Assembly (NCBI GenBank): GCA_950096985.1
Contig: CATNBA010000004.1
Coordinates: forward strand, 5,618 to 69,617
DNA length: 64,000 nucleotides
Direction of reading: 5' to 3'
Source: an uncultured Candidatus Melainabacteria bacterium
GTDB taxonomy: Bacteria > Cyanobacteriota > Vampirovibrionia > Gastranaerophilales > Gastranaerophilaceae
Part shown: positions 1 to 64,000 of the stretch, piece by piece
How positions within the stretch are numbered: position 1 is the stretch's first letter
How the letters are laid out: each line of letters begins with the position of its first letter
Program-made: the position numbers and the translations under genes
Notes under the pieces: generated by a model
Told to the model about the DNA's origin: nothing
The model's input: the letters and a program-made list of their open reading frames with translations, nothing else
Databases searched by the model: none

Positions 1-1
1 T

Positions 2-442
2 ACACTGCAACAGGTTTCGCAGGAAATTCTTAAACGTGCTAATGAAAAAAATAATCAATATAATGTTCATACAGTCAACAATATTTTTAAACCCGCAGAT
101 GTTGGTGTTGATTTATATAAAGGCAATGTTGATTTAAAAACTGCAAAACAAATTGCTTTAAATAATTCAGGTTTACAAGTACAATTAAATCAAGAAGTAT
201 TGAATTCTATTAAATATTTGAATACACAAGCTGTACAAAATATTCATAAAAAAGTTGAAGGCAAAATTACCGTTGCTTTAAATGAGGGTGTAGGAAATAC
301 TCACAAAAGTTCAGAAACACCTAAATTTAACAGTATCATAAGTCTTGCTGCAGGCAAAGATAAAAATGGTTCTGCTCCTTCATACAAAGGTGAATTTTTG
401 TTTATCAAACGTGAAAAAGAAAAAGAAGAAATTGTGGCTTAG
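2..442 (+). CDS. Hypothetical protein, 5'-truncated by window edge
   Basis: The frame of the 200..442 ORF is open from position 2 (TLQQVSQEILKRANEK...) to TAG at 440-442; no recognisable family. Confidence 0.7.
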   Translation, partial: TLQQVSQEILKRANEKNNQYNVHTVNNIFKPADVGVDLYKGNVDLKTAKQIALNNSGLQVQLNQEVLNSIKYLNTQAVQNIHKKVEGKITVALNEGVGNTHKSSETPKFNSIISLAAGKDKNGSAPSYKGEFLFIKREKEKEEIVA

Positions 443-494
443 TCTATTGAAATCCTTCTGAAAATTTGTTAAAATGGATTATGAATAAGGAGGA

Positions 495-1217
495 TTGATG
501 AATAGTTTATTCAATATTGTAAATCGGAAGCCGCTAAATCATAGTTTAACAACTAAATATGCTTTCACACTGGCAGAAGTTTTAGTCACTTTAGGTATTA
601 TAGGAGTTGTATCAGCTTTGACGTTGCCTACTTTGGTTAAAAATCATCAGCGTCAGGTTTATGTAACTCAGCTGCATAAGGTTTACAATCAAATGTCACA
701 GGCTGTTGAATTATATATGACTGATACAAGAGCTGTTAGCCTGGCTGAAACTCGATTGAGAAATAATTCTGTAGAATTAAAACGATTTTTTACTAATTAT
801 TTTAAGGTTGTTAAAGATTGTAATGGCAGCTATGTTCCTTGCTTTGCAGATGAATACAAATCATTGGACGGCAGTAAAACAATTAATCCTAAACATTGGA
901 AATGCAATGTTGTTTTTACACTGGCAGATGGTACGGCTGTATGTGCTGATAGTAAAATTGAGGATAACTCAAAAGATGAAAATGATGAAGATGTTGTAAA
1001 TGGATATAATGGAATTAATGTAATTTCAATGGAATTTGATATTAACGGCACGCAGGGACCAAATATATATGGCAGGGATTATTTCTCATTTGACATAGAT
1101 GCAAGAGGAAATATTGTAGACCCAAATAAAAGCAAACATGAAAATGGTGTAAAACCATCTGAATTATTCGGTTATGTTGGAAGAATTATTGAAGATGGAT
1201 GGAAAATGGAATATTAA
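495..1217 (+). CDS. Type IV pilin/pseudopilin-like protein (prepilin N-terminal cleavage/methylation motif)
   Basis: AFTLAEVLVTLGIIGVVSALTLP class III signal; later DINGTQGPNIYGRDYF motif; AAGGAGG RBS and TTGAAA-N17-TAAAAT upstream. Confidence 0.9.
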   Translation: MMNSLFNIVNRKPLNHSLTTKYAFTLAEVLVTLGIIGVVSALTLPTLVKNHQRQVYVTQLHKVYNQMSQAVELYMTDTRAVSLAETRLRNNSVELKRFFTNYFKVVKDCNGSYVPCFADEYKSLDGSKTINPKHWKCNVVFTLADGTAVCADSKIEDNSKDENDEDVVNGYNGINVISMEFDINGTQGPNIYGRDYFSFDIDARGNIVDPNKSKHENGVKPSELFGYVGRIIEDGWKMEY

Positions 1218-1241
1218 GAAAAAATAGACAGGGTAACCTGT

Positions 1242-1619
1242 CTATTTTGTTTCTTCTTCATTGTCTTTTGCAAGATTATAAAATTCTTTTTCAAGTTCTT
1301 TTCTTATTTTATCACTGTCAGATGAGGATTTTTGACGTTCTTTCTGTTCCTCAAATGCTTTTTTCCTTGAGTTGATAACATTGGCAACATTCATCATTGC
1401 AAGAGAGTTCAAGGTTGCACGAAGCTGCGCACTTCTGTCAGTATATTTTTGACTTTCTAAATTTTCTTCTTCTTCTTCTCTTCTTTGCTGTGCAAAATAT
1501 TCGTTACCCTGCCCCATTTTATCATCTTGAGTTTTGGCAGCTGTACCTGAAATATCTCCGCTTTTGAAATTGAATGAGCCTCCGATTCCGAAGAATCCGG
1601 CTGATCTGTTATCGACCAT
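1242..1619 (-). CDS. Hypothetical protein (charged, helical)
   Basis: 125 aa ORF with GAGGG RBS-like sequence upstream; fills the space between two pilin genes. Confidence 0.7.
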   Translation of the reverse strand: MVDNRSAGFFGIGGSFNFKSGDISGTAAKTQDDKMGQGNEYFAQQRREEEEENLESQKYTDRSAQLRATLNSLAMMNVANVINSRKKAFEEQKERQKSSSDSDKIRKELEKEFYNLAKDNEEETK

Positions 1620-1825
1620 TTTTTACCCTCTTTGTGAATTTCCTCTATTTATTCAATAAGGATTTTATCAAATTGAATGGTATATTAACTCGTCTAAATA
1701 TATTATTTTGCTATCATGTTAACAAATGTTTACAAAAGTTAAATTCGTCTATACGGCAATGGATTTGTATTGAAAAATGCATGTAAATATGTTATTATAA
1801 GTATATACTGAGAGTATATGAAAGG

Positions 1826-2530
1826 ATGTTTATGAAAAAAGGTTTTACACTTACTGAACTGATGGTTGCTCTTGCAGTAATTGGTATTCTGGTTGCTGTT
1901 GTAACACCGGCTATTATGAAAACAAGACCTAATAAAAATAAAATGATGGTTAAAAAAACATTTTATGCAACAGAGCAGATTGTTAACTCATTAATTAATG
2001 ATGAGATTTTATATCCTGACATGCGCGAAGCTTGTCGTACAAATCAGGATAATGGCAATGATATATACTGTGCGTGGGGTTTTGACTATGTATATGAAGC
2101 CAATCAGGAAGGTGAAATATACGAGGGTGAAAATAAATTTGGGGCATTATTCAAATCTAGATTGAATGTTTCAAAAAATGTTGCCTCCAGTAAGGATGGA
2201 AAAGCTCCAAATGATACAGATTATTATCCGATTTTTTATACATCAGACGGCGTTAAATGGGATTTAACCGGTACTAAAGATGCGTGGGAAGACAGTAAAA
2301 AACCTGGTACTTTTGACAACCAGACTAGTGCAGCCGGTATAGGTAAAATATTTATAGATGTTAACGGTGATGAAGGTCCTGATTTGGCTTGTACAATGGA
2401 TGCGGGTACAGAAGACTGTGATCAGTATGAAATTCAAATTTTAGCTAACGGCAAATTAAGAATTAATCCTGACCATGAAAGAGCTGTCCAATGGACAACA
2501 ATTAATACATCAATTCGAGATTCTATATAA
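1826..2530 (+). CDS. Type IV pilin/pseudopilin-like protein
   Basis: KKGFTLTELMVALAVIGILVAVVTP class III signal; IDVNGDEGP motif; Cys pairs. Confidence 0.9.
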   Translation: MFMKKGFTLTELMVALAVIGILVAVVTPAIMKTRPNKNKMMVKKTFYATEQIVNSLINDEILYPDMREACRTNQDNGNDIYCAWGFDYVYEANQEGEIYEGENKFGALFKSRLNVSKNVASSKDGKAPNDTDYYPIFYTSDGVKWDLTGTKDAWEDSKKPGTFDNQTSAAGIGKIFIDVNGDEGPDLACTMDAGTEDCDQYEIQILANGKLRINPDHERAVQWTTINTSIRDSI

Positions 2531-2531
2531 T

Positions 2532-2870
2532 AAAGTAATCGAATAATCGCGCCCTTAGGGGTGAGGAAAGTCCGTGCATTCAAGGACAGGCAGCCGGAGA
2601 AACTTCCGGACGGTGTGAACCGGTGGATAGGACCACAGAAATGCGAACTGCTAACGGCTTTATAAGTGCGAGCGATGGTGCAACGGCGAGGTAAGAGCTC
2701 ACCAGCGGTATTGAGAGATATCGGCTAGGCAACCCCCTGCAGAATGCAAGGTTAAATTGAAGGTTATAAAGGCTGTCCGCCAACTTCAGAAAAACCGCTA
2801 GAGATTGGGAGTAATTCCAATACCAGACAGATGATTATTTAGAAACAGAACACGGCTTATGAGTTACTTT
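2532..2870 (+). ncRNA. rnpB: RNase P RNA (bacterial type A)
   Basis: Universal motifs GAGGAAAGTCC (about 2562-2572) and ACAGAACACGGCTTAT (about 2845-2860); P1 helix AAAGTAA(2532)/TTACTTT(2870); GC-rich relative to flanks. Confidence 0.95.
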
Positions 2871-2880
2871 ATTTTTTATA

Positions 2881-2912
2881 AAAAAAAGACCCTTCAAAAT
2901 GGGTCTTTTTTT
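2881..2912. terminator. Bidirectional intrinsic terminator between rnpB and prsA
   Basis: AAAAAAAGACCC-ttcaaaat-GGGTCTTTTTTT. Confidence 0.85.
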
Positions 2913-2921
2913 TAAGTCGTT

Positions 2922-4049
2922 TTATTTTTGAGGTTTTGGAACGGTATTTTCGCCGTTTTTTATGCTTTCCTGAATAGCTTTTTTGTTTGCATCAGGTGAA
3001 TATTCAGGATTTACGTAATCAATTTTGGCATTTTTCTTTAATGATTCTGTTAATTTATCTATTGCCTCAATCTGTTTTTGGTTTTCAAGATAACCTTTGA
3101 TGTCAGATTTTGCTTTTTCAAACGGTGTAGTTGATGCTGCCGCTCTGTCTGTTACCATAATGATGTGGTAGCCGTATTGAGTTCTTACCGGTTTATCTGA
3201 GATTGTGTTTGGTTTCATTGAAAATGCTGCTTTTGAAAATTCGGGAACCATTTCTTTTTCGTTAAAGAAACCTAAGTCACCGCCTTTTACAGCTGAAGTT
3301 GTGTCTTCGGAATTTTCTTTGGCAAGTTTTGCAAACTGTGTCAAATCTTTTTTTGCCTCAGCAAGCAGTTGGTTTGCTTTTGCTTCTTTTGCTTTAATTT
3401 CTTCATCAACTTTAGCTTTTATTGCATTGTCATCAAGAGATTTGTTTTTTGCATCTGATTTAATGATTTCTGTAATTTCTTCAGGGTTAACAGAAACAAG
3501 AATGTGAGATGCTCTTACTCTTTCAGGGTGTTTAAATTTGTTTGTATTTTCATTATAAAATTTTTTTGCCTCAGCATCAGAAACAGTAGAAGAACCTAAT
3601 TCTTTAGCAAGTTTTTTCATTTTAACTTCTTCTTTCAAATCTTTTTTAAATTGAGCGGCTGTAATACCGTGTTCTTTAAGCAGATTGTCAAGTTGTTCTT
3701 TTGAACCTAATTTATCAATAATTTCTTTTACTGCATCATCAACGTCTTTTGATGTAACTTCAATACCGCGTTTTGCAATTTCTTCTTCAAGTAGCGTTTT
3801 CACGATAAGCTCATTTATTACTCTTTCTTTTATAAGCAGGTAAAGAAAGCTGTTTTTGTCGCTTTTGACATCAATTCCCATAGCTTTAAGCATGCCGTTA
3901 TTAGTTTGTTTACTAAACATTTCGTCAAACTGACCTTGAGTAATTTTTTTATCATTAACCGTAATGATTGCCTCGCCTGATTTTAATCCGCATCCTGCAA
4001 ACAATACTGCAGAAACAGCTAAAGTAGCCAATAATTTCTTACCTCTCAT
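2922..4049 (-). CDS. prsA: Parvulin-type peptidyl-prolyl isomerase / foldase lipoprotein (PrsA-like)
   Basis: Lipobox LFAGC; RASHILV, FAKLAKENSED, GGDLGFF, MVPEF, YGYHII rotamase motifs. Confidence 0.85.
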   Translation of the reverse strand: MRGKKLLATLAVSAVLFAGCGLKSGEAIITVNDKKITQGQFDEMFSKQTNNGMLKAMGIDVKSDKNSFLYLLIKERVINELIVKTLLEEEIAKRGIEVTSKDVDDAVKEIIDKLGSKEQLDNLLKEHGITAAQFKKDLKEEVKMKKLAKELGSSTVSDAEAKKFYNENTNKFKHPERVRASHILVSVNPEEITEIIKSDAKNKSLDDNAIKAKVDEEIKAKEAKANQLLAEAKKDLTQFAKLAKENSEDTTSAVKGGDLGFFNEKEMVPEFSKAAFSMKPNTISDKPVRTQYGYHIIMVTDRAAASTTPFEKAKSDIKGYLENQKQIEAIDKLTESLKKNAKIDYVNPEYSPDANKKAIQESIKNGENTVPKPQK

Positions 4050-4058
4050 AATTTCTCC

Positions 4059-7000
4059 TTATTTTTTAGTATAGTCGTTTGAAACTTTAAATATATAATA
4101 AAACAAATCTGTCAAAATGTTAAATACTTCATTAAAGTTCATGTAAGAATTGTTTAATAATAGAATAGAACTTCCTTCGGTGCAAGAGTTTGGCGCAATT
4201 GTAAATTTTATTCTTTTTAAAATTTCTGATGGCAACGCCCGTTGAATAATCTGCCATTCAGCCTTGTTGTAAGGTGTATAAATTCTTATGTTATCATCAG
4301 TTTCACGTATAACTGAAATTTTTACATCAGTTGCCGCTAGTCTGATTTTTATAAGTTTTATTAGGTTTTCAACGCTTTCGGGTGGTTTGGCAAAACGGTC
4401 TTTCCATTCCTCTGTAATATAATCAAGTTCAATATCGGATTTTACATCCGCCAGACGCTTATACTCTATCATTTTTTGTTCGGCAGAACCGACCCATTCA
4501 TCAGGAATAAATGCTGTTACGTTTATATCAACGATGGTAGGATTAGTTTTGTCAACAGTTTCACCTTGAAGTTCCTGAACGGTTTCTTCCAAAAGCTGAC
4601 AGTATGTGTCAAAGCCTACATTAACCATATGCCCGTGTTGTTTTGTACCTAATATATTTCCGACACCGCGTATTTCAACATCGCGCATTGCGATTTGATA
4701 ACCGCTTCCAAGTGTTGTAAATTCTTTGATTGCTTTAAGTCTTTGGACGGCATCTGTCGTAATTTGTTTTGATTTTGTGTATAAACAATAGCAGTAAGCC
4801 TGTCTTTGTGAACGTCCGACGCGTCCTCTCAATTGATAAAGCTGTGCAAGTCCGAACTTGTCAGCATTGTGGATAATCATTGTGTTGGCATTTGGAATAT
4901 CTATACCGTTTTCGATAATCGTTGTAGCAAGCAAAATATCATATTCTTTGTTTGCAAAGTCAATAATAACTTTTTCAAGCATTTTTTCGTCCATTTGTCC
5001 GTGTCCGATTGCAATACGTGCGTTTGGAACAAGTTTTTGTAATTGCATCCTGAATTCGTCAATTGTTTCAACGCGATTGTATAGATAAAATACTTGTCCT
5101 TCACGGTCAAGTTCGTGGACAATGGCATTTTTAACCATATTTTCGTTCCACTCTCCTACATATGTCCTGATAGGAAGTCTGTTTTTAGGCGGAGTGTTTA
5201 TGATTGACATATCCTTAATGCCTGAAAGTGACATATAAAGAGTTCTTGGTATTGGAGTTGCGGACATTGTAATTATATCAATGTTTTCGCGTAAAGATTT
5301 AAGTTTTTCTTTGTGACGGACACCAAATCGGTGTTCTTCATCAATTACGAGCAATCCCAAATCTTTGAAAACAATTCCTTCCTGTAAAAGTCTGTGAGTT
5401 CCGACAACTACGTCGCATTCGCCTGTTGCAAGGTGTTTGATGGTTTCTTTTTGTTCTTTTTGAGAACGAAAACGCGATAGAAGCTCGACATTAACCCCGA
5501 AAGGTTTAAATCTTTCCATAATTGTCTGGTAGTGCTGAAACGCAAGAATTGTTGTAGGTACGACTACAGCAACCTGTTTCCCTGAAGTTACTGCCTTGAA
5601 AATTCCGCGCATTGCAACTTCTGTTTTACCAAACCCGACATCGCCGCAAATAAGCCTGTCCATTGGCTGTGAACTTTCCATATCGGATTTAATATCGTTA
5701 ATCGCTTTCATCTGGTCAGGAGTTTCTGTGAATTCAAAAGCTTCCTCCATTTCAACCTGCCAGGTTGTATCAGGTAAAAATTCAATACCCTGCTGCATTT
5801 TGCGTTTTGCATAAAGGCGTAACAAGTCGTATGCAACCTGTTCAACTTCTTTTTTGACGCGGGTTTTTGTGTTTTCCCAATCTTTTCCGCCCATTCTGGA
5901 AAGTTTCGGTTTCAATGCGCCCGAACCGCGATAGCGAACCAAAAGGTTTATTTGTTCGGCGGGAATATGGAGTCTGTCTTTGTTCGCATATTCAATTGTC
6001 AGGTAATCCTTTAACTGCCCGTCAATTTCCTGCTGAGAAAGTCCTTTATATACGCCTACCCCGTGGATTGAGTGAACAACATATTCTCCCTCTTTAATAT
6101 CATTAATACTTTCGATATATTCAGGTTTTTCCTTGTAATATGAGCGTTTGGACGAGGTAACTTCTTTGGTGCGCTTGTTGAAAAGTTCTCTGTCAGTCAG
6201 AATAATTGTTTTAAAATCCTCTAAGATTGTGCCTGCTGATGATATGCTTTCTGAGTATGCAATATCAAAAATGTCGCGTTCTTTTAAGATTTCTTTTACG
6301 CGTTCGGGATAATCGGTTGCTATAACTATATTATAATTTGATTTACCGCTTATGAAATTTGCAATATCGTCAAGGTTTGCGCCAAAGTTCTGAACAGGCT
6401 GTGCATCAAATTCTATAACTTCATCCATATCGCTGTCTAAGAAGTTATTAAATGCGACTTTTATAAATCCCGCAGATTTTTGTATAAAGTCTTCAAACGG
6501 AATATGATTTCTGCCTTTAAGGTCAATATTTAATCCGAGTTTTAGATTTTCCTGCATCTGGTCTTCAAAATTTTTGTCTACAAATTCGTATTTTGAATAA
6601 AGCTCGGATGTTTCATCAAACACCAGAATATAATCTTTAAAATAGTCCAGAATTCCAACCATATTAGTATTGAAGTAGTTCTGGTAAATTTCTATTCCTT
6701 CAAAATATCCGTCCTCATCCTCAGGCTTAATCTCTTGCGGTATACCGTTTTCGAGCGTAAATTTATACATCGGCATAATTTTTGCCGACTTAATTTTCTC
6801 AACAGATTTTTGGGTTTCATTGTTAAAATATCTTATATCAACAATTTCGTCGCCCCATAGTTCTATACGGACCGGATGTTTATCAAGGGAATAAAAATCT
6901 ATAATGTCACCTCGAATACTGAATTCACCAATATCCGATACCATTGTAGACCTTTTATAGCCCAAATCGATGAATTTTTGAGCAATGCTATTTATCTCGT

Positions 7001-7415
7001 CACCGATTTTTAAAGTGAAAGAATGTTTATCAAAAAAGCTTTGTGTCGGAAATTTTTCCAAAAGCGTTTTGACAGGTGCAATTACAATATCTGGTTTTTC
7101 CTGAAGAATTCTCACCTGTTCCGCGTAATCATATTTGTTTGGCGAAACAGCCTCATACATTGAAATATTCTGAAACGGGATTAAATCTGAAGTTTCTCCG
7201 AACGCTTTCAACAAATCGTTTTGGTATTTAAGAGCGTTTTGTTCGGTTGAGGTTATTACAAGAATTTTTTTATCAGTAATCTTTCTGATTTTTGTTATTA
7301 AAAGTAATCTCAAAAGTGTTGTCAAACCCGTTACGGCAAATGAAAATTTCCTTGTAAGAAAGCTTTCAAACAAAGAATAATTTTCATTATTTTCGGGTGG
7401 GATTACTTTAAACAT
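4059..7415 (-). CDS. mfd: Transcription-repair coupling factor
   Basis: CarD-like VVHSIHGVG; DRLICGDVGFGKTEVA; DEEHRFG; QLYQLRGRVGRS; TRCF C-terminus. Confidence 0.97.
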   Translation of the reverse strand: MFKVIPPENNENYSLFESFLTRKFSFAVTGLTTLLRLLLITKIRKITDKKILVITSTEQNALKYQNDLLKAFGETSDLIPFQNISMYEAVSPNKYDYAEQVRILQEKPDIVIAPVKTLLEKFPTQSFFDKHSFTLKIGDEINSIAQKFIDLGYKRSTMVSDIGEFSIRGDIIDFYSLDKHPVRIELWGDEIVDIRYFNNETQKSVEKIKSAKIMPMYKFTLENGIPQEIKPEDEDGYFEGIEIYQNYFNTNMVGILDYFKDYILVFDETSELYSKYEFVDKNFEDQMQENLKLGLNIDLKGRNHIPFEDFIQKSAGFIKVAFNNFLDSDMDEVIEFDAQPVQNFGANLDDIANFISGKSNYNIVIATDYPERVKEILKERDIFDIAYSESISSAGTILEDFKTIILTDRELFNKRTKEVTSSKRSYYKEKPEYIESINDIKEGEYVVHSIHGVGVYKGLSQQEIDGQLKDYLTIEYANKDRLHIPAEQINLLVRYRGSGALKPKLSRMGGKDWENTKTRVKKEVEQVAYDLLRLYAKRKMQQGIEFLPDTTWQVEMEEAFEFTETPDQMKAINDIKSDMESSQPMDRLICGDVGFGKTEVAMRGIFKAVTSGKQVAVVVPTTILAFQHYQTIMERFKPFGVNVELLSRFRSQKEQKETIKHLATGECDVVVGTHRLLQEGIVFKDLGLLVIDEEHRFGVRHKEKLKSLRENIDIITMSATPIPRTLYMSLSGIKDMSIINTPPKNRLPIRTYVGEWNENMVKNAIVHELDREGQVFYLYNRVETIDEFRMQLQKLVPNARIAIGHGQMDEKMLEKVIIDFANKEYDILLATTIIENGIDIPNANTMIIHNADKFGLAQLYQLRGRVGRSQRQAYCYCLYTKSKQITTDAVQRLKAIKEFTTLGSGYQIAMRDVEIRGVGNILGTKQHGHMVNVGFDTYCQLLEETVQELQGETVDKTNPTIVDINVTAFIPDEWVGSAEQKMIEYKRLADVKSDIELDYITEEWKDRFAKPPESVENLIKLIKIRLAATDVKISVIRETDDNIRIYTPYNKAEWQIIQRALPSEILKRIKFTIAPNSCTEGSSILLLNNSYMNFNEVFNILTDLFYYIFKVSNDYTKK

Positions 7416-7452
7416 ATTATTATATTAACATAAATTATGCTATAATTGCATT

Positions 7453-8370
7453 ATGAAAAGGGCTGTAATTTTTGCGCATTATGACAAACAAAATTTGATT
7501 GACGATTATGTTGTATATTATCTGAAAGCATTGAATGAGATTACCTCTGATATTGTTTTTGTATCTTGCTGTAATGTTGAAAATTCTGAAAAACTTGACG
7601 GTATTGCATCGCATATAATTGCAGAAGAACATAACGAATATGATTTCGGGTCATACAAACGCGGTTTTATGTATCTTTTGCCGCGATTGGATGAATTTGA
7701 TGAGATTGTTTTCGCAAATGACAGTTGTTTCGGTCCTTTTCATCCGTTAAATCTGATTTTTGAGGAAATGGGTTCAAAAGATTGTGATTTCTGGGGAATT
7801 ACAAAAAATAATTTTGGTTACAGAAAAAAGCCGAATCATTTTTTTGTAAGACGTCCGCATATTCAAAGTTATTTTGTTGTTTTTAAGAAAAATATTTTTA
7901 CATCTGATATTTTTAAAAACTTTATTACTTCTGTAAAACATGAAGAAAAAAAAGAACTTATTGTATCAAATTATGAAATCGGGCTCACAGAGCTGTTATG
8001 TGATAATGGGTTTAAATATGATGTATATGTAAATGCTTACAATCGGATTAATAACATAACCATTCTTAAATGGCGGCAAATTATACTTGAACACAAAATG
8101 CCTTTTATGAAATGTTCATTACCTCGTCTTGTAAATAAAAACTCGACGACTGTTGAAGGCTATCAGGATATAATAAAACAAGTTTCTGATTATCCAGTAA
8201 GTTTGATTGAAGAAAATGTTAACCGTACGCAATATATTAAAAACGGTCGTCATACAAGTCCAATTTTTATAAAAAGAGCCTTTTTTGATGTAATTGCAGA
8301 ACTGCCGTTTATAATCAGAAAACTAATCGCACTTTTTATCGCCAAATGTCTGCCTTTTATAAGAGATTAA
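7453..8370 (+). CDS. Rhamnan synthesis F (RgpF)-family protein
   Basis: FAHYD, YDFGSYKRG, NDSCFGP, DFWG, HIQSYF, YEIGLT motifs typical of RgpF-like proteins. Confidence 0.8.
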   Translation: MKRAVIFAHYDKQNLIDDYVVYYLKALNEITSDIVFVSCCNVENSEKLDGIASHIIAEEHNEYDFGSYKRGFMYLLPRLDEFDEIVFANDSCFGPFHPLNLIFEEMGSKDCDFWGITKNNFGYRKKPNHFFVRRPHIQSYFVVFKKNIFTSDIFKNFITSVKHEEKKELIVSNYEIGLTELLCDNGFKYDVYVNAYNRINNITILKWRQIILEHKMPFMKCSLPRLVNKNSTTVEGYQDIIKQVSDYPVSLIEENVNRTQYIKNGRHTSPIFIKRAFFDVIAELPFIIRKLIALFIAKCLPFIRD

Positions 8371-9171
8371 AATATGTTTTATTCGTTTTTTTAATTCTCT
8401 GGCATGCCATATAATATCTGAAAATGGTATGAATAGAAGTATTAACGGATTATATGTTTTTGAAAAAACATATAAATATGATGGAATTTGTAAGTCACGC
8501 GCAGATTTGTGTTGTGATACATTTATATAACTTTCTTTGTGTAATCTCCAGAAAGTCAATTTCTCATTAATATAATAAAATTTGCCATAATCTGCCATTT
8601 GTATCCACAAATGCCAATCTAAAAGATAATCAAGTTTCGGGTTAAAATCAAGTTTTAGAAGTTCTTCGCGTTTCGCCATTACCGATGAAAAAGTAAAAAT
8701 TTTATTGCTTTGATAAAATCTCCAGAACATATCGGAAGGATATTTTCTTTCAGCATTAACCTTTCGGGTTTTTCTTAATGCGTTATTAAAATCTGTAACT
8801 TTTTTCCCGTCACCAAAAAATTCGCAGTCATTGAAAATTAAATTTACTTCCGGATATTTTTTGGCGATTTGGACTTTTTTTTCAAGATAATCAGGTGTGA
8901 TTTTATCGTCACTTTCAAGAAAAACAACCCAATCACCTTTTGCTTCTTCAATCCCTCGCTTTACAGTACCTTTAAGTCCTAAATTTTTTTCGTTTTGAAA
9001 AAGCTTTATTCTACTATCGTTGAATGATTTAATCACCTTGATAGAATTATCGCTTGAACAGTCGTCAATTATTATAAGCTCCAAATCAGTATATGTCTGG
9101 CTTAAAACTGACTGAATGGTTTCTCCGATATATTGTTCGTAATTGTAACTTGCTGTGACAATTGAAATCAT
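8323..9171 (-). CDS. Glycosyltransferase family 2
   Basis: ISIVTASYN, IIIDDCSSD, FLESDD (DxD-like), DWHLW. Confidence 0.9.
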   Translation of the reverse strand: MISIVTASYNYEQYIGETIQSVLSQTYTDLELIIIDDCSSDNSIKVIKSFNDSRIKLFQNEKNLGLKGTVKRGIEEAKGDWVVFLESDDKITPDYLEKKVQIAKKYPEVNLIFNDCEFFGDGKKVTDFNNALRKTRKVNAERKYPSDMFWRFYQSNKIFTFSSVMAKREELLKLDFNPKLDYLLDWHLWIQMADYGKFYYINEKLTFWRLHKESYINVSQHKSARDLQIPSYLYVFSKTYNPLILLFIPFSDIIWHARELKKRIKHILISYKRQTFGDKKCD

Positions 9172-9185
9172 AAACTAATCATATA

Positions 9186-9217
9186 AAAAACTCACCCTGT
9201 TAGCAAGGTGAGTTTTT
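9186..9217. terminator. Intrinsic terminator (A/T tracts on both sides)
   Basis: AAAAACTCACC-N10-GGTGAGTTTTT, downstream of the 9235-9810 gene. Confidence 0.75.
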
Positions 9218-9234
9218 GTTATTATGTAAATTCG

Positions 9235-9810
9235 TTATTTTGTTTCTGCAAATAATCTTTCATACATGGTTTGTTTATTTGCGTGAACAGCTCCTTTGGT
9301 TCTTGAAACCATTTTATTAAATTCAGCAGCATCATAATTTGCTTTGGCTGCAATAGCCTGTTCTTTTAATGCAAGTGTTTCTCTTGCTGTTTTGGCTTCT
9401 GCTGCATTATATGCAACTGCTTTTTCTCCGCTGAATACATTTGAAAATTGTTTATCAGAAGTTTTCTTTGAAGATTTGAATAATCCTTTGAAATCATTCC
9501 ATAATTTTTTGCAAGAGAAGTTTTTCACATATTTCATAATTTCTTTGCGGTAAATAACACCTGTTGTTACCGCTGCAACACCAACTGCTGCCCCTGCGAT
9601 TTTTAAAGCTTTATTATCTTTTTTAAATTCAAATTCTTCGCCATTTTGAATTTTGTCTATATTTTTCAATGTTTGTTTCTGGAACTGGTCTTGTGACAAA
9701 GTTACAACTTTACCTTTAGGACTGGTTACCTGTAATTTTCCTTTTGCTGTTGCTTGAACTTCATTACCGCCTACTATTACTGCGGGTCCGATTGTCATGT
9801 TGTTTGCCAT
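9235..9810 (-). CDS. Hypothetical protein with one central hydrophobic segment
   Basis: 191 aa; IAGAAVGVAAVTTGVI segment followed by Lys-rich region; AAAGG RBS. Confidence 0.75.
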   Translation of the reverse strand: MANNMTIGPAVIVGGNEVQATAKGKLQVTSPKGKVVTLSQDQFQKQTLKNIDKIQNGEEFEFKKDNKALKIAGAAVGVAAVTTGVIYRKEIMKYVKNFSCKKLWNDFKGLFKSSKKTSDKQFSNVFSGEKAVAYNAAEAKTARETLALKEQAIAAKANYDAAEFNKMVSRTKGAVHANKQTMYERLFAETK

Positions 9811-9912
9811 AAATTTTACCTTTCAAATTTACACACTTATTATTGTTATCATGAAATCATGTGAATAATGTTTTGTGCTATTTGTTAAGCATAAAATTAA
9901 CAAATATTTACA

Positions 9913-9940
9913 AAACAGGGTGCTTATAAGCACCCTGTTT
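9913..9940. repeat. 28-bp perfect palindrome
   Basis: AAACAGGGTGCTTATAAGCACCCTGTTT is its own reverse complement. Confidence 0.85.
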
Positions 9941-9968
9941 GCTCTCTCTCTTTTTAACCATTATTCAT

Positions 9969-10101
9969 TAAGTTTTTACAAAACCTAATGTGGCGGGTGG
10001 AGCGGCTACGCTCCGGCTTGCTCGCGTTTAACGGGTGTGCGGTTGTTATCTGCAATGGCTTTGCCATTTTGCTAACAAGCCTCGCCCTCAGCTCGCTCGC
10101 G
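9969..10101. repeat. GC-rich structured REP-like intergenic element
   Basis: 25-nt head matches 58915-58939 at 23/25; hairpins GGAGCG-gcta-CGCTCC and AATGGC-ttt-GCCATT; GCTCGC motifs. Confidence 0.55.
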
Positions 10102-12078
10102 CTATGAACATCCTGAGTATCCGCATTTTAAGCAGATAAAGCATCCTTCTGCCATTTGGATTTCGTTACCGCATTCAGGACATTTTACAGTTTTAATTTC
10201 CCCTGTCGGATTGTATTCATCAACAGTTTCTTCAACTACGACTTCCTCAACCTTTTCTTCTTCTTTCTTTTTATCAAGATTCATCGGTTGGAATTGACGA
10301 GAGTTGTTTCTGTAAACTGTTATACCTTTCAAGTCGTTTTCAAATGCAAGTACATAAGCTTCTTCAATATCTTTGCGTGTTGCATGTTCTTCAAAGTTAA
10401 CTGTTTTTGATACAGCGTTGTCAGTATGAAGTTGGAATGCTGCTTGCATTTTTACGTGCCAGTAAGGTGAAACATCGTGTGCAGTTGTAAAGATATGTTT
10501 AACAACATCAGATACACCGTCAACGTGAGCAACTGAACCTGTTTTTGCAATTTTACCCATTAATTCGTCGGAATAGAAACCGTGTTCAACCGCATAGTCT
10601 TTGAAAATCGGATTAACTTCAAACATTTCAGTATTATCCATAATCAATCTTGAGAATACAAGACCAAATAAAGGTTCAACACCGCCTGATGCTGATGCAA
10701 TCATCGAAATTGTACCGGTAGGTGCGATACATGTTGTTGTAGCGTTTCTTATACCGAATTTTTCGATTTGTGCATCAAGGTCTTTCCATTGTTCATCAGA
10801 AATTTTACCTGCTGATTTACCTTTGTATTTGTTATAAAGGAAGTTTTGACCATCGTATACACTGCCTTTAAAGTTATTGAATTTTCCTCTTTCCTTAGAA
10901 AGTTCTATAGATTCGCATTTTGATTCGTAATCGATAAATTCCATTACTTCAGATGCTAATTGAGTACCCTCTTTTGATGCATATGAAATACCCATTTTCA
11001 TAAGCATATCAGCCCATCCCATAACACCTAAGCCGATTTTTCTGTTATTTTGTACCATTTCGGAAATTTGAGGAAGCGGATAATTATTAACTGCGATTAC
11101 GTTATCAAGGAAACGAATTGCCGTTCTTGTTGTCTCAGCAAGTAAATCCCAGTTGATAACACCGTTTTCAACCATTCTTCCAAGGTTAATTGAGCCTAAG
11201 TTACATGCTTCATAAGAAAGCAAAGGAACTTCTCCACAAGGGTTAGTGGATTCAATCGGACCAACAAGCGGTGTCGGGTTGTCAGCGTTCATTTTGTCAA
11301 TGAATACAATACCGGGTTCGCCAGTTCTCCAAGCACCGTCAATAATCATATCGAATACTTTTTTAGCATCCATTGTGCCTGCAACTTCGCCTGTATGAGG
11401 TGCTATAAGTTCATATTCAGTACCGTTTTTAACAGCTTCCATAAATTTATCTGTTAAAGCAACTGAAATATTAAAGTTGTTTAATTTTGAAGTATCATTT
11501 TTGCAATTAATGAAGTCTAAAATATCAGGGTGATCTACTCTTAAAATACCCATATTAGCACCGCGTCTTGTTCCGCCTTGTTTAACTGCTTCTGTTGCTG
11601 CATTAAATACTTCCATAAATGAAACAGGACCTGATGATACGCCCATAGTTGAACGTACTACACTGTTTTTAGGTCTTAATTTTGAAAATGAAAAACCTGT
11701 ACCGCCGCCTGATTTATGAATAAGTGCGGTGTTTTTAACTGTTTCAAAAATTCCTTCCAAGCTGTCTTCAACAGGCAATACAAAACAAGCTGCCAGTTGA
11801 CCTAATTCTCTACCTGCATTCATCAATGTAGGTGAGTTTGGCATGAAATATCTGTTTGTAATTGCTTTATAAAATCTGTCAGATAATTTATCTACATCAG
11901 ACTGAGATTTTCCGAATTTTAAATCACCTGCTGCGATAGTATCAGCTACACGTCTGAACATATCAGCCGGAGTTTCGGTACAATTTCCGTCTTTATCTCT
12001 TTTTAAATACCTTTTTTCAAGAACTTTCACGGCATTTTCAGAAAGTTCGAGTTTTTCAATACATGTTGTATCAGTCAC
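10102..12078 (-). CDS. nrdJ: Class II (adenosylcobalamin-dependent) ribonucleotide reductase
   Basis: FMPNSPTLMNAG, GGTGFSFS, RRGANMG, TNPCGE, ACNLGSINL, IAPTGTIS, KGITVYR; C-terminal CPECG..EGC..C..CG Zn ribbon; GTG start at 12078 after GGGGAGG. Confidence 0.9.
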   Translation of the reverse strand: MTDTTCIEKLELSENAVKVLEKRYLKRDKDGNCTETPADMFRRVADTIAAGDLKFGKSQSDVDKLSDRFYKAITNRYFMPNSPTLMNAGRELGQLAACFVLPVEDSLEGIFETVKNTALIHKSGGGTGFSFSKLRPKNSVVRSTMGVSSGPVSFMEVFNAATEAVKQGGTRRGANMGILRVDHPDILDFINCKNDTSKLNNFNISVALTDKFMEAVKNGTEYELIAPHTGEVAGTMDAKKVFDMIIDGAWRTGEPGIVFIDKMNADNPTPLVGPIESTNPCGEVPLLSYEACNLGSINLGRMVENGVINWDLLAETTRTAIRFLDNVIAVNNYPLPQISEMVQNNRKIGLGVMGWADMLMKMGISYASKEGTQLASEVMEFIDYESKCESIELSKERGKFNNFKGSVYDGQNFLYNKYKGKSAGKISDEQWKDLDAQIEKFGIRNATTTCIAPTGTISMIASASGGVEPLFGLVFSRLIMDNTEMFEVNPIFKDYAVEHGFYSDELMGKIAKTGSVAHVDGVSDVVKHIFTTAHDVSPYWHVKMQAAFQLHTDNAVSKTVNFEEHATRKDIEEAYVLAFENDLKGITVYRNNSRQFQPMNLDKKKEEEKVEEVVVEETVDEYNPTGEIKTVKCPECGNEIQMAEGCFICLKCGYSGCS

Positions 12079-12213
12079 ATTAACCTCCCCTGTTTTCTTT
12101 ATTTTACAATAATATAACAATTTAGGCAGGGCATGGGTTAATGTGTTAAAAAAGATTTACAAAACTTATATGTATAATTATGTTTGTAGTACAATAAGCC
12201 TTGAGGTACCACA

Positions 12214-13464
12214 TTGAAACATTCAAAACTTACAGCCCTGATATTTATAGCATTGGTTTTAGGTGTTATAGTAGGACACTTTGCCCCTGATTTTGCAGTA
12301 AAAATGAAACCTTTTGCGGTTATTTTTCTGCGAATGGTAAAAATGATTATTGCCCCTTTGCTTTTTGCAACTCTTGTTGTTGGGATTGCAGGACATGGTG
12401 ATGGTAAAAGATTAGGTAAAATCGGGCTTAAAACAGTTATTTATTTTGAAATTGTAACAACCCTCGCTCTTATAATCGGGCTTACTATGGCGAATATATT
12501 CAAGCCGGGTGTAGGGTTTGTTACGGGTAATACACCGCATGCATTGCATATGCAGGAAGCCGGATTGATGGCAGGAGCACAGGCTCATACTTCAATCAGC
12601 GAAATGGTTACGAGTATTTTTCCGACAAGTATTATTGATGCAATGGCACAGGGAAATTTATTGCAGATTGTTGTGTTTTCAATATTCTTTGCACTTGCAA
12701 TTATTGCTGTAGGTAAAAAAGCGCAGCCTGTTGTCGATATTTTAAACTCTGTATCACAGATAATGTTTAAGTTTACCGAATATGTAATGTATTTTGCGCC
12801 ATTAGGGATTTTTGGAGCAATTGCATCAACAATCGGAGCTAATGGATTATCTGTTTTAAAGAGTTATTTTAAAATAATCGGAGCATTATATGTGGCGCTT
12901 GCAGTATTTGTATTTCTTGTTTTGATTATTGCATGTAAAATTGTGAGAATTTCATTCAGAAGTCTTTTGAAGGCTTTACAAGAACCTGCTTTGCTGGCTT
13001 TTACAACTGCAAGTTCAGAGGCAGCTTTCCCGAAAGCTATGGATATTATGGAACGATTTGGAGTTCCGAAAAATATCGTAGGTTTTGTAATGCCGACAGG
13101 ATACACATTTAATCTTGACGGCAGTACGTTATACCTTGCAATGGCTGTTATTTTTTCATCACAGATTGTAGGTATAAATCTTGACTTAAATCAGCAATTA
13201 ATTATAATGTTGGCATTAATGCTTACAAGCAAAGGTGTTGCAGGAGTTCCGAGAGTTTCACTTATCGTACTTGCCGGAACTCTGGCAAGTTTTAATATTC
13301 CTATTTTAGGTGTTGCAATACTTTTGGGTATTGACCAAATCCTTGATATGGGAAGAACTACGGTAAATTTAATCGGAAACTGTGTTGCAACTGTTGTAAT
13401 TGCACGTTGGGAAAGAGTTTTTGATTATGAGAAAATGAGAGAATTTGTTAATAAAGAAAAATAA
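12214..13464 (+). CDS. Dicarboxylate/amino acid:cation symporter (DAACS; GltP/DctA-like)
   Basis: AFTTASSEAAFP, PTGYTFNLDGSTLY, LTSKGVAGVP, DMGRT motifs. Confidence 0.92.
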   Translation: MKHSKLTALIFIALVLGVIVGHFAPDFAVKMKPFAVIFLRMVKMIIAPLLFATLVVGIAGHGDGKRLGKIGLKTVIYFEIVTTLALIIGLTMANIFKPGVGFVTGNTPHALHMQEAGLMAGAQAHTSISEMVTSIFPTSIIDAMAQGNLLQIVVFSIFFALAIIAVGKKAQPVVDILNSVSQIMFKFTEYVMYFAPLGIFGAIASTIGANGLSVLKSYFKIIGALYVALAVFVFLVLIIACKIVRISFRSLLKALQEPALLAFTTASSEAAFPKAMDIMERFGVPKNIVGFVMPTGYTFNLDGSTLYLAMAVIFSSQIVGINLDLNQQLIIMLALMLTSKGVAGVPRVSLIVLAGTLASFNIPILGVAILLGIDQILDMGRTTVNLIGNCVATVVIARWERVFDYEKMREFVNKEK

Positions 13465-13479
13465 AAAAGGGTGAAAATA

Positions 13480-16284
13480 ATGAGCGAAGTAACGAAAAAA
13501 GAGTACAAAGAAACTTTAAATCTGCCGCAAACTACTCTTGCTATGAGAGCAAACGCGACTGTCAGAGAACTTGAAATTCAAAAGTTTTGGGCTGAAAATG
13601 ATATTTATAATAAAATTATTAATCAGCGTGATAAGGCAAATAAGTTTATTCTTCACGATGGTCCTCCGTATTTGAGTTCCGAAAAAATTCACGTAGGTAC
13701 TGCATTGAATAAAATTCTTAAAGATATTCTTTTAAAATATAAAGCTCAAGCAGGTTTTTATACTCCGTATGTTCCTGGTTATGACGGGCACGGACTACCT
13801 ATCGAAAATGCCGTTGTTAAAAATATTAAAGGCGGAAGAAGTGCTTTAACTCCTTACGAATTAAGACAAAAATGCCGTGAATTTGCTCATAAAAACTTAA
13901 AAGGTCAGGAAAGCGAATTCAAACGTTTAGGTGTTCTTGGAAATTGGGAAAATCCTTATTTGACAATTAATCCTGAATTTGAGGCTGAACAGGTTAGAGT
14001 TTTTGGCGACATGTTCAAAAAAGGTTACGTAGAGAAAGGCTTGAAACCTGTTTATTGGTGTGCATCTTGCGAAACAGCTCTTGCAGAAGCAGAGGTTGAA
14101 TATGCAGACCATACTTCAACTTCAATTTATGTAAGATTTAAGTTTGACGAAGAAAGCACAGAAAAAATTAATAAAATTGTTGACCTTGGCGGAAAAGATG
14201 CTTATGCAATCATCTGGACAACAACTCCTTGGACAATTCCTTCAAATATGGCAATCAGTATGCACCCGAAATTTGAATATACTTGGTTTGAAAAAGACGG
14301 TGATGTTTATGTTGTTGCTCAGGAATTGTTAGGATCATTCTTGTCTGATGTTGAGTGGCAGGAAAGCGATATCAAAGTTATAGGCTCTTGTGTTGGTCAA
14401 GATTTGGAACTTTTGAACACGAGACATCCGTTAGTTGACAGAAAATCTCCGATAATCTTGGGTGAACACGTTACGTTAGAAGCTGGTACAGGTTCTGTTC
14501 ACACTGCTCCTGGTCACGGTCTTGAAGACTATGAAGTCGGCTGCAGATATGGTATAGAAGTATTTTCTCCGTTAGACAGCAAAGGTGTTTGGACAGAAGC
14601 TGTTAAAGATAAGGATTTGGAAGGTGTTCCATACTACAAAGGAAATTCAATAGTTATTGAAAAACTCCAAAATTGTGGGGCATTATTGAAACAGCAGGAT
14701 ATCAACCACAGTTATCCGCACTGTTGGAGATGTAAAAATCCTGTAATTTACCGTGCAACTCCTCAATGGTTTGTTAAGGTAGACAAATTCAGAGATACAA
14801 CTCTTGATGCAATTAAAAATGTAAAATGGATTCCTGCAAGCGGTGAGGCAAGAATTTCTAACATGGTTGCAGGACGCACAGACTGGTGTATTTCACGTCA
14901 GCGTGCATGGGGTGTTCCAATTCCTGTATTCTATTGTGACGATTGCGGAGAAGTTATCGTAACTGATGAAACTATCGAAAATGTTGCAAAAATCTTTGAA
15001 AAAGAAAGCAGTGATGCATGGGTAAATTACTCTGTTGAGGAATTATTGCCAGAAGGTTTCAAATGCCCTAAGTGCGGCAAAAACCATTTCAAAAAAGAAA
15101 ACGACATTATGGACGTTTGGTTTGATTCAGGCATTACATGGCGCGCGGTTGTTAACAAACGCTCCGAAGAATTAGGCACAACTCCTGTTGAAATGTATTT
15201 GGAAGGTTCTGACCAGCACAGAGGATGGTTCCAGTCATCATTATTGACTTCAATCGCTACTCAAGGTATTGCACCTTACAAATCAGTTCTTACCCACGGT
15301 TTTGTATTCGGTGAAGACGGTAGAAAAATGTCTAAATCTCTTGGCAATTACATCAGACCTGATGAAATTATTAATACATACGGTGCTGATATTTTAAGAC
15401 TTTGGGCAGCATCCGTTGATTACAGAAATGATACAAAAATCGGTAACAATATTATTAAACAGCTTGCCGAAATCTTTAAGAAAACAAGAAATACATCTCG
15501 TTTCTTGCTTGGAAACTTGTTCGATTTCGACCCTGCTGTTGACTATGTTGAATACAAAGATTTAAAAGCAATCGACAAATTCGCATTACACAAACTGAAC
15601 GCATTGATTGAAAGCGTTACAGAGGCATTTGATAATTACGAATTCTACAAATACTTCCAGCAATTGCAAAATTTTGCCGCAGTTGATTTAAGCTCATTCT
15701 ATCTAGATATTGTAAAAGACAGATTGTACACAGCAGGCAAAAAATCACTTTCACGTCGTGCATGTCAAACTGTATTGTTTGAAATCTTGCAGACATTAGT
15801 CAGAATGCTTGTTCCTGTAATGCCTCACCAGGCAGAAGATATTTGGATGAGTGTTCCTGAATGTCAGCGCGGCGGATTGGAAAGCATCTTGCTTTCTGAT
15901 TGGGTGAAAGCAAATTCCGAGTGGACAAACGCTCAACTTGAAGAAGATTTTGCAAAAATCTTGAAAGCCCGTGAAGTTGTTACACGCGCAATTGAACCTT
16001 TGAGAGCTGAAAAACACGTTGGAAGTTCATTGGAAGTTGCGGTTTATGTAAACTCTGATGAACCTGTTTTGAAAGCAAATGAGGATGAACTTTGCAATAT
16101 ATTTATCACTTCTCAGGCTTATGTAAGATCTGAAAAACCTGAAAATGTATTAAATGAATATACAGAAGACGGTTACACTGTATGGGTTACAAAAGCCCAA
16201 GGTGAAAAGTGCGAACGCTGTTGGAAATATAGAAAACTTAATTCCGACGGAATTTGTGATGAATGTGATGAAGCAGTAAAATAA
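13480..16284 (+). CDS. ileS: Isoleucyl-tRNA synthetase (type 1)
   Basis: HDGPPY..HVGT, GYDGHGLPIE, WTTTPWT, EGSDQHRGWFQSS, KMSKS, C-terminal KCERCW Zn finger. Confidence 0.97.
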   Translation: MSEVTKKEYKETLNLPQTTLAMRANATVRELEIQKFWAENDIYNKIINQRDKANKFILHDGPPYLSSEKIHVGTALNKILKDILLKYKAQAGFYTPYVPGYDGHGLPIENAVVKNIKGGRSALTPYELRQKCREFAHKNLKGQESEFKRLGVLGNWENPYLTINPEFEAEQVRVFGDMFKKGYVEKGLKPVYWCASCETALAEAEVEYADHTSTSIYVRFKFDEESTEKINKIVDLGGKDAYAIIWTTTPWTIPSNMAISMHPKFEYTWFEKDGDVYVVAQELLGSFLSDVEWQESDIKVIGSCVGQDLELLNTRHPLVDRKSPIILGEHVTLEAGTGSVHTAPGHGLEDYEVGCRYGIEVFSPLDSKGVWTEAVKDKDLEGVPYYKGNSIVIEKLQNCGALLKQQDINHSYPHCWRCKNPVIYRATPQWFVKVDKFRDTTLDAIKNVKWIPASGEARISNMVAGRTDWCISRQRAWGVPIPVFYCDDCGEVIVTDETIENVAKIFEKESSDAWVNYSVEELLPEGFKCPKCGKNHFKKENDIMDVWFDSGITWRAVVNKRSEELGTTPVEMYLEGSDQHRGWFQSSLLTSIATQGIAPYKSVLTHGFVFGEDGRKMSKSLGNYIRPDEIINTYGADILRLWAASVDYRNDTKIGNNIIKQLAEIFKKTRNTSRFLLGNLFDFDPAVDYVEYKDLKAIDKFALHKLNALIESVTEAFDNYEFYKYFQQLQNFAAVDLSSFYLDIVKDRLYTAGKKSLSRRACQTVLFEILQTLVRMLVPVMPHQAEDIWMSVPECQRGGLESILLSDWVKANSEWTNAQLEEDFAKILKAREVVTRAIEPLRAEKHVGSSLEVAVYVNSDEPVLKANEDELCNIFITSQAYVRSEKPENVLNEYTEDGYTVWVTKAQGEKCERCWKYRKLNSDGICDECDEAVK

Positions 16285-16285
16285 G

Positions 16286-16308
16286 AAGAGCCGAAAGGCT
16301 CTTTTTTT
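16286..16308 (+). terminator. Intrinsic terminator of ileS
   Basis: AAGAGCC-gaaa-GGCTCTTTTTTT. Confidence 0.9.
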
Positions 16309-16336
16309 ATATTACAAAATGTTAACAATTGCTGTC

Positions 16337-16370
16337 ATGTTTTAAAGATTTAGGTAAAAAGTGTCGTAAC
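16337..16370 (+). promoter_or_regulatory. Putative sigma28-like promoter
   Basis: ATGTTTTAAAGATT...GTCGTAAC; same TAAA-N18-CGTAA spacing found upstream of the paralogue at 55150-56952. Confidence 0.45.
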
Positions 16371-16403
16371 CATGAGTATAGCACTATTATAAGGACAAAA
16401 AAA

Positions 16404-17645
16404 ATGGGAATGGCAGCATCACAAGCAAGATTACTAAGCATAACAGCCCGATTGACAAACAATGAAAATACGGGTCAGGCTGTATCATATTCTAAACAAA
16501 GACTTGCAGATCAAACTCAACAGATTACTAATGAGTATAATGAAGCTCTTGATGCTACCAAATTGACTGTTTTAACAGGTTTTAACGGAGCACAGGCAAA
16601 CTATGAGGATATTTCTTATAATCTTATGACAGGTTTGCGTATGGCTGAAAATTCAAAACAATATGTTGTAACTGATACTAAAGGAAGGGTTTTGGTTACT
16701 AACGAGATTGCAAAAGCTTATGAAAAGAGCAAAGGTGATTATAACAGTTTTCTTGCACAATTGGGATATTCACAATCCGATATGATTATTCAAAATACAG
16801 ATGATTTTACAGATGCACAAAAAGATGTTGCAGGACAGAAAATTCACGAAGCTTGGGATAAATATTTTGCAACTGTTGGAATAAATCTTGGTGATTATGA
16901 ACATGATACATTCCGAGATGAGTTCCAGTGGAATAATACATTTAGAAATGGAACAGATGTTTCTGAAGTAGGTGACGGTTATACTGCATATAAAGATAAA
17001 GATGGTAAATGGCAGCCGATTAACTATGAAGGTACAACTCAGGAATCCCGAGATTTATATGAATACGCAATGGCAATTACTGAGGCATTTTTACGTACAA
17101 CTAATGATGCGCATAATAAACCATATATTATGTCAGGTGCAGATGCAATAAAATCAGCAGCTGACCCTGACAATGCCAGTGCTATCAAATATTACCAAAA
17201 TATATTTAACAAAATTCAGTCTAGCGGATACTTTACGTATACAAACACTCCGGCAGAAATTGATGAAAACCACCTTTATACATCAGAAGGTACCGGTACA
17301 AAAGGTAATGTTAAAAAGAACCCGCTTAAAGATAATTACACATTTGAAGCAGCATTGCGCGACGGCTCTTTAAGACTTGAATACTACTCATCTACAGATA
17401 AAGCGTTCAAATCAACTACAATCTCCGAAGATAATTGTATTCAGGAAGTTGCAGATGAAAGAGCGATTGCAAAAGCAGAAACAAAATACACTCAAGACAT
17501 GGCTGATTTAGAAAATAAAGATAAGAAATTAGACCTTGAGCTCAAAAAGCTTGATACAGAACACAATGCACTTCAAACAGAATATGATGCTGTAAAAAGT
17601 GTTGTAGATAAAAACGTTGAAAGTTCATTTAAAATCTTTTCATAA
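16404..17645 (+). CDS. MGxAAxQARLLSIT-family protein with conserved helical termini and variable core
   Basis: ATG at 16404 after AAGGA; N- and C-termini align with 55150-56952. Confidence 0.85.
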   Translation: MGMAASQARLLSITARLTNNENTGQAVSYSKQRLADQTQQITNEYNEALDATKLTVLTGFNGAQANYEDISYNLMTGLRMAENSKQYVVTDTKGRVLVTNEIAKAYEKSKGDYNSFLAQLGYSQSDMIIQNTDDFTDAQKDVAGQKIHEAWDKYFATVGINLGDYEHDTFRDEFQWNNTFRNGTDVSEVGDGYTAYKDKDGKWQPINYEGTTQESRDLYEYAMAITEAFLRTTNDAHNKPYIMSGADAIKSAADPDNASAIKYYQNIFNKIQSSGYFTYTNTPAEIDENHLYTSEGTGTKGNVKKNPLKDNYTFEAALRDGSLRLEYYSSTDKAFKSTTISEDNCIQEVADERAIAKAETKYTQDMADLENKDKKLDLELKKLDTEHNALQTEYDAVKSVVDKNVESSFKIFS

Positions 17646-17709
17646 AGCTTACAATTTGGTAGGGAAAATCTAACCAATATTGTTCGACGTGGCTATACGT
17701 ACGCAGTAC

Positions 17710-17740
17710 AAAAAAAGACCCTCAAATGAGGGTCTTTTTT
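17710..17740. terminator. Bidirectional intrinsic terminator
   Basis: AAAAAAGACCCTCA-aa-TGAGGGTCTTTTTT between convergent genes. Confidence 0.9.
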
Positions 17741-17756
17741 ATTTATCATTGAAAAA

Positions 17757-19844
17757 CTAAGCTTTAGCGCCAGACTTTTCAATAATTTCTTTTTCTACGT
17801 TAGCAGGAACTTGTTCGTAATGGTCAAATTCCATTGAGAATGTTCCACGTCCTTGAGTGTTTGATCTCAAGTCTGTTGCGTAACCGAACATATTTGCAAG
17901 AGGAACCATAGATCTTACGATTACGTTTCCTGTATTGCCTTGAGGTTCTTGACCTTCAATACGTCCACGTCTTCTTGAAATATCACCGATAATTGTACCT
18001 GTGAATTCATCAGGAATTTCGATTTCAACTTTCATCATAGGTTCAAGAATACAAGGTTGAGCTTTGCGGCAGCCTTCTTTGATTGCCATAGAACCTGCGA
18101 TTTTGAACGCCATTTCTGAAGAGTCGACTTCGTGGTAAGAACCATCGTAAAGTTCAACTTTAACGTCAATCATCGGGAACCCTGCTAAGATACCGCCTTC
18201 AAGAGCTTCTTCCATACCTTTTCTTGCAGGTTCGATGTATTCACGAGGAACAGCACCACCAACGATTTTGTTTTCGAATACAAATCCTGCATTTTCTTCA
18301 GCAGGTGCAATTCTAACTTTAACGTGACCGTATTGACCTTTACCACCTGATTGACGGATGAATTTAGAGTCTTGGTCAGCGTTTCCGCGGATTGTTTCAC
18401 GGTAAGCAACCTGAGGTTTACCAATGTTAGCTTCAACTTTGAATTCTCTTAACATACGGTCTACGATGATGTCAAGGTGAAGTTCGCCCATACCTGAAAT
18501 GATTGTCTGACCTGTTTCAGTATCAGATTTAACTCTGAATGACGGATCTTCTTCAGCCAATTTTTGAAGAGCAATACCCATTTTGTCCTGGTCAGCTTTT
18601 GTTTTAGGTTCGATAGCAACAGAGATAACAGGTTCGGGGAAAGACATTCTTTCTAAGATGATAGGTGCTTTTTCGTCGCATAATGTATCACCTGTAGTTG
18701 TATCTTTCAAACCAACTGCTGCACAGATGTCGCCAGCGTAAACTTCTTGTTCTTCCTGTCTTTGGTCGGCATACATACGAACTAAACGTGCGATACGTTC
18801 TTTTTTGCCGTTAGTTGCGTTAAGAACATAAGAACCTGATGTGATTACACCTGAGTAAACTCTTAAGAATGTTAAACGACCTACATAAGGGTCAGTCATA
18901 ACTTTGAATGCAAGAGCTGAGAACGGTTCATCATCTGATGAATGTCTTTCTGTTTTAGTTCCGTCTTCAAGTTCGCCTTCGATAGCTTTTACATCAACTG
19001 GTGATGGCATGTAATAAACTACGTTGTTCAACAATAACTGAACACCTTTGTTTTTAAATGCTGTACCACAGCAAACAGGAACGATTTTGTTTTCGCAAAC
19101 AGCTTTTCTCAAGCCTGCTCTTAATTCGTCAACTGTGATAGCTTCAGGATCTTCAAAGAATTTTTCCATCAAAGCATCGTCTTCTGATGCGATAGCTTCA
19201 ACCATTGCATCTCTGTATTCTTTTGCTTTTTCAGCTAATTCTGCAGGAATTTCTTCTTCTCTGATATCTGTACCCAAATCGTTTGTATAAATTTCAGCTT
19301 TCATTGTCATTAAATCAATCAAACCTGTAAATTTATCTTCAGCACCGATAGGCAATTGGATAGGAACAGCATTAGCACCAAGTCTGTTTTGGATTTGGTC
19401 TACAACTCTGTAGAAGTCTGCACCAGTTCTATCCATTTTGTTTACGAATACCATACGTGGAACTTCGTAACGGTTTGCTTGTCTCCAAACTGTTTCTGAT
19501 TGAGATTGAACACCGCCAACCGCACAGAATACAGCAACAACGCCGTCTAATACACGAAGTGAACGTTCAACTTCGATAGTGAAGTCAACGTGACCCGGTG
19601 TGTCGATGATGTTAATTTGGTGTCCTTGCCATTCGGCAGTTACGGCTGCTGATTGGATTGTAATACCACGTTCTTTTTCTTGTTCCATAAAGTCAGTTAC
19701 AGCTGCACCATCGTGAGTTTCACCGATTTTGTGGGTTTTACCTGTGTAAAACAAAATACGTTCAGTAGTAGTGGTTTTACCTGCATCGATGTGAGCGGCA
19801 ATACCAATGTTTCTGATTTTTTCTAATGGAGTTTTTCTTGCCAT
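17757..19844 (-). CDS. fusA: Elongation factor G
   Basis: [55 protein letters not shown]. Confidence 0.97.
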
Positions 19845-19978
19845 TTTGTTTTTTCCTTTTTTATATTGTGTACTTCGCTATTATATATTTTTAGCTTCAC
19901 TTAAAATTATCACACAAACATGTATTTTTACAAACGCATTGTTTGAATTTTTTTAATATTTGCAATATAATAAGTGTT

Positions 19979-20701
19979 ATGAAAACCGAGAAAAAAGATT
20001 TAATAACGGCTGAAATTGTTAAGCAGACAAACTTGCAGCATATTGCAATAATTATGGATGGTAACAGAAGGTGGGCAAAGGAAAGAAATCTTCCGTCCGC
20101 TATGGGGCATAAAAAAGGTGTTGATGCCTTAAAAGAAACTCTCCGAGCTTGTAATGATTTTGGCATAAAGTATTTAACCGTTTACGCATTTTCCACTGAA
20201 AATTGGAACAGAAAAAAAGAAGAAGTTGATTTTTTAATGGAACTTCTTGCTTTAACTTTAACAAACGAACTTGCGGAAATGCACTCAGAAGGAGTTGTTA
20301 TTAATTTTATCGGCGATACCTCTAAATTAAGTCCGAAATTGCAAAAAATTCTTGCAAATTCTGTTGAAACTACAAAAAATAATACAGGAGTTCATTTGCA
20401 GATTGCGTTTAATTATGGCGCGCGTGATGAAATTTTACATGCTGTGAAAAATATTGTTGCAGACGGTATTGAAGATATTACGGAAGATGTAATTTCAAAA
20501 TATCTTTATACCGGTGGAATTCCCGATCCTGATTTATTAATACGAACAGGCGGTGAATTGCGGGTTTCAAATTATTTATTATGGCAGATTGCGTATTCGG
20601 AAATTCTTGTTGTAAAAGAATTTTGGCCTGAATTTGGCAGGAAATCGCTTGCAAATGCCGTTGAGGAGTTTCAAAACAGGCAAAGGCGTTTCGGAAAATG
20701 A
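19979..20701 (+). CDS. uppS: Undecaprenyl diphosphate synthase (cis-prenyltransferase)
   Basis: HIAIIMDGNRRWA, YAFSTENWNR, PDLLIRTGGELRVSNYLLWQIAYSE. Confidence 0.95.
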   Translation: MKTEKKDLITAEIVKQTNLQHIAIIMDGNRRWAKERNLPSAMGHKKGVDALKETLRACNDFGIKYLTVYAFSTENWNRKKEEVDFLMELLALTLTNELAEMHSEGVVINFIGDTSKLSPKLQKILANSVETTKNNTGVHLQIAFNYGARDEILHAVKNIVADGIEDITEDVISKYLYTGGIPDPDLLIRTGGELRVSNYLLWQIAYSEILVVKEFWPEFGRKSLANAVEEFQNRQRRFGK

Positions 20702-21318
20702 AGATAACATTTGCGACAGGAAATGCGCACAAGTTACAAGAAATAAATGAGATTTCTGCGGGAACAAATGTTGAGTTTGTTTTGCCTCCCGAGGGTTTTG
20801 ACCCTGTTGAAGATGGTCAAACTTTTGAAGAAAACTCTCTAATTAAAGCCCGTGAGGCGGCTCGCCTTAGCGGTATGATTTCGCTTGCGGATGATTCGGG
20901 GTTGTGCGTGGATGCTTTAAACGGTGCGCCCGGGATACATTCTGCGAGATATGCTGAAACAGCTCAAGCACGTATTGATAAGTTATTGCTGGAGCTTGAG
21001 GGCAAGGATAATCGCAGGGCAAAATTTGTGTGTGCAATGACTTTGGTGGATGCAGAAGGAAAAGTTTTGTTTCAAACCCGCGGAGAATGCCATGGAGAAA
21101 TTGCAAGAGAGCAGTCGGGTGCGAACGGGTTTGGTTATGACCCTGTATTCTTGGTTGAGGGAAACGGGAGCGTAGCGACAAATCAAGAGGTTATAAATCT
21201 CACCAAAGTTGGTGCAGGTGGTAAAAAAACAATGGCTGAAATGTCTGAGGATGAAAAAAACGAAATTTCTCACCGTGGCAGAGCGTTGAGGGAAGTGTTG
21301 GAATTTTTAACAAAATAG
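20698..21318 (+). CDS. rdgB: Non-canonical purine NTP pyrophosphatase (RdgB/HAM1) with about 20 aa insertion
   Basis: ATGNAHK, ADDSGLCVDALNGAPGIHSAR, GFGYDPVF, KNEISHRGRAL; ATGA overlap with uppS. Confidence 0.93.
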   Translation: MKITFATGNAHKLQEINEISAGTNVEFVLPPEGFDPVEDGQTFEENSLIKAREAARLSGMISLADDSGLCVDALNGAPGIHSARYAETAQARIDKLLLELEGKDNRRAKFVCAMTLVDAEGKVLFQTRGECHGEIAREQSGANGFGYDPVFLVEGNGSVATNQEVINLTKVGAGGKKTMAEMSEDEKNEISHRGRALREVLEFLTK

Positions 21319-21349
21319 TTCTTTGCCCTTGCTTAGCAAGGGCAAAGAA
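21319..21349. terminator. 14-bp stem hairpin between convergent rdgB and pilin gene
   Basis: TTCTTTGCCCTTGC-tta-GCAAGGGCAAAGAA; second hairpin AGACCGG/CCGGTCT follows. Confidence 0.75.
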
Positions 21350-21420
21350 AAGACCGGCGTGAAAAGATTTTCCGGTCTACAAAAAGATTCGATTTTTGTT
21401 TATTCCAGTAGGAATTATTT

Positions 21421-22116
21421 TTATTTACCGTAAAGTACAGCTTTTGCTGCATCATCGGCAGGGAGTATTGTTTGATCGTAGTAAACTACAGGATAAATAT
21501 CAGTTGGAGAAGTTACAGTACAAGCTGCACCTTCCGCTGCTTTATCACACTTAACGACTTTGTTTGGTCCTTTTTGTCCGTTTACATCGATTGCACCATA
21601 GCAAACTTTATCTGTCCCGCCTGATTGAGATGCAACATTTGTACAACCAGTATCAGCTTTATCAAAAGCAAAAACAATACCATCATTTAAGAATAAAAAC
21701 ATATCTAAATTTAAAGCTACTGATGTTGCTGTAGTCCCTTCTGCGCAGGGTATTACATGTTTATTTGTATCTTGACAAACTTCAGCTTTTACATCTGGGA
21801 ATGCATATCCGGCAGTAGTATCAGATTTCACAACATTCATACGAGATCTTAATAAATCCGCTGTATTTAATTTTCCATCTGTATTAGGCGTTGTCGCAGA
21901 AGCTACTTCCGTATCAGCAAAGCTTCCACCGTCTAATGCAACGTTCAATGTAACAGCTTGTCCTAAAGCTGATAAAGCTTTTTTGTAAGCTGCTTTATAT
22001 TGAGCACCTTGAGTAGAGTTCATCAATGTTGGCATAGTCATTGCAGCAACAACACCAATGATACCTAAAGTAATCAAGACCTCTGCGAGTGTAAACGCAC
22101 TAAAATTTCTTCTCAT
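21421..22116 (-). CDS. Type IV pilin-like protein (short leader)
   Basis: MRRNFSAFTLAEVLITLGIIGVVAAMTMP; IDVNGQKGPN; several Cys pairs; GAGG RBS. Confidence 0.92.
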   Translation of the reverse strand: MRRNFSAFTLAEVLITLGIIGVVAAMTMPTLMNSTQGAQYKAAYKKALSALGQAVTLNVALDGGSFADTEVASATTPNTDGKLNTADLLRSRMNVVKSDTTAGYAFPDVKAEVCQDTNKHVIPCAEGTTATSVALNLDMFLFLNDGIVFAFDKADTGCTNVASQSGGTDKVCYGAIDVNGQKGPNKVVKCDKAAEGAACTVTSPTDIYPVVYYDQTILPADDAAKAVLYGK

Positions 22117-22152
22117 AATCCTCTATGTCCTTTCATAATTAGTCACATGTTT

Positions 22153-22196
22153 ATTATACGATGTTTATATCAATTTGTCAATATTATTGATATAAA
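22153..22196 (-). promoter_or_regulatory. Consensus sigma70 promoter of the pilin gene with overlapping 11-bp inverted repeat
   Basis: Minus strand TTGACA (22181-22176), 17 nt, TATAAT (22158-22153); TTTATATCAAT (22164-22174)/ATTGATATAAA (22186-22196) straddles the -35. Confidence 0.75.
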
Positions 22197-22246
22197 TATC
22201 ATTATATCATCTTAAACTTATCTATATATTTTAATAGAGGTTTGAG

Positions 22247-22573
22247 ATGAATTTAGATAAAGAAACAATAGGTAAAAAAATAAGACAAATTCGTAAAGAG
22301 AAAGGATTTTCGCAAGAAGAACTTTCCGAAAAAATTGATATTTCTCCACGCCACATGTGCACGATTGAAAACGGAAATTCTTTTCCCTCTATTGAAACCT
22401 TTATCAAAATTGCTGAAATTCTTGATATTAATATCAATGATTTTTTTAATTTGAACCTTGAAAGCAGTGATAATTTGAGAGCCGAAATTTATAATCTTAT
22501 TCAAACTTCTACAGTCCATGAACTTAAATTAATACAAAATATTATTACTGCAATTCATAATAATCGCGACTAA
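22247..22573 (+). CDS. XRE-family HTH transcriptional regulator
   Basis: IGKKIRQIRKEKGFSQEELSEKIDISPRHMCTIENG. Confidence 0.92.
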   Translation: MNLDKETIGKKIRQIRKEKGFSQEELSEKIDISPRHMCTIENGNSFPSIETFIKIAEILDININDFFNLNLESSDNLRAEIYNLIQTSTVHELKLIQNIITAIHNNRD

Positions 22574-22657
22574 ATTCTTATTGACACAAACTCTCTTTTT
22601 ATAATAAAATAAATGTGTTGCAAAAACAACAAATATAAAATCAGACAGGGAGAGCAA

Positions 22658-23824
22658 ATGAAGAAAAATATTATAATTTTTTTGTCGGTAATTGTTGCCG
22701 CAATTTTAATAAGATACGGGTTTTCAATGTTTGGAAATATAATGCAGGGAAAGGCTATGAAAAACAAGCCTGCGCCATCGGTTTCTATTCAAGAGATTGA
22801 AAATCAGGAAGTTATCAGAAATTTTGAAGCACCGGGCAGGGTTGTTTCAAAATTCAGAGTTGATGTATTGGCGCGTATTGCAGGTTATTTGCAGGAAAGC
22901 TATTTTCAGGAAGGTGATTATGTAAAAAAAGGACAGGTTCTGTTTCGTATTGAACCAACTGAATTTGCAAATGCTTCTGCAACTGCAGGTGCTAATGTGA
23001 AAAATATCTCTGCACAGCTTGATTATGCAGAAAAACAACTCGCGCGTGCCAGTGAACTTGTAAAAAAAGATTATATTGCAAAAGCTCAATATGACCAGAT
23101 GCTTTCTAACAGAGATGCTCTTAGAGCACAGCTGGCTTCTGCTAAAGCTCAGTATAATGATGCTAACAGGAATTTGGGCTATACAAATGTTAAAGCTCCT
23201 GTTGACGGTAAGGTTGGTATAATTAATGTTACTGTCGGAAACTATGTTTCACCGAGTTCAGGTGCGTTAACTACAATTAACAGTACAAATCCTATTTATG
23301 TAACTTTCCCGCTTGATTCAAGTGATTTCCAATCACTTGCGGCATCTGACGGAGAAGCAAATAAAAACAGAAGGGTTGAATTGCTTTTGGCAGGCGGTGC
23401 TAAATATAAAATAGACGGTGTTCAGGATTTTCAGGATAACAAAGTTGATACTTCAACCGGTACAGTCACAATGCGTGCAACTTTTGATAATCCTAATAAT
23501 GAACTTATCCATGGTGAATTTGTAACCGTGAAATTGTACGCAAATAAACCTGTAGATGTTCCTGTTGCGCCTGTTACTGCGGTTATGGAAAATCAGGCAG
23601 GAAAATATGTTTATAAGCTTGATGAAAAAGATATTCCTCAGCTTGTTTACGTTAAAACCGGTGAGCAAAACGGTCATAACTGGATTATTTCGGAAGGTCT
23701 GCAAAAAGGTGACAGAATTATTATTGAAGGTTTACAAAAAGTTATACCGGGTAAGCCTGTTAGAATTGTTTCTGATGAAGAAATGAAAAAAATTAAAACA
23801 GAACAGGTTACTGATAAAAAATAA
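22658..23824 (+). CDS. RND efflux periplasmic adaptor (AcrA/MexA-like)
   Basis: EGDYVKKGQVLFRI, VKAPVDGKVG, VDTSTGTVTMRATFDNP; ATG at 22658 after GGAG. Confidence 0.92.
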   Translation: MKKNIIIFLSVIVAAILIRYGFSMFGNIMQGKAMKNKPAPSVSIQEIENQEVIRNFEAPGRVVSKFRVDVLARIAGYLQESYFQEGDYVKKGQVLFRIEPTEFANASATAGANVKNISAQLDYAEKQLARASELVKKDYIAKAQYDQMLSNRDALRAQLASAKAQYNDANRNLGYTNVKAPVDGKVGIINVTVGNYVSPSSGALTTINSTNPIYVTFPLDSSDFQSLAASDGEANKNRRVELLLAGGAKYKIDGVQDFQDNKVDTSTGTVTMRATFDNPNNELIHGEFVTVKLYANKPVDVPVAPVTAVMENQAGKYVYKLDEKDIPQLVYVKTGEQNGHNWIISEGLQKGDRIIIEGLQKVIPGKPVRIVSDEEMKKIKTEQVTDKK

Positions 23825-23833
23825 AGGGATATA

Positions 23834-26800
23834 ATGGAAAATTCAGGAAATTTATTTATAAAACGCCCCAAGCTGGCTATTGTAATTTCACTTGCAATTA
23901 TGCTTGCCGGTATGTTAATGATTACACAACTGCCTCTGGAAGAATACCCTTCAATTACACCGCCTCAGGTTGTTGTAACTGCTACTTATGCGGGTGCTAG
24001 TTCCGATGTTGTTGCGGATACTATTGCTGCTCCTGTTGAGGCACAGTTAAACGGTGTTGAAGATATGATTTATATGTCATCAACTTCTCAAAACGGGCAG
24101 TATCAATTGACTTTATATTTTAACATCGGGTCTGATCCCGATATGGCGGTTGTTAACGTTCAAAACCAGTTACAGCTTGTTACTCCGCGTTTGCCGGAGG
24201 AGGTTAAACGCTATGGTTTGTCTGTTAAAAAATCAACCGGCGGTCCCGGTTTGATGATGATTGCCGTTAATTCACCGACACATACGTATGATTCTTTGTA
24301 TGTCGCAAACTATGCATCTATATATATTAAAGATGAACTTGCACGTATTAAAGGAGTTGGTAAAGTTCAGGTTTTCGGCTCATCTGATTATTCTATGAGA
24401 ATATGGCTTGATGCAACTAAAATGGCAAACCTTGGTGTATCGGTTTCAGAAGTCAGTGCGGCTATTCAATCTCAGAATACTCAAGTTCCCGCAGGGGATT
24501 TGGGGGTTGAACCAATGAAAAATAAGCAGATGATAAAACTTACCATGAGAACTAAAGGGCGTCTTAAAGATGTGTCTGAGTTTGAGAATATAATTGTACG
24601 TTCAAAACCTGACGGGTCGCAAATTAGACTTAAAGATATTGCAAGAGTTGAATTAGGGGCTGAAAGTTACTCGTTCTTTTCTCGTATAGGCGGAAAAGAT
24701 TCAGCTATTATTTCCATAAGTCAGCTGCCTGAGGCTAACGCTATTGATTTGTCAAATAAAATTCGTGCAAAGATGGCTGAATTAAGTAAAAGTTTTCCAC
24801 AAGGTATTGTTTATGACATAGAACGTGATGAAACGGAGTTTGTACGAGAATCTATTAAAGAGGTTATCGGTGCAATCGGACTGGCTGTTTTACTTGTAGG
24901 TGCCGTAACGTATTTATTTTTAGGCAGCGGTCGCGCAGCATTAATTCCATTTGCTGCAATTCCTGTTTCATTAATTGGTGTATTTATATTTATGAATATC
25001 TTAGGTTTTTCAATAAACCTGTTAATCCTTTTTGGTCTTGTACTTGCTGTAGGTCTGGTTGTTGACGATGCTATCGTAGTACTGGAAAACACACAAAGGC
25101 ATATTCAGGAAGGTAAAGATCCTGAAACAGCTACGGAAATTACTATGAAAGAAGTTTTCAGTGCTGTTCTTGCGACTTCTCTTGTATTGATGGCTGTATT
25201 TGTTCCCGTATCATTTATGTCAGGAATTACCGGTCAGATGTTCAGACAGTTTGCTTTATGTATTGCATCTTCAATCGGTCTGTCAACTCTTGTTGCATTA
25301 ACTCTTGCGCCTGCACTTTGTGCGATGATTTTGAAGTCTGGTGAAGAAAAAGCTGATTTTGCTTTTATTCAGAAATTTGATGATTGGTTCAACAGTATTA
25401 GAGATAAATATCTTGAAGGTGTAAAAATATTTACAAGTTCTGCAAAATTGACACTTACTGTTTTTGCAGGAATTATTGTTTTTACTCTTGCTATGTTTTA
25501 TCTTATCCCGAAAGGGTTCTTACCGACAGAAGATAAAGGTGCTATATTTGCCCAAATTCAGCTGCCCGACGGCTCGTCAGCATCAAGAACCGATATGGTG
25601 GCAAATGAGGTTGAAGACAGAATTCTTAAAATCCCCGGAGTTAAAACTACAATTAACCTTGTAGGTTTTTCCGGTGAAAATACAGCTCTTATTGTTGCAG
25701 AATTAACAGACTGGTCAAAACGTAAAAGCAAAGATTTACAGATGCAGACTATTTTGAGTAAAATTCAAAAAGAATTTGCAAATTACCCGTCTGCTACAAT
25801 TGCTGCTTTTTCTCCGCCTTCTATTTCAGGCTTGGGTATGTTTGGTGGTTTTGAATATCAGCTTTTGGATAAGGGTGACAGAACACCTCAGGAACTTTAT
25901 GATGAGGCAGTAAAATTAATTGCTGATGCAAATCAAGATTCAGCTTTCCAAATGGTTTATACCTCATTTACAGCCAACTTACCGCAATTGATGATTAAAG
26001 TCGATGAGGCAAAAGCGTTGGCACAAGGTGTTGACATTTCTGAAATTTATTCAGCATTATCAGGATACTTTGGAAAATCATATGTAAACGACTTTAATAA
26101 ATACGGACGTGTTTATCGTGTCTATTTACAGGCTGATTCAGAATTCAGAGAAAAACCTTCCGATATAGATAAAATTTATGTCAGAAACAGACAGGGCGGA
26201 ATGGTTCCTTTATCAGCACTTGTATCTGTTAAGAACGTTGTCGGACCTTATAGTATTACAAGGTTTAATATGTATCCGTCAATTACTATTAACGGACAAG
26301 CAAGAGCCGGCGTAAGTTCCGGACAGGCTATGAATGCAATGGAAAGAATTTCTGATGAAGTTTTACCGCGTGATATGGGTTATGCCTGGGCGGGAAGTTC
26401 TTTGCAGGAAAAACAATCAAGCGGTCAAATAGGACCAATTCTTGCAATGTCATTAGTATTTATTTACTTATTCCTTGTAGGTTTGTATGAAAGCTGGATG
26501 CTGCCGATTGCGGTATTATTGATTTCACCGGTTGCCTTGGTCGGAGCATTATTCTTCCAGTATATTTCAGGCTTTTCACTTGACTTGTACTCACAAATCG
26601 GTCTTGTTATGTTAATAGGTTTATCTACTAAGCAGGCGATTTTGATTATCGAGTTTGCCAAAGAGGCGCATGAAAACGGTATGAGTATTATGGAATCTGC
26701 CATGCAGGCGGCAAAATTAAGATTTAGAGCCGTAATGATGACAAATATTGCGTTTATCTTAGGTTTGTTACCGCTCGTGTTTGCAAAAGGGGCAGGTGCA

Positions 26801-26953
26801 GCCAGCCGTAACTCTGTTGGTATGACAGTATTTGGTGGTATGATGGCAGTAGCGTTTATAGGGACTTTCCTTGTACCGGCATTTTTTGTTATGGTTGAAA
26901 ATTTAAAAGTTTATACAGCACAAAAAGCTAAAAAATTTAAAAAGGATAACTAA
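23834..26953 (+). CDS. RND efflux permease (HAE1, AcrB/MexB-like)
   Basis: EEYPSITPP, GLVVDDAIVVLEN proton relay, RFRAVMMT; 1039 aa. Confidence 0.95.
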   Translation: MENSGNLFIKRPKLAIVISLAIMLAGMLMITQLPLEEYPSITPPQVVVTATYAGASSDVVADTIAAPVEAQLNGVEDMIYMSSTSQNGQYQLTLYFNIGSDPDMAVVNVQNQLQLVTPRLPEEVKRYGLSVKKSTGGPGLMMIAVNSPTHTYDSLYVANYASIYIKDELARIKGVGKVQVFGSSDYSMRIWLDATKMANLGVSVSEVSAAIQSQNTQVPAGDLGVEPMKNKQMIKLTMRTKGRLKDVSEFENIIVRSKPDGSQIRLKDIARVELGAESYSFFSRIGGKDSAIISISQLPEANAIDLSNKIRAKMAELSKSFPQGIVYDIERDETEFVRESIKEVIGAIGLAVLLVGAVTYLFLGSGRAALIPFAAIPVSLIGVFIFMNILGFSINLLILFGLVLAVGLVVDDAIVVLENTQRHIQEGKDPETATEITMKEVFSAVLATSLVLMAVFVPVSFMSGITGQMFRQFALCIASSIGLSTLVALTLAPALCAMILKSGEEKADFAFIQKFDDWFNSIRDKYLEGVKIFTSSAKLTLTVFAGIIVFTLAMFYLIPKGFLPTEDKGAIFAQIQLPDGSSASRTDMVANEVEDRILKIPGVKTTINLVGFSGENTALIVAELTDWSKRKSKDLQMQTILSKIQKEFANYPSATIAAFSPPSISGLGMFGGFEYQLLDKGDRTPQELYDEAVKLIADANQDSAFQMVYTSFTANLPQLMIKVDEAKALAQGVDISEIYSALSGYFGKSYVNDFNKYGRVYRVYLQADSEFREKPSDIDKIYVRNRQGGMVPLSALVSVKNVVGPYSITRFNMYPSITINGQARAGVSSGQAMNAMERISDEVLPRDMGYAWAGSSLQEKQSSGQIGPILAMSLVFIYLFLVGLYESWMLPIAVLLISPVALVGALFFQYISGFSLDLYSQIGLVMLIGLSTKQAILIIEFAKEAHENGMSIMESAMQAAKLRFRAVMMTNIAFILGLLPLVFAKGAGAASRNSVGMTVFGGMMAVAFIGTFLVPAFFVMVENLKVYTAQKAKKFKKDN

Positions 26954-28369
26954 ATGTTCAAAAAATTAATAACATTATCTTTAATATTGGGTATTACTTC
27001 GTTAAATGTTATTGCAGATGATTTCGGCAATACAATTAATGAAAAAGAATATCCTGCGGCTGATGCGGTTTTACCTCAGAAGACAGATAAAGCAGATTTT
27101 ATTATAGAAGGATCAGTTGAAAAAAATATTGATATGACCCTGGATAAATGTCTTGAGCTTGCTTTGGGGAATAATCCTCAGATTAATGCGGCATTTCATG
27201 ATATTCTTGCTTCTGATGCACGTATAAAACAGGTATGGTCAAACTATTTTCCACAAATAAGCTGGCAGACTGGTTATACTAAAATAAGACAACTTCAGTT
27301 GTCTGATGCGTTAGGACAAAACCTTACTTTTAATTACTATATTTTAGGTCAGGTAACTTTACAGCAGATGTTATATGACTTCGGAGTAACTCAAAATCAG
27401 GCAACAATTAAACGCTTAGATTATGAGGCTTATAAAACAACTCTTGGAGCAACGATTAATGATGTAATTTATCAGACTAAAGATGCTTATTATAATCTTT
27501 TGTATGCATTTGAAAATAAAAAAGTAGCGCAAGATACGGTTAATAAATTTGAAATGTTTTATAATCAGGCAAAAGCATTTTATGAAATAGGTATGAATCC
27601 TAAAGTTGATGTTACGATTGCAGAAGTTAATTTGAGTAATGCTAAATTGCAGCTTATACAGGCGGATAATGCTGTTAATCTTGCTGTAGCCCGATTAAAT
27701 AATGTTATGGGAGTTCCATTTATTGATAAATATAATGTCCAGGAACGTTTGAAGTATATGCCTGTTGATATTACATTCGGTCAAACTGTTGATATTGCTC
27801 GAGATGCAAGACCTGAACTAAAACTTGCCGAGCTTAAAGTTGAAAGTGCAAAGCAGACTTTAAAACTTGTTAAAAAATCTTATTTTCCTACTATATCGGT
27901 TGAAGGTCAGTATCAACGAGGAGGAAGAAGCTGGAACTCTAACTATGGTTATAACTTCGGTGGATATTTGAATTTCCCGACAGTTAACGGTATGCTTATT
28001 AAAAATGAAATTAAAGAGGCAAGATATTTATATGACAAAGAACTTGCTAATGCTAAAAATACACAAAACCAGATTTACTTAGAAATTCAAAACGCATTTT
28101 TGAAACTTGAAGAAAAGAAAAATCAAATGCCTGTTGCACTCTTGAATGTTAAACAGTCCAAAGAAAACTACGAACTTTCATATGGCAGATACAGAGTAGG
28201 AGAGGCAAGTCCTACTGAATTGAAAGATGCACAAATAAATTATCAGCAGGCACAATTAAGCTACTACAGCGCATTGTATCAATATAATTCAGCAAAAGCT
28301 GAACTTGAAAAATCAATTGGTAAAAACTTAACAGCAAATACAAATGATATAATTGAATTGGGTGAATAA
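26954..28369 (+). CDS. TolC-family outer membrane channel
   Basis: Signal peptide; two OEP repeats (LELALGNNP, ARDARPEL, YFPTISV, RYRVG); directly follows RND pair. Confidence 0.9.
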   Translation: MFKKLITLSLILGITSLNVIADDFGNTINEKEYPAADAVLPQKTDKADFIIEGSVEKNIDMTLDKCLELALGNNPQINAAFHDILASDARIKQVWSNYFPQISWQTGYTKIRQLQLSDALGQNLTFNYYILGQVTLQQMLYDFGVTQNQATIKRLDYEAYKTTLGATINDVIYQTKDAYYNLLYAFENKKVAQDTVNKFEMFYNQAKAFYEIGMNPKVDVTIAEVNLSNAKLQLIQADNAVNLAVARLNNVMGVPFIDKYNVQERLKYMPVDITFGQTVDIARDARPELKLAELKVESAKQTLKLVKKSYFPTISVEGQYQRGGRSWNSNYGYNFGGYLNFPTVNGMLIKNEIKEARYLYDKELANAKNTQNQIYLEIQNAFLKLEEKKNQMPVALLNVKQSKENYELSYGRYRVGEASPTELKDAQINYQQAQLSYYSALYQYNSAKAELEKSIGKNLTANTNDIIELGE

Positions 28370-28469
28370 AATATTACGGATTGTAAACTTACTTGAGACC
28401 GAAAAAGCAAATTTTTTGAACTTATATCCTTTATATATATGTAAGAGATAAATAAGAGAGAGAAAGAAA

Positions 28470-28730
28470 ATGGCAAACGGTCAATTCGGAACTTTGGTAA
28501 AAAGCAATAAAGCAAAACCGGTTAATGTTAAAGATATTACAAGTGCAAACTTAGAAGATTATACATTTATCGGCAAAAATGACAGAAGAATGCGTTTTAA
28601 TAATTCAAGAGACCCAATCTATTATGTATTTGATGTTATTGACAACAGACCAATTCAAACATTGGCAAAAGAGTTTGTAAAAGATTCATTTTTTGAAGCA
28701 GTAAATTTTGTATCAAAAGTCGTTAGATAA
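28470..28730 (+). CDS. Hypothetical protein
   Basis: 86 aa ORF with purine-rich RBS and downstream terminator. Confidence 0.65.
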   Translation: MANGQFGTLVKSNKAKPVNVKDITSANLEDYTFIGKNDRRMRFNNSRDPIYYVFDVIDNRPIQTLAKEFVKDSFFEAVNFVSKVVR

Positions 28731-28788
28731 TCAATCAGGAAATCGGAAAAAGAGAAAAAGTCAAGGAAATTAGGATAAGGATAGCAAA

Positions 28789-28811
28789 AAGACGGTCATA
28801 TTGACCGTCTT
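28789..28811. terminator. Hairpin terminator between convergent genes
   Basis: AAGACGGTCA-tat-TGACCGTCTT. Confidence 0.7.
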
Positions 28812-29151
28812 ATTTATTTACATCTGTTTTTGGTTCATATTCAATGCCCATTTCTTTTAATGTTCTAATAAAATTTTGGGCGCATATTTTTTGAGCTTCA
28901 GGCGGTACAATTCTTAAAATCTCAACTGTTTTTGAAATTACAGGATCTTTATCGTACCAACGGTTGTTAGCATTAACAGGTTTTACCATTGCATAAAACT
29001 TATCAACAGTTTCTTTTGAAACTTTTTCTTCAATTTTTTGCAGGAAAATTTCAGCTTGTGCTCTTAATTCTGTTTGGTAATTTTTTAAAAGCTCAATAAC
29101 TTCCAGCAATAATGGATCGTGATCGTACCAGCGTTTATATGCAGGTGACAT
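28810..29151 (-). CDS. Hypothetical protein with duplicated RWYDxDP module, coupled to murA
   Basis: TAATG overlap with murA stop; KRWYDHDPLL / NRWYDKDPVI internal repeat. Confidence 0.8.
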   Translation of the reverse strand: MSPAYKRWYDHDPLLLEVIELLKNYQTELRAQAEIFLQKIEEKVSKETVDKFYAMVKPVNANNRWYDKDPVISKTVEILRIVPPEAQKICAQNFIRTLKEMGIEYEPKTDVNK

Positions 29152-30470
29152 TAGAGTAAGCCCTCCGTAATTTTAGGTTCGACAGGAGAAGAAATACTTT
29201 CTTCATTTTTTCTCTCTATCTTCGCTCCTAATAATCTTAACTTACTTTCGAAATTTTCGTATCCTCTATCTATATGATGTAGTTTTTCGATAGTGGAATT
29301 TCCATCAGCCATTAATGCCGCAACAACCAAAGATGCCCCTGCTCTCAAATCGCTTGCACAAAGAGTTGCACCTGTAAGTTTTTTAACTCCTTTGATAATT
29401 GCGTGATTTCTGTCTTGATGAATATCAGCTCCCATTCTGCGAAGTTCCGGAACTTGCATAAATCTGTTTTCATATAAGCTTTCGGTAATAATTCCCACTC
29501 CGTTTGCTGTAGTCAAAAGTGTCATCGCCATAGACTGCAAATCTGTCGGGAAACCGGGATACGGCTGCGTTACGAAATTTATTGAATTGAGTTTGTTTCT
29601 GCAAGAAACTTCTAATGAATTTGGCTCAATAAGTTTTATATTAGCCCCCATTTTTAGAAGTTTATCTGTAAAAAATGTCAGGTGTGCAGGATATACGTCT
29701 TTGATAATTGCTTTTCCTTTTGTTGCGATAATTGCAGACATAAAAGTTCCTGCCTCAATTCTGTCCGGAATAGTAGTATATTCTATCGCATGCAAATCAT
29801 CTTGTTTAACACCGTTTATAACGATTTCAGAAGTTCCTGCTCCGTTAACATCAGCTCCCATTGTGTTTAAAAAGTTAGCAAGGTCAACGATTTCAGGCTC
29901 TTGTGCGGCATTTTGAATTCTTGTAGAACCTTCTGCCAATATTGATGCAAGCATCAAGTTTTCTGTAGCACCAACTGACGGGATATCAAGATAGATGTCT
30001 GCCCCTGTAAGCTTTGATGCTTTTGCGTGAACATATCCGTTCTCTATTTTTATTTTAGCACCAAGTGCCTCTAAACCTTTAATGTGAAAATCAACTCGTC
30101 TTTCACCGATGGCACATCCACCTGGCAGTGCTACAATAGCCTCTTTGCATCTGGAAACAAGAGCTCCGAGAACTATAAAAGATGCTCTCATTTTGCTTAC
30201 GAGTTCGTATTTTGCAGTAACACTTATCAAATCTGATGCATCAATCGTGACTGATTTTTCTGTTTTATCATAAGATGTCTTAGCACCCAATTGAGCAATA
30301 ACGCTAAGCATAATTTCAACGTCTGTCAAATCGGGGACATTATAAATCTTTGTTTCGCCTTTTGCTAATAATGCGGCAGCCATTAGTTTTAAAACCGAAT
30401 TTTTTGCACCGCCTATAGAAACTTCACCTCTTAAAGGCGTACCGCCTTTTATATAATATTTATCTGTCAA
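29151..30470 (-). CDS. murA: UDP-N-acetylglucosamine 1-carboxyvinyltransferase
   Basis: GGAKNS, MRAS, LPGGCAIGERRVDFH, SVGATEN, PGFPTDLQ, DLRAGA, HIDRGYE. Confidence 0.97.
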   Translation of the reverse strand: MTDKYYIKGGTPLRGEVSIGGAKNSVLKLMAAALLAKGETKIYNVPDLTDVEIMLSVIAQLGAKTSYDKTEKSVTIDASDLISVTAKYELVSKMRASFIVLGALVSRCKEAIVALPGGCAIGERRVDFHIKGLEALGAKIKIENGYVHAKASKLTGADIYLDIPSVGATENLMLASILAEGSTRIQNAAQEPEIVDLANFLNTMGADVNGAGTSEIVINGVKQDDLHAIEYTTIPDRIEAGTFMSAIIATKGKAIIKDVYPAHLTFFTDKLLKMGANIKLIEPNSLEVSCRNKLNSINFVTQPYPGFPTDLQSMAMTLLTTANGVGIITESLYENRFMQVPELRRMGADIHQDRNHAIIKGVKKLTGATLCASDLRAGASLVVAALMADGNSTIEKLHHIDRGYENFESKLRLLGAKIERKNEESISSPVEPKITEGLL

Positions 30471-30584
30471 TTTATTTACCTGTAAAAATATCTAACTAAC
30501 TATAATAATAATACAACTATACTCAGTTGGTGTAAATAAGTTAAATTATGTAAAGAAAAAGTTTTTGATTAAATATTAAAAATA

Positions 30585-30613
30585 TTGCAACTAATTTCAT
30601 TTTGTGTTATTAT
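30585..30613 (+). promoter_or_regulatory. Sigma70-type promoter of the small peptide transcript
   Basis: TTGCAA (30585-30590), 17 nt, TATTAT (30608-30613); predicted start near GGGTAAGC at 30620. Confidence 0.55.
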
Positions 30614-30701
30614 AATTGTGGGTAAGCCCTATTATCATATCCATATCTTAGCGGTACGAACTTGAAATTTGTTAAACGGTAAGAGAAAGGAGGTGATAGA
30701 G

Positions 30702-30773
30702 ATGATTATCGCAGCAAGCGAAAAAGCACTAATTATAATTTTAATAATCATAATAGTGCTTAGTTTCATCTAA
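30702..30773 (+). CDS. Candidate type I toxin: 23 aa hydrophobic peptide MIIAASEKALIIILIIIIVLSFI
   Basis: AGAAAGGAGGTGAT SD, ATG 30702, TAA 30771; paralogous architecture at 59046-59120. Confidence 0.7.
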   Translation: MIIAASEKALIIILIIIIVLSFI

Positions 30774-30813
30774 TTCGGGCTTTTAAAGTGCGGACGGCAA
30801 TCCGCACGCCCAT
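30721..30813 (-). ncRNA. Candidate cis-antisense antitoxin sRNA (about 90 nt)
   Basis: Downstream of the TTGACA-N17-AATAAT promoter; ends in stem AAGCACTA/TAGTGCTT plus T-run; also contains the GTGCGGA/TCCGCAC hairpin. Confidence 0.6.
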
Positions 30814-30819
30814 ATTTAT

Positions 30820-30848
30820 ATTATTTCTGATTTTGCATATTTTGTCAA
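30820..30848 (-). promoter_or_regulatory. Antisense promoter TTGACA-N17-AATAAT
   Basis: Plus-strand TGTCAA 30843-30848 and ATTATT 30820-30825; identical hexamers and spacing at 58959-58987. Confidence 0.65.
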
Positions 30849-30860
30849 GGGGGTGAGGCA

Positions 30861-31091
30861 TCAAAGATTGTCGAAATTACACAATTCTTGAACTGACATG
30901 TCAAAAGCTTTTGCAATGGCTTCCATTGTGTCGAATGATGGTGACTGTTCACCACGCTCAATAGACCCAACTGTTGGACGGCTTATGTCTGCCTTTTCAG
31001 CAAGCTGTTCTTGAGTAAGTTCTCTTTTAACTCTTTCAAGCTTTATTTTTAAGCCTATTTTATTTCGCTTTTTGTCTGATTTATTTATCAT
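30861..31091 (-). CDS. XRE-family HTH transcriptional regulator
   Basis: IKLERVKRELTQEQLAEKADISRPTVGSIERGEQSPS. Confidence 0.9.
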   Translation of the reverse strand: MINKSDKKRNKIGLKIKLERVKRELTQEQLAEKADISRPTVGSIERGEQSPSFDTMEAIAKAFDMSVQELCNFDNL

Positions 31092-31202
31092 AATGTATAT
31101 AATTGTATTCTATTGACAAAATTCAATCTACATGGTAAATTTATCATTAAGATAAATTTAGTATACAATTGTAAAATTAAGGATAGCGGAAAAAATTATT
31201 AA

Positions 31203-31442
31203 TTATTTTCTTTTTGCGACGAGTTCCATTCCGATAACTTCCATTATCTCAAGAACTTCCGCATATCTTATCTTGCCTGTTTTTATCCTGTGGGTAAATG
31301 CTGAAACGCTTTTGCTGCGACCATATTTTTCATGCAACGTAAGTGCCACATCTTTCATAGTTTTACCAGAAAGCACGATGTAACTTTTAATTTCATTTGC
31401 TATTTTTTCTCTTAAATACTCAGGTACTGTAAATTCACCCAT
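31203..31442 (-). CDS. Small Cro/C1-like HTH protein
   Basis: IKSYIVLSGKTMKDVA...SVSAFTHRI...IRYAEVLEI; similar to 59198-59389. Confidence 0.7.
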   Translation of the reverse strand: MGEFTVPEYLREKIANEIKSYIVLSGKTMKDVALTLHEKYGRSKSVSAFTHRIKTGKIRYAEVLEIMEVIGMELVAKRK

Positions 31443-31615
31443 ATTGTCCTCTATATATAAATATTAGAAGTTTTATTTATAGATGTAAATTAAAAAACTT
31501 GATTATTTGGATTATTTATACTAAAATTGTTTCACTGCAATCTAGATTGTTAAGATACAATTGATTATTAATATTTTTCGTTATCCTTTGCTTTACAAAA
31601 GTACAAGGGATAGCT

Positions 31616-32014
31616 ATGACTGATTTAACAAAATGTGTAGATTTATATGATAAAATTCTTGAGGTTGAAGAAAAACGCGATAAAAAATTATATTCTAAAA
31701 ATGTTCTTGTTTACAATTCCCCATTTGTCGACGAACATGAACAGTTCCAAAACTACAGTATGCACGCAATTTATATGGTTGAGAATTCCCGTTCAATAGA
31801 AGAAGGTGTTATTGGTAATGTTATTTCTCCCTGCGAACCTTATTATCTGGTGGAAAATGATATTTTATTAGAGTTTTCTGACAATAAAGTTGATATTTTC
31901 AGAGCTGAAATGCAAGATGGTATTCTTAAATTAGTTCAAAAAGTTAAAAAGGGTGAAGATAACGTATTTTTGGTCTCGTATCTGGCAGCCAAACTCAATA
32001 TTAGAAATTATTAA
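31616..32014 (+). CDS. Hypothetical protein
   Basis: 132 aa ORF with AAGGGA RBS, upstream of grpE. Confidence 0.7.
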   Translation: MTDLTKCVDLYDKILEVEEKRDKKLYSKNVLVYNSPFVDEHEQFQNYSMHAIYMVENSRSIEEGVIGNVISPCEPYYLVENDILLEFSDNKVDIFRAEMQDGILKLVQKVKKGEDNVFLVSYLAAKLNIRNY

Positions 32015-32081
32015 AAAATAATAAATTTTTCTTGTTTATACAGCTTGATAACTTATAATATATTTAAAAGAGGGAAAGAGT

Positions 32082-32657
32082 ATGTCACATAAACACGATA
32101 AAAATAATAATAATCCGTTCAAAAACGATGAGTTAGAAGAACAAATCAATAATGAAAATTCTGTTGAAGAAACCGCAGAAGTAATTAAAGAAGAAGCAAA
32201 AAAAGAGGATGATGAACTTCAAAAAAAATTTGATGCTTTAAATCAGCAGTACCTTAGACTTGCGGCTGATTTTGATAATTACCGCAAGCGTCAGGAGCAT
32301 GAGCGCGAAGAACTTTTAAAATTCGGTACAGAAAATGCGCTTAAAAAAATGATTGAAGTTCTTGATAACTTTGAGCGCGGTAAAAAAGCGCTTGAAAGTG
32401 TTGAGGATTGTGTAAAAGTTAAGGAAAGCTTTGATTTAGTGCATAAGCAAACTATCGAGGCTTTGAAAAAACTTGGACTTGAAGAAATTGATGCGGAAGG
32501 CAAAGAGTTTGACCCGAATTTTCATGATGCTGTAATGCAAACTCCGACTTCAGAACATGCGGAACATACTGTTATTAATGAATTGCAAAAAGGTTATAAG
32601 ATGGGGGATAAGGTTTTAAGACCATCTCTTGTTAATGTTGCTGCGGCACAAGAATAA
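32082..32657 (+). CDS. grpE: Nucleotide exchange factor GrpE
   Basis: YLRLAADFDNYRKR, FDPNFHDAVM, ELQKGY..GDKVLRPSLVNV. Confidence 0.96.
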   Translation: MSHKHDKNNNNPFKNDELEEQINNENSVEETAEVIKEEAKKEDDELQKKFDALNQQYLRLAADFDNYRKRQEHEREELLKFGTENALKKMIEVLDNFERGKKALESVEDCVKVKESFDLVHKQTIEALKKLGLEEIDAEGKEFDPNFHDAVMQTPTSEHAEHTVINELQKGYKMGDKVLRPSLVNVAAAQE

Positions 32658-32715
32658 CTTTGCCCATTTGAGGATTTACATGGTAAAATAAAGTTATCAG
32701 AATAGGGAAGAATTA

Positions 32716-33846
32716 ATGACAGATTATTATGAAATATTGGGCGTATCAAAAGACGCTTCAAAAGATGAGATAAAATCGGCTTTTAGAAGAAAAGCCCGTA
32801 CATTGCACCCCGATGTTAATAAAGAACCGGATGCAGAAGAAAAATTTAAAGAGCTTGGCAAAGCGTATGAAACTTTGTCTGATGACAGCAAGCGCGCTAC
32901 TTATGACAGATACGGCGAAGACGGACTTAAAAACGCAGGGTTTGACACAGGCGGACCGTTTGCAGGCGGTTTTGGCGATTTGAATGATATTTTTAATTCA
33001 TTCTTCGGCGGTATGGGAGGTTTCGGTTTTGGCGGCGGACGTCCTGACCCTAACGCACCTATTGAGGGGGACGATTTAAGACTTGATATTGAAATTGATT
33101 TTGAGCAGGCAGTTTTTGGCTGTGAAAAAGAGATTAAATTTGACCACCTTGAACTTTGTCCGTCTTGTAACGGAACAGGTGCCGAAAAAGGTTCACAACC
33201 TGTAACTTGTCCTACTTGTCACGGTGCAGGTCATGTTCAGCAGGTTATGAGAACTCCTCTGGGCGCAATTTCACAGCTTGTAACCTGTCCTGATTGTCAT
33301 GGAGCAGGTAAAAAAATTACAAACCCATGTAAAGCTTGCGGCGGAAATGGCAAAGTTGAAAAGGAAAAGAAAATTAAGATAAAAATTCCTGCCGGTGTTG
33401 ACAACATGTCAAAAATTAGAGTTTCGCGCGAAGGTGATGCAGGTACAAACGGCGGACCTGCGGGTGATTTGTACGTTGTTTTGTATGTAAAACAATCTGA
33501 TTACTTTAAACGAGAAGGTAATGATGTATATACAAGACTGGATTTCACTCCTGCACAGGCAGTTCTTGGCGACAAAGTCGTTATTAAAACTCTTGACGGC
33601 GAAAAAGAAATTACTGTTCAAGCCGGTGTTCAAAGCGGCAATTCAATAAAAATTAAAGGTGCAGGCGTTCCTTATGTTGCAAGACCGTCACAAAGAGGCG
33701 ACCATATTGTAATTGTATCAGTTAAAACACCGACAAAACTTTCTGATGAAGAAAAAAATCTGTATAAAAGATTATATGAAATTCAACACGGTCTGAAACC
33801 TCATAATTCATCAGTAATGGAAAAGGTAAAGGGAGTATTTCACTAA
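32716..33846 (+). CDS. dnaJ: Chaperone DnaJ
   Basis: J-domain with HPD, G/F-rich region, four CxxCxGxG repeats. Confidence 0.97.
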
Positions 33847-35288
33847 TGCGTAAGCTTTTAATTTGTTTGGGAATAATTTTAATGACATCAACCGCAAATT
33901 TTGCGGCAACAATTCCTGATGATATTCAACAGTTAGTTAACAAGGATTTCCCAAATACAAATTTTCGTTTTGACGGTCTGGTAATTCTGCCGGATAATAC
34001 TGTTTATCTACCGCTTTTTCCGTCTAAAACCATAACTCCTGAAGTTTTGTCAATAAAAGAAACTGTCCCCGCATCAAAATCTCTTGCATCAAAACCGAAT
34101 ATTATAATTTTTAATAATGATTTTGTGCTTTTGAAAGTTATGACAGATACTAAAGGGAACAGAACTGTTTACAAAATGGCAAACCCGCCGTTAGAAGTAA
34201 GAACAGGCTTACTTCCTCAAGATTTGCTTGTACCTGGCGGATTGGTTATTCCTGAAAACCTTAAATCAATTATTGGTAACCTACAGATTTCAACTGTTAA
34301 CGACCCCGGTATTAGAATTGAGAGAACTAAACCGATTGTTACACAATTAAACGGCTCTACTTTAAAAACTCTGGCACAAATTCCGGCATTGAGAAATAAA
34401 AATTTTTACGTGTCTTCGCCTTATTCAAAAAATATTCAAGTGTTGAATATGGGTGCAAAAACTCCGGAATATTCATTAAAGCAAAATAATGTACCTATCT
34501 CTATGAAAGCTTATAACAATGAATTTCTTCTTGTAACTTCATATGAAAAGCCTTCTGTAGATGTAATTTCACTTGCTGATGACAGAATTATTAAACAAAT
34601 TTATACAAAAACACAACCTGATGAAATCTTAATTGACAAAAATAAAAATATTGCTTATATTTCGAGTTCTTTGGATTCTTCAATTTATATGCTGAATTTG
34701 GAAACAATGACACTTACAAAACAAATTAAGATTACAGGTATGTGTGAAAAATTAACCTTGTCTGATGACGGTTCTAAATTATTCTATTATGACAAAAAAA
34801 CTCGTGACATCTGGGCAATTGAACTTGACAATAATTATTTGCTTAAAGAAATCGGAAGATTTCCTAACGTTTCTAAAATTGTATATACAAATAATAAAAT
34901 TTATATAACAAGCAGAACAAAAAATCGTCTTGCAATAATTGATTATGATACAATCGGACTTATGTCTGAAACCGAAATATGCGATAAACCTGTTGATATG
35001 ATTGCATACAAAGACAGGGTTTATATTCTTGGTGCGGGAGATAATTCAATACAGGTTATCGATGCAAAAACAGATGAATTGACAAATTCTATTTATCTTG
35101 GCACAGATGGTTTTTCAACAAGGATTTCGCATATTGATGATACTAATATTGCTCTTATAACAGATACAAAAGCATCTCTATACACAGTATTTGATTTGGA
35201 TACAAATCAGGTTGTAAAAACAGTGCCTATTGATATTCCCGCAAATTCGATTGTAGTGACTGAGAAGGTAAAAAAGATAAATAAATGA
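33846..35288 (+). CDS. Exported YncE-like beta-propeller protein
   Basis: Signal peptide; repeated SVDVIS/SIQVID-type blades (YILGAGDNSIQVIDAKT). Confidence 0.65.
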   Translation: MRKLLICLGIILMTSTANFAATIPDDIQQLVNKDFPNTNFRFDGLVILPDNTVYLPLFPSKTITPEVLSIKETVPASKSLASKPNIIIFNNDFVLLKVMTDTKGNRTVYKMANPPLEVRTGLLPQDLLVPGGLVIPENLKSIIGNLQISTVNDPGIRIERTKPIVTQLNGSTLKTLAQIPALRNKNFYVSSPYSKNIQVLNMGAKTPEYSLKQNNVPISMKAYNNEFLLVTSYEKPSVDVISLADDRIIKQIYTKTQPDEILIDKNKNIAYISSSLDSSIYMLNLETMTLTKQIKITGMCEKLTLSDDGSKLFYYDKKTRDIWAIELDNNYLLKEIGRFPNVSKIVYTNNKIYITSRTKNRLAIIDYDTIGLMSETEICDKPVDMIAYKDRVYILGAGDNSIQVIDAKTDELTNSIYLGTDGFSTRISHIDDTNIALITDTKASLYTVFDLDTNQVVKTVPIDIPANSIVVTEKVKKINK

Positions 35289-35848
35289 GATATTTTGATG
35301 ATAGAACAGAAAATGTTTTAACAGAACTTGAAAAAACACAGAAACAGTTCTGGAATATTTCGCGGGTTACGGCGGAATTTTTGTATACATTAATCCGTGA
35401 CAAAAAAGCTAAAAATGTTTTGGAAATCGGAACTTCAAACGGATATTCGGGGATTTGGCTAGGTAAAGCGGTAAAAGAAAATAACGGACATCTTACAACA
35501 ATAGAGTTTTATGATAAACGACTTGATGTTGCTAAAGAAAATTTTAAAACTTGCGGGGTAGATGATGTAATTACGACACTGCAGGGGTCTGCGTTGATGC
35601 ATCTTGAATATCTGCCTGATGATTTTAAAATTGATTTTGCATTTGTAGATGCTAACAAATCAGAATACATAAAATATTTTGAGTTTATAGATAAACATCT
35701 TGTAAAAGGCGGAATTATTGCATGCGATAACGTTTTATCGCATGAGGAAAAATGTAAACCTTTTATTGATGCTATTAATGCACATCCGAATTATGAAAAT
35801 GTAGTTTTACCCTTGCCTGCGGGATTATCATTAGGACGTAAATTATGA
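35285..35848 (+). CDS. SAM-dependent O-methyltransferase
   Basis: VLEIGTSNGYSG, DFAFVDANKSEY, GGIIACDN. Confidence 0.88.
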   Translation: MRYFDDRTENVLTELEKTQKQFWNISRVTAEFLYTLIRDKKAKNVLEIGTSNGYSGIWLGKAVKENNGHLTTIEFYDKRLDVAKENFKTCGVDDVITTLQGSALMHLEYLPDDFKIDFAFVDANKSEYIKYFEFIDKHLVKGGIIACDNVLSHEEKCKPFIDAINAHPNYENVVLPLPAGLSLGRKL

Positions 35849-36318
35849 AAATTCTTGGAATAGATCCGGGTATGGCAATAGTTGGATACTCTATCATTGA
35901 ATATGACGGAAAAACTCCTGTACTTCTGCATTCAGGCTCAATTCAAACTTCTAAAGACAAAAAAGAACCTGCAAGACTGCTTGAAATCTGGCAAGATATG
36001 AATGTTATTGTTGAGAAGTACAAGCCGGATTGCTGCGCGATTGAAAAATTATTTTTCTTTCGAAATCAAACAACAGTTATGCCTGTTGCACATGCGCGTG
36101 GTGTAATTCTGACTGTGCTTGAAAAATTTGGTGTGCCTGTTTTTGAATACACACCTATGGAAGTAAAACAGGTTCTTACAGGTTATGGACGCGCTGATAA
36201 AAAAGAAGTTGAGCAGATGGTTAAAATTTCTTTAGGCGTCGAAAATTTGCCCAAACTTGATGATACGGTAGATTCAATTGCAATTGCAATTTGTCATACG
36301 CGTTCTGTTATGTTATGA
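35845..36318 (+). CDS. ruvC: Crossover junction endodeoxyribonuclease RuvC
   Basis: ILGIDPG, AIEKLFF, HARGV, TGYGRADK, DDTVDSIAIAICH. Confidence 0.95.
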   Translation: MKILGIDPGMAIVGYSIIEYDGKTPVLLHSGSIQTSKDKKEPARLLEIWQDMNVIVEKYKPDCCAIEKLFFFRNQTTVMPVAHARGVILTVLEKFGVPVFEYTPMEVKQVLTGYGRADKKEVEQMVKISLGVENLPKLDDTVDSIAIAICHTRSVML

Positions 36319-36776
36319 TAAATTTTATGAATATTGATTTTATTTTATTGAAACGAATATCGATTTTAAGTGCCTTTTTTGGTATCTTGCTAGGGTTTGT
36401 AACTTTAATTCCATTTATCGGGACTTTTTCACTGGTGTTTTTGTTCTGTTTTATAGCACCTCTGGTAATTTGGATTTTGATTAAATATAACTGTATTTCT
36501 TTATCATCTATTAAGGAAAGTGTTATTGTAGGGGCAATTGCAGGATTTGTTTCGTATATGGGATTTTCAATTATTTATATTCCTGTTTCCGTAATTTTGA
36601 TGAAATTTTTTAATCTAAGCGCAAATTACGGTATTGGATTAACTCTAATGAACGCAAACTTGTTTATTCTCATTGTGCTGTCGCTTTTTATGAGTGTTCT
36701 TGGTGCAACGGTTAATGCGTTTACGGGATTTTTAACTTTTTATGTATTGGAACTAATTAATTCAGTGAGGAAATAA
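36315..36776 (+). CDS. Hypothetical integral membrane protein (about 4 TM)
   Basis: Hydrophobic segments; ATGA overlap with ruvC and TAATG with mtnA. Confidence 0.75.
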   Translation: MINFMNIDFILLKRISILSAFFGILLGFVTLIPFIGTFSLVFLFCFIAPLVIWILIKYNCISLSSIKESVIVGAIAGFVSYMGFSIIYIPVSVILMKFFNLSANYGIGLTLMNANLFILIVLSLFMSVLGATVNAFTGFLTFYVLELINSVRK

Positions 36777-37834
36777 TGGCAGAATTTAAATCAAAAATAA
36801 AAACAATCGAATGGGTAGATAATTATTCAAAAATGGTAGATCAAACTATTTTGCCAGAACATTTTGAGTATGTGAATATCAAAACAGGTCAAGAAATGTT
36901 TGATGCAATCAAAACTATGATTGTGAGAGGTGCTCCGGCAATCGGTGTTGCAGGCGCGCATGGAGTTGTGTTATATGCACAGGAACTTGCAAAAGACAAT
37001 TTAAGCCGCGATGAATTTGTTAAACAGCTCCTTGAAAAAGCTGATTATATGGCAACATCCCGTCCAACAGCCGTAAATCTTATGTGGGCAGTTAAAAAAC
37101 AAAAAGAAGTTATTGAAAATTCAACATCCGATATTGCCGGTATTGTTGAAGAATTAAAACAAAATGGTATAAAACTTGAAAACGAAGATATTGAAATAAA
37201 CAAAAAAATCGGTGATTACGGAGCTGAAGTTGTACCTAAAGGTGCAACAATTTTAACTCACTGTAATGCTGGAGCTCTTGCAACTGTAGGTTATGGAACA
37301 GCATTGGGTGTTGTGCGTTCTGCTTTTGCAAAAGATCCGACTGTTAAGGTTTTTGCAGATGAAACACGTCCTCGACAACAGGGTGCAAGAATTACAACTT
37401 TGGAACTTACAATGGATGGAATACCTACAACACTTATTACTGATGGAATGTGTTCATATTTTATGAAAAAAGGTATGATTGATATGGTTGTTGTAGGTGC
37501 TGACAGAATTGCCGCTAATGGTGATGCTGCAAATAAAATTGGTACTTACACCGTTGCAATTGCCGCAAAATATCACAATGTACCTTTTTATGTTGCTGCG
37601 CCTTTATCTACAATTGATACAAGTATTAAAACAGGTGATGAAATTGTGATAGAAGAACGTTCTAGAGAAGAAGTTACTCATATTAACGGCAAAATTATCT
37701 GTGCACCTGAGGTTAATATTATTAATCCAGGATTTGATGTTACACCACATGAACTTATTGCAGGTATTATTACAGAAAAAGGTATTTTAAGACCTGATTA
37801 CGTGAAATCAATTGCACAAGCGTTTGCTAAATAA
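36776..37834 (+). CDS. mtnA: S-methyl-5-thioribose-1-phosphate isomerase
   Basis: MIVRGAPAIG, SRPTAVNL, LTHCNAGALAT, ETRP, VGADRIAANGDAANKIGTY, NPGFDVTP. Confidence 0.96.
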   Translation: MAEFKSKIKTIEWVDNYSKMVDQTILPEHFEYVNIKTGQEMFDAIKTMIVRGAPAIGVAGAHGVVLYAQELAKDNLSRDEFVKQLLEKADYMATSRPTAVNLMWAVKKQKEVIENSTSDIAGIVEELKQNGIKLENEDIEINKKIGDYGAEVVPKGATILTHCNAGALATVGYGTALGVVRSAFAKDPTVKVFADETRPRQQGARITTLELTMDGIPTTLITDGMCSYFMKKGMIDMVVVGADRIAANGDAANKIGTYTVAIAAKYHNVPFYVAAPLSTIDTSIKTGDEIVIEERSREEVTHINGKIICAPEVNIINPGFDVTPHELIAGIITEKGILRPDYVKSIAQAFAK

Positions 37835-38567
37835 ACATTTTTGAACGAATATTTTTAACTTCGGCGATTGTCTTTGGATAGTCGCCGTTTGTTAATTCTC
37901 CGATTGATTTGTAAAGTTTTAAAATTGCCTGTTCGATATTTTGTGAATTCATCGAAACCATATCGCAAGCCATTTCCTCATTAGAAAGGGCAAGTCTTGT
38001 CATATCACGAAATCCGCTTGATGCGATTTCGAGTGCCAGCGGATTATCTTTTGCACAAAGCATCAACGCTTGCGAGATTACCATCGGCATGTGAGAAATC
38101 ATCGCAACAGCTTCGTCGTGTTTTTCTGCTGTTGTAAAAACGGGTTTTGCTCCGACAAAATTGATTATTTCTGTCAAAAGCGGATTTTCTTCACCCGTAA
38201 TAACCCATTTTGCACCTTTAAACAATCCCTCAAAAGAGTTTTCAAATCCTTTATGTTCTGTTCCTGCCATCGGATGCGAGGGAATAAATTTATATGGTCT
38301 TTTGCCTGTGACAAATTTTTTCAGACTGCAGACATCTGTAACGACTGTTTCGGGTGAAAGTATGTTTTCCAGTTCATCAAGTACGGCAAGAGTTTTATTC
38401 ATAGGAGTGCAGACAAAAACCAAATCTCTGTCTTTTAAAACATCATAGGTTTTATAAATATTTTCACCGTTTTGCGACTTTGAAACCGCAATGACATCAT
38501 ATTTTTTTCTTAAATCTTTGAATAGCGAACCGCCAATTAAACCTAACCCTATAATCCCTATTTTCAT
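37827..38567 (-). CDS. tyrA: Prephenate/arogenate dehydrogenase
   Basis: IGIIGLGLIGGS, DVCSLK, HPMAGTE, HDEAVAMISHMP, GFRDMTRLA. Confidence 0.9.
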   Translation of the reverse strand: MKIGIIGLGLIGGSLFKDLRKKYDVIAVSKSQNGENIYKTYDVLKDRDLVFVCTPMNKTLAVLDELENILSPETVVTDVCSLKKFVTGKRPYKFIPSHPMAGTEHKGFENSFEGLFKGAKWVITGEENPLLTEIINFVGAKPVFTTAEKHDEAVAMISHMPMVISQALMLCAKDNPLALEIASSGFRDMTRLALSNEEMACDMVSMNSQNIEQAILKLYKSIGELTNGDYPKTIAEVKNIRSKMFI

Positions 38568-38612
38568 AAAAATTCCTTTAAATAAGGGGGTGAAAAGCAC
38601 CCCCCTAAATTA

Positions 38613-39914
38613 TTATTTTGAAATTCTGCCTGGAACAACTACTCCGCCTTTTAAATTCTTTTTGTAGAATTCTACGTGTGGCTGCAATACGCTGTCCAAA
38701 ACTTCTGGAAATTCTGTTCCTGACATAATTTTTTCAACGATTTCCTGGTAAACTGTTGCAAATGCTCTTAATTGAGTTAATGCGCCTGCTGCAGCAGGAG
38801 TTAAGCCCATACCTGATGTATTTGCAGTTTCAAGGAAGAAGTTTCCTGAAACTTCATAAGATTTTGTCAAAGCATCAATGTAGCTTTCTGCATTTTCTCT
38901 GCAAACACCGTTATCTTGAGGTACAGTTAAGGCAAAAGCAAGTTTGTTAGCAGGGTTAAAGTGAGCCTCTGCTGAATGGTGCATTGCATCAGGAACTTTT
39001 GCAACCTGTTTCAATGTATCTTTAACAGATTCGTTTTGCATTTGTGCGTGCCAGTATACTGTGTTTTCAAAGATTGAACCCATATACTGGTGAACTGAAG
39101 CTTCTGTTCCGTTCATTTTTGCATCTGCCCAGAAAATACCTTCTTTTAATGCATCGTTGATTGACAAGTCAGCTGTTAAAGATTCTGTTGAAATTTCTTG
39201 AGCTGAATTTAGCATTGTAATCATATCTTCTTTTTTCATTCCTGCGTAAGCAAGTGTGAACAAAGCGTGATCGTCAAATGCTGAAAAACGTCCGCCAACA
39301 TCATCATGGATGTAAAGGTCGCCGAGCCAGCCGTTTTCGTTAGAAGTTCTTCTAAGTTCGCTTTTTTCAGCGTTAGCATCAGTTACTGCAATAAAGTGTT
39401 TGTTTGCTGATTTTACAGCTTCTTCTTCTGATTGTCCTTTCGCAATGTATGCATCTTTCAACATTTCCAAAACTCTTAAGAAACCATCTTTAGTTTCAAA
39501 AGTTGAGCCTGATTTTGATGCGATAAGGTAGTTTGATGATAAAACGTCATCGCCTAATCTGTATAAAAATCTTTCTAAGCTTGCACTGTCAACATCTGAA
39601 TAAAATTCTATGCAATCGCCTTTTACGTTCAAACCGTTAATTGAAAGCATGTGTTCAACAGTATGTTTTGAACCGCCGATACCCATAACGCTTAATTTTG
39701 AAACGCTTGTAGCTGATTTTAAACTTTCAGCCAATTCATAAATTTCATCAACTCTTTTAGCTTGTTCTGACGGTAGGTTTACCCAGTTTAAGAATTGTCC
39801 TTTTTTGTTAGCACGTGATGAGAATTCGTTTACAAATTCTGAAATTTTTGAAGAATATTTGCCGAAATCAACACCTGAGAATTTTACTGTAACATTTGAA
39901 TTTTTGGTCAACAT
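38613..39914 (-). CDS. pgi: Glucose-6-phosphate isomerase (divergent)
   Basis: GIGGS, SKSGSTFET, VGGRFSAF, QPHVEFYK. Confidence 0.8.
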   Translation of the reverse strand: MLTKNSNVTVKFSGVDFGKYSSKISEFVNEFSSRANKKGQFLNWVNLPSEQAKRVDEIYELAESLKSATSVSKLSVMGIGGSKHTVEHMLSINGLNVKGDCIEFYSDVDSASLERFLYRLGDDVLSSNYLIASKSGSTFETKDGFLRVLEMLKDAYIAKGQSEEEAVKSANKHFIAVTDANAEKSELRRTSNENGWLGDLYIHDDVGGRFSAFDDHALFTLAYAGMKKEDMITMLNSAQEISTESLTADLSINDALKEGIFWADAKMNGTEASVHQYMGSIFENTVYWHAQMQNESVKDTLKQVAKVPDAMHHSAEAHFNPANKLAFALTVPQDNGVCRENAESYIDALTKSYEVSGNFFLETANTSGMGLTPAAAGALTQLRAFATVYQEIVEKIMSGTEFPEVLDSVLQPHVEFYKKNLKGGVVVPGRISK

Positions 39915-40057
39915 AATAGTCCCTTTCTTTTTTAGTAATATTTTACTATAAAAATATATTTTAGGATTTATTTGTTGGCAAATCAACTGTAAATCCCTGA
40001 AAACTTATTTAAATCTTTATATATATAACTTACATATATCAAAAGTTACACTTAAAT

Positions 40058-40786
40058 TTATTTTTCAAATGCTATAATTATTGCATAAGTTTTTGAAACA
40101 GAAGTTTTGTTTGAGGTTTTATAACAGGTATTTATTGCAAAAAGTTTGTCTTTTTGGGGTGAGATTTTACCTTGTTTTATAATAATACCCTTTTGAGCCT
40201 TTATGCCTGAGGTTGGAATATTTGAAGTAAAATTTGTTTTTGGATTTATAAATATTTCTGTATCAAGTTCTTTATCATTAATCGGTGCTGATGCTTGAAT
40301 TATTTTGAAATTTACTTCTTCATTCTCATACGGAATTTCAAAATATACCGTGTTGTATGTGTTAGGCTCTATTGAAGTATCCGGAATAACCAAATATTTC
40401 CCTGTTTTTTTATTTTCTATTTCATTATATGCTTTGATTAAATATGTGTGTTTACTTTTTGTTATAAAATCAGGATTTTCAAGTGTAATGAGTTGATAAG
40501 GACATTTTTCACCGCAGGCAAAACCGCACGTAAGTCCCGGGGAATGTTTAAAGAAATAATAGCCAATCCCTGTTAAAGCACCTAGTCCGCCGAAAATAGA
40601 CCCTAAAGTTATTGCAGTTACAGCTCCGTCACTCAATCCGCGGTGAGACTTTGAACTTTCTTCACCGCCACCGCCTGCGGGAACCTGAGTTACCTCTATT
40701 TCAAAAGAATTACTGCTATCTGTAACGGCACTGAAAACAGGCGAAATTAAAAAAGCTAATAAAGCTATACAAAATAATTTCTTCAT
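40058..40786 (-). CDS. Exported membrane-anchored protein next to the pilus locus
   Basis: Signal peptide, internal TM (GAVTAITLGSIFGGLGALTGIGYYFF), CGFACGEKCP motif; ATGA overlap with upstream gene. Confidence 0.7.
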   Translation of the reverse strand: MKKLFCIALLAFLISPVFSAVTDSSNSFEIEVTQVPAGGGGEESSKSHRGLSDGAVTAITLGSIFGGLGALTGIGYYFFKHSPGLTCGFACGEKCPYQLITLENPDFITKSKHTYLIKAYNEIENKKTGKYLVIPDTSIEPNTYNTVYFEIPYENEEVNFKIIQASAPINDKELDTEIFINPKTNFTSNIPTSGIKAQKGIIIKQGKISPQKDKLFAINTCYKTSNKTSVSKTYAIIIAFEK

Positions 40787-41259
40787 ATTCCACCTACCGT
40801 AAAAACGAGCGTTCCTCTATATAATCCCAGTACAGAATCAGGTTTTACGTTAACATAAGGTGTAAATACATCTGTTATTACATGGTCATAAGGATTTGAA
40901 ATTGTTTGAGAAGTTGGAATGACCGAAAGATTTGCCTGAGAAAAGTTATATAATCCGTCTTTATGGTTTAATTCTTTGAACAACGCAGAAACTATTACGG
41001 GTGATGAAGCATTTGTGTGCAGTTTAACCTTAACCGGACTTAGTCTGAGGCTAAGATTGTTGGCATTTACGGGAGTTGTTTCTTTAATTATCATATTTGG
41101 CATCGGTTCATCTCTGTTGTATTCAATATTTTCAACAATAATTTTTTCTATTTCAAGGATTTGCGGCAATTCGCTGTATAAAACCTGAGATGCTTGCTGC
41201 GCCCCAAAGCTTTTACCATAAAAACAGAATAAACAAAGAAAAATAATCAATCCTCTCAT
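40783..41259 (-). CDS. Exported pilin-subunit-like protein
   Basis: Signal peptide; C-terminal GLYRGTLVFTV strand resembling chaperone-usher subunits. Confidence 0.55.
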   Translation of the reverse strand: MRGLIIFLCLFCFYGKSFGAQQASQVLYSELPQILEIEKIIVENIEYNRDEPMPNMIIKETTPVNANNLSLRLSPVKVKLHTNASSPVIVSALFKELNHKDGLYNFSQANLSVIPTSQTISNPYDHVITDVFTPYVNVKPDSVLGLYRGTLVFTVGGI

Positions 41260-41379
41260 AGAGAAAGTTTATATTTATCAAAAAAAATAAATAATACCCG
41301 TTAAGATATAAAAATAACGCCAACTTGTCCAAACAGAAGGGTAATATAAACTTTTGTTTAAATAACATAAATTTTTGGT

Positions 41380-42270
41380 ATGAAAAAAATATTACTCTTT
41401 ATAATATTTTTTATAATTGCCTTGTATGATACTGCCTACAGTGCTGTAAGTGTTCAAAGTACGGGCGGTACAACTGTTGCATCAACACAGATTTCTACGC
41501 CTATTCAAATGACGGTTAATGACTTGATTTCACTTACTCTTACGGTAAACGTAAAAGCTCTTGATCAATATATAACAAATACTTCAAATTCTTCTTACAG
41601 AATACCGGTTTCACAGCTATATCTGAATGATGGTACAAATGAATTTCAGATGATATATAACACAAATGTTACTACAATAAATGGAATTTTAATTAATGTA
41701 GGTGGATACTCAAGAAACTACAATTGTATTGTGAAGAATATCGGGGTTTTACCACCGGGAACTTATACAACACGTCTGCAATTTAACACAAATACAACAC
41801 TTTCGCCTGCATCAGTTGTTTATACATTAAGTTTTACAATTCCGTTAACACAGAATATCTCAAGTGTGACAAATCCTGTAAATATAACACTTACACCGGA
41901 CAATGTTTTTGATGGAACAGCAATTGTCGAGAACACAACAACTCCGCAAATAGTAGTTCAATCTAACGGAACATGGAAACTTGTTTTAAATACAGCCAAT
42001 ATAGGTACTCTGCCTGCAAATTACTATTTTTTAATCACAGGAGTTTCATCCCATGTAACAAATTATATTACATCGCAAACACAACTTCAGCCAAATCAAC
42101 AGTATACACTTGCTTCGGGCACGGCAACGGTTTCAACTCCTGTTACGGGAAGTTACACTAATGATTATATAAACATAAAATATTTTCTCAAAAATACATC
42201 AGGAACTTATATTCCTGAAGGTACTTACAATAATTATTTGAATTATACGATACAAAGCGGAGACACGTAA
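41380..42270 (+). CDS. Two-domain exported adhesin-like pilus subunit
   Basis: Signal peptide; Thr/Asn/Ser-rich beta sequence; two GTY strands (PPGTYTTRLQF, PEGTYNNYLNYTI). Confidence 0.6.
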   Translation: MKKILLFIIFFIIALYDTAYSAVSVQSTGGTTVASTQISTPIQMTVNDLISLTLTVNVKALDQYITNTSNSSYRIPVSQLYLNDGTNEFQMIYNTNVTTINGILINVGGYSRNYNCIVKNIGVLPPGTYTTRLQFNTNTTLSPASVVYTLSFTIPLTQNISSVTNPVNITLTPDNVFDGTAIVENTTTPQIVVQSNGTWKLVLNTANIGTLPANYYFLITGVSSHVTNYITSQTQLQPNQQYTLASGTATVSTPVTGSYTNDYINIKYFLKNTSGTYIPEGTYNNYLNYTIQSGDT

Positions 42271-43104
42271 ATGAAAAAATTTTATTTAACTTTGTTAACT
42301 TTATTATTAATGACATTTTTGAGTGCAAATGCAGCTATCAAGGTTACGCCAACCATCTTGGAGCTTAATGCAAATGATGCAAGAGGAGATTACTTAACCG
42401 CTTCCATTGATATTCAGGGAGGCAGCAACGAATTAATACGTTTCAAAATTTATCCAGAATATTTCAAAATCTCACAGCAAGGTACTATGGATATTATAGA
42501 AAACTCGCAGGAAGCAGATTATTTAATCAAAAATGTTAGATTTGTGCCAAACGAATTTACACTTGAAAACGGTAGAACACAAAAAGTAAGATTAACTGTT
42601 TCAAACTTAAAATCAATGCCTGACGGCGAATCCAGAATGGTTTTGTTTTTGGAAGATGTTGATGCAAAAGAAGTTTATCTGCCATCTGGCAAAAAAGATG
42701 TTTCTACAAAACTCATTGTAAAAACTCGTGTGGGAATTCCTGTTTATGTTGATAAAGGTCGCTTTGTAAAATGTGCACAAATCGAAAAGTTTGATATTGA
42801 AAAGAAAAATAACGAGATTAAAACCGCACTCAAACTTGTTTCTTCGGGAAACAGCAAAGTTCGCTATACAGGTAAGGCACAAATTATTAAAGACAAAAAG
42901 CTTATTGGAGAATATCCTGTAAAAAGTAGTGTTGTTAGCGCTAATAATGTACTTTTTACAAATGATACAATTCCCCTTAATGATATTCAGGAAAACGGTA
43001 ATTACACTTTACGTTTAATTCTTCAATACACAGATGAGAAAGGAAAGTTAAAAAATATAATAAAAGAAAATCAATTTACAATTGATGGTATTACACAAAT
43101 ATAG
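42271..43104 (+). CDS. Fimbrial chaperone-like protein (PapD-like)
   Basis: IKVTPTILEL, PNEFTLENGRTQKVRL, GESRMVLFLEDV, RVGIPVYV, SGNSKVR. Confidence 0.7.
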   Translation: MKKFYLTLLTLLLMTFLSANAAIKVTPTILELNANDARGDYLTASIDIQGGSNELIRFKIYPEYFKISQQGTMDIIENSQEADYLIKNVRFVPNEFTLENGRTQKVRLTVSNLKSMPDGESRMVLFLEDVDAKEVYLPSGKKDVSTKLIVKTRVGIPVYVDKGRFVKCAQIEKFDIEKKNNEIKTALKLVSSGNSKVRYTGKAQIIKDKKLIGEYPVKSSVVSANNVLFTNDTIPLNDIQENGNYTLRLILQYTDEKGKLKNIIKENQFTIDGITQI

Positions 43105-43120
43105 AAGAAGGAGGAAAAAC

Positions 43121-43747
43121 ATGATTAACAAAAAATTGGCAGGTTTAATGATTTTGCCTGCAATGCTTGGGGCAATGAATATGTCTCACGCAATTTCAAA
43201 TACTGCATCGCAAACCTTGCAGGCAACACTTGGCACTTATCTTGATATTACGGCACAAACATCAGGTGCTGTAACCACAACAACAATTGCACCGGATACA
43301 GGCAACCTTGCGGCAGCACTTGTTTCAAAATTTCAGGTAAATTTAAATACTGACAGCCAGCAATTGTATTTACAAGCAACAACGGCTGGTGCAGCAGGTA
43401 ATGTTAACGCACTATTCCAACAGGGAAGTCAGGTTTATGCAGTATTTTCAAACACTGCATCTGGGAAACTCCCGACAGCCGCTGCTATAACTGATTGTAA
43501 ATCGGCTACACCGACAGCCGCAAATAACGCAAATGCTATTGCATATCCTATTGCAAGCGTAGCTTTAACTAACAGCGGAACATCTACTTATGATGCTACA
43601 AAAAATCAATATAATGTTACCGTAAATGGCGGCACAACAATCGCAACTACTACAACAGGCACAGCACCTTACGCAAACACATATTCTTTTGCCGATAATG
43701 CAGGAACTTATCAGGCAATTATGACACTTACATCAACAACTTTATAG
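43121..43747 (+). CDS. Pilin subunit 1 (chaperone-usher type)
   Basis: AGGAGG RBS; signal peptide; NNANAIAYP; C-terminal AGTYQAIMTLT. Confidence 0.65.
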   Translation: MINKKLAGLMILPAMLGAMNMSHAISNTASQTLQATLGTYLDITAQTSGAVTTTTIAPDTGNLAAALVSKFQVNLNTDSQQLYLQATTAGAAGNVNALFQQGSQVYAVFSNTASGKLPTAAAITDCKSATPTAANNANAIAYPIASVALTNSGTSTYDATKNQYNVTVNGGTTIATTTTGTAPYANTYSFADNAGTYQAIMTLTSTTL

Positions 43748-43755
43748 GTGCAAAA

Positions 43756-44379
43756 TTGCGGATAAAATTACTTTTAATTTGTATCTTATTATTTGAGAAT
43801 GTTTGTTTTGGAGCAACAACGTTTCAGCATACACTCACCACAACAGTTCCTGCTTCGGTAAATGTTACGGCAATTAATTCTGCCGCCGCAACAGGAACTA
43901 TTGATGCATCAACGGGGAATTCATCTTCCCCGTCAGCATCTTTCAGATTGCAAACAAATGGAGCTGACACAAATTATACCTACGTTGTTCAGGCAAAACT
44001 GCTTGTCAGTGCAGGCAATCAACAAAATGCTTATGCTCAAATTGGCGGTAACGGGTATATTCTTTTAGGCAACAACTCCACTTATCCCACACCAGCGGCG
44101 GTAAATAACATTACTGGGGGCACGCCGACTTCCGGGAACAATGCAAACGTGATAGCTTATCCTGTTACAAATTCGCTTACAAACCTTTCATCAGCTACTC
44201 TTACAAATAATGCTGCATATGGAGGACTTTGTTACATTGTAAAAACAGGAACTTCAAAAGATGGTACGCTTACGCAAACTGTCGGAGCGGCTCCGCTTGC
44301 AAATACGTATTCTCTTTCTAATGACCGTGCAGGTGTTTATCAGGCAGTAGTAACTTTTAGCGCAAATAGGAACCCTTAA
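43756..44379 (+). CDS. Pilin subunit 2 (paralogue of subunit 1)
   Basis: Signal peptide; NNANVIAYP; C-terminal AGVYQAVVTFS. Confidence 0.65.
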   Translation: MRIKLLLICILLFENVCFGATTFQHTLTTTVPASVNVTAINSAAATGTIDASTGNSSSPSASFRLQTNGADTNYTYVVQAKLLVSAGNQQNAYAQIGGNGYILLGNNSTYPTPAAVNNITGGTPTSGNNANVIAYPVTNSLTNLSSATLTNNAAYGGLCYIVKTGTSKDGTLTQTVGAAPLANTYSLSNDRAGVYQAVVTFSANRNP

Positions 44380-44382
44380 GAA

Positions 44383-47358
44383 GTGAAAAAGCTTTTAGTG
44401 ATTTTTATAGCTCTAATAATATGTCTGCCTTGTTTTGCTGCTCAAAATAATGAAACAATAATTTCTTATATCAATTTAAACAATACAGGTTTTTATGATA
44501 TTGAAATTATGCTTACAAAAGAGGATAAAATTCTTCTTCCGTTCAAACAAATGGCTGAAATTTTTGAAGTTAAGGTTAAAACAAACCACGCAACAAAAGA
44601 AATCGATTTTGAAACATCAGATGGCAAAAAAGGTCGTATAGGTTTGCACTATATTAAGTTTGATGGCAAAAACATCTCATCAGAAAAGAACTTGTATATT
44701 AAAAGCGGTCTTATGGAAGATATAAAAGATGAGATTTATTGCGATGAAAATGATTTGAGTTTAATTTTCGAATCTGAAATTCAAACAGATAAAAACGACT
44801 TGTCAATAATAGCAAATACAACCAGAAATCTTGAACTTTTGAAGGCGTCTGTTCAAGAGGCTGATTGTTCACTACCAAAAATCAGAGCTTATTCAAATGT
44901 ACTTAAACCTGATAAAGAAAGAAAATTTCAGTTTGAATCAGTATCTGTGAATAACAATACAATGAGCGATACAATTTCGCAGTATTTTATAAATGGAACA
45001 CAAAAAAATGTTTTTTTTAACAACAATTCACAAGTTATTCTTAAAGGTAAAGCCTATGGCGGAGATTTAAATCTTGATTTAAATACTTATAATTATAAAG
45101 GTGAACTTTTTTCATTCGGCGGTTTAGGGTTTAAGTATTACAAAAATCATAAAGGTTATGACTATGAACTAGGACGTATACGTGGGATTAGAGAGGATAA
45201 TTACACAATCGGGAATCAAATGCTCGGTGCACAAATAAGCAACTATGAATTTAAACCGAAACAATATCGTGAGCTTAACGGGTATGTTGCAAAAGACAGT
45301 CTTGTAAAAGTTTATATAAACGGGGAAGAAAATTCTACATTAAGCACTTATGACGGATATTATTCGCTTGCCAATCTTTATCTTAACGAAAATCCAAAAT
45401 CTATAAAACTTGAAGAATTAAAGGCTGACGGTACAACAGAAATAATTTATGAAAAAACTTATCCGAAATACCTGAATATGCCCTCTGAAAAACAAAAAAA
45501 GTATTCAGTATTTGGCGGAGTAACTGGTTATAACAACAAGCTTTTTAATACAAACGGCTATATTTATGACATGAACACAAAAAAGTTCCTGCTTGCAGGT
45601 GAATATGAATACGGGATTAAGGAGAATTTAAAATTTAATTCAAAATTGAGTGTTGATAAAATATACTCGCAGCCCAAAAATGCAATTTGGCAAAATATTT
45701 ATTCAACTGATGCGCTTTTAACCTCGGGAACCTGGAAAAATCCTAACAATCTTGAAGGAATTACAAGCTTAAATGCTTTTGAATATATTAAAAACGACAA
45801 TTTGAAATCAAAACTTATAATTGGCGCTAGCGGTGCACGTGATATAAGTCTTAATAACGAATATCAGGGCGGTTATACACTTTCTGGTGAAACAGTTTAT
45901 ACAAAAGATAATTACACACTGAAAGCAGGACTTTTTAACACATCTTCTGATTTCTATCTTGCTGGCGGGGATGGAAGTTATTATAATGACAGAACCGGTG
46001 GCTTTGTAAACGGGTCAATATCAGGCAAAAACAGCGGTATTGACGGAACTTACAAAAAATATTTTTCAAATAATGCAAAGCGATTTGAAGGCGGTTTAAT
46101 AGATTTTGATGAATACAGTCTTGGTGTTCACAAAACCTTTGAAAAAATTTGCGATGTAAGATTTAATATAACGGGCAGAGAGGGAAGCAATTCAATTGCT
46201 GAAAACAAGAGTTATTATTATGATTTGAATTTTTCAAAAAGGATTAACGGAAACTTAAATTTTCAAGCCGGTAAAACAGAAAGCAACTATCAAACAACTT
46301 ATGAAGAAAACTCACAAGGATATACTGGATTTAAATCTTTATATTCAACAATTTACCTAAAAAGTGATTACAAATTGCCTAAAAATATCGGAACAATTTC
46401 TGCAGGACATGATGTTATCAAATACAATTATTCAAATCAAGAAAATCAATACAGCATGATGAAAATCGGTTACACATTCCCTGAAATTAAACGTGTAACT
46501 TTGAGTGTGGGAACGGGTTACAAATATACGGGTTCTGATAAAGGCTTTGATTTTTCGGCAAACCTTGCATACCGAACAAAATCAGGTCGAACAATTAATC
46601 TTAACTACCAATACAATAGAATGGGTGGTTATATAATAAATAACATGTATCTCCCAATGAGCAATAGGCATTCTATAAATATTGTGATGAATGACGCGTT
46701 TGCAGTTCTTCCTTCCGGTTTAAAGTCGGTTGGTTATACTGATGATAACCGAGGTTATGTTACAGCAGTTGCTTATATTGATAAAAATAAAAACGGAAAA
46801 TTTGATAAAGGAGATATACCTGTAAAAGATGTTCCAATAAAGTTTAGTTGGGTTAATGACACTGTTTACACAAACAGAAAAGGAAAAGTTTATCCTACAG
46901 GAACTGATGCTGGAATTTATAATGCAAAGATTAACATTGACAAACTTCCCGCAACACTTTTTATAGATAAAAATGTTGTAAACGAAAAACTTGTCAGAAT
47001 TGATGCTAAAAAAAATACAAGAGTTGAGTTTCCAGTGAAAAGCTGTGTTGGAAACATAACAGGTAAATTAAAAATTATTGATGATTTTGGCAGAACAATA
47101 AATATAAATGATTTTATAGTTGTATTAAACGACGAAAACGGTGAAGAAACTGCCTATAGTACTGTTGATAGTACTGGAGAGTTTAATTTTTCAGGTGTTG
47201 AGCCTGGAAAATATATTGTTAAATTGGATGATTATTTTATCAATACAAATGCACTTGAATATTCGAAAGATAAAAGTGTGTTAACTATTGACATTCCTTA
47301 CGCTTACAAAAAGTTTATTGATATAAATAATTTAGATTTGGAATATAAAATAAACTAA
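44383..47358 (+). CDS. Usher-like outer membrane protein
   Basis: 991 aa; signal peptide; aromatic-rich alternating beta strands; plug-like GYVAKDSLVKVYING...GYYSL; C-terminal DKNKNGKFDKGD and GEFNFSGVEPGKY Ig-like domains. Confidence 0.65.
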   Translation: MKKLLVIFIALIICLPCFAAQNNETIISYINLNNTGFYDIEIMLTKEDKILLPFKQMAEIFEVKVKTNHATKEIDFETSDGKKGRIGLHYIKFDGKNISSEKNLYIKSGLMEDIKDEIYCDENDLSLIFESEIQTDKNDLSIIANTTRNLELLKASVQEADCSLPKIRAYSNVLKPDKERKFQFESVSVNNNTMSDTISQYFINGTQKNVFFNNNSQVILKGKAYGGDLNLDLNTYNYKGELFSFGGLGFKYYKNHKGYDYELGRIRGIREDNYTIGNQMLGAQISNYEFKPKQYRELNGYVAKDSLVKVYINGEENSTLSTYDGYYSLANLYLNENPKSIKLEELKADGTTEIIYEKTYPKYLNMPSEKQKKYSVFGGVTGYNNKLFNTNGYIYDMNTKKFLLAGEYEYGIKENLKFNSKLSVDKIYSQPKNAIWQNIYSTDALLTSGTWKNPNNLEGITSLNAFEYIKNDNLKSKLIIGASGARDISLNNEYQGGYTLSGETVYTKDNYTLKAGLFNTSSDFYLAGGDGSYYNDRTGGFVNGSISGKNSGIDGTYKKYFSNNAKRFEGGLIDFDEYSLGVHKTFEKICDVRFNITGREGSNSIAENKSYYYDLNFSKRINGNLNFQAGKTESNYQTTYEENSQGYTGFKSLYSTIYLKSDYKLPKNIGTISAGHDVIKYNYSNQENQYSMMKIGYTFPEIKRVTLSVGTGYKYTGSDKGFDFSANLAYRTKSGRTINLNYQYNRMGGYIINNMYLPMSNRHSINIVMNDAFAVLPSGLKSVGYTDDNRGYVTAVAYIDKNKNGKFDKGDIPVKDVPIKFSWVNDTVYTNRKGKVYPTGTDAGIYNAKINIDKLPATLFIDKNVVNEKLVRIDAKKNTRVEFPVKSCVGNITGKLKIIDDFGRTININDFIVVLNDENGEETAYSTVDSTGEFNFSGVEPGKYIVKLDDYFINTNALEYSKDKSVLTIDIPYAYKKFIDINNLDLEYKIN

Positions 47359-47407
47359 CTGTTTTGATTGCAACATAAATATCAATATGCTTACTGAAGT
47401 TTAGTGC

Positions 47408-48649
47408 TTATACTATATCATTATGGTGAAAATTTTTTGTTCCATCAACATAATCTTTTACAATATTACCGTTACCGATTAATTTATATTTGTAAATTGT
47501 TAAACCTTCAAGTCCGACAGGTCCTCTGGCATGTGTTTTATTTGTAGAAATCCCGACTTCTGCTCCGAAACCGTATCTGAAACCGTCCGCAAATCTGGTA
47601 GATGCATTAAAATATACACCTGCTGAATCTACTTTGTTCATAAATATTTCTGCATTTTTAATGTTTTTGGTAATTATACTGTCAGTATGACCTGAACCGT
47701 ATGTGTTAATATGTTCGATTGCCTCATCAACGGATTTTACTGTTTTAAACGCAAGAATTTTATCACCGTATTCATGAGCCCAGCTGTCAGGGTCTGCAAC
47801 AAGTTGGATTTCTGATAACTGTAATGCTGCAAGAAGATTGTCTTTGCCTGTAAAATTTTCGTGTATAAGCAATGTTTCAACTGAATTACATGCGCTCGGA
47901 TATTGAGTTTTTGCATCTGTAACAATCTTTATTGCCATTTCAAGGTCTGCAGTTTCATCTGCAAATATATGGCAAATTCCATCAGCGTGACCCAATACAG
48001 GAATTTTAGTATTTTCTTTTATATATTTTACAAGATTGTTGCCGCCGCGGGGGATTATAAGATTAATATATTTATCACATTTGAGCATTTCTGCTACATC
48101 ATCGCGGGTAAAAACTTGCTGTATAACATTTTTGGGAAATCCGTTAACTTTTTCAAGCGCGGAATTAATTACCGACATAATTTTTTTATTGGTATTAATG
48201 CTCTCTTTGCCGCCTTTAAGGATTACTGCGTTAGCTGATTTTATTGCGAGTGATGAAATTTGTGCAATAACATCAGGGCGCGCCTCAAAAATTATTCCCA
48301 AAACTCCGATAGGGCATGAAACTTTGTATAATGTTAAATCGCTGTCCAATTCGCGTACCAAAAGTTTTTTATTAACAGGGTCATCGAGTTTTGCAATATC
48401 ACGAATCCCCTGAACCATATCCCGCATTTTATTTTCATCAAGTTTAAGACGATTGAATGTAGATTTGGAAAGTTCACCTTTTTCTACAAGCTTTTCAGCC
48501 TCGATTAAATCTTGTTTATTAGCTTCAAAAATTTCTTGTTTTTTAGTTTCAATTTCTTCAGCAATTTTTAAAAGTGCCTGATTTTTTAATTCAGTTGACA
48601 AATCAGCAATTTCTAATGAAGCTTTTTTAGCAATTTTAGCGATTTCCAT
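47408..48649 (-). CDS. proA: Gamma-glutamyl phosphate reductase
   Basis: IIFEARP, LKGGKE, IPRGG, ACNSVETLL, HTDSIIT, NASTRFADG, HARGPVGL. Confidence 0.96.
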   Translation of the reverse strand: MEIAKIAKKASLEIADLSTELKNQALLKIAEEIETKKQEIFEANKQDLIEAEKLVEKGELSKSTFNRLKLDENKMRDMVQGIRDIAKLDDPVNKKLLVRELDSDLTLYKVSCPIGVLGIIFEARPDVIAQISSLAIKSANAVILKGGKESINTNKKIMSVINSALEKVNGFPKNVIQQVFTRDDVAEMLKCDKYINLIIPRGGNNLVKYIKENTKIPVLGHADGICHIFADETADLEMAIKIVTDAKTQYPSACNSVETLLIHENFTGKDNLLAALQLSEIQLVADPDSWAHEYGDKILAFKTVKSVDEAIEHINTYGSGHTDSIITKNIKNAEIFMNKVDSAGVYFNASTRFADGFRYGFGAEVGISTNKTHARGPVGLEGLTIYKYKLIGNGNIVKDYVDGTKNFHHNDIV

Positions 48650-48658
48650 ATTATCTCC

Positions 48659-49798
48659 TTAAAGCAGTGTTATATTATCACGGGTAATGATTGCGTCATA
48701 GTTTTTAAATCCAAGGATTTCCATAATGTTATCAGAATGACAGCCGATAACCTTTTCGCAGGAATCAGACCCGTAATTTACAATACCGCGGGCAATTTCA
48801 TTATGCTGTTCATCTAAGATAGAAATAACGTCACCTTTTTTAAATTCATTAATTACTTCACAGACCCCGATTGGCAATAAACTTTTTTGGGCAAGGAGAG
48901 CTTTTTTAGCTCCTTCATTAACAACTATTTTGCCGATAATGTTTGTAGCGTAACCAATCCAACGTTTTTTGTCTGATAATCCTTCACGCTGCGGCAAGAA
49001 CATTGTTCCTAATTCTTCGCCTTCAAAGATTTTTTTAATAATATAAGGAATTTTGCCGTTAGCGATTAAGACTTTACCGCCAAAACGTGTTACCATTCTG
49101 GCTGCTTCAAGTTTTGTACGCATTCCGCCTCTACCGCCTGATGAGGCATCTGTTCCAAGCGCAAGAACTTCGTCAGTAACTTCATCTACTTTTCTTATAA
49201 TATTTGCGTTTGGATTAACTTTGGGGTTTTCATCATAAAGACCTTCAATATCAGAAAGAATTACCAGTAAATCCGCATCAAGTTCTGATGCAACAAGTGC
49301 AGAGAGTTTGTCATTATCTGAAAAACATACCTGCATATGTTCATATTGCGGATCAACTTCAACTGTTGATACTGTATCATTCTGGTTGATAATAGGTACA
49401 ACACCAAGTTCCAGAAGTTTATTTAATGTAGTTCTAAGACTTAAATAGCGTTTTCTTAATGAGAAGTCATCTTCTGTTAAAAGAATTTGGGAAGATACAA
49501 GACCGTATGTATCAAATCCGTTTTCATAAATTGACATCAGTTTGCCTTGTCCGATAGCGGCGCATGCTTGTTTTAGAGCAACTCCTTCGGTACTTTCAAG
49601 TCCTAATCGTTTTTTGCCTAAGCCTACTGCTCCTGATGTTACGACAATGACTTCTTTGCCCTGTCTTGCAAGATGAGACAAATCTTCAATAAATGAAAAT
49701 ACTCTTGGGAGTGAAACATATCCGTCATCTCCCCTTAATACATTTGTGCCGAATTTGAAAACTATACGTTTTGCATTAATAAATTCTCTTCTATCCAT
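48659..49798 (-). CDS. proB: Glutamate 5-kinase with PUA domain
   Basis: IVFKFGT, VTSGAV, AAIGQ, INQND, DNDKLSA, GGMRTKLEAA, PUA domain. Confidence 0.96.
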   Translation of the reverse strand: MDRREFINAKRIVFKFGTNVLRGDDGYVSLPRVFSFIEDLSHLARQGKEVIVVTSGAVGLGKKRLGLESTEGVALKQACAAIGQGKLMSIYENGFDTYGLVSSQILLTEDDFSLRKRYLSLRTTLNKLLELGVVPIINQNDTVSTVEVDPQYEHMQVCFSDNDKLSALVASELDADLLVILSDIEGLYDENPKVNPNANIIRKVDEVTDEVLALGTDASSGGRGGMRTKLEAARMVTRFGGKVLIANGKIPYIIKKIFEGEELGTMFLPQREGLSDKKRWIGYATNIIGKIVVNEGAKKALLAQKSLLPIGVCEVINEFKKGDVISILDEQHNEIARGIVNYGSDSCEKVIGCHSDNIMEILGFKNYDAIITRDNITLL

Positions 49799-49871
49799 GG
49801 CTTAATTATATAATAAAAACTTGAAAAAGTTAAAAAAATATGATATTTTAAAGAAAAAGGAGATGGAAGTT

Positions 49872-50683
49872 ATGGAAAAAAGGCATAGTAGGAATTTCGG
49901 GGGGGGGGCACTCTAGGTTTTACTCTGGCAGAAATGTTAATCACACTGGGTATAATTGGTGTTGTTGCGGCGATGACGATTCCTGCATTGGTTTCTGAAC
50001 ATAGAGATAAGGTTAGAATAACTAAACTTAAGAAGGCTTATAGTACGCTTTCAAATGCATATATAACAGCAGTTAACCAATTTGGTGAAGTTGATAATTG
50101 GGATTTGCCCGAGTATAGTTATACAAGTCAAGAGTATGCTTCTGCGATAGGTGAAAAGTATACTAAAGTCTTAAATACTAATAAGATTTGTTCTATCAAA
50201 GAGGATTATAAAAAATGTTTTGCAGGAAAGCACAATGTACAATTGGCGCATCGTAAAAACTTTTTGGATGGAAGCGGTGCTTGAGGAGATGATTATTATA
50301 CTTTTATAACAGGTGGTCTGGTATATGGAATTTCACCTTATTTTGAAGATTTATCCAACAATAATCTTCATTATAAAAAATATTACGCAACAATAACTGT
50401 CTATTTAGAACCATATTTACCTTCAGGAAAAGCTAATGTGTATGGTAAAAATGTATTTGCTTTTCTTTTAACAAGTAAAGGTATAATTCCAGCAGGTATG
50501 GGTAATTATTCTAATTATAACAGTAATGTACCTTTTCCGTTTGATATATATTGTGTTGATGACAGCGGAAAATTAAAACGCGGCATGGGCTGTACGGCCT
50601 GGGTGCTCCAAAATCAGAATTTTGATTACTTAAAGTGTCCTGACAAGCTCGGCTGGAATAAAGCATCGAGTTGCAAGGATTAG
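49872..50683 (+). pseudogene. Type IV pilin-like gene, out of frame at a G10 tract and with one in-frame TGA
   Basis: AAGGAG RBS and ATG 49872; G10 at 49899-49908; GFTLAEMLITLGIIGVV needs G11 or G8; TGA 50282-50284, then the same frame stays open to TAG 50683 (CTAWVLQNQNFDYLKCPDKL). Confidence 0.8.
49899..49908 (+). repeat. Poly-G (G10) slippage tract in prepilin leader
   Basis: C-GGGGGGGGGG-C in an AT-rich context. Confidence 0.85.
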
Positions 50684-50706
50684 TTTTTAGTAATATACTA
50701 AAAATT

Positions 50707-51828
50707 ATGAAAAATGTCAGACAAACCAATATTAATATTCACCGGGACAGCTGGGTGGAAATTAACCTTGAAAATGTTTCGCATAATATGCGTTCTATCA
50801 AAAAAAATACACCCGTGGGAGTTAAACTTCTTGCGGTAGTGAAAGCAGATGCTTATGGACACGGGTCTGTTATGCTTGCGCCAACATTGCTTGCGTCGGG
50901 TGCGGATATGCTTGGTGTTGCGTCAATCGATGAGGGTGTTGATTTAAGACAGGCTAAAATTAATTGTGAAATTCTTGTACTGGGCGCAGTTCCTGTTTGG
51001 GCAGTAGAAACAGCCGTTAAAGCAGATTTGACTATTTCAATATTTTCAAAAGAACATCTTGATGCCTGTAAACAGGCATATATAAGAACGGGTATTAAAC
51101 CTAAAGTTCACGTAAAGCTTGATACGGGCATGAATAGAATAGGAATTTCTATCGATGATGCCGTTGAATTTATAAATAAAGTAAGAAATGCTGATTATCT
51201 TGACTTTGGCGGTATTTTTACACACCTGGCAAATGCAGAAAACAGAGAGAAAACTCAAATTCAGATTGACAGATGGAATAAAGTTATTTCGCAAATTAAT
51301 ACTGACGGTTTGATTTTGCATATTCTAAACACAGCAGGGGCAATGTGTTATGATGTGCCAAATTCAAATATGCACAGAGCCGGAATAGGTATTTACGGAC
51401 TTTATCCTGATTTGCCGCAAGGAAAAGTTAACAGACCTGACTTAAAACCTGTTATGTCACTAAAAGCACGAATTGTAAATATACATCAGGCAAATGACGG
51501 AGAAGGGGTAAGTTATGGGCATACCTTTACTGCGCACGGAGTTAGAAAAATTGCGACAATCCCTCTGGGGTATGCTGACGGAGTTCCGCGCTCGCTCTCT
51601 AATAAGATTTGTGGCGTTTTAAACGGTAAAGAAGTTTTTCAAATCGGTAATATTACTATGGATCAGATGATGTTTGATATTACAAATATTGAGGCGAATA
51701 CAGGCGATATAATAACGTTATTGGATGAAAATCATTCAATTGATGAATGGGCAAATATTTTAGGTACAATTAATTATGAATTGACCTGCCGTTTAAAGGT
51801 TAGGTTACCGAGGGTATATACAAGATGA
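50707..51828 (+). CDS. alr: Alanine racemase
   Basis: AVVKADAYGHG, KLDTGMNRIG, GEGVSYG, GYADG, TINYEL. Confidence 0.96.
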   Translation: MKNVRQTNINIHRDSWVEINLENVSHNMRSIKKNTPVGVKLLAVVKADAYGHGSVMLAPTLLASGADMLGVASIDEGVDLRQAKINCEILVLGAVPVWAVETAVKADLTISIFSKEHLDACKQAYIRTGIKPKVHVKLDTGMNRIGISIDDAVEFINKVRNADYLDFGGIFTHLANAENREKTQIQIDRWNKVISQINTDGLILHILNTAGAMCYDVPNSNMHRAGIGIYGLYPDLPQGKVNRPDLKPVMSLKARIVNIHQANDGEGVSYGHTFTAHGVRKIATIPLGYADGVPRSLSNKICGVLNGKEVFQIGNITMDQMMFDITNIEANTGDIITLLDENHSIDEWANILGTINYELTCRLKVRLPRVYTR

Positions 51829-53051
51829 AGTATGATTTAGGAATAATAGGTGGCGGTCCTGCGGGTTATACAGCGGCTTTTCAGGCAAGACAAAAAGGTT
51901 TGTCGGTTTTATTATTTGAAAAAGATAAAGTCGGCGGAGTTTGTTTAAATCGCGGATGTATTCCAACAAAAGCAATTTTACATTCTGCTGAACTGTTTGA
52001 AGAATTAAAATGTGCATCTGATTTGGGCATATCTGCTGAAAATGTTTCTGTAGATTACACCAAAGTTATTGAGCGCAAGAATAGTATCGTAGAGAAACTA
52101 AGGAAATCTCTTGAACTTTCACTCAAAAACGCCGGTGTGACAGTGGTTAACGCCGAAGCATCAATTGATAACGGAAAAATTATTGCAGACGGTGAAACAT
52201 ATATTTGTGAGCAAATTATTGCCGCTACAGGCTCTGTGCCAAGGGATTTTGAAGGGTTGAGGTTTGACCACGAATTTATTCTTAGCTCTGATGATATTTT
52301 GGAAATGACAGCACTGCCAAAAAGTATTGCAATAATCGGTTCTGGCGCAATAGGGATTGAATGGGCGCGAATTTTTTCTGCATTCGGTGTTGAGGTAAGT
52401 ATTGTTGAGCTTGCAGAGCATCTTTTGCCGCTTGCTGATGTTGAGGTTTCAAAACGCGTTGAAAGAATTTTCAAATCCAAAAAGATTAAAATGTATTTGA
52501 ATAACCGCGTTGAGAAAATTGAAAATCACGTTTTAACTCTTAAATCAGGTGATGTTCTTATGCCTGAGTGTATACTGCTTGCAGTGGGGAGAACTCCGTC
52601 TACACCAGCGTCGTCTTGCTCGCTCACGCTGGGCGATGCATGCGGGAAAATTCAACTTGCACATTTTGCGATAAAACAGGCTATTGCAGAAACTGCCGGG
52701 ATTGAGTTTGTTGAAACCCTTGTGCCGTCTGTAGTGTATGGGTGTCCTGAAATTGCCTGGGTCGGTAAACGAGAACAGGATTTGGATGAAGGAACGTATA
52801 CAAAATCAAATCTCCTTATTTCAGCACTTGGTAAATCTCATTGTGATAATTGTACTGAAGGCTTTATAAAAATTCTTTCACAAAACGGAAAAATTGTAGG
52901 TGCTCATATTGTGGCAAAAGAGGCATCAGCTTTAATTCAGCAAATAACAATCGCCATGCAGAATAACATGACGATTGATGATTTAAAGAAAGTTTGTTTT
53001 GCCCACCCGACATATTCGGAAGGGATTTTTGAGAGTTTGTTCAGACTGTGA
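51825..53051 (+). CDS. lpdA: Dihydrolipoyl dehydrogenase-like flavoprotein (internally shortened, 408 aa)
   Basis: GGGPAGY, GGVCLNRGCIPTK, GSGAIGIE, HPTYSE; precedes lipA. Confidence 0.85.
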   Translation: MKYDLGIIGGGPAGYTAAFQARQKGLSVLLFEKDKVGGVCLNRGCIPTKAILHSAELFEELKCASDLGISAENVSVDYTKVIERKNSIVEKLRKSLELSLKNAGVTVVNAEASIDNGKIIADGETYICEQIIAATGSVPRDFEGLRFDHEFILSSDDILEMTALPKSIAIIGSGAIGIEWARIFSAFGVEVSIVELAEHLLPLADVEVSKRVERIFKSKKIKMYLNNRVEKIENHVLTLKSGDVLMPECILLAVGRTPSTPASSCSLTLGDACGKIQLAHFAIKQAIAETAGIEFVETLVPSVVYGCPEIAWVGKREQDLDEGTYTKSNLLISALGKSHCDNCTEGFIKILSQNGKIVGAHIVAKEASALIQQITIAMQNNMTIDDLKKVCFAHPTYSEGIFESLFRL

Positions 53052-53076
53052 CTTGATGAAACTAAGTGTGCAGCAC

Positions 53077-53325
53077 TTAAATCGTACCTGTCCAAAACGG
53101 GGGTCTGCCAAAGTTCCAATATGTGTTTGTAGGATTGAAGTCTTTATGACGTCTTCTTTTCCATCTTTTTTTTGTTTCTTTTGTAGTTTGGCTAATCTGT
53201 TGAGTATCGCCTTCTACTGTTACTTCTGTTGTTGTTTCTTTGTAAGAACCAGGAACTTGATAAAGTTCTGCGTATGCACATCCTGCAAAGCATAATAAAC
53301 ATAAAATTGTCATTAATTTTTTCAT
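53077..53325 (-). CDS. Small exported hypothetical protein
   Basis: Signal peptide MKKLMTILCLLCFAGCAYA; AAGGA RBS; basic KKRWKRRRHK stretch. Confidence 0.65.
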   Translation of the reverse strand: MKKLMTILCLLCFAGCAYAELYQVPGSYKETTTEVTVEGDTQQISQTTKETKKRWKRRRHKDFNPTNTYWNFGRPPFWTGTI

Positions 53326-53400
53326 AGTAATTATCCTTTTTATTTACATTATAACCATTCAAAGCATGAAAATCAATATTTTTGCTATATAATTTAAATT

Positions 53401-54252
53401 ATGCAAAGAAGATTACCTGATTATTTAAAAAGACCGATTATTGACACTGATACAACCCGTACAGTCAGAAAAATTTTAAAAACAAAATGTTTAAATACGG
53501 TTTGTGAAAATGCCCGTTGTCCAAACAAAAACGAGTGCTATACAAAAAATACGGCAACTTTTTTGATTATGGGTAACAATTGTACACGAAATTGCCGCTA
53601 CTGTAATATATCTTGTAATCGACCCGAACCGTTAGATTTGAATGAACCAAAACATGTTGCAGAGGCAGTAAGAGATTTAGGACTTAAATATGCTGTAATA
53701 ACCTCTGTTACCCGTGACGATTTGCATGACGGCGGAGCCGAACATTTTGCAAGTTGTATATATGAAATTAGAAATATTTGTGCTGATATAAAAATTGAAA
53801 TTCTTACACCTGATTTTAAGGGTGATACTGATGCGCTTAAAACAATTATTAAAGCTCATCCTGATGTATTTAACCATAATATTGAAACTGTTCGTGAAGT
53901 TTTTAAGACTGCACGTCCACAGGGAAATTATGACTGCTCGCTTGAAGTCTTGAAGTACATAAAAGAAAATAGTGATATTTTAACAAAATCAGGATTGATG
54001 ATAGGTTTAGGCGAAACTTTTGAACAGATCGAAAATACTATGGCAGATTTAAGGTCTGTCGGGTGTGATATTTTGACAATTGGTCAGTATATTCAACCTT
54101 CAAAGGAGCATTTGGAAGTCTCAAAATATTATACACTTGATGAATATGAAGACTTGAAAACACTGGCAGGCAAAATCGGGTTTAAAAGTTTTCAGATAGG
54201 TCCTCTGGTCAGAAGTTCCTATAAAGCATCAGATATTGTTAATGTTTCTTAA
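53401..54252 (+). CDS. lipA: Lipoyl synthase
   Basis: CENARCPNKNEC auxiliary cluster, CTRNCRYC radical SAM motif, RSSY. Confidence 0.96.
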   Translation: MQRRLPDYLKRPIIDTDTTRTVRKILKTKCLNTVCENARCPNKNECYTKNTATFLIMGNNCTRNCRYCNISCNRPEPLDLNEPKHVAEAVRDLGLKYAVITSVTRDDLHDGGAEHFASCIYEIRNICADIKIEILTPDFKGDTDALKTIIKAHPDVFNHNIETVREVFKTARPQGNYDCSLEVLKYIKENSDILTKSGLMIGLGETFEQIENTMADLRSVGCDILTIGQYIQPSKEHLEVSKYYTLDEYEDLKTLAGKIGFKSFQIGPLVRSSYKASDIVNVS

Positions 54253-54304
54253 AATTATCCATTAGGCTATTTGCGTTTTTATTTTAACCGAGTACAATTA
54301 TTTT

Positions 54305-55129
54305 ATGGTAGCAGAGGAACAACTATATTCTGACATCCCGCCTACAAAGCTTAGGAACAAAGAGGAACAATTTAAACCAGCAAAAACTAATCGTTTTTGG
54401 CTGTGGGTTGCAAGCATGTTTTTCTTTAATATGCTACAAAATCGTTTTTATGCTTTTAGATATAAAGGTGTTGAAAATTATTATGAAGGCGATACAAATA
54501 TACCGACAATTCTTTTTGCGCCGCATTGCAACTGGTGGGACGGTATAGTTCTTTATAACATTACTCATAGAATTTTTCATAAAGAAATTCGTTTGATGGT
54601 TGAGGAATTGAATAGATTTCCACTTTTAAGACGTGGCGGTGCTTATTCTGTTAATAAAAAATCACCTCAGTCTGCAATGAAGGCTTTGCAATACTCTGTA
54701 GATGTTGTAGGCGATTTAAGAAACATGCTTTGTATTTTTCCGCAAGGAATTATCAGACCACCTCATTTCAGACCTATTGAATTTCAAACAGGGCTTGCAT
54801 ATATTGCGCAAAATGCAGTAAAAAAATATGGTAAAGTTAACTTAATTCCATGTGCTGTTGATTATTGTTTCTTTAGAGACAACAGACCGGAAGTCATTGT
54901 TGATTTCGGCAAACGTATAGAATTATCAAAAGATGCTCCTATAAACAGAAAAGATTTAACTCATATGCTTGAACAGGCATTGACACAAACTTGTGATGCT
55001 CAAGCATACGATATTTCACATGGTGAAGTTTCAAAATACAAAATTTTATTTAAGCAGCATCTAAAATGGTATAGACGTATTGAACAGCGTTTAAAAAGTA
55101 TTGATTTACCGCCTGTATCCGGTGTATAA
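54305..55129 (+). CDS. Lysophospholipid acyltransferase family protein
   Basis: HX4D motif (PHCNWWD), IFPQG. Confidence 0.85.
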   Translation: MVAEEQLYSDIPPTKLRNKEEQFKPAKTNRFWLWVASMFFFNMLQNRFYAFRYKGVENYYEGDTNIPTILFAPHCNWWDGIVLYNITHRIFHKEIRLMVEELNRFPLLRRGGAYSVNKKSPQSAMKALQYSVDVVGDLRNMLCIFPQGIIRPPHFRPIEFQTGLAYIAQNAVKKYGKVNLIPCAVDYCFFRDNRPEVIVDFGKRIELSKDAPINRKDLTHMLEQALTQTCDAQAYDISHGEVSKYKILFKQHLKWYRRIEQRLKSIDLPPVSGV

Positions 55130-55149
55130 AATTTTTCTAACCGTGCTTA

Positions 55150-56952
55150 CTATGCACTGTAACGTTTGAACGATTTTTCGATATTTTTTGATATTGTATT
55201 TTTAACAGTATCGTATTCTGTTGTAAGTGAAGAAATTTCAGTATCAAGATTTTTCATTTTTAAATCAATAGTTTGTTCTTTTGCATTTAATTTTGCTTTT
55301 TCAGTATTATATTTAGATTCTGCATAAGCAATTAATGTTTCGTCTGCAATTTCTTTTATATAAGTATCTGTAGCGTAATTACCCTGATAGTAATAGTTAT
55401 CATCTTTTACTCTTGAAATAAACATCATACCATTCTGTAGCATTTGTTGCAGATATTCATTATCATTAATTTTATTATTTTCAGTCCAGCCGTTTGCACA
55501 AATTTGGTTGAATAACATATCATAGAATGTTGCTTGACCAAGGTCATCACTTGATACTTCAGAACCGATTTTCCATACGTATTCGAATGTTTGGTTATTT
55601 TGAGCCATGTTATTGGAGGCAACATGTCTTTTTGTAGAATCGTCAAAATTGATATCAAATACTTGAGTACCATCTTTGTTGGTTTCTGAAATACCATTCA
55701 TATAATCTGCAAAAAATGTTAAGAAAACTTTTGCGATGTTGTTTAAGTTAACAGATGCAGTAGATTTATCATAACCATCATCATGCCATCCTTCTTGTTC
55801 ATTGGAAGTTGTTTGAAAACCTATATAGTTTTTACTTTCTGTTGCCCAGTTTACATCTTTATGGTGGTGGTCATTTGTTTCTGTAGTTGTACCTGTTGAA
55901 TTTATATAGCCGTTAACGTATCGATCATCACCATCATTTGTTGAAAAGTGTTCAGAATCTACACCATTATCGTTAGATATATTATATTTTTTATCATTAT
56001 GCATGAAGTTAATCCAATGATCTCTTCCTTCCGGATCAGAATCAACGTAAATATTTCTTGTTTGTTTTTCAGCATATTCAAGAGCTTTTGCAGTAAACCC
56101 GTCGCCTAAATCTAATACTGCTGAAAATTCGTCAACTAACCAGTCAATAAATCCTCCAGTTTCGCCTAATTTTTGTTGCATGAAAGCAACCCCAATAACA
56201 GGAGTTTGTTCCCCATTTGGAGAACGGTAATCTAAATAATATTGATGTTCGTCGCTTAATAACTCCGCTAAGGACATCTGAGTTGAAACTTCATTTGTGC
56301 TATTGTATTTTCTCGATCCATCAACAATTTGAGCGAATTCCATTTCGTCGCCTTTGCCTTTGTTGTTTGTACATCCTAAACCTTGGGTTGTCATTGTAAA
56401 TGCAGTACCGTTGTTGTTTTTTAACATTTCAACAAAATCAGAATAATTACCTTGTTCTGTCAGAACAGCTACAGTAGCTCCGCCACCAAATCCGGCAGCC
56501 TGATTATATGGTAATCCTGTAATTGTATTTGCCAGTTTACTTGTAATAAGTCCTTCTTTAGCCAGACCTTCAATAAATGCATTACGCATACCTTCAGACG
56601 GTAATGTTCCTAAACCTTCTTGAGGAATACCTGCTGCACGTGCAACAGCTGCATATTTTGAATTCAAGGTAACTCTGCCCAAGGAATCGGAAATAATTGT
56701 AGGCATGTAATTATTTAAAGCAGACGGATTCATTAAAATTCCGTATGAAAGCTGCATGCTTGTATCACCTTTGCCATAATAATCATAAACTAATTTTGTT
56801 TGATTTAATGAATTCTGATATTCATTTGAAAGGTCAGCAAGTTCTCTCGCCAATGCAATCTTTTGGTGAGATAAACGCATAGATTCAAATTCACAGTCAG
56901 ATTTTCTGCCTGTTATGGATAATAATCTAGCTTGTCCTGCTGCTAATCCCAT
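55150..56952 (-). CDS. MGxAAxQARLLSIT-family protein (600 aa paralogue)
   Basis: MGLAAGQARLLSITGRK...; C-terminal LDTEISSLTTEYDTVKNTISKNIEKSFKRYS; AAGGG RBS. Confidence 0.85.
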   Translation of the reverse strand: MGLAAGQARLLSITGRKSDCEFESMRLSHQKIALARELADLSNEYQNSLNQTKLVYDYYGKGDTSMQLSYGILMNPSALNNYMPTIISDSLGRVTLNSKYAAVARAAGIPQEGLGTLPSEGMRNAFIEGLAKEGLITSKLANTITGLPYNQAAGFGGGATVAVLTEQGNYSDFVEMLKNNNGTAFTMTTQGLGCTNNKGKGDEMEFAQIVDGSRKYNSTNEVSTQMSLAELLSDEHQYYLDYRSPNGEQTPVIGVAFMQQKLGETGGFIDWLVDEFSAVLDLGDGFTAKALEYAEKQTRNIYVDSDPEGRDHWINFMHNDKKYNISNDNGVDSEHFSTNDGDDRYVNGYINSTGTTTETNDHHHKDVNWATESKNYIGFQTTSNEQEGWHDDGYDKSTASVNLNNIAKVFLTFFADYMNGISETNKDGTQVFDINFDDSTKRHVASNNMAQNNQTFEYVWKIGSEVSSDDLGQATFYDMLFNQICANGWTENNKINDNEYLQQMLQNGMMFISRVKDDNYYYQGNYATDTYIKEIADETLIAYAESKYNTEKAKLNAKEQTIDLKMKNLDTEISSLTTEYDTVKNTISKNIEKSFKRYSA

Positions 56953-57050
56953 TCTTTACCCTTTCTTGTAAATCTTGGTTGCGATTTTTTAGGTTTTGGT
57001 CAGAGACTGAAGCCTCCGTTTTTCCTTTCAAAATCAGTAACGTTCATGTA

Positions 57051-57087
57051 GAATTACGGAATTATTGGTTGAAAACTTTAAAAACAT
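57051..57087 (-). promoter_or_regulatory. Putative sigma28-like promoter
   Basis: Minus strand ATGTTTTTAAAGTTT...TCCGTAAT; same spacing as 16337-16370. Confidence 0.45.
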
Positions 57088-57300
57088 ACTTGTTTTTTGT
57101 AACAATTGTTTACAATCTAAAATAAGTGTAAATCAGTCCCTATTAAGTATTGTAAAATTACTACCAATGTAATACTTATGATTGATGAGAAATTTTGAAA
57201 AAGTGGTATAATATAAGTAAGGTAAATTGAAATCAGAATAAAATTTTAATTCCGTTGCGGGTGCGGAAACTGTTATTATTATCAGAAAGGCGGAAGTAAA

Positions 57301-58914
57301 ATGAGCAGCCTACAGTTTCACAATGATTTAGACAGATTAATAAATGTTTTGCCTGACAAGGTCAGAAGGTACATTACCTATGAGAAAATGGAAGATGTTA
57401 TCGAAATTGTTCTCGACATTGGTCGAACCCCTGAAATAAGACACGCAGGCGGTAAAATTGATTATCTGGGTGAAGAGTTTGTTGAAGAAGATGACATTAA
57501 TTATATAACCTGTAGGTTACAGGAATTTACGTCCGATAACCGTTCGGGAATTCCCGGAACATTACACAGGATTAGTGCAATAAGAAACAGGCAGGGTAAA
57601 ATTATCGGTTTAACTTGTAGAATAGGCAGGGTTGTAACAGGAACTATTGCATGTATTAAAGACATCTGTTTGATGAATAAGAGTATTCTCTTTTTGGGAC
57701 GTCCGGGTGTCGGTAAAACAACTAAACTGAGAGAAATTTCGAGATTGGTGGCTGATGAACTTGCCAAGCGCGTCGTTATAGTAGATACTTCAAACGAAAT
57801 TGCAGGCGACGGAGATACTCCTCACCCTGCTATCGGTCATGCAAGGCGTATGCAGGTTACTCAGCCCGAGTTTCAAAAAGATATTATGATTGAGGCTGTT
57901 GAAAATCATACTCCCGAAGTTATTGTTGTGGATGAAATTGGTACGGAAGCTGAGGCTCAAGCTGCGCGTACTATTGCAGAACGCGGGGTTATGTTGATTG
58001 CAACAGCCCATGGTAACAGTTTGGAAAACTTAATCAAAAACCCAACATTGTCAGATTTGGTTGGCGGAATTCAATCTGTTACTTTAGGTGATGATGAGGC
58101 AAAACGCAGAGCATCACAAAAAACAGTTCTCGAAAGAGAAAAACAGCCGACTTTTGATGTTGTAATTGAGATTTTAGACAGAAATACGCTCGCTGTATAC
58201 AAAGATACTGCAGAGGCAGTTGACTATATTTTGCGAGGCTGGCCTATCAGACCTGAAATCAGAAAGGTCGACAAGGCTTATGAAATGCCTCAGGAATTGA
58301 AGGAAGAACCGAAACTTATTGATATTCCAAAAGAAATAGACAAACTTGAACATAAAATTGAATATGGTGCAGACAGTTTGAAGTTTTCATTTTCAAGAGA
58401 AAAGTATGTTGAAGATATGAAAAAGTCTTTTAAAAAGATTTATTTATATGCGGTTTCACGTACGATTGTCGAAAAGGTTATTGAACGTTTGGATTTGAAT
58501 GCGGAAGTTACCAGAAGTATTGAAGATGCTGATATTGTTATCGCTCATAAAAACTTTATAAAAGGCGGGGCAAAAGTTCTGAGCGTCGCCAACGATTATC
58601 GTTTACAGATTTTTTATGTAAAAACAAATTCTATGGCGCAAATCCAGAAGGTTTTGAAAGAAGCTTTAGATATTGTAGAAACCTCGGAAACTTTGTGCGG
58701 CTATTATGATGATGCGGAGCGTGCATTGGATGAGGCGAAAGCTGCGATTAATAAGATATTGGCGGGTGAAAAGGACGTTGAATTAACTCCTCAAAACCAA
58801 CATATCAGGAAATTACAGCATGAACTTGTAGAACAGCATAACTTGGAAAGCAAATCTATTGGTGAAGGCAACAACCGCCACTTAAAAATTGTCGGCGGAA
58901 AAGATTTTCATTGA
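57301..58914 (+). CDS. Ycf45/SpoIIIAA-like AAA ATPase with C-terminal R3H domain
   Basis: GRPGVGKT, IVDTSNEIAGDGD, AVENHTPEVIVVDEIG, ATAHG; C-terminal RKLQHELV R3H. Confidence 0.88.
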   Translation: MSSLQFHNDLDRLINVLPDKVRRYITYEKMEDVIEIVLDIGRTPEIRHAGGKIDYLGEEFVEEDDINYITCRLQEFTSDNRSGIPGTLHRISAIRNRQGKIIGLTCRIGRVVTGTIACIKDICLMNKSILFLGRPGVGKTTKLREISRLVADELAKRVVIVDTSNEIAGDGDTPHPAIGHARRMQVTQPEFQKDIMIEAVENHTPEVIVVDEIGTEAEAQAARTIAERGVMLIATAHGNSLENLIKNPTLSDLVGGIQSVTLGDDEAKRRASQKTVLEREKQPTFDVVIEILDRNTLAVYKDTAEAVDYILRGWPIRPEIRKVDKAYEMPQELKEEPKLIDIPKEIDKLEHKIEYGADSLKFSFSREKYVEDMKKSFKKIYLYAVSRTIVEKVIERLDLNAEVTRSIEDADIVIAHKNFIKGGAKVLSVANDYRLQIFYVKTNSMAQIQKVLKEALDIVETSETLCGYYDDAERALDEAKAAINKILAGEKDVELTPQNQHIRKLQHELVEQHNLESKSIGEGNNRHLKIVGGKDFH

Positions 58915-58958
58915 TAAGTTTATACAAAACCTAAGGTGGAAGGCGACTTCGTCGCCAC
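58915..58958. repeat. Second copy of REP-like element head plus GC hairpin
   Basis: TAAGTTTATACAAAACCTAAGGTGG then GGCGAC-ttc-GTCGCC. Confidence 0.55.
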
Positions 58959-58987
58959 TTGACAAAAAAGAGAAAATCGTAAATAAT
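58959..58987 (+). promoter_or_regulatory. Antisense promoter TTGACA-N17-AATAAT
   Basis: TTGACA 58959-58964, AATAAT 58982-58987. Confidence 0.65.
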
Positions 58988-58993
58988 GTGAAT

Positions 58994-59101
58994 ATAGGGA
59001 AAGAACCCTAAGAGGGTCTAGTCTCTTAAGGTTCTTCATAACTCCCTATTTAAGTAGTTTAGGTGCTATGATTATCATAAAGATAAGCCATAGCGCTTTT
59101 T
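58994..59101 (+). ncRNA. Candidate cis-antisense antitoxin sRNA (about 105 nt)
   Basis: Follows the promoter; long hairpin 58994-59049; ends in GTGCTATG/CATAGCGC stem plus TTTTT (59097-59101). Confidence 0.6.
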
Positions 59102-59120
59102 CTGTAATACAGAATTTCAC
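59046..59120 (-). CDS. Candidate type I toxin: 24 aa peptide MKFCITEKALWLIFMIIIAPKLLK
   Basis: AGAAAGGAGGTGAT SD, GTG 59120, TAG 59046; shares EKAL plus hydrophobic run with 30702-30773. Confidence 0.65.
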   Translation of the reverse strand: MKFCITEKALWLIFMIIIAPKLLK

Positions 59121-59197
59121 TTTTTCATCACCTCCTTTCTGACCAGTTTCTCATAACAAGTGTGTGTCAGCTTTCGGTGAGCGGGAGCTTACCCAAA

Positions 59198-59389
59198 TTA
59201 TTTGCGTTTTTTGAACTCAATATCGTAGCCGAGAATATCGGCTATTTGTTCAACTAATTCATATGTAATTGTTTTATTTCGTAGTTTATTAGATAAATTA
59301 TTTACAGATGAATTTATTTTTTCTGCTAATGCTGTCATTGTAATATTTTCAACTGCTAAAATTGCTTTTATTTTTTCTCTAGCTCCCAT
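59198..59389 (-). CDS. Small Cro/C1-like HTH protein
   Basis: IKAILAVENITMTALAEKINSSVNNLSNKL..ITYELVEQIADILG; similar to 31203-31442. Confidence 0.75.
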   Translation of the reverse strand: MGAREKIKAILAVENITMTALAEKINSSVNNLSNKLRNKTITYELVEQIADILGYDIEFKKRK

Positions 59390-59536
59390 AGTATTACCTT
59401 TGATTTTCACGTTTACATTCATTATTGTATTATTTGATTGAAATGTTGACAAATAAATGTAAGTATGCTATTATTTTGAATGTATTCATTCATAAAAACA
59501 TATATATGTTCAAAAAATATTAAGAAAGGTAAAGCT

Positions 59537-59716
59537 ATGGAAACAAAAGATGAGTTGATTAAAAAACTTGATGAAAAAATTGAGGCTCAAAAAGATACAA
59601 TGATAGACAATATTTGTAATATTCAACAGATAATAAATGAAATGGATAAAGCTCTTAATATATTGTGTTATCTTTCGTTTATAAAACGTGAGTTCATTAA
59701 AAAAGACGAAGGTTAA
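59537..59716 (+). CDS. Small coiled-coil hypothetical protein
   Basis: AAAGG RBS; TTGACA-N17-TATTAT with TG extension at 59446-59474. Confidence 0.55.
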   Translation: METKDELIKKLDEKIEAQKDTMIDNICNIQQIINEMDKALNILCYLSFIKREFIKKDEG

Positions 59717-59730
59717 AACCTTCGTCTTTT
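59701..59730. terminator. Bidirectional terminator after ppdK
   Basis: AAAAGACGAAGGTT-aa-AACCTTCGTCTTTT. Confidence 0.85.
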
Positions 59731-59748
59731 TAGTTTATGTGCGTAGCA

Positions 59749-62403
59749 CTATTTTTTTGCTTCAACAACTGCTTGAGCTGCTGCAAGTCTTGCTTGTGGT
59801 AATCTGAATGGTGAGCAAGATACATAATCCAAGCCAATTCTGTCACAGAATTTTACTGAATCAGGGTCACCGCCGTGTTCGCCGCAAACACCGCCAACAA
59901 GTGATGAGTTTACTGATTTGCCTTTTTCCATTGACATTTCAATTAACTGACCAACACCTTTTGTATCAAGTGTTTCGAACGGGTTAGAAGGTAAGATTTT
60001 TTGTTCAACGTATCTGTTCAAGAATTTACCTTCAGCATCGTCACGTGAGTAACCGAATGTCATTTGAGTTAAGTCGTTTGTACCGAATGAGAAGAATTCT
60101 GCATATTCGGCGATTTCATCAGCTGTTAAAGCTGCACGAGGAATTTCAATCATTGTACCGAATTTGTACTCAACTTCAATACCTTTTTCAGTCATAACTT
60201 CTTTTGCTACACGAACCAAAATTTCTTTAGCAACTTTAAGTTCGTTAACGTGTCCGATTAACGGTATCATAACCCAAGGTTTAACAGCAACGCCTTCACG
60301 TTTCAAGTCACAGCAAGCTTCAAAGATTGCTCTAACTTGCATTTCGTTGATTTCAGGGTAAGTCAAACCTAAACGGCATCCTCTCAAGCCCATCATCGGG
60401 TTAGATTCAGATAAACCTTCAACGATATGAAGCATTTCTTCTTTTTCTGATGCATCTTTGCCTTGTGCTTTAAGAGTTGCAACTTCAGCAATTAATTCTT
60501 CTTTAGAAGGTAAGAATTCGTGAAGTGGCGGGTCTAAAAGTCTTACTGTAAGAGGTTTGTCGCCCAATGCTTTGAACATTGCATAGAAGTCAGAGTATTG
60601 CATTGGAAGAAGTTTTGCCAATGCTTCTTTTCTAGCCTCAGGAGTACCTGCAATAATCATTTTTTGTACCCATGGTAATCTGTCAGGGTCCATGAACATG
60701 TGTTCTGTACGGCATAAACCAACACCTTCAGCACCGAATTTTAAAGCATTTTCGATATCTTTAGGAGTATCAGCGTTAGCCTCAACTTTCATTCTTTTGA
60801 TTTCGTCAACCCATCCGAAGAATGTGTTCCAGTTGTCGTCGATTTGAGCTTCTACAAGTTTAACAGCACCTTCCATAACGATACCTTTGCCGCCGTCAAG
60901 AGAGATGATTTCGTTTTTCTTGTATACTTTTCCGTCGCAGCCTGTTAATGTTTCATTATTCAAGTCGATTTTCAAGTCTTCACAACCTGAAACGCAAGGT
61001 TTACCCATACCTTTAGCAACAACAGCTGCGTGAGAAGTTGCGCCGCCACGTAAAGTTAAAACACCTTGTGATACTGCCATACCGTGAATATCGTCAGGAC
61101 AAGTTTCTACACGAACAAGAATAACTTTTTCGCCTGCTTCGCCTCGTTGAGCTGCTTCTTCGGTATCGAATACGATTTTACCTACAGCAGCACCGGGAGA
61201 TGCGTTTACACCCTGACAGATTTTGTGAGCATCAGCTAAAGCTTTTTCATCAAAGCAAGGTAGTAAAATTTGGTTTACTGAATATGGATCAACAAGTTGG
61301 ATTGCTCTTTCTTTAGAGATAATTCCTTCTTTTTCCATTTCAACGGCAATTCTGATAGCCGCAGCTGCTGTTCTTTTACCGTTACGAGTTTGCAAAATCC
61401 ACAATTTACCTTTTTCAATTGTAAATTCCATATCTTGAACGTCTTTGTAGCCTAATTCAAGTTTTTTAGCGATATCAACATATTGTCTGTATAAATCAGG
61501 CATTTCAGTTTCAAGTTCTTCAATCGGTTTCGGAGTTCTGATACCTGCAACAACGTCTTCGCCTTGAGCGTTAGTCAAGTATTCACCGTAGAATTTGTTT
61601 TCCCCTGTAGCAGGGTTACGGGTGAATGAAACACCTGTAGCACAATCGTCGCCCATGTTACCAAATACCATTGTTTGAACATTTACTGCTGTACCAAAGT
61701 TGTGGTCAATTTTATTCATGTTTCTGTAAGCAATCGCGCGAGGAATATTCCAAGATCTGAATACTGCTTCAATAGCTTCTTGTAATTGAACATACGGATC
61801 TTGAGGGAATTCTTTGCCTGTAACTTCTTTGATAATATTTTTATATACAGGGATTAAAGATTTCAAACCTTCTGCTGAAATTTTTGTATCTTCTTTAACG
61901 CCTTCACGTTCTTTTACTTTTTCCAATTCAGATTCAAAGTATTTTTGTCTGTCCATTTCCCAGGCAACAGAACCGAACATTGTTAAGAAACGGCGGTAGC
62001 TGTCATAGCAGAAACGAGGATTGTTAGTAAGCTTAATCATAGCTTCAACAGTCTGGTCGTTCAAACCTAAGTTCAAGATAGTTTCCATCATACCGGGCAT
62101 AGAAAGTCTAGCACCAGATCTAACTGAAACTAAAAGTGGATTTTCACTGTCGCCGAATTTTTTGCCTGTTTGTTCTTCAACTTCTTTTAATGCAGATTTA
62201 ACTTCATCCATTAAACCTTCAGGCATTTTATTGCCGTGATTAATATAATCCATACAAGTTTCTGTAGTGATTGTCAATCCCGGAGGAACGGGTAATCCTA
62301 AATTAGTCATTTCAGCAAGGTTAGCACCTTTACCGCCCAAAAGATTGCGCATATCGGCGTTGCCTTCTCTGAACAACCATACTCGTTTTTCTGTCATAGT
62401 CAA
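59749..62403 (-). CDS. ppdK: Pyruvate, phosphate dikinase
   Basis: LLGGKGANLAEM, VSVRSGA..SMPGMM, GGATSHAAVV, GLCRTEHMF, SFGTNDLTQ, CGEHGGDP. Confidence 0.97.
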   Translation of the reverse strand: MTMTEKRVWLFREGNADMRNLLGGKGANLAEMTNLGLPVPPGLTITTETCMDYINHGNKMPEGLMDEVKSALKEVEEQTGKKFGDSENPLLVSVRSGARLSMPGMMETILNLGLNDQTVEAMIKLTNNPRFCYDSYRRFLTMFGSVAWEMDRQKYFESELEKVKEREGVKEDTKISAEGLKSLIPVYKNIIKEVTGKEFPQDPYVQLQEAIEAVFRSWNIPRAIAYRNMNKIDHNFGTAVNVQTMVFGNMGDDCATGVSFTRNPATGENKFYGEYLTNAQGEDVVAGIRTPKPIEELETEMPDLYRQYVDIAKKLELGYKDVQDMEFTIEKGKLWILQTRNGKRTAAAAIRIAVEMEKEGIISKERAIQLVDPYSVNQILLPCFDEKALADAHKICQGVNASPGAAVGKIVFDTEEAAQRGEAGEKVILVRVETCPDDIHGMAVSQGVLTLRGGATSHAAVVAKGMGKPCVSGCEDLKIDLNNETLTGCDGKVYKKNEIISLDGGKGIVMEGAVKLVEAQIDDNWNTFFGWVDEIKRMKVEANADTPKDIENALKFGAEGVGLCRTEHMFMDPDRLPWVQKMIIAGTPEARKEALAKLLPMQYSDFYAMFKALGDKPLTVRLLDPPLHEFLPSKEELIAEVATLKAQGKDASEKEEMLHIVEGLSESNPMMGLRGCRLGLTYPEINEMQVRAIFEACCDLKREGVAVKPWVMIPLIGHVNELKVAKEILVRVAKEVMTEKGIEVEYKFGTMIEIPRAALTADEIAEYAEFFSFGTNDLTQMTFGYSRDDAEGKFLNRYVEQKILPSNPFETLDTKGVGQLIEMSMEKGKSVNSSLVGGVCGEHGGDPDSVKFCDRIGLDYVSCSPFRLPQARLAAAQAVVEAKK

Positions 62404-62501
62404 TTCTCCTTTTTACTTACAGAATAATCATCATTTTTATAAGAAAAATTGTACCATGAACATGTATATTTTAATAATAAATGGTAAACTTTTTATTTAC
62501 A

Positions 62502-62732
62502 TTACTTTCTAAAATAATCGCAAATCAAAACTTTTTTACGCGGTATTAAATTTTTAAGACCGTCAATAAGTTTATTTTTATCCAAATTTTCTAATTCTTT
62601 TTTCAGGATAGCTTTTTCTAAAACGACTTTGTTATATAAATCCGAACACACAGAACTTTTGTCAATGTGTTCTTTTAATTTCGCTAATTGAATCTCTTTT
62701 TCTCTAATAGATTTGATTAGTTCTTTTTTCAC
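62502..62732 (-). CDS. Small coiled-coil hypothetical protein
   Basis: 76 aa; GAGG RBS, GTG start. Confidence 0.6.
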   Translation of the reverse strand: MKKELIKSIREKEIQLAKLKEHIDKSSVCSDLYNKVVLEKAILKKELENLDKNKLIDGLKNLIPRKKVLICDYFRK

Positions 62733-62809
62733 GTTAAAGACCTCTTTGTACCATATCAGAATATAGCTTATTCCAAATTTTTAAATCGACTTTTTAGTTG
62801 ATTTCAGCA

Positions 62810-63355
62810 TTATACATGCAATAAATCATACTCATAGCCTATTTTTAAAGCTTTGATATTAAGAGGTAATAAATTTTTTCTGTGAGCCGGAATTACTGTA
62901 TCAAGAGCTTTTTCAAGTATTTCAATACTTAATAATCCGCTAGCTTTTGCTAAAATTCCTAATGCAAGTATATTAGCCATTCTAACATTGCCAAGTTCAT
63001 CTGCTGATTTTGTAATAGGTACAAATACATATTTTATATCTGAACGTGTTTTTGCCTCTTTTACAAGTGTAGAATTAGCAATCATACAGCCGCCATGTTT
63101 AATTTTTGGTAAAAATTTGTCAAATGATGCCTGATTTAATGCAACAATAAAATCCGCATCAGCTTTATTAACTTCGCTGACTTCATCTTCACTCATGACA
63201 ATCTCACAATTAACCGTTCCTCCTCGCATTTCTGCCCCGTACGAAGGATACCAGGTTACGTTTTTATCTGCCAGCATAAAAGCGTTTGCAAGCACTTCAC
63301 CTGCCAATAATACACCTTGTCCGCCAAATCCTGCTATTATAAAATTTTTTTCCAT
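62810..63355 (-). CDS. 2-oxoacid:acceptor oxidoreductase gamma subunit
   Basis: AGFGGQGVLLAG, SYGAEMRGG. Confidence 0.93.
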   Translation of the reverse strand: MEKNFIIAGFGGQGVLLAGEVLANAFMLADKNVTWYPSYGAEMRGGTVNCEIVMSEDEVSEVNKADADFIVALNQASFDKFLPKIKHGGCMIANSTLVKEAKTRSDIKYVFVPITKSADELGNVRMANILALGILAKASGLLSIEILEKALDTVIPAHRKNLLPLNIKALKIGYEYDLLHV

Positions 63356-63363
63356 TTTTTCAC

Positions 63364-64000
63364 CTATGCTGTTATGTCTTTATATACACCCGGTTTAAAT
63401 ACCTGCATCATTTCATTTCTTACTCTTTCATGTGCCTGCTCGGGTGTCATTTTCCAGTTTGTCGGGCATGTTGAAAGGATTTCTACAAACCCGAAACCCA
63501 GTCCATGTAATTGGACTTCAAATGCTTTTTTGATTGCCTGTTTTGCTTTTCTGATATTTGCAACAGTATCTAAAGAAACTCTTGCTGAAAATGCAGTACC
63601 ATCACAAAGCGCAATGTGTTCGGCAATTTTTATCGGATAACCGTAATATTCAACATTTCTGCCGGTTGGAGATGTTGTTGTTTTTTGTCCTACAAGTGTT
63701 GTAGGACCTAATTGTCCGCCTGTCATGCCGTAAGTTGTATTGTTAATACAAATTGCGGATAAATTTTCACCGCGAAGTGCTGCGTGCATGCTTTCTGCAA
63801 GTCCGATTGATGCAAAGTCACCGTCGCCTTGATATGTAAATACAAATTTATCAGGCTGTGCTCTTTTAACTCCTGTTGCAACTGCCAAGGCTCTGCCGTG
63901 AGGTGCTTCGACAGCATCAACATTCAAAAAGTCGTATGAAGTGACTGAACATCCGATTGATGCCGCAAGAATAGAATTTTCTTTCAAGCCCAGTTCGTCC
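63364..64000 (-). CDS. 2-oxoacid:acceptor oxidoreductase beta (TPP-binding) subunit, 5'-truncated
   Basis: SIGCSV, HGRALAVATG, YQGDGD, NNTTYGMTGGQ, CPTNW; frame open to window end. Confidence 0.92.
   Translation of the reverse strand, partial: DELGLKENSILAASIGCSVTSYDFLNVDAVEAPHGRALAVATGVKRAQPDKFVFTYQGDGDFASIGLAESMHAALRGENLSAICINNTTYGMTGGQLGPTTLVGQKTTTSPTGRNVEYYGYPIKIAEHIALCDGTAFSARVSLDTVANIRKAKQAIKKAFEVQLHGLGFGFVEILSTCPTNWKMTPEQAHERVRNEMMQVFKPGVYKDITA

Follow-up and report, generated by a model that had tools for sequence, protein, structure and literature searches.

A probable type I toxin-antitoxin-like cassette family with a 3'-overlapping antisense RNA in gut Gastranaerophilales

Described type I systems and the Melainabacterial cassette

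[quoted passage not shown] T1TAdb lists 24 families and assigns the 3'-overlapping layout only to Gram-positive ones, whereas the layouts of Gram-negative families are fully overlapped or 5' (PMC8594479). The 3'-overlapping design is that of TxpA/RatA, BsrG/SR4, BsrE/SR5, and YonT/SR6 of Bacillus subtilis and SprG/SprF of Staphylococcus aureus, which are listed as Gram-positive only and in which the genes are convergent and the antisense RNA lies on the 3' side, over the last part of the ORF and the 3' UTR (PMC8594479). In par of Enterococcus faecalis pAD1 (Fst; RNA I / RNA II), the two RNAs interact at 5' direct repeats that lie beyond their region of overlap, and the ORF is left uncovered by the antisense RNA (PMC8594479). 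Both par and SprA1/SprA1as have convergent RNAs and a small hydrophobic peptide, and in both the Shine-Dalgarno (SD) sequence of the toxin mRNA is sequestered by an upstream helix. Pairing between the 5' and 3' ends of the mRNA, an occluded SD, and multiple chromosomal copies are features of Hok/Sok (plasmid R1) and AapA1/IsoA1 (Helicobacter pylori), in which trimming at the 3' end frees the SD and the site of antisense action is on the 5' side. The Ibs/Sib loci of Escherichia coli, present in several copies, encode a very short, almost entirely hydrophobic peptide (Ibs, 18-19 aa) and a cis-antisense RNA, Sib, that spans the whole ibs ORF. For the phylum Cyanobacteria, the sole published type I TA candidate is MsoT1/MsoA1 of Microcystis aeruginosa, reported in 2025 (PMC12390103).

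The cassette described here, of about 230 bases, was found in an uncultured gut Melainabacterium, in a window of 64,000 nt (the whole stretch of DNA that was analyzed, whose numbering is used throughout), and encodes a 23-residue peptide of membrane type. It is probably one member of a new type I TA-like family that is specific to the gut Gastranaerophilales lineage (Melainabacteria/Vampirovibrionia) and uses a 3'-overlapping antisense RNA. The original prediction, a type I TA family whose peptide matches none of the known ones, is supported by a conserved ORF, a sequestered SD, a convergent promoter, and the lack of any family match. Nine peptides gave no Pfam or NCBIfam match at E <= 10, and the locus gave nothing at the gathering score in Rfam, with only chance-level matches at E <= 10. 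In the literature, no paper describing a type I TA system in Melainabacteria or Gastranaerophilales was found.

The closest match in layout is the TxpA/RatA group, with which the cassette shares a convergent gene layout, a stronger promoter on the antisense side, and a 3' overlap: the predicted antisense RNA (30813..30720) reaches from the 3' UTR into the ORF, where it covers codons 7-23. It differs from that group in having no peptide or RNA sequence similarity to it (as judged with Pfam, NCBIfam, and Rfam models), in the length of its peptides (23-24 aa, versus 30-59 aa), in an additional clamp between the 5' and 3' ends of the mRNA, and in its host, which belongs to a diderm lineage of Cyanobacteriota rather than to Gram-positive bacteria. 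Predicted convergent RNAs, a small hydrophobic peptide, and an SD sequestered by an upstream helix are shared with par and SprA1/SprA1as; unlike in par, the overlap in the cassette covers 17 codons, and no Pfam match of the cassette peptides to the Fst family was obtained. A par-like second pairing site was sought in 40 copies by pairing the predicted antisense RNA with the 5' part of the mRNA in RNAduplex, and was rejected at a mean z of -0.2 against shuffles, in what is a weak test because the program allows large loops. End pairing of the mRNA, an occluded SD, and multiple copies recall Hok/Sok and AapA1/IsoA1, but in the cassette the antisense gene lies at the 3' side and the predicted SD occlusion is unaffected by 3' truncation; no HOK_GEF or Sok match was found in Pfam or Rfam. 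With Ibs/Sib the cassette has in common the very short hydrophobic peptide, the several copies, and a predicted cis-antisense RNA, whereas this RNA would end inside the ORF, and membership in the Sib family was rejected since SIB_RNA scored 17.4 bits against a gathering score of 56 (E = 0.41, chance level). MsoA1 resembles the predicted antisense RNA in having two hairpins and in binding its target over the 3' UTR and the last part of the coding region; MsoT1, by contrast, is a 63-aa protein of unrelated sequence with two predicted helices, from a photosynthetic cyanobacterium (PMC12390103). The cassette family would combine the 3'-overlapping type I design with an end clamp of the hok/AapA kind and is a member of none of those families.

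Organization of module 1

The cassette at 30585-30848, here called module 1, was checked against the sequence, and all features that the original prediction had listed for it were found where it had placed them. The sense (toxin) promoter, TTGCAA-N17-TATTAT (30585-30613, plus strand), scored 9/12 in a consensus scan and has a TG preceding its -10 element. Transcription is predicted to start at about 30619-30620, with the 5' end GGGTAAGCCC at 30620, and to yield a toxin mRNA of about 195-205 nt (30620 to approximately 30819, plus strand) with a multi-branch fold closed by a 5'-3' helix. Among 100 copies of the cassette, the sense -10 element mostly ends 6-9 nt ahead of GGGTAAGC, and the sense promoters, most often scoring 8/12, are the weaker of the two kinds.

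The long-range 5'-3' pairing that had been proposed for this mRNA is present in the minimum-energy fold and is conserved among copies. Its 5' arm, GGGUAAGCCC (30620-30629, plus strand), pairs through GGGU with GCCC at 30808-30811 and through AAGCCC with GGGCUU at 30777-30782, so that the ends of the mRNA are clamped by a predicted 10-bp helix. The anti-SD element TATCATATCC (= UAUCAUAUCC; 30633-30642, plus strand) is complementary at 9/10 positions, including one G.U pair, to GGAGGTGATA, and exactly this helix, as originally proposed, occurs in the minimum-energy fold. It is predicted to occlude the SD AGAAAGGAGGTGAT (= AGAAAGGAGGUGAU; 30684-30697, plus strand) from upstream. All 14 nt of the SD are perfectly complementary to the 3' end of the 16S rRNA of the same genome. 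The exact 14-nt word occurs twice in the window, both times within cassettes of the module 1/module 2 type, and the degenerate pattern A[AG]G[AG]GGTGAT has 10 matches in the genome, of which five are cassette modules and one is the 16S gene itself. The small ORF that follows (30702-30773, plus strand) translates into the 23-aa peptide MIIAASEKALIIILIIIIVLSFI, the candidate toxin. Downstream of it lies the 3' hairpin GUGCGGACGGCAAUCCGCAC followed by GCCC (30788-30811; hairpin 30788-30807), which would form the sense terminator region and the 5' domain of the antisense RNA.

The RNA from 30620 to 30825 folds at -61.7 kcal/mol, compared with -39.6 +/- 3.9 kcal/mol for 200 dinucleotide shuffles (z = -5.7), none of which matches it in energy. 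The minimum-energy fold consists of the anti-SD/SD helix, the 5'-3' closing helix, a hairpin internal to the ORF, and the 3' hairpin. Because the fold outperforms the shuffles, the SD word is confined within the window to modules, and the arrangement recurs in about 100 copies, the fold and arrangement of module 1 are beyond chance.

On the minus strand, the convergent promoter that had been described as aimed at the 3' hairpin is present, and near-consensus in nearly every copy. In module 1 this antisense (antitoxin) promoter, TTGACA-N17-AATAAT (30848..30820), scored 11/12 and was the top site in the kilobase scanned. Across 96 copies a score of 11/12 was reached in 82 and at least 10/12 in 90, compared with 0.4% and 1.7%, respectively, of random windows of the genome; the usual form is TTGAAA or TTGACA, a spacer of 16-17 nt, and TATAAT. 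Between the end of the -10 element and the complement of the terminal GCCC of the mRNA lie 8-9 nt, a distance that is fixed among copies. The predicted antisense RNA is about 94 nt long (approximately 30813..30720, minus strand), its start being derived from the -10 position and its end from a hairpin and U5, and is complementary to the last 17 codons (7-23), the stop codon, GGGCUU, and the 3' hairpin of the mRNA. The terminator-like stem of about 16 bp with a T-run that had been placed inside the ORF was confirmed by folding as a 16-bp hairpin at 30724-30761, with U5 on the antisense strand, and is the predicted antisense terminator. In its predicted fold, the antisense RNA begins with a 5' domain (GGGC, the hairpin, and AAAAGCCC). 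Next comes a linker of 12-20 nt that stays single-stranded and whose sequence is complementary to the stop-codon region left unpaired in the mRNA, and the 3' part is the complement of the ORF hairpin with U5 after it; this predicted two-domain fold and its terminator are conserved among copies. In one toxin-intact copy (L075), the antisense promoter is separated from its target by an inserted element of 95 nt, which counts against the type I TA-like reading.

Conservation, distribution, and genomic context

The host assembly (1.65 Mb, 34% GC, 48 contigs) contains at least seven intact copies of the cassette (five full type-A and two type-B) and one truncated copy. The paralogue in the window, module 2 (59194-58959, minus strand; fold z = -4.75), has a predicted mRNA at 59194..58988, an SD at 59140..59127, and an ORF with a GTG start at 59120..59046 that translates into MKFCITEKALWLIFMIIIAPKLLK; its antisense promoter lies on the plus strand (TTGACA 58959-58964, AATAAT 58982-58987). 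It shares the 5' head, SD, antisense promoter, and fold architecture of module 1, and a sense promoter of its own was not recognizable. With covariance model R1, module 1 scored 180.7 bits and module 2 141.6 bits. Further full type-A copies are located at C1:1151, C1:93492, and C1:190099 of the same assembly, a copy truncated after codon 8 at C18:16792, and the type-B copies, which are weaker matches with the same RNA frame and the peptides MNRELIKKALLVIELLIRLIITLV and MKLRAIKKALLAIELLIRLILVLIN, at C4:77153 and C3:12205.

Related genomes were searched with a covariance model built from the five full copies of the host genome, and homologous loci were found across the genus and the family. The cassette was present in 1-9 copies in 28/36 congeneric species and was missing from the other 8/36, and weaker matches were obtained in 7/24 genomes of other Gastranaerophilales families, where the same RNA frame encodes longer peptides of 35-41 aa (e.g., MKVAVNKVDWLAIIVILLLLTASKKELVDILTLLLQNK). 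In a class-wide sample, 41/251 genomes matched, all of the same family and from nine genera (eight beyond the host genus), and tandem arrays of 3-4 copies were seen. When all bacteria and archaea were scanned with an exact pattern, at one genome per species, 101 stretches were recovered, compared with a chance expectation, by our own estimate, of about two. Nearly all of these carry the label Gastranaerophilales or Melainabacteria, MEL.A1 and Clostridium sp. CAG:967 being among them, and they come from human, mouse, and ruminant guts. No match was found among 50,697 GenBank phage records, and none in IMG/VR with two exact patterns of a kind that diverged subfamilies would escape.

Conservation of the reading frame was assessed in 100 distinct copies, 98 of them full length. 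Among these 98, 95 retain ORF and SD; they encode 81 distinct peptides of 19-27 aa and start with GTG (44), ATG (34), or TTG (17) at 7-10 nt downstream of the SD; a broken frame or lost SD, raised in the original prediction as a sign against it, is thus limited to three decayed copies that would lack toxin translation. Two of these (L045 and L081) have an insertion between SD and start codon and retain an 11/12 antisense promoter, a TA-like trait; in the third (L104), SD and start codon are mutated and the contig end cuts off the promoter region. The peptide consensus is M-x-F-x-[IV]-[TS]-E-K-A-L-x-L-I-L-L-I-I-x-[AVT]-L-K-x-x. Column entropy is 0.78, 0.44, and 0.95 at codon positions 1, 2, and 3, which makes position 2 the most strongly conserved one (permutation p = 0.001 for the higher entropy at position 3 than at position 2), and in the hydrophobic core T occupies 91% of second codon positions compared with 19-21% of first and third ones. 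A hairpin could not produce this three-base periodicity, and the peptide is therefore taken to be selected to stay hydrophobic. The pooled pN/pS of 0.51 is only moderately below 1, and the RNA structure also constrains the codons. Frame +1 is closed in 69/69 copies and frame +2 in 59/69. Judged from these sequence patterns, the ORF is a conserved gene with a coding signature, in keeping with the short peptide and sequestered SD first proposed for it: the ORF is conserved and the SD helix covaries. The peptide sequences diverge fast yet remain hydrophobic, and their uninterrupted hydrophobic stretch of 12-15 residues is short for a membrane-spanning helix. They were not found in a collection of 15 billion proteins and are for that reason regarded as unannotated. 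A protein on the opposite strand was considered as well and rejected: the 44-aa minus-strand ORF at 30635-30769 is not conserved, and an ORF of at least 40 aa is present there in 11/95 copies.

Covariation was evaluated in two alignments, A3 (38 copies) and A4 (83 copies). Since both were fitted to the structure of the model and consist of related copies, their counts do not represent independent events. In A3, 88.5% of cells are paired, and 26 pairs and 188 cells are changed on both sides, against 7-11 pairs and 9-39 cells in slid controls; in A4, 88.9% of cells are paired, and 34 pairs and 438 cells are changed on both sides, against 11-17 pairs and 38-85 cells. None of 500 shuffles reached the observed values in either alignment. 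Within A4, both sides are changed in 6/6 pairs of the anti-SD helix (88.5% of cells paired), in 7/7 pairs of the 3' hairpin, which occurs in two main sequence types, and in 8/15 pairs of the ORF-internal hairpin, where, for example, GCG/CGC is exchanged for GCA/UGC at the price of an Ala/Val exchange in the peptide. The 5' arm of the closing helix is paired in 95-100% of copies, a helix that is nearly invariant within the family and, in A4, set by the search pattern; compensated versions occur in diverged paralogues, with AGCUCCC/GGGAGUU in module 2 and GUUUCC/GGGAAC in the type-B copy L058. Judged from covariation, the RNA structure is under selection.

Genome comparison was performed with the closest relative (G015), whose GrpE is 88% and MurA 97% identical to those of the host. 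The murA-grpE spacer measures 165 nt in this relative and 1,611 nt in the host, the sequences on either side of the additional DNA align at 88%, and the relative has 12 nt that match at both junctions. From this comparison, module 1 lies at the left edge of a 1.44-kb insertion (30583-32017). The insertion also contains an XRE HTH gene (30861-31091, minus strand; HTH_3, E = 1.5e-17), a second small HTH-like gene (31203-31442, minus strand), and a 132-aa ORF (31616-32014, plus strand), and a different insert of about 0.9 kb occupies the same murA-grpE site in other species. The HTH genes were considered as part of the module and rejected as a defining part of the cassette, since a homologue of the window's HTH genes lies within 600 nt of only 9/98 modules elsewhere. 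Which genes flank the cassette, and in which orientation, varies between copies, and the cassette has no conserved partner gene.

Alternative explanations, proposed mechanism, and implications

Three other explanations were weighed against a type I TA-like family. The ORF could encode a harmless small membrane protein, such as a regulatory or accessory subunit, whose level is tuned by a cis-antisense RNA with no toxin module involved; the coding signature and the antisense promoter fit this equally well, and the short hydrophobic core and the absence of the cassette from 8/36 congeneric species agree with it. It is nevertheless considered unlikely, as it does not account for a cassette that is multi-copy, arranged in tandem arrays, placed at variable sites, and carried inside insertions, nor for the coupling of a perfect 14-nt SD with extreme predicted translational silencing, the want of a partner gene (including HTH homologues), or peptides that diverge fast while keeping their hydrophobicity. 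By analogy, the multi-copy, silenced, and fast-diverging character is that of type I toxins rather than of housekeeping small proteins.

The other two explanations concern the RNAs. A non-coding structured repeat, either a MITE-like mobile repeat or a small-RNA pair in which the ORF is incidental, would be short, repeated, and highly structured, with covarying hairpins, and might well sit at the exact edge of an insertion as module 1 does. This is hardly credible given the three-base periodicity with its 91% T at codon position 2, the single open frame, the retention of SD and start codon at 7-10 nt spacing in 95/98 copies, and the maintenance of the frame across peptides of 19-27 aa and relatives of 35-41 aa; terminal inverted repeats are also lacking. 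Alternatively, the convergent promoter might give rise only to read-through into neighbouring genes, and thus to transcriptional interference without a discrete small RNA; murA lies downstream of module 1 on the minus strand, and the predicted antisense terminator of module 1 has only five U. Six U follow the stem in diverged relatives (G047) and in type-B copies, however, and the promoter, its fixed distance from GGGC, and the hairpin with its U-run are kept even though flanking genes and orientations differ, which makes read-through alone very improbable. A type I TA-like family is thus the reading preferred here.

In the mechanism proposed for such a family, a weak sigma-70-type promoter would drive a toxin mRNA of about 200 nt and a stronger convergent promoter an antisense RNA of about 94 nt that ends at the ORF-internal hairpin and U5, and the peptide would be membrane-active and toxic once made. 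The predicted probability that the SD is unpaired is 0.21 in the full-length RNA. None of four 3' truncations alters this value, nor does loss of the 5' 11 nt, and the nascent RNA shares it; it rises to 0.45 only when the first 30 nt, including the anti-SD, are removed. The structure of the mRNA is thus predicted to restrain its own translation through an SD occlusion that is local and partial, and the local anti-SD may keep the primary transcript poorly translatable even during transcription. The hok/AapA-like logic implied by the original prediction did not hold up, because the predicted SD occlusion is local and unchanged after removal of the 3' partner; activation by 3' trimming was rejected for the same reason, SD accessibility being the same in all four 3' truncations. 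Since the occlusion is independent of the 5'-3' helix, protection of the RNA ends is a likelier role for this helix than control of translation, and such a clamp could make the toxin mRNA long-lived. If activation occurs, 5' processing that removes the anti-SD would be likelier than hok-like 3' trimming; tisB, zorO, dinQ, and shoB are activated by 5' processing.

The antisense RNA may make its first contacts at the unpaired stop-codon region and the complementary hairpin loops and then zip into a duplex of about 90 bp, which would open the clamp and be cut by RNase III, so that toxin production would await depletion of the short-lived antisense RNA. The host genome has a gene for RNase III, which fits degradation of a duplex of this length, as for TxpA/RatA and BsrG/SR4, whose duplexes are degraded through this enzyme. 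Being complementary to the 3' region of the mRNA, the antisense RNA carries the 5' words of the mRNA, GGGC...AAGCCC. A speculative and rather doubtful extension is that the antitoxin RNA serves as a clamp opener, displacing the mRNA 5' end and exposing both termini of an end-protected mRNA to decay. Were this true, the antisense RNA would control end protection of the mRNA and not ribosome access, and a hok/AapA-type clamp and a Bacillus-type 3' antisense RNA would be joined as in no described family.

The cassette family would add a large and well-resolved example of a type I system from uncultured, non-photosynthetic gut Melainabacteria, in which about 100 diverged copies already define the RNA structures by covariation. 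It would unite the 5'-3' clamp of Gram-negative families with the 3'-overlapping antisense RNA of Gram-positive ones, features so far seen apart. Because the peptides fall below gene-caller thresholds and are absent from the 15-billion-protein collection, the cassettes are invisible in current annotations of bacteria that are common in the human and animal gut. They mark insertion hot spots and small islands, and this helps in reading the genome plasticity of the lineage.

The murA-grpE spacer and module 1

The spacer between murA and grpE (window 30471-32081), at the left edge of whose insert module 1 lies, was observed to be an insertion hot spot. It measures 1611 nt in the window and 165-271 nt in four congeneric species, and in four further congeneric species it is approximately 930 nt long and holds a different gene, about 250 aa in length. 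A match to 12 nt of sequence from the closest relative is seen at each of the two junctions of the 1.44-kb insert, and no integrase is present. On the predicted antisense RNA of module 1, the Rfam model of SIB_RNA, which is the antitoxin of Ibs, gave a match at window 30717-30848 (minus strand). The match is below threshold, scoring 17.4 bits where the gathering score is 56 (E = 0.41), and was taken as chance.

Variant, partial and interrupted modules

A second subfamily (type B), in which the RNA frame and the antisense promoter are as in other modules, is present in the same genome outside the window, with copies at positions 77153-77352 of contig C4 (L058:254-453) and 12205-12404 of contig C3 (L059:306-505). 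The type-B peptides carry charged residues within the hydrophobic stretch (…KKALLxIELLIRLI…), and the ORF-internal hairpin is terminator-like on either strand.

In a different family of the same order, two tandem units located approximately 816 nt apart (L051:1501-1642 and 2317-2459) retain nothing of the module but its 3' half, in which the ORF end, 3' hairpin, and antisense promoter remain; SD and start codon are both absent from them. Each unit adjoins a duplicated minus-strand gene. These units may represent orphaned antisense genes, or else cassettes that have decayed.

A GC-rich element of approximately 95 nt, the ends of which are inverted (GCGGATTTTCGG ... CCGAATAATCCG), interrupts three of about 100 modules, all three in other species. 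In two modules, the decayed copies L081 (6948-7240) and L045 (1076-1366), the insertion separates the SD from the start codon; in the third, the toxin-intact copy L075 (1250-1370), it is located in the interior of the 3' hairpin. One copy with 80% identity was found in the genome under study, outside the window (C1:8998-9085). No match to the element was found in Rfam; its possible identities are a small mobile element and an RNA gene that favours these cassettes.

Module 2 and its neighbours

Beyond module 2, window 57301-58914 encodes a 537-aa protein with Spore_III_AA-like AAA, PTPase-like, and R3H domains, a combination that resembles the Ycf45-type protein of cyanobacteria; this likeness fits the lineage assignment. 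Module 2 is without the usual sense promoter, approximately 11 nt being absent between the TTGAGT box and GGGTAAGC (window 59195-59452, minus strand). Its upstream neighbour is an 84-aa HTH_26/HTH_3 gene, the stop codon of which is separated from the module start by 3 nt. Homologues of this gene were located at most 600 nt from a module in six of the seven loci having them, and it is possible that the HTH_26/HTH_3 gene is co-transcribed with the module as a recurrent unit.

Follow-up and report, generated by a model that had tools for sequence, protein, structure and literature searches.

The pilin-like gene that sits between proB and alr in the window (the whole 64,000-nt stretch of DNA analysed here) is regarded as belonging to a set of slipped-strand contingency loci that extends through its family in a gut bacterium of the Gastranaerophilales, a reading to which we give a probability of about 0.7. 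Ribosomes would start at an ATG linked to a Shine-Dalgarno (SD) sequence and would translate a short basic leader into a run of G residues, the length of which would set the frame. With ten G (G10), translation would end at the TAG at 49914 and no prepilin would be made; with G11 or G8, the leader would continue through GGGG into TLG↓FTLAE... (arrow, predicted cleavage), a class III signal peptide that should be cleavable by the prepilin peptidase of the genome. Because the tract lies inside the cleavable leader, the mature protein would not be affected by its length.

Every element of the locus named in the first-pass annotation (ribosome-binding site, ATG, G10, TAG, TGA, and end of the frame) was found in the sequence; coordinates are given in Table 1. 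The leader start frame is translated as MEVMEKRHSRNFGGGAL followed by a stop, the downstream (pilin) frame as TLGFTLAEMLITLGIIGVV...GSGA, a stop, GDDYY...SSCKD, and a final stop; the frame one base back from the leader frame reads TLGFTLAEMLITLGIIGVVAAMT... and runs to the TAG at 50681–50683, with one TGA at 50282–50284. The tract is placed 9 codons downstream of the SD-linked ATG at 49872; a second in-frame ATG, at 49863, was judged to be too near the SD. The prepilin N-terminus (TLG↓FTLAEMLITLG; cleavage predicted between Gly 49916–18 and Phe 49919–21) is joined to the leader with G11 or G8 only, and no ATG, GTG, or TTG is present in the pilin frame between the upstream TAG and the Gly-Phe cleavage site, so that a complete prepilin cannot start independently of the tract. 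The earlier proposal that the tract lies within a cleavable prepilin leader and that G11 or G8 restores the frame was supported. Promoter-like sites around the gene were no more numerous than in shuffled sequence. Three more prepilin-type genes, all without a homopolymer, are present in the window near positions 564 (+), 1844 (+), and 22095 (−); the leader of the one near 564, MNSLFNIVNRKPLNHSLTTKYA↓FTLAEV, resembles a tract leader, with the run replaced by AATCGGAAGCCG.

Table 1 Features of the pilin-like locus between proB and alr (positions in the window; SD, Shine-Dalgarno; arrow, predicted cleavage site).
Feature	Position	Strand	Remarks
Promoter-like TTGAAA, 17-nt spacer, TGaTATTTT (upstream TG, extended -10)	49821..49849	+	Consensus match 9/12
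SD AAGGAG, 9 nt 5' of ATG 49872	49857..49862	+	Same SD-ATG layout in paralogues
Leader frame with G10, MEKRHSRNFGGGAL then TAG	49872..49916	+	Stop TAG 49914-49916
G10 homopolymer, putative frame switch (10, OFF; 11 or 8, ON)	49899..49908	+	C on both flanks
Prepilin-like coding frame, TLG↓FTLAEMLITLGIIGVVAAMT...	49910..50683	+	TIGR02532 above cut-off; mature part 254 codons; DUF6613-type pilin-like family
First ATG of pilin frame, Met6 of mature sequence	49934..49936	+	Start taken by gene callers for the OFF form (249 aa, other samples)
In-frame TGA	50282..50284	+	GGA (Gly) in 16/16 other samples
Stop TAG of pilin-like gene; alr next	50681..50683	+	No terminator-like site between

The predicted architecture of the product is pilin-like. 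TIGR02532 was matched with 19.5 bits (cut-off 16.3), Pfam N_methyl with 17.1 bits (under its cut-off of 21.2), and N-terminal matches to GspG and ComGC were weak; the product (TLG↓FTLAEMLITLGIIGVVAAMT) carries the cleavage-methylation motif, G or A before the cleavage site and FxxxE after it, together with a hydrophobic stretch. A protein search gave 5598 relatives at E ≤ 0.001, many with Pfam DUF6613 (PF20318) and some annotated as N_methyl; few carry a name from their source, and those that do are type II secretion system proteins. The AF2 model (61 homologues; pLDDT 87.7) consists of a 46-residue N-terminal helix (residues 5–50) and a beta-rich head; a fold search with this model against the PDB gave no match with E < 1. 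The genome also has a gene for a prepilin peptidase of the A24 type (PF01478, 38.1 bits, above cut-off; 322-aa frame, C2:77156-77509).

The same design is repeated across the genome from which the window derives (G000; 1.65 Mb, 34.3% GC). Runs of at least eight G or C number 51; a length of exactly 10 is by far the commonest, with 38 runs, and lengths of 11 (six runs), 12 (two), 9 (two), and 8 (one) also occur. Among shorter runs there are two of 7 and 19 of 6, and lengths 7–8 are almost missing. Runs of at least 10 were observed 46 times vs. about 0.1 expected from base composition (our own arithmetic). Away from contig ends 49 runs are left, 40 of them in the leaders of prepilin-type genes (FTLAEVLITLGIIGVVAALT), where the coding strand has poly-G in 27 and poly-C in 13 (e.g., MLFNFAVE-C-PPP-QQNARI...). 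Seen from the side of the genes, 40 of the 59 prepilin-type N-termini have a run at most 170 nt upstream; pilin-like paralogues number about 55 in this genome. Tens of such runs are present in all 19 of the same-genus genomes searched, and few or none in other families of the order; pilin-like genes sampled from other Gastranaerophilales species have a tract in about one quarter of cases, with a mode again of 10. MutS1 is encoded in the window's genome, so that loss of MutS does not account for hypermutability, a point against the slipped-strand reading.

Several of the poly-C leaders (C1:64806, C13:29033, C31:11410, C10:21336, C16:17721, and others) have an ATG, GTG, or TTG directly 5' of the run, in frame at C10, and this abutting start is the one taken by gene callers (MPPPQQNARI... 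forms). With a start in that position, a full prepilin might be made from two of the three length classes.

Changes in tract length by slippage at the DNA level are observed at sister loci. At C3:43634, between identical flanks, the tract is G10 (ON) in G000 and G9 (OFF) in both contigs read (L137 and L138, which represent 24 contigs with the same OFF-length protein), and one contig has G13, which is ON with one extra Gly. At C31:11410, C11 was read directly in G000 only; the lengths of the called proteins imply C10 in 34 contigs, C11 in 2, and a further length in one. All eight sister loci that were looked up have at least two called states, and G9 and G8TG alleles are present at the proB-alr site of a third species. 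Contigs C26 (20577 bp) and C31 (16494 bp) of G000 are each exactly 1 nt apart from the deposited contigs with the same genes (20576 and 16493 bp). The called protein starts in these pairs differ as C11 vs. C10 predicts, and the one-base differences suggest either that reads of differing tract length were mixed or that one sample had been assembled more than once. Given the length polymorphism at sister loci, the family behaves as slipped-strand contingency loci.

The locus in the window, in contrast to its paralogues, showed no difference in length between identical flanks: G10 was found in 17 of 17 population consensus sequences (the window and 16 contigs from 16 sequencing runs), and OFF is the majority state of the population in each sample examined. 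At 90% identity, the protein's cluster holds four full-length variants, every one of the OFF length of 249 aa with its start at Met6; the search of the protein collection returned no ON allele and no longer relative above 73% identity, and a pattern scan of JGI metagenomes for other alleles of this locus gave zero matches. Two sister species also have G10 at the same locus, OFF in G015 and ON in G008, the latter because its leader is 64 nt longer. Switching at the window locus would follow from homology of design. The first-pass annotation, which had proposed a contingency locus, named as signs against it an invariant G10 and an absence of simple sequence repeats from other pilin leaders. The first of these was encountered at the window locus and the second is contradicted by 40 other pilin leaders with a tract. 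About 40 paralogues gated by the same device and the length changes at sister loci support the proposal.

Uniform OFF calls would also be expected if the window copy were decaying, that is, if a once-working switch had been fixed at G10 and the gene were drifting neutrally, with the TGA as its first lesion. We consider this quite unlikely. In its favour, the TGA is private to this metagenome-assembled genome (MAG): at its position the 16 other samples, the alleles of which are 98% identical, without exception read GGA (Gly), more distant orthologues carry Gly, Ser, or Ala there, and the window allele differs from the commonest allele at this codon alone. It therefore is a private GGA>TGA nonsense change of this strain or a consensus error, and its accumulation through the OFF state, as proposed at first pass, is an inference; the TGG>TGA origin suggested at first pass, for which orthologues were to be compared for Trp, was rejected on the same grounds. 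Also discarded was a recoded TGA (codes 4 or 25, Sec; Trp or Gly), given the GGA of the orthologues and the behaviour of TGA as an ordinary stop: as had been stated earlier, genome-wide recoding is not indicated, with 151 of 1158 long ORFs (13%) ending in TGA, as do lpdA and alr, and same-frame continuation past TGA at 5%, not above that past TAA or TAG.

Decay is likewise in line with the allele differences within the species, which are all non-synonymous and none synonymous (at most seven in one pair; about eight distinct sites by our own count), and with the absence of a pilin-like gene from the proB-alr site in most of the genus, only the three nearest of 60 species having one. There is no sign of purifying selection on the gene within the species, at counts as few as about eight substitutions, and a pattern of this kind is compatible with a gene rarely exposed to selection, the counts being small; for the same number of substitutions, however, the non-synonymous/synonymous test has low power (p about 0.1 under neutrality, own arithmetic). 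The 249-aa frame, moreover, is intact in 16 of 16 other samples with the tract uninterrupted, dN/dS against the orthologue of the sister species G008 is 0.27, and three species have kept the SD, the ATG, and the leader peptide (leader MKIRHSRNI and MKNRFSPNF in the sister species).

Different pilin bodies are found at the proB-alr site in different species (L108 of G015; L098–L103 of the third species). The end of the G015 gene (...DYLRCPDKLGWNKASSCKD) is nearly the same as that of the window gene, and its middle is unrelated; a 117-aa form with an internal deletion is present in one species, and a different leader in one contig. The sequences suggest cassette-like recombination among paralogues.

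Homopolymers of 10 or more are error-prone, two deposited records have same-gene contigs 1 nt apart, and one added base would turn most tracts ON; true tracts of G11 (ON), undercalled by one throughout, with the TGA as a consensus error, were accordingly considered. Such an artefact is highly improbable: G10 is recovered alike whether the contigs of the 16 independent runs are of Logan, SPAdes-style, or MEGAHIT-style origin, the length distribution recurs in a genome of the genus that consists of one contig, a length of 10 is in frame in paralogues and in the G008 orthologue, with full proteins called in many samples, and G9, G11, G12, and G13 have been assembled as well. For the TGA alone, a consensus error may be the explanation.

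Tract orientation follows replication rather than transcription: poly-G is on the G-rich strand, by the usual rule the leading strand, whichever way the gene points, and genes on the opposite strand have poly-C. In the 12 contigs of G000 with at least two tracts, the plus-strand base is uniform within each contig (chance about 2^-25 if random, own arithmetic), and the tract base agrees with the sign of contig GC skew in 23 of 25 contigs; the window tract is on the plus strand, and its contig has positive GC skew. For the one-contig genome G034 (1,867,336 bp), in which origin and terminus were placed from GC skew only, 39 of 40 tracts of at least 9 follow two arcs that match the GC-skew arcs (plus strand, 1.358 Mb through 0 to 0.239 Mb; minus strand, 0.257 to 1.229 Mb); dnaA, at 544 kb, is away from any switch of polarity. 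The leader segment NARIT, homologous in the two genomes, comes after poly-G in G034 but after poly-C in G000, according to orientation, which indicates that the tract itself is matched to fork direction. Site-specific inversion at a conserved core (shufflon- or vsa-like), suggested by the presence of the core in either orientation with respect to the genes, was dropped as a candidate, because recombination between sites would scramble an orientation that follows the replichore perfectly.

The flanks are tied to the same strand. The consensus TTTC-G10-CAnTT(C/T), from 49 tracts of G000 (49895–49913 in the window), holds for C-type and non-pilin tracts as well if these are read along the G strand; in that orientation the C-type tracts reach -0.45 bits on the G-type weight matrix, vs. 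-20.5 after flipping and -21.8 ± 8.6 after shuffling. Positions -4 to -1 of the runs contain hardly any A, and 29 of 32 tracts of G034 have the form C-G10-C.

The frame of the tracts is biased as well. Exactly one base is lacking for the SD-ATG frame in about 30 of the 40 pilin tracts of G000 and in 27 of the 32 tracts of G034 that are exactly 10 long (75–84%); tracts one base too long are almost absent, and the zero frame stops 1–4 codons past the run. Simple symmetric slippage does not predict this bias, which fits either a mutational toggle from 10 to 11 or an RNA-level +1 event.

If recoding took place at the RNA level, G10 or C10 would be the functional length, one base being added by RNA polymerase or a -1 slippage being made by the ribosome; most family members would be expressed constitutively at a low, fixed level, with changes in DNA length as a by-product. 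The bias just described and the early stop of the zero frame after the run would be accounted for in this way, as would the invariant G10 at the window locus in 17 samples and two sister species and the concentration on exactly 10 (38 of 51 tracts in G000, 32 of 40 in G034). We nevertheless hold RNA-level recoding to be rather unlikely. No significant stimulatory RNA structure was detected near the tract (z -0.32), and the flank motif, since it follows the G strand and not the mRNA strand, cannot act as one RNA signal shared by genes of either orientation; some paralogues, furthermore, are in frame at 10, 11, or 12, and polymorphism that flips the frame is seen directly in DNA. Length held at 10, the one-short bias, G on the leading strand, and strand-tied flanks could together point to a managed system in place of passively slipping repeats, either a replication-coupled, strand-specific toggle from 10 to 11 or family-wide +1 RNA recoding that meters some 40 pilin-like proteins; we put this forward as a speculative and improbable reading.

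Phase variation by homopolymer slippage is textbook knowledge for a few mucosal pathogens. The pilC gene of Neisseria gonorrhoeae and N. meningitidis reportedly has a poly-G tract in the region coding for the signal peptide, as Jonsson et al. are said to have described in 1991. The likeness lies in a G homopolymer in a removable N-terminal region of a pilus-related gene, with one-base ON/OFF changes that leave the mature protein unaltered; pilC is present as one or two loci with a Sec signal, whereas here about 40 paralogous prepilin-like genes each have their own tract, of a length near 10, in a class III (prepilin) leader. The opa genes of Neisseria, about 11 paralogues, have CTCTT repeats in the part that codes for the signal peptide; they are likewise a multigene surface-protein family with a leader repeat in each copy and combinatorial expression, but the repeat is a pentanucleotide and the products are outer-membrane adhesins, in place of a homopolymer and pilin-like proteins.

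The number of tracts is closer to that of Campylobacter, which has 5–81 phase-variable genes with poly-G/C per strain and tract lengths of 9 in 53% and of 10 in 26% (PMC6321876). A peaked length distribution is thus normal for a phasome, the peak being at 9 and 10 there and at 10 here; both are low-GC gut organisms of about 1.6–1.9 Mb with dozens of intragenic poly-G/C tracts, the state of which differs between isolates or samples. The Campylobacter targets are mostly surface-glycan, flagellar-modification, and restriction genes with tracts at varied positions in the ORF, whereas here a single leader module, that of one protein family, holds about 80% of the tracts; the one-short bias and the strict polarity toward the leading strand, both seen here, go unmentioned in the text consulted (PMC6321876). 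In Bifidobacterium breve UCC2003, slippage of intragenic G-tracts gates sortase-dependent pilus clusters, with a majority OFF and an ON subpopulation, as shown by maximum-depth sequencing and in mice (PMC9187656). This, too, is a gut commensal with a pilus switch based on replication slippage in G-tracts (PMC9187656); its pili are of the sortase-dependent Gram-positive type and encoded at two loci, in contrast to the type IV-like prepilins and dozens of loci described here from comparative evidence only. By analogy, the present loci would be a leader-borne repeat switch of the pilC/opa type at the scale of the Campylobacter phasome.

Our literature search found no paper linking Gastranaerophilales or Melainabacteria to phase variation and no description of replication-strand polarity of such tracts. 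Some 40–50 switches in a widespread uncultured lineage of gut commensals, non-photosynthetic relatives of cyanobacteria, would be new, as would a switch set given almost wholly to one family of pilin-like surface proteins. If the slipped-strand reading is true, each cell would show a different subset of filaments, with a bearing on colonisation and on immune or phage evasion, and the annotation of MAGs would be concerned, since gene callers now wrongly render most such genes as ORFs truncated at the N-terminus. The strict polarity of the tracts with respect to replication offers a natural experiment on the influence of fork direction on repeat instability; the polarity rule, the one-short bias, and the strand-tied flanks merit follow-up.

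Tracts are also found in genes of other kinds. Outside the window, the non-pilin tracts of G000 (C8:5788, C1:54058, C27:14132, C9:26060, and C5:25868) lie in or near genes for a group-1 glycosyltransferase of 848 aa, a PRTase-CE protein, an AAA ATPase, and two products of unknown kind; the PRTase-CE gene is split by a C9 run in mid-gene. In G034, the SD-ATG-G10 module (MKKxxxxxI-GGGG-NSLKPSHN...) heads a second family (L162, L167, L170, L174, L175, L177, and others) of 200–230 aa (...FSLIETFNNLALWGEKKFVSELKRTYKFQRGV...), with no prepilin motif near the N-terminus.

Follow-up and report, generated by a model that had tools for sequence, protein, structure and literature searches.

Module 2, a minus-strand gene at 58959-59194, probably belongs to a family of type I toxin-antitoxin-like cassettes that is specific to the Gastranaerophilales lineage, a reading that we base on sequence comparison and predicted RNA folds. 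The window in which it lies (the whole stretch of DNA that was analysed, 64,000 nucleotides) corresponds to C4:5618-69617 of a 1.65-Mb Gastranaerophilales assembly with 34% G+C. All of the elements listed for module 2 in the preliminary description of this locus were found on the minus-strand coordinates of the interval (Table 1). The preliminary description also took module 2 to be a paralogue of a second locus in the window, module 1, and this it truly is: the alignment spans the full length of both. Module 1 consists of a promoter (TTGCAA-N17-TATTAT), the head GGGTAAGCCC, the peptide MIIAASEKALIIILIIIIVLSFI, GGGCTT after the stop codon, a 3′ hairpin, GCCC, and an antisense promoter. The Shine-Dalgarno (SD) motif AGAAAGGAGGTGA (59140-59128) has two matches in the 64-kb window, compared with 0.07 expected, and the other match is that of module 1, at 30684. 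Within its ORF, module 2 has an inverted repeat (AGCGCTATG/CATAGCAC) that is followed by TTTTT on the plus strand; the TTTTTC of the antisense terminator is the complement of the Glu-Lys codons GAAAAA. The 3′ hairpin of module 2 is probably the mRNA terminator and, in the predicted fold, bears the 3′ side of a GGG/CCC clamp.

Table 1. Positions, in the window, of the parts of module 2, of the neighboring gene, and of module 1
Feature	Position	Strand	Remarks
mRNA 5′ head GGGTAAGCTCCC	59183-59194	minus	First part, GGGTAAGC, at 59194-59187
TCACC, anti-SD	59176-59180	minus	Predicted partner: GGTGA within the ribosome-binding site
Shine-Dalgarno region AGAAAGGAGGTGAT	59127-59140	minus	6 nt upstream of the GTG start codon
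GTG-started ORF, peptide MKFCITEKALWLIFMIIIAPKLLK	59046-59120	minus	Stop codon included; 24 residues, hydrophobic; candidate toxin
ORF hairpin 1, TTCTG-TATTA-CAGAA	59100-59114	minus	Directly past the start codon; kept in the mRNA, by wobble counts
Post-stop arm GGGAGTT	59040-59046	minus	First G is the final base of the TAG stop codon; pairs with the 5′ arm (predicted)
mRNA 3′ hairpin GAAGAACCTTAAGAG...CTCTTAGGGTTCTT and closing TCCC	58997-59037	minus	Predicted fold
Antisense promoter TTGACA-N17-AATAAT	58959-58987	plus	Consensus match 11/12
Antisense terminator inside the ORF, stem GTGCTATG...CATAGCGC, then TTTTTC	59061-59102	plus	
Predicted antisense RNA, ~105-110 nt	~58994-59102	plus	Ends deduced from promoter and terminator
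Cro/C1-type HTH gene next to module 2	59198-59389	minus	Pfam HTH_26 and HTH_3
Module 1, class A paralogue	30585-30848	plus	Same part order as module 2

The initial count of two copies is not borne out, since the genome carries at least 13 modules of four peptide types. Five intact modules and one truncated module have the peptide type of modules 1 and 2; beyond these two, BLAST and HMM searches found three intact copies on contig C1 and the truncated one on contig C18. Seven more modules, which have three other peptide types and the same scaffold, came from a scan that used the convergent promoter as its anchor.

Among 185,579 species genomes, 56 loci match a pattern made of the head, the SD, and GAAAAA, and nearly all of them carry a Gastranaerophilales or Melainabacteria label. 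Since the search pattern fixes the 5′ head and the SD, their conservation in the related copies is not independent, and that of the Glu-Lys codons (GAAAAA), which belong to this first pattern, is partly forced. A shorter pattern, of head and SD only, matches 55 of the 401 genomes and 19 of the 64 genera of the order (two matches for the reversed-pattern control), and none of the 93 genomes of the phylum outside the order. Within the genus the presence of modules is patchy: BLAST detects them in 25 of 37 same-genus genomes, the source genome counted. There are tandem arrays of modules (three in L051, for example) and also decayed copies, such as one with a nonsense codon (L091) and the truncated module on contig C18. 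A pattern scan of viral contigs gave three matches, all without a small ORF and therefore attributed to chance, and blastn of modules 1 and 2 against GenBank phages gave no match.

Other copies lacking an open hydrophobic ORF would have contradicted the preliminary description, and this is not what we observe. We find the ORF open in all 61 unique copies recovered by pattern (the start codon of one of these was read by eye from the sequence) and in 19 of 20 further copies that were fetched, hence in 80 of 81 full copies; of the approximately 80 non-identical copies, all but one or two keep it open. The peptides, with the consensus M-x-F-[SC]-[IV]-T-E-K-A-L-x-L-I-L-L-I-I-[IL]-[AVT]-L-K-x-x-K, have 21-27 residues and one hydrophobic helix. 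The second codon position is the most conserved (entropy 0.45, compared with 0.86 and 0.92 at the first and third), and T is near-invariant at the second codon positions of the hydrophobic core. The pooled pN/pS is 0.54 in frame and 0.78 and 1.64 in the other frames. The peptides are missing from the protein collection, in which an exact look-up found only one 37-residue relative. Six peptides have no Pfam match at E up to 10, the Fst toxin family included, and in NCBIfam the peptides match no family, with only weak TatA-like hydrophobic matches (E = 0.16-1).

These data bear on whether the modules are coding cassettes at all. As multi-copy, intergenic, strongly folded units of ~250 bp whose copy number varies among genomes, they might be taken for a noncoding structured repeat (a miniature mobile or REP-like element) in which the ORF and the promoters are chance by-products. 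This explanation is extremely improbable in our view: the ends of the modules have no terminal inverted repeats or target duplications, the ORF stays open in nearly every copy with its near-invariant second-position T, the SD and the start codon are properly spaced, and two promoters are found at fixed positions.

The module 2 mRNA folds far better than its shuffles (z = -5.8). The same is true of the predicted antisense RNA (-41.8 kcal/mol, z = -5.84), whose predicted fold comprises a 5′ stem-loop, a linker, and a terminator hairpin. Across copies, we counted base pairs at codon-anchored or motif-anchored positions, with 500 partner shuffles as the control. In the post-start hairpin (ORF hairpin 1), 95% of the cells are paired and two of five pairs show compensatory change; the corresponding values are 85% and five of 12 pairs for the long in-ORF hairpin (ORF hairpin 2), and 98% and six of seven pairs for the class A 3′ hairpin, with the proviso that many of the compensatory cells counted may trace to few evolutionary events. 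None of the 500 shuffles reaches the observed pairing in any of the three hairpins. At one pair of the long in-ORF hairpin, for example, 35 copies have G-C and 21 have A-T. This hairpin constrains the peptide, since changes among Ala, Val, and Thr at residue 19 covary with the choice of synonymous codons for Ala and Leu in the EKAL motif.

Wobble pairs reveal which strand of a hairpin is functional, since a G-U pair in one strand corresponds to a C-A mismatch in the other. The core of the in-ORF hairpin has one sense-only wobble and 21 antisense-only wobbles. The opposite bias is seen in the class A 3′ hairpin (22 sense-only, one antisense-only) and in the post-start hairpin (11 and two, respectively). 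The asymmetry of 21 to one indicates that the in-ORF hairpin is preserved for its fold in the antisense RNA, and because UUUUUC follows it there it would be the antisense terminator. Judged by the same counts, the post-start and 3′ hairpins are kept in the mRNA. The strand-specific wobbles thus imply, at the level of sequence, that both strands are functional RNAs. The proposal that the EKAL codons double as an antisense terminator is backed by the compensatory changes together with the antisense-favouring wobbles.

The 5′ and 3′ ends of the mRNA are predicted to close on each other. In module 2, the GGG of the head would pair with CCC at 58997-58999 and AGCTCCC with GGGAGTT at 59040-59046; when the 3′ end is placed at CCC, the minimum-energy fold contains GGG/CCC, AGCUCCC/GGGAGUU, and UCACC/GGUGA. 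The clamp remains the minimum-energy fold if the transcript ends at CCC or up to 8 nt past it, and with a 16-nt longer tail an alternative fold beats it. Class A copies, which have the head GGGTAAGCCC, form the clamp from GGGU/GCCC past the 3′ hairpin and AAGCCC/GGGCUU past the stop codon, with a predicted probability >0.9 in three of the four copies from the source genome. Class B is the module 2 type, with the head GGGTAAGCT(T)CC and the partner GGA(A)GUU. Run separately on the 50 class A sequences and the 10 class B sequences, RNAalifold predicts the clamp in both, and the 3′ side of the class A clamp is 99.6% complementary even though it lies outside the search pattern.

Cognate arms form the more stable duplexes. 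The mean duplex energy is -10.6 kcal/mol for cognate class A arms, -9.4 kcal/mol for cognate class B arms, and -9.2 kcal/mol for a third cognate version, GUUUCC/GGGAAC, compared with -7.7 kcal/mol for non-cognate arms within class B, -4.4 to -7.9 kcal/mol for cross-class arms, and -3.9 kcal/mol for shuffled partner arms. The three other peptide types in the source genome have different arm sequences and the same fold topology. Both sides of the clamp are invariant inside class A, so the covariation rests on the comparison between classes and between types. At this family level, the covariation of the 5′/3′ closure that was first noted between modules 1 and 2 holds, in the class-wise RNAalifold predictions, in the greater stability of cognate than of cross-class arms, and in the other types. 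It is possible that the post-stop GGG acts as a switch between the clamp arm and the 3′ hairpin.

The TCACC described as an anti-SD in the leader is present and pairs with GGUGA in the predicted fold, but the statistical support for occlusion is weak. The mean paired probability of the SD is 0.78 in the modules, compared with 0.72 for composition-matched shuffled leaders and 0.63 for ordinary genes of the source genome with the same SD core. On these predictions, occlusion of the SD in the module leaders is plausible. Most of the other class B copies have ACCTCC at the position of the module 2 TCACC. The leaders form several sequence types that do not align with each other, and we therefore obtained no MAFFT-based consensus fold for them.

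Past CCC, we examined 55 nt, a region that lies outside all search patterns, for convergent promoters and scored these opposite-strand matches against TTGACA-N16-18-TATAAT. A promoter scoring at least 10 of 12 is found in 95% of 78 modules, compared with 1.3% of random windows from the same loci, and in most modules the antisense -10 ends 8-9 nt from GGG. In module 2, the TTGACA-N17-AATAAT of the preliminary description is present on the plus strand; as a motif alone, however, it is common in the genome (25 matches), so that the weight of the antisense promoter comes from its fixed position in the module. The antisense RNA is predicted to start just upstream of GGG and would end at the in-ORF terminator. 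On the mRNA, it would pair with codons 7-24 and the stop codon as well as with the 3′ arm and 3′ hairpin, and since it is encoded on the opposite strand, the complementarity is perfect over ~105 nt.

Of the promoters in the cassette, the antisense one is best conserved, and the predicted antisense RNA is strongly structured, with a terminator under selection. One could therefore suppose that the cassette serves mainly to produce this small RNA, for action in trans on other targets, the ORF-bearing opposite transcript being a decoy, a sponge, or incidental. We consider this very unlikely, given that the ORF has a coding signature and a strong and well-spaced SD, that most copies have a sense promoter, and that hairpins specific to the sense strand are conserved. 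In addition, antisense RNAs of different types have widely differing sequences, and hence no common trans target is evident.

Most copies are preceded, at a distance of ~7-8 nt, by a sense promoter of the form TTGAC(T/A)-N17-TATAAT. Module 2 and its orthologue L035 have no canonical -35/-10 at the usual distance. The stop codon of the HTH gene (Table 1) lies 3 nt upstream of the module 2 head, L035 is arranged likewise, and the module 2 mRNA may, by its position, be read through from this gene. We rejected the HTH gene as a component of the module, since its relatives occur at only six of 86 loci.

The flanks of L035 contain genes for an R3H-domain ATPase and PpdK with 97% protein identity, in the same gene order as at module 2. 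The two orthologues show two differences in the leader up to the SD, nine in the 75 positions of the ORF, and two in the ~95 positions of the 3′ UTR and antisense promoter: the ORF changes approximately five times faster than the UTRs, with the stems kept. In ORF hairpin 1, CAG/CTG is replaced by CTG/CAG, a compensatory swap. Rapid evolution of the peptide could also reflect weak constraint. The Pro at residue 20 of module 2 is the only case in 60 aligned peptides, 56 of which have Leu, as does L035. With this derived Leu20-to-Pro change, and without a canonical promoter of its own, the module 2 copy may be attenuated.

Sequence comparison thus establishes the coding potential, the structures conserved on each strand, the complementary clamp arms, and the convergent promoter and terminator. 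For a type I toxin-antitoxin-like cassette with these parts, we propose the following course of events. One strand would encode an mRNA of ~200 nt for a peptide of 21-27 residues, and the first 10-12 nt of this mRNA would clamp onto the post-stop segment and onto the CCC past the 3′ hairpin. Since the clamp would stabilise the leader hairpin that holds the ribosome-binding site, the full-length folded mRNA would be translationally silent. The near-consensus convergent promoter just past CCC would produce, in excess, an antisense RNA of ~105 nt, which would pair with the entire 3′ UTR and with the ORF over its final two thirds. The resulting duplex would be cut by a double-strand-specific RNase, RNase III for example, or translation would be blocked, and the peptide would be made only once the labile antisense RNA is lost. 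The peptide, which we consider a candidate toxin because it is small and hydrophobic and because of how the modules behave in genomes, would damage the membrane.

The coding signature and the antisense elements would also fit a small membrane protein that does no harm, such as a regulator or an accessory subunit of a membrane complex, and that is tuned by mRNA folding and a cis-antisense RNA and forms no toxin-antitoxin pair; nor does the peptide match any known toxin family. We regard this explanation as unlikely. It has to account for at least 13 modules with four peptide types in a single 1.65-Mb genome, for tandem arrays and a presence in only 25 of 37 same-genus genomes, for decayed copies, for the fast divergence of the peptide between orthologues, and for several stacked (predicted) layers of repression. 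Type I modules that are selfish or toxic typically show all of these features, which would be unusual in a small protein with a housekeeping role.

A broader version of the cassette reading is a fair possibility, although we stop a little short of calling it probable. One RNA scaffold would host at least four unrelated toxin peptides and would combine a Hok/AapA-like lock with a Bacillus-like 3′-overlapping antisense RNA, two designs that, on this account, are kept apart in the 24 catalogued families. The order of parts would be the GGG head, a type-specific clamp arm, the SD leader hairpin, the ORF, the partner arm, the 3′ hairpin, CCC, and the convergent promoter. Binding of the antisense RNA would then have two effects, in that it would compete with the lock and would also tag the mRNA for cleavage. 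Moreover, because the antisense terminator lies inside the ORF, the needs of the RNA would dictate (E/K)-K-A-L, the most conserved motif of the peptide. If true, the cyanobacterial phylum would have its first type I toxin-antitoxin superfamily, with approximately one module per 130 kb.

To our knowledge, almost all known type I toxin-antitoxin systems come from cultured Proteobacteria and Bacillota. A new family in uncultured gut Melainabacteria would carry the type I kind into a new phylum-level lineage, and since its peptides are missing from protein collections, it would add unannotated genes to hundreds of assemblies. It would also provide ~80 or more natural variants in which a peptide code and two opposite-strand RNA structures are superimposed, a set useful for studies of overlapping constraints and for tests of cognate versus non-cognate antisense specificity.

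Rfam has no family that reaches its gathering score anywhere in the window, apart from RNase P, and permissive Rfam scans of modules 1 and 2 and 18 relatives gave matches at chance level only. One of these, SIB_RNA on module 1 (17.4 bits, with a threshold of 56), was set aside as chance since it is absent from the 18 other modules. In the literature, we found no paper connecting type I toxin-antitoxin systems with Gastranaerophilales or Melainabacteria. The T1TAdb paper, which covers 24 families from 218 species, makes no mention of cyanobacteria (PMC8594479).

From the positions of their promoters and terminators, the modules have a 3′-overlapping organisation. In layout and in the small hydrophobic peptide they are similar to the group of TxpA/RatA and BsrG/SR4, a likeness of layout and not of descent. 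Systems of the TxpA/RatA type act via RNase III-dependent decay, and SR4 acts also via a structural change at the SD. The 3′-overlapping families include TxpA/RatA, BsrG/SR4, BsrE/SR5, and YonT/SR6 of Bacillus subtilis and SprG/SprF of Staphylococcus aureus; in these, a convergent antisense RNA overlaps the mRNA at its 3′ end and over part of the ORF, sparing the ribosome-binding site (PMC8594479). The modules differ from the TxpA/RatA group in several respects: there is no sequence or model similarity, the peptides have 21-27 rather than about 30-59 residues, the 5′-3′ clamp is conserved, and the lineage is Melainabacteria, not Bacillota.

Convergent transcripts that overlap at their 3′ ends and a small membrane peptide are also found in Fst RNA I/RNA II (the par locus of Enterococcus faecalis pAD1) and in SprA1/SprA1as, in which, as predicted for the modules, the ribosome-binding site is held in a 5′ structure. 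Functional pairing in par takes place at 5′ direct repeats outside the overlap, and the overlap excludes the ORF (PMC8594479). In the modules, by contrast, the antisense terminator lies inside the ORF, most of which falls within the overlap. Ibs/Sib of Escherichia coli is similar to the modules in its tiny and extremely hydrophobic peptide, its multi-copy and partly tandem loci, and an antisense RNA that overlaps the ORF; it differs in that Sib covers the entire ORF and sits inside the mRNA.

The predicted folds of the modules contain a long-distance mRNA 5′-3′ pairing of the kind known from Hok/Sok of plasmid R1 and AapA1/IsoA1 of Helicobacter pylori. In those two systems the full-length mRNA is locked by pairing of its 5′ and 3′ ends, with the SD in a helix, as is predicted here, and the mRNA is activated by 3′ trimming. 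In both, the folding of the toxin mRNA controls its translation (PMC6733600). Neither system has sequence similarity to the modules. The antisense RNAs differ as well: those of Hok/Sok and AapA1/IsoA1 lie within the mRNA and target the 5′ translation initiation region, whereas that of the modules, which would cover the 3′ two thirds, is complementary to the 3′ part of the mRNA and does not target the 5′ part. As far as can be judged from sequence, then, the kind of system is one already known, and what is new is the sequences of the modules, the lineage in which they occur, and the combination of a 3′ overlap with a 5′-3′ lock.

The scaffold of module 2 (GGG head, leader, short ORF, 3′ hairpin, CCC and convergent antisense promoter) is not tied to one peptide. 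Outside the window, the same genome carries seven more modules that share it and encode three other types of peptide: the first represented by MNRELIKKALLVIELLIRLIITLV and MKLRAIKKALLAIELLIRLILVLIN, the second by MDKFNISLLLIFMILFVLKNGS..., and the third by MVxKIxMLLLAxAIAVIA.... Closure of the 5′ GGG with the 3′ CCC is present in the predicted folds of all seven.

Further modules and a truncated copy in the genome that contains the window (C numbers are contigs)
Feature	Location	Strand
Further module	C4:77153-77385	+
Further module	C3 about 12250-12400	-
Further module	C1 near 183445	
Further module	C1 near 11626	
Further module	C3 near 41581	
Further module	C13 near 34709	
Further module	C32 near 15093	
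Truncated copy	C18:16680-16792	-

Loci L099-L102, found in three genomes of a different family of the same order (G047, G065, and G058), have the scaffold of module 2 with longer peptides, such as MKVKFALSERELLILVIVVLLMISKKDLAEILSLLTSI, whose lengths range over 34-38 residues. All four loci have the head GGGTAAGCCC, and two of them add a fourth C directly after it. A 10.8-kb contig of a Muribaculaceae-labelled assembly (L004, CAZTVM010000068.1) also carries a typical class A (module 1 type) module; this contig is probably mis-binned Melainabacteria DNA rather than a case of transfer.

Across 50 class A sequences, the hexaloop of the 3′ hairpin is kept while the stems change freely. Its variants include CTGCAA (18/50), CGGCAA (15/50), and CTGGAA (6/50), and it may be the initial contact point between the sense and antisense hairpins. 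On the plus strand at window 59176-59193, a terminator-like hairpin with a T-rich tail arises from the complement of the module 2 head and its anti-SD; it could halt antisense read-through. The extended promoter consensus TTGACAAA...AAATCGTAAATAAT occurs at 25 sites in the whole genome, several of them being antisense promoters of modules.

Some copies are decayed. In the truncated copy on C18 the promoter is intact, as are the head, the leader and codons 1-8, and the SD is degraded; beyond GAAAAAAC it bears no relation to the family sequence. In a class B (module 2 type) locus of another genome (L091, G160:C30:449-725), an in-frame TAG falls within the hydrophobic core and the remaining RNA elements are intact; this is likely an inactivated candidate toxin gene. 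In module 2 itself, codon 20 (window 59061-59063) is CCT (Pro), where its orthologue L035 and 56 of the 60 family peptides in the alignment have CTT (Leu). The proline is a derived change. It lies close to the C-terminal end of the hydrophobic helix and may attenuate the module 2 copy.
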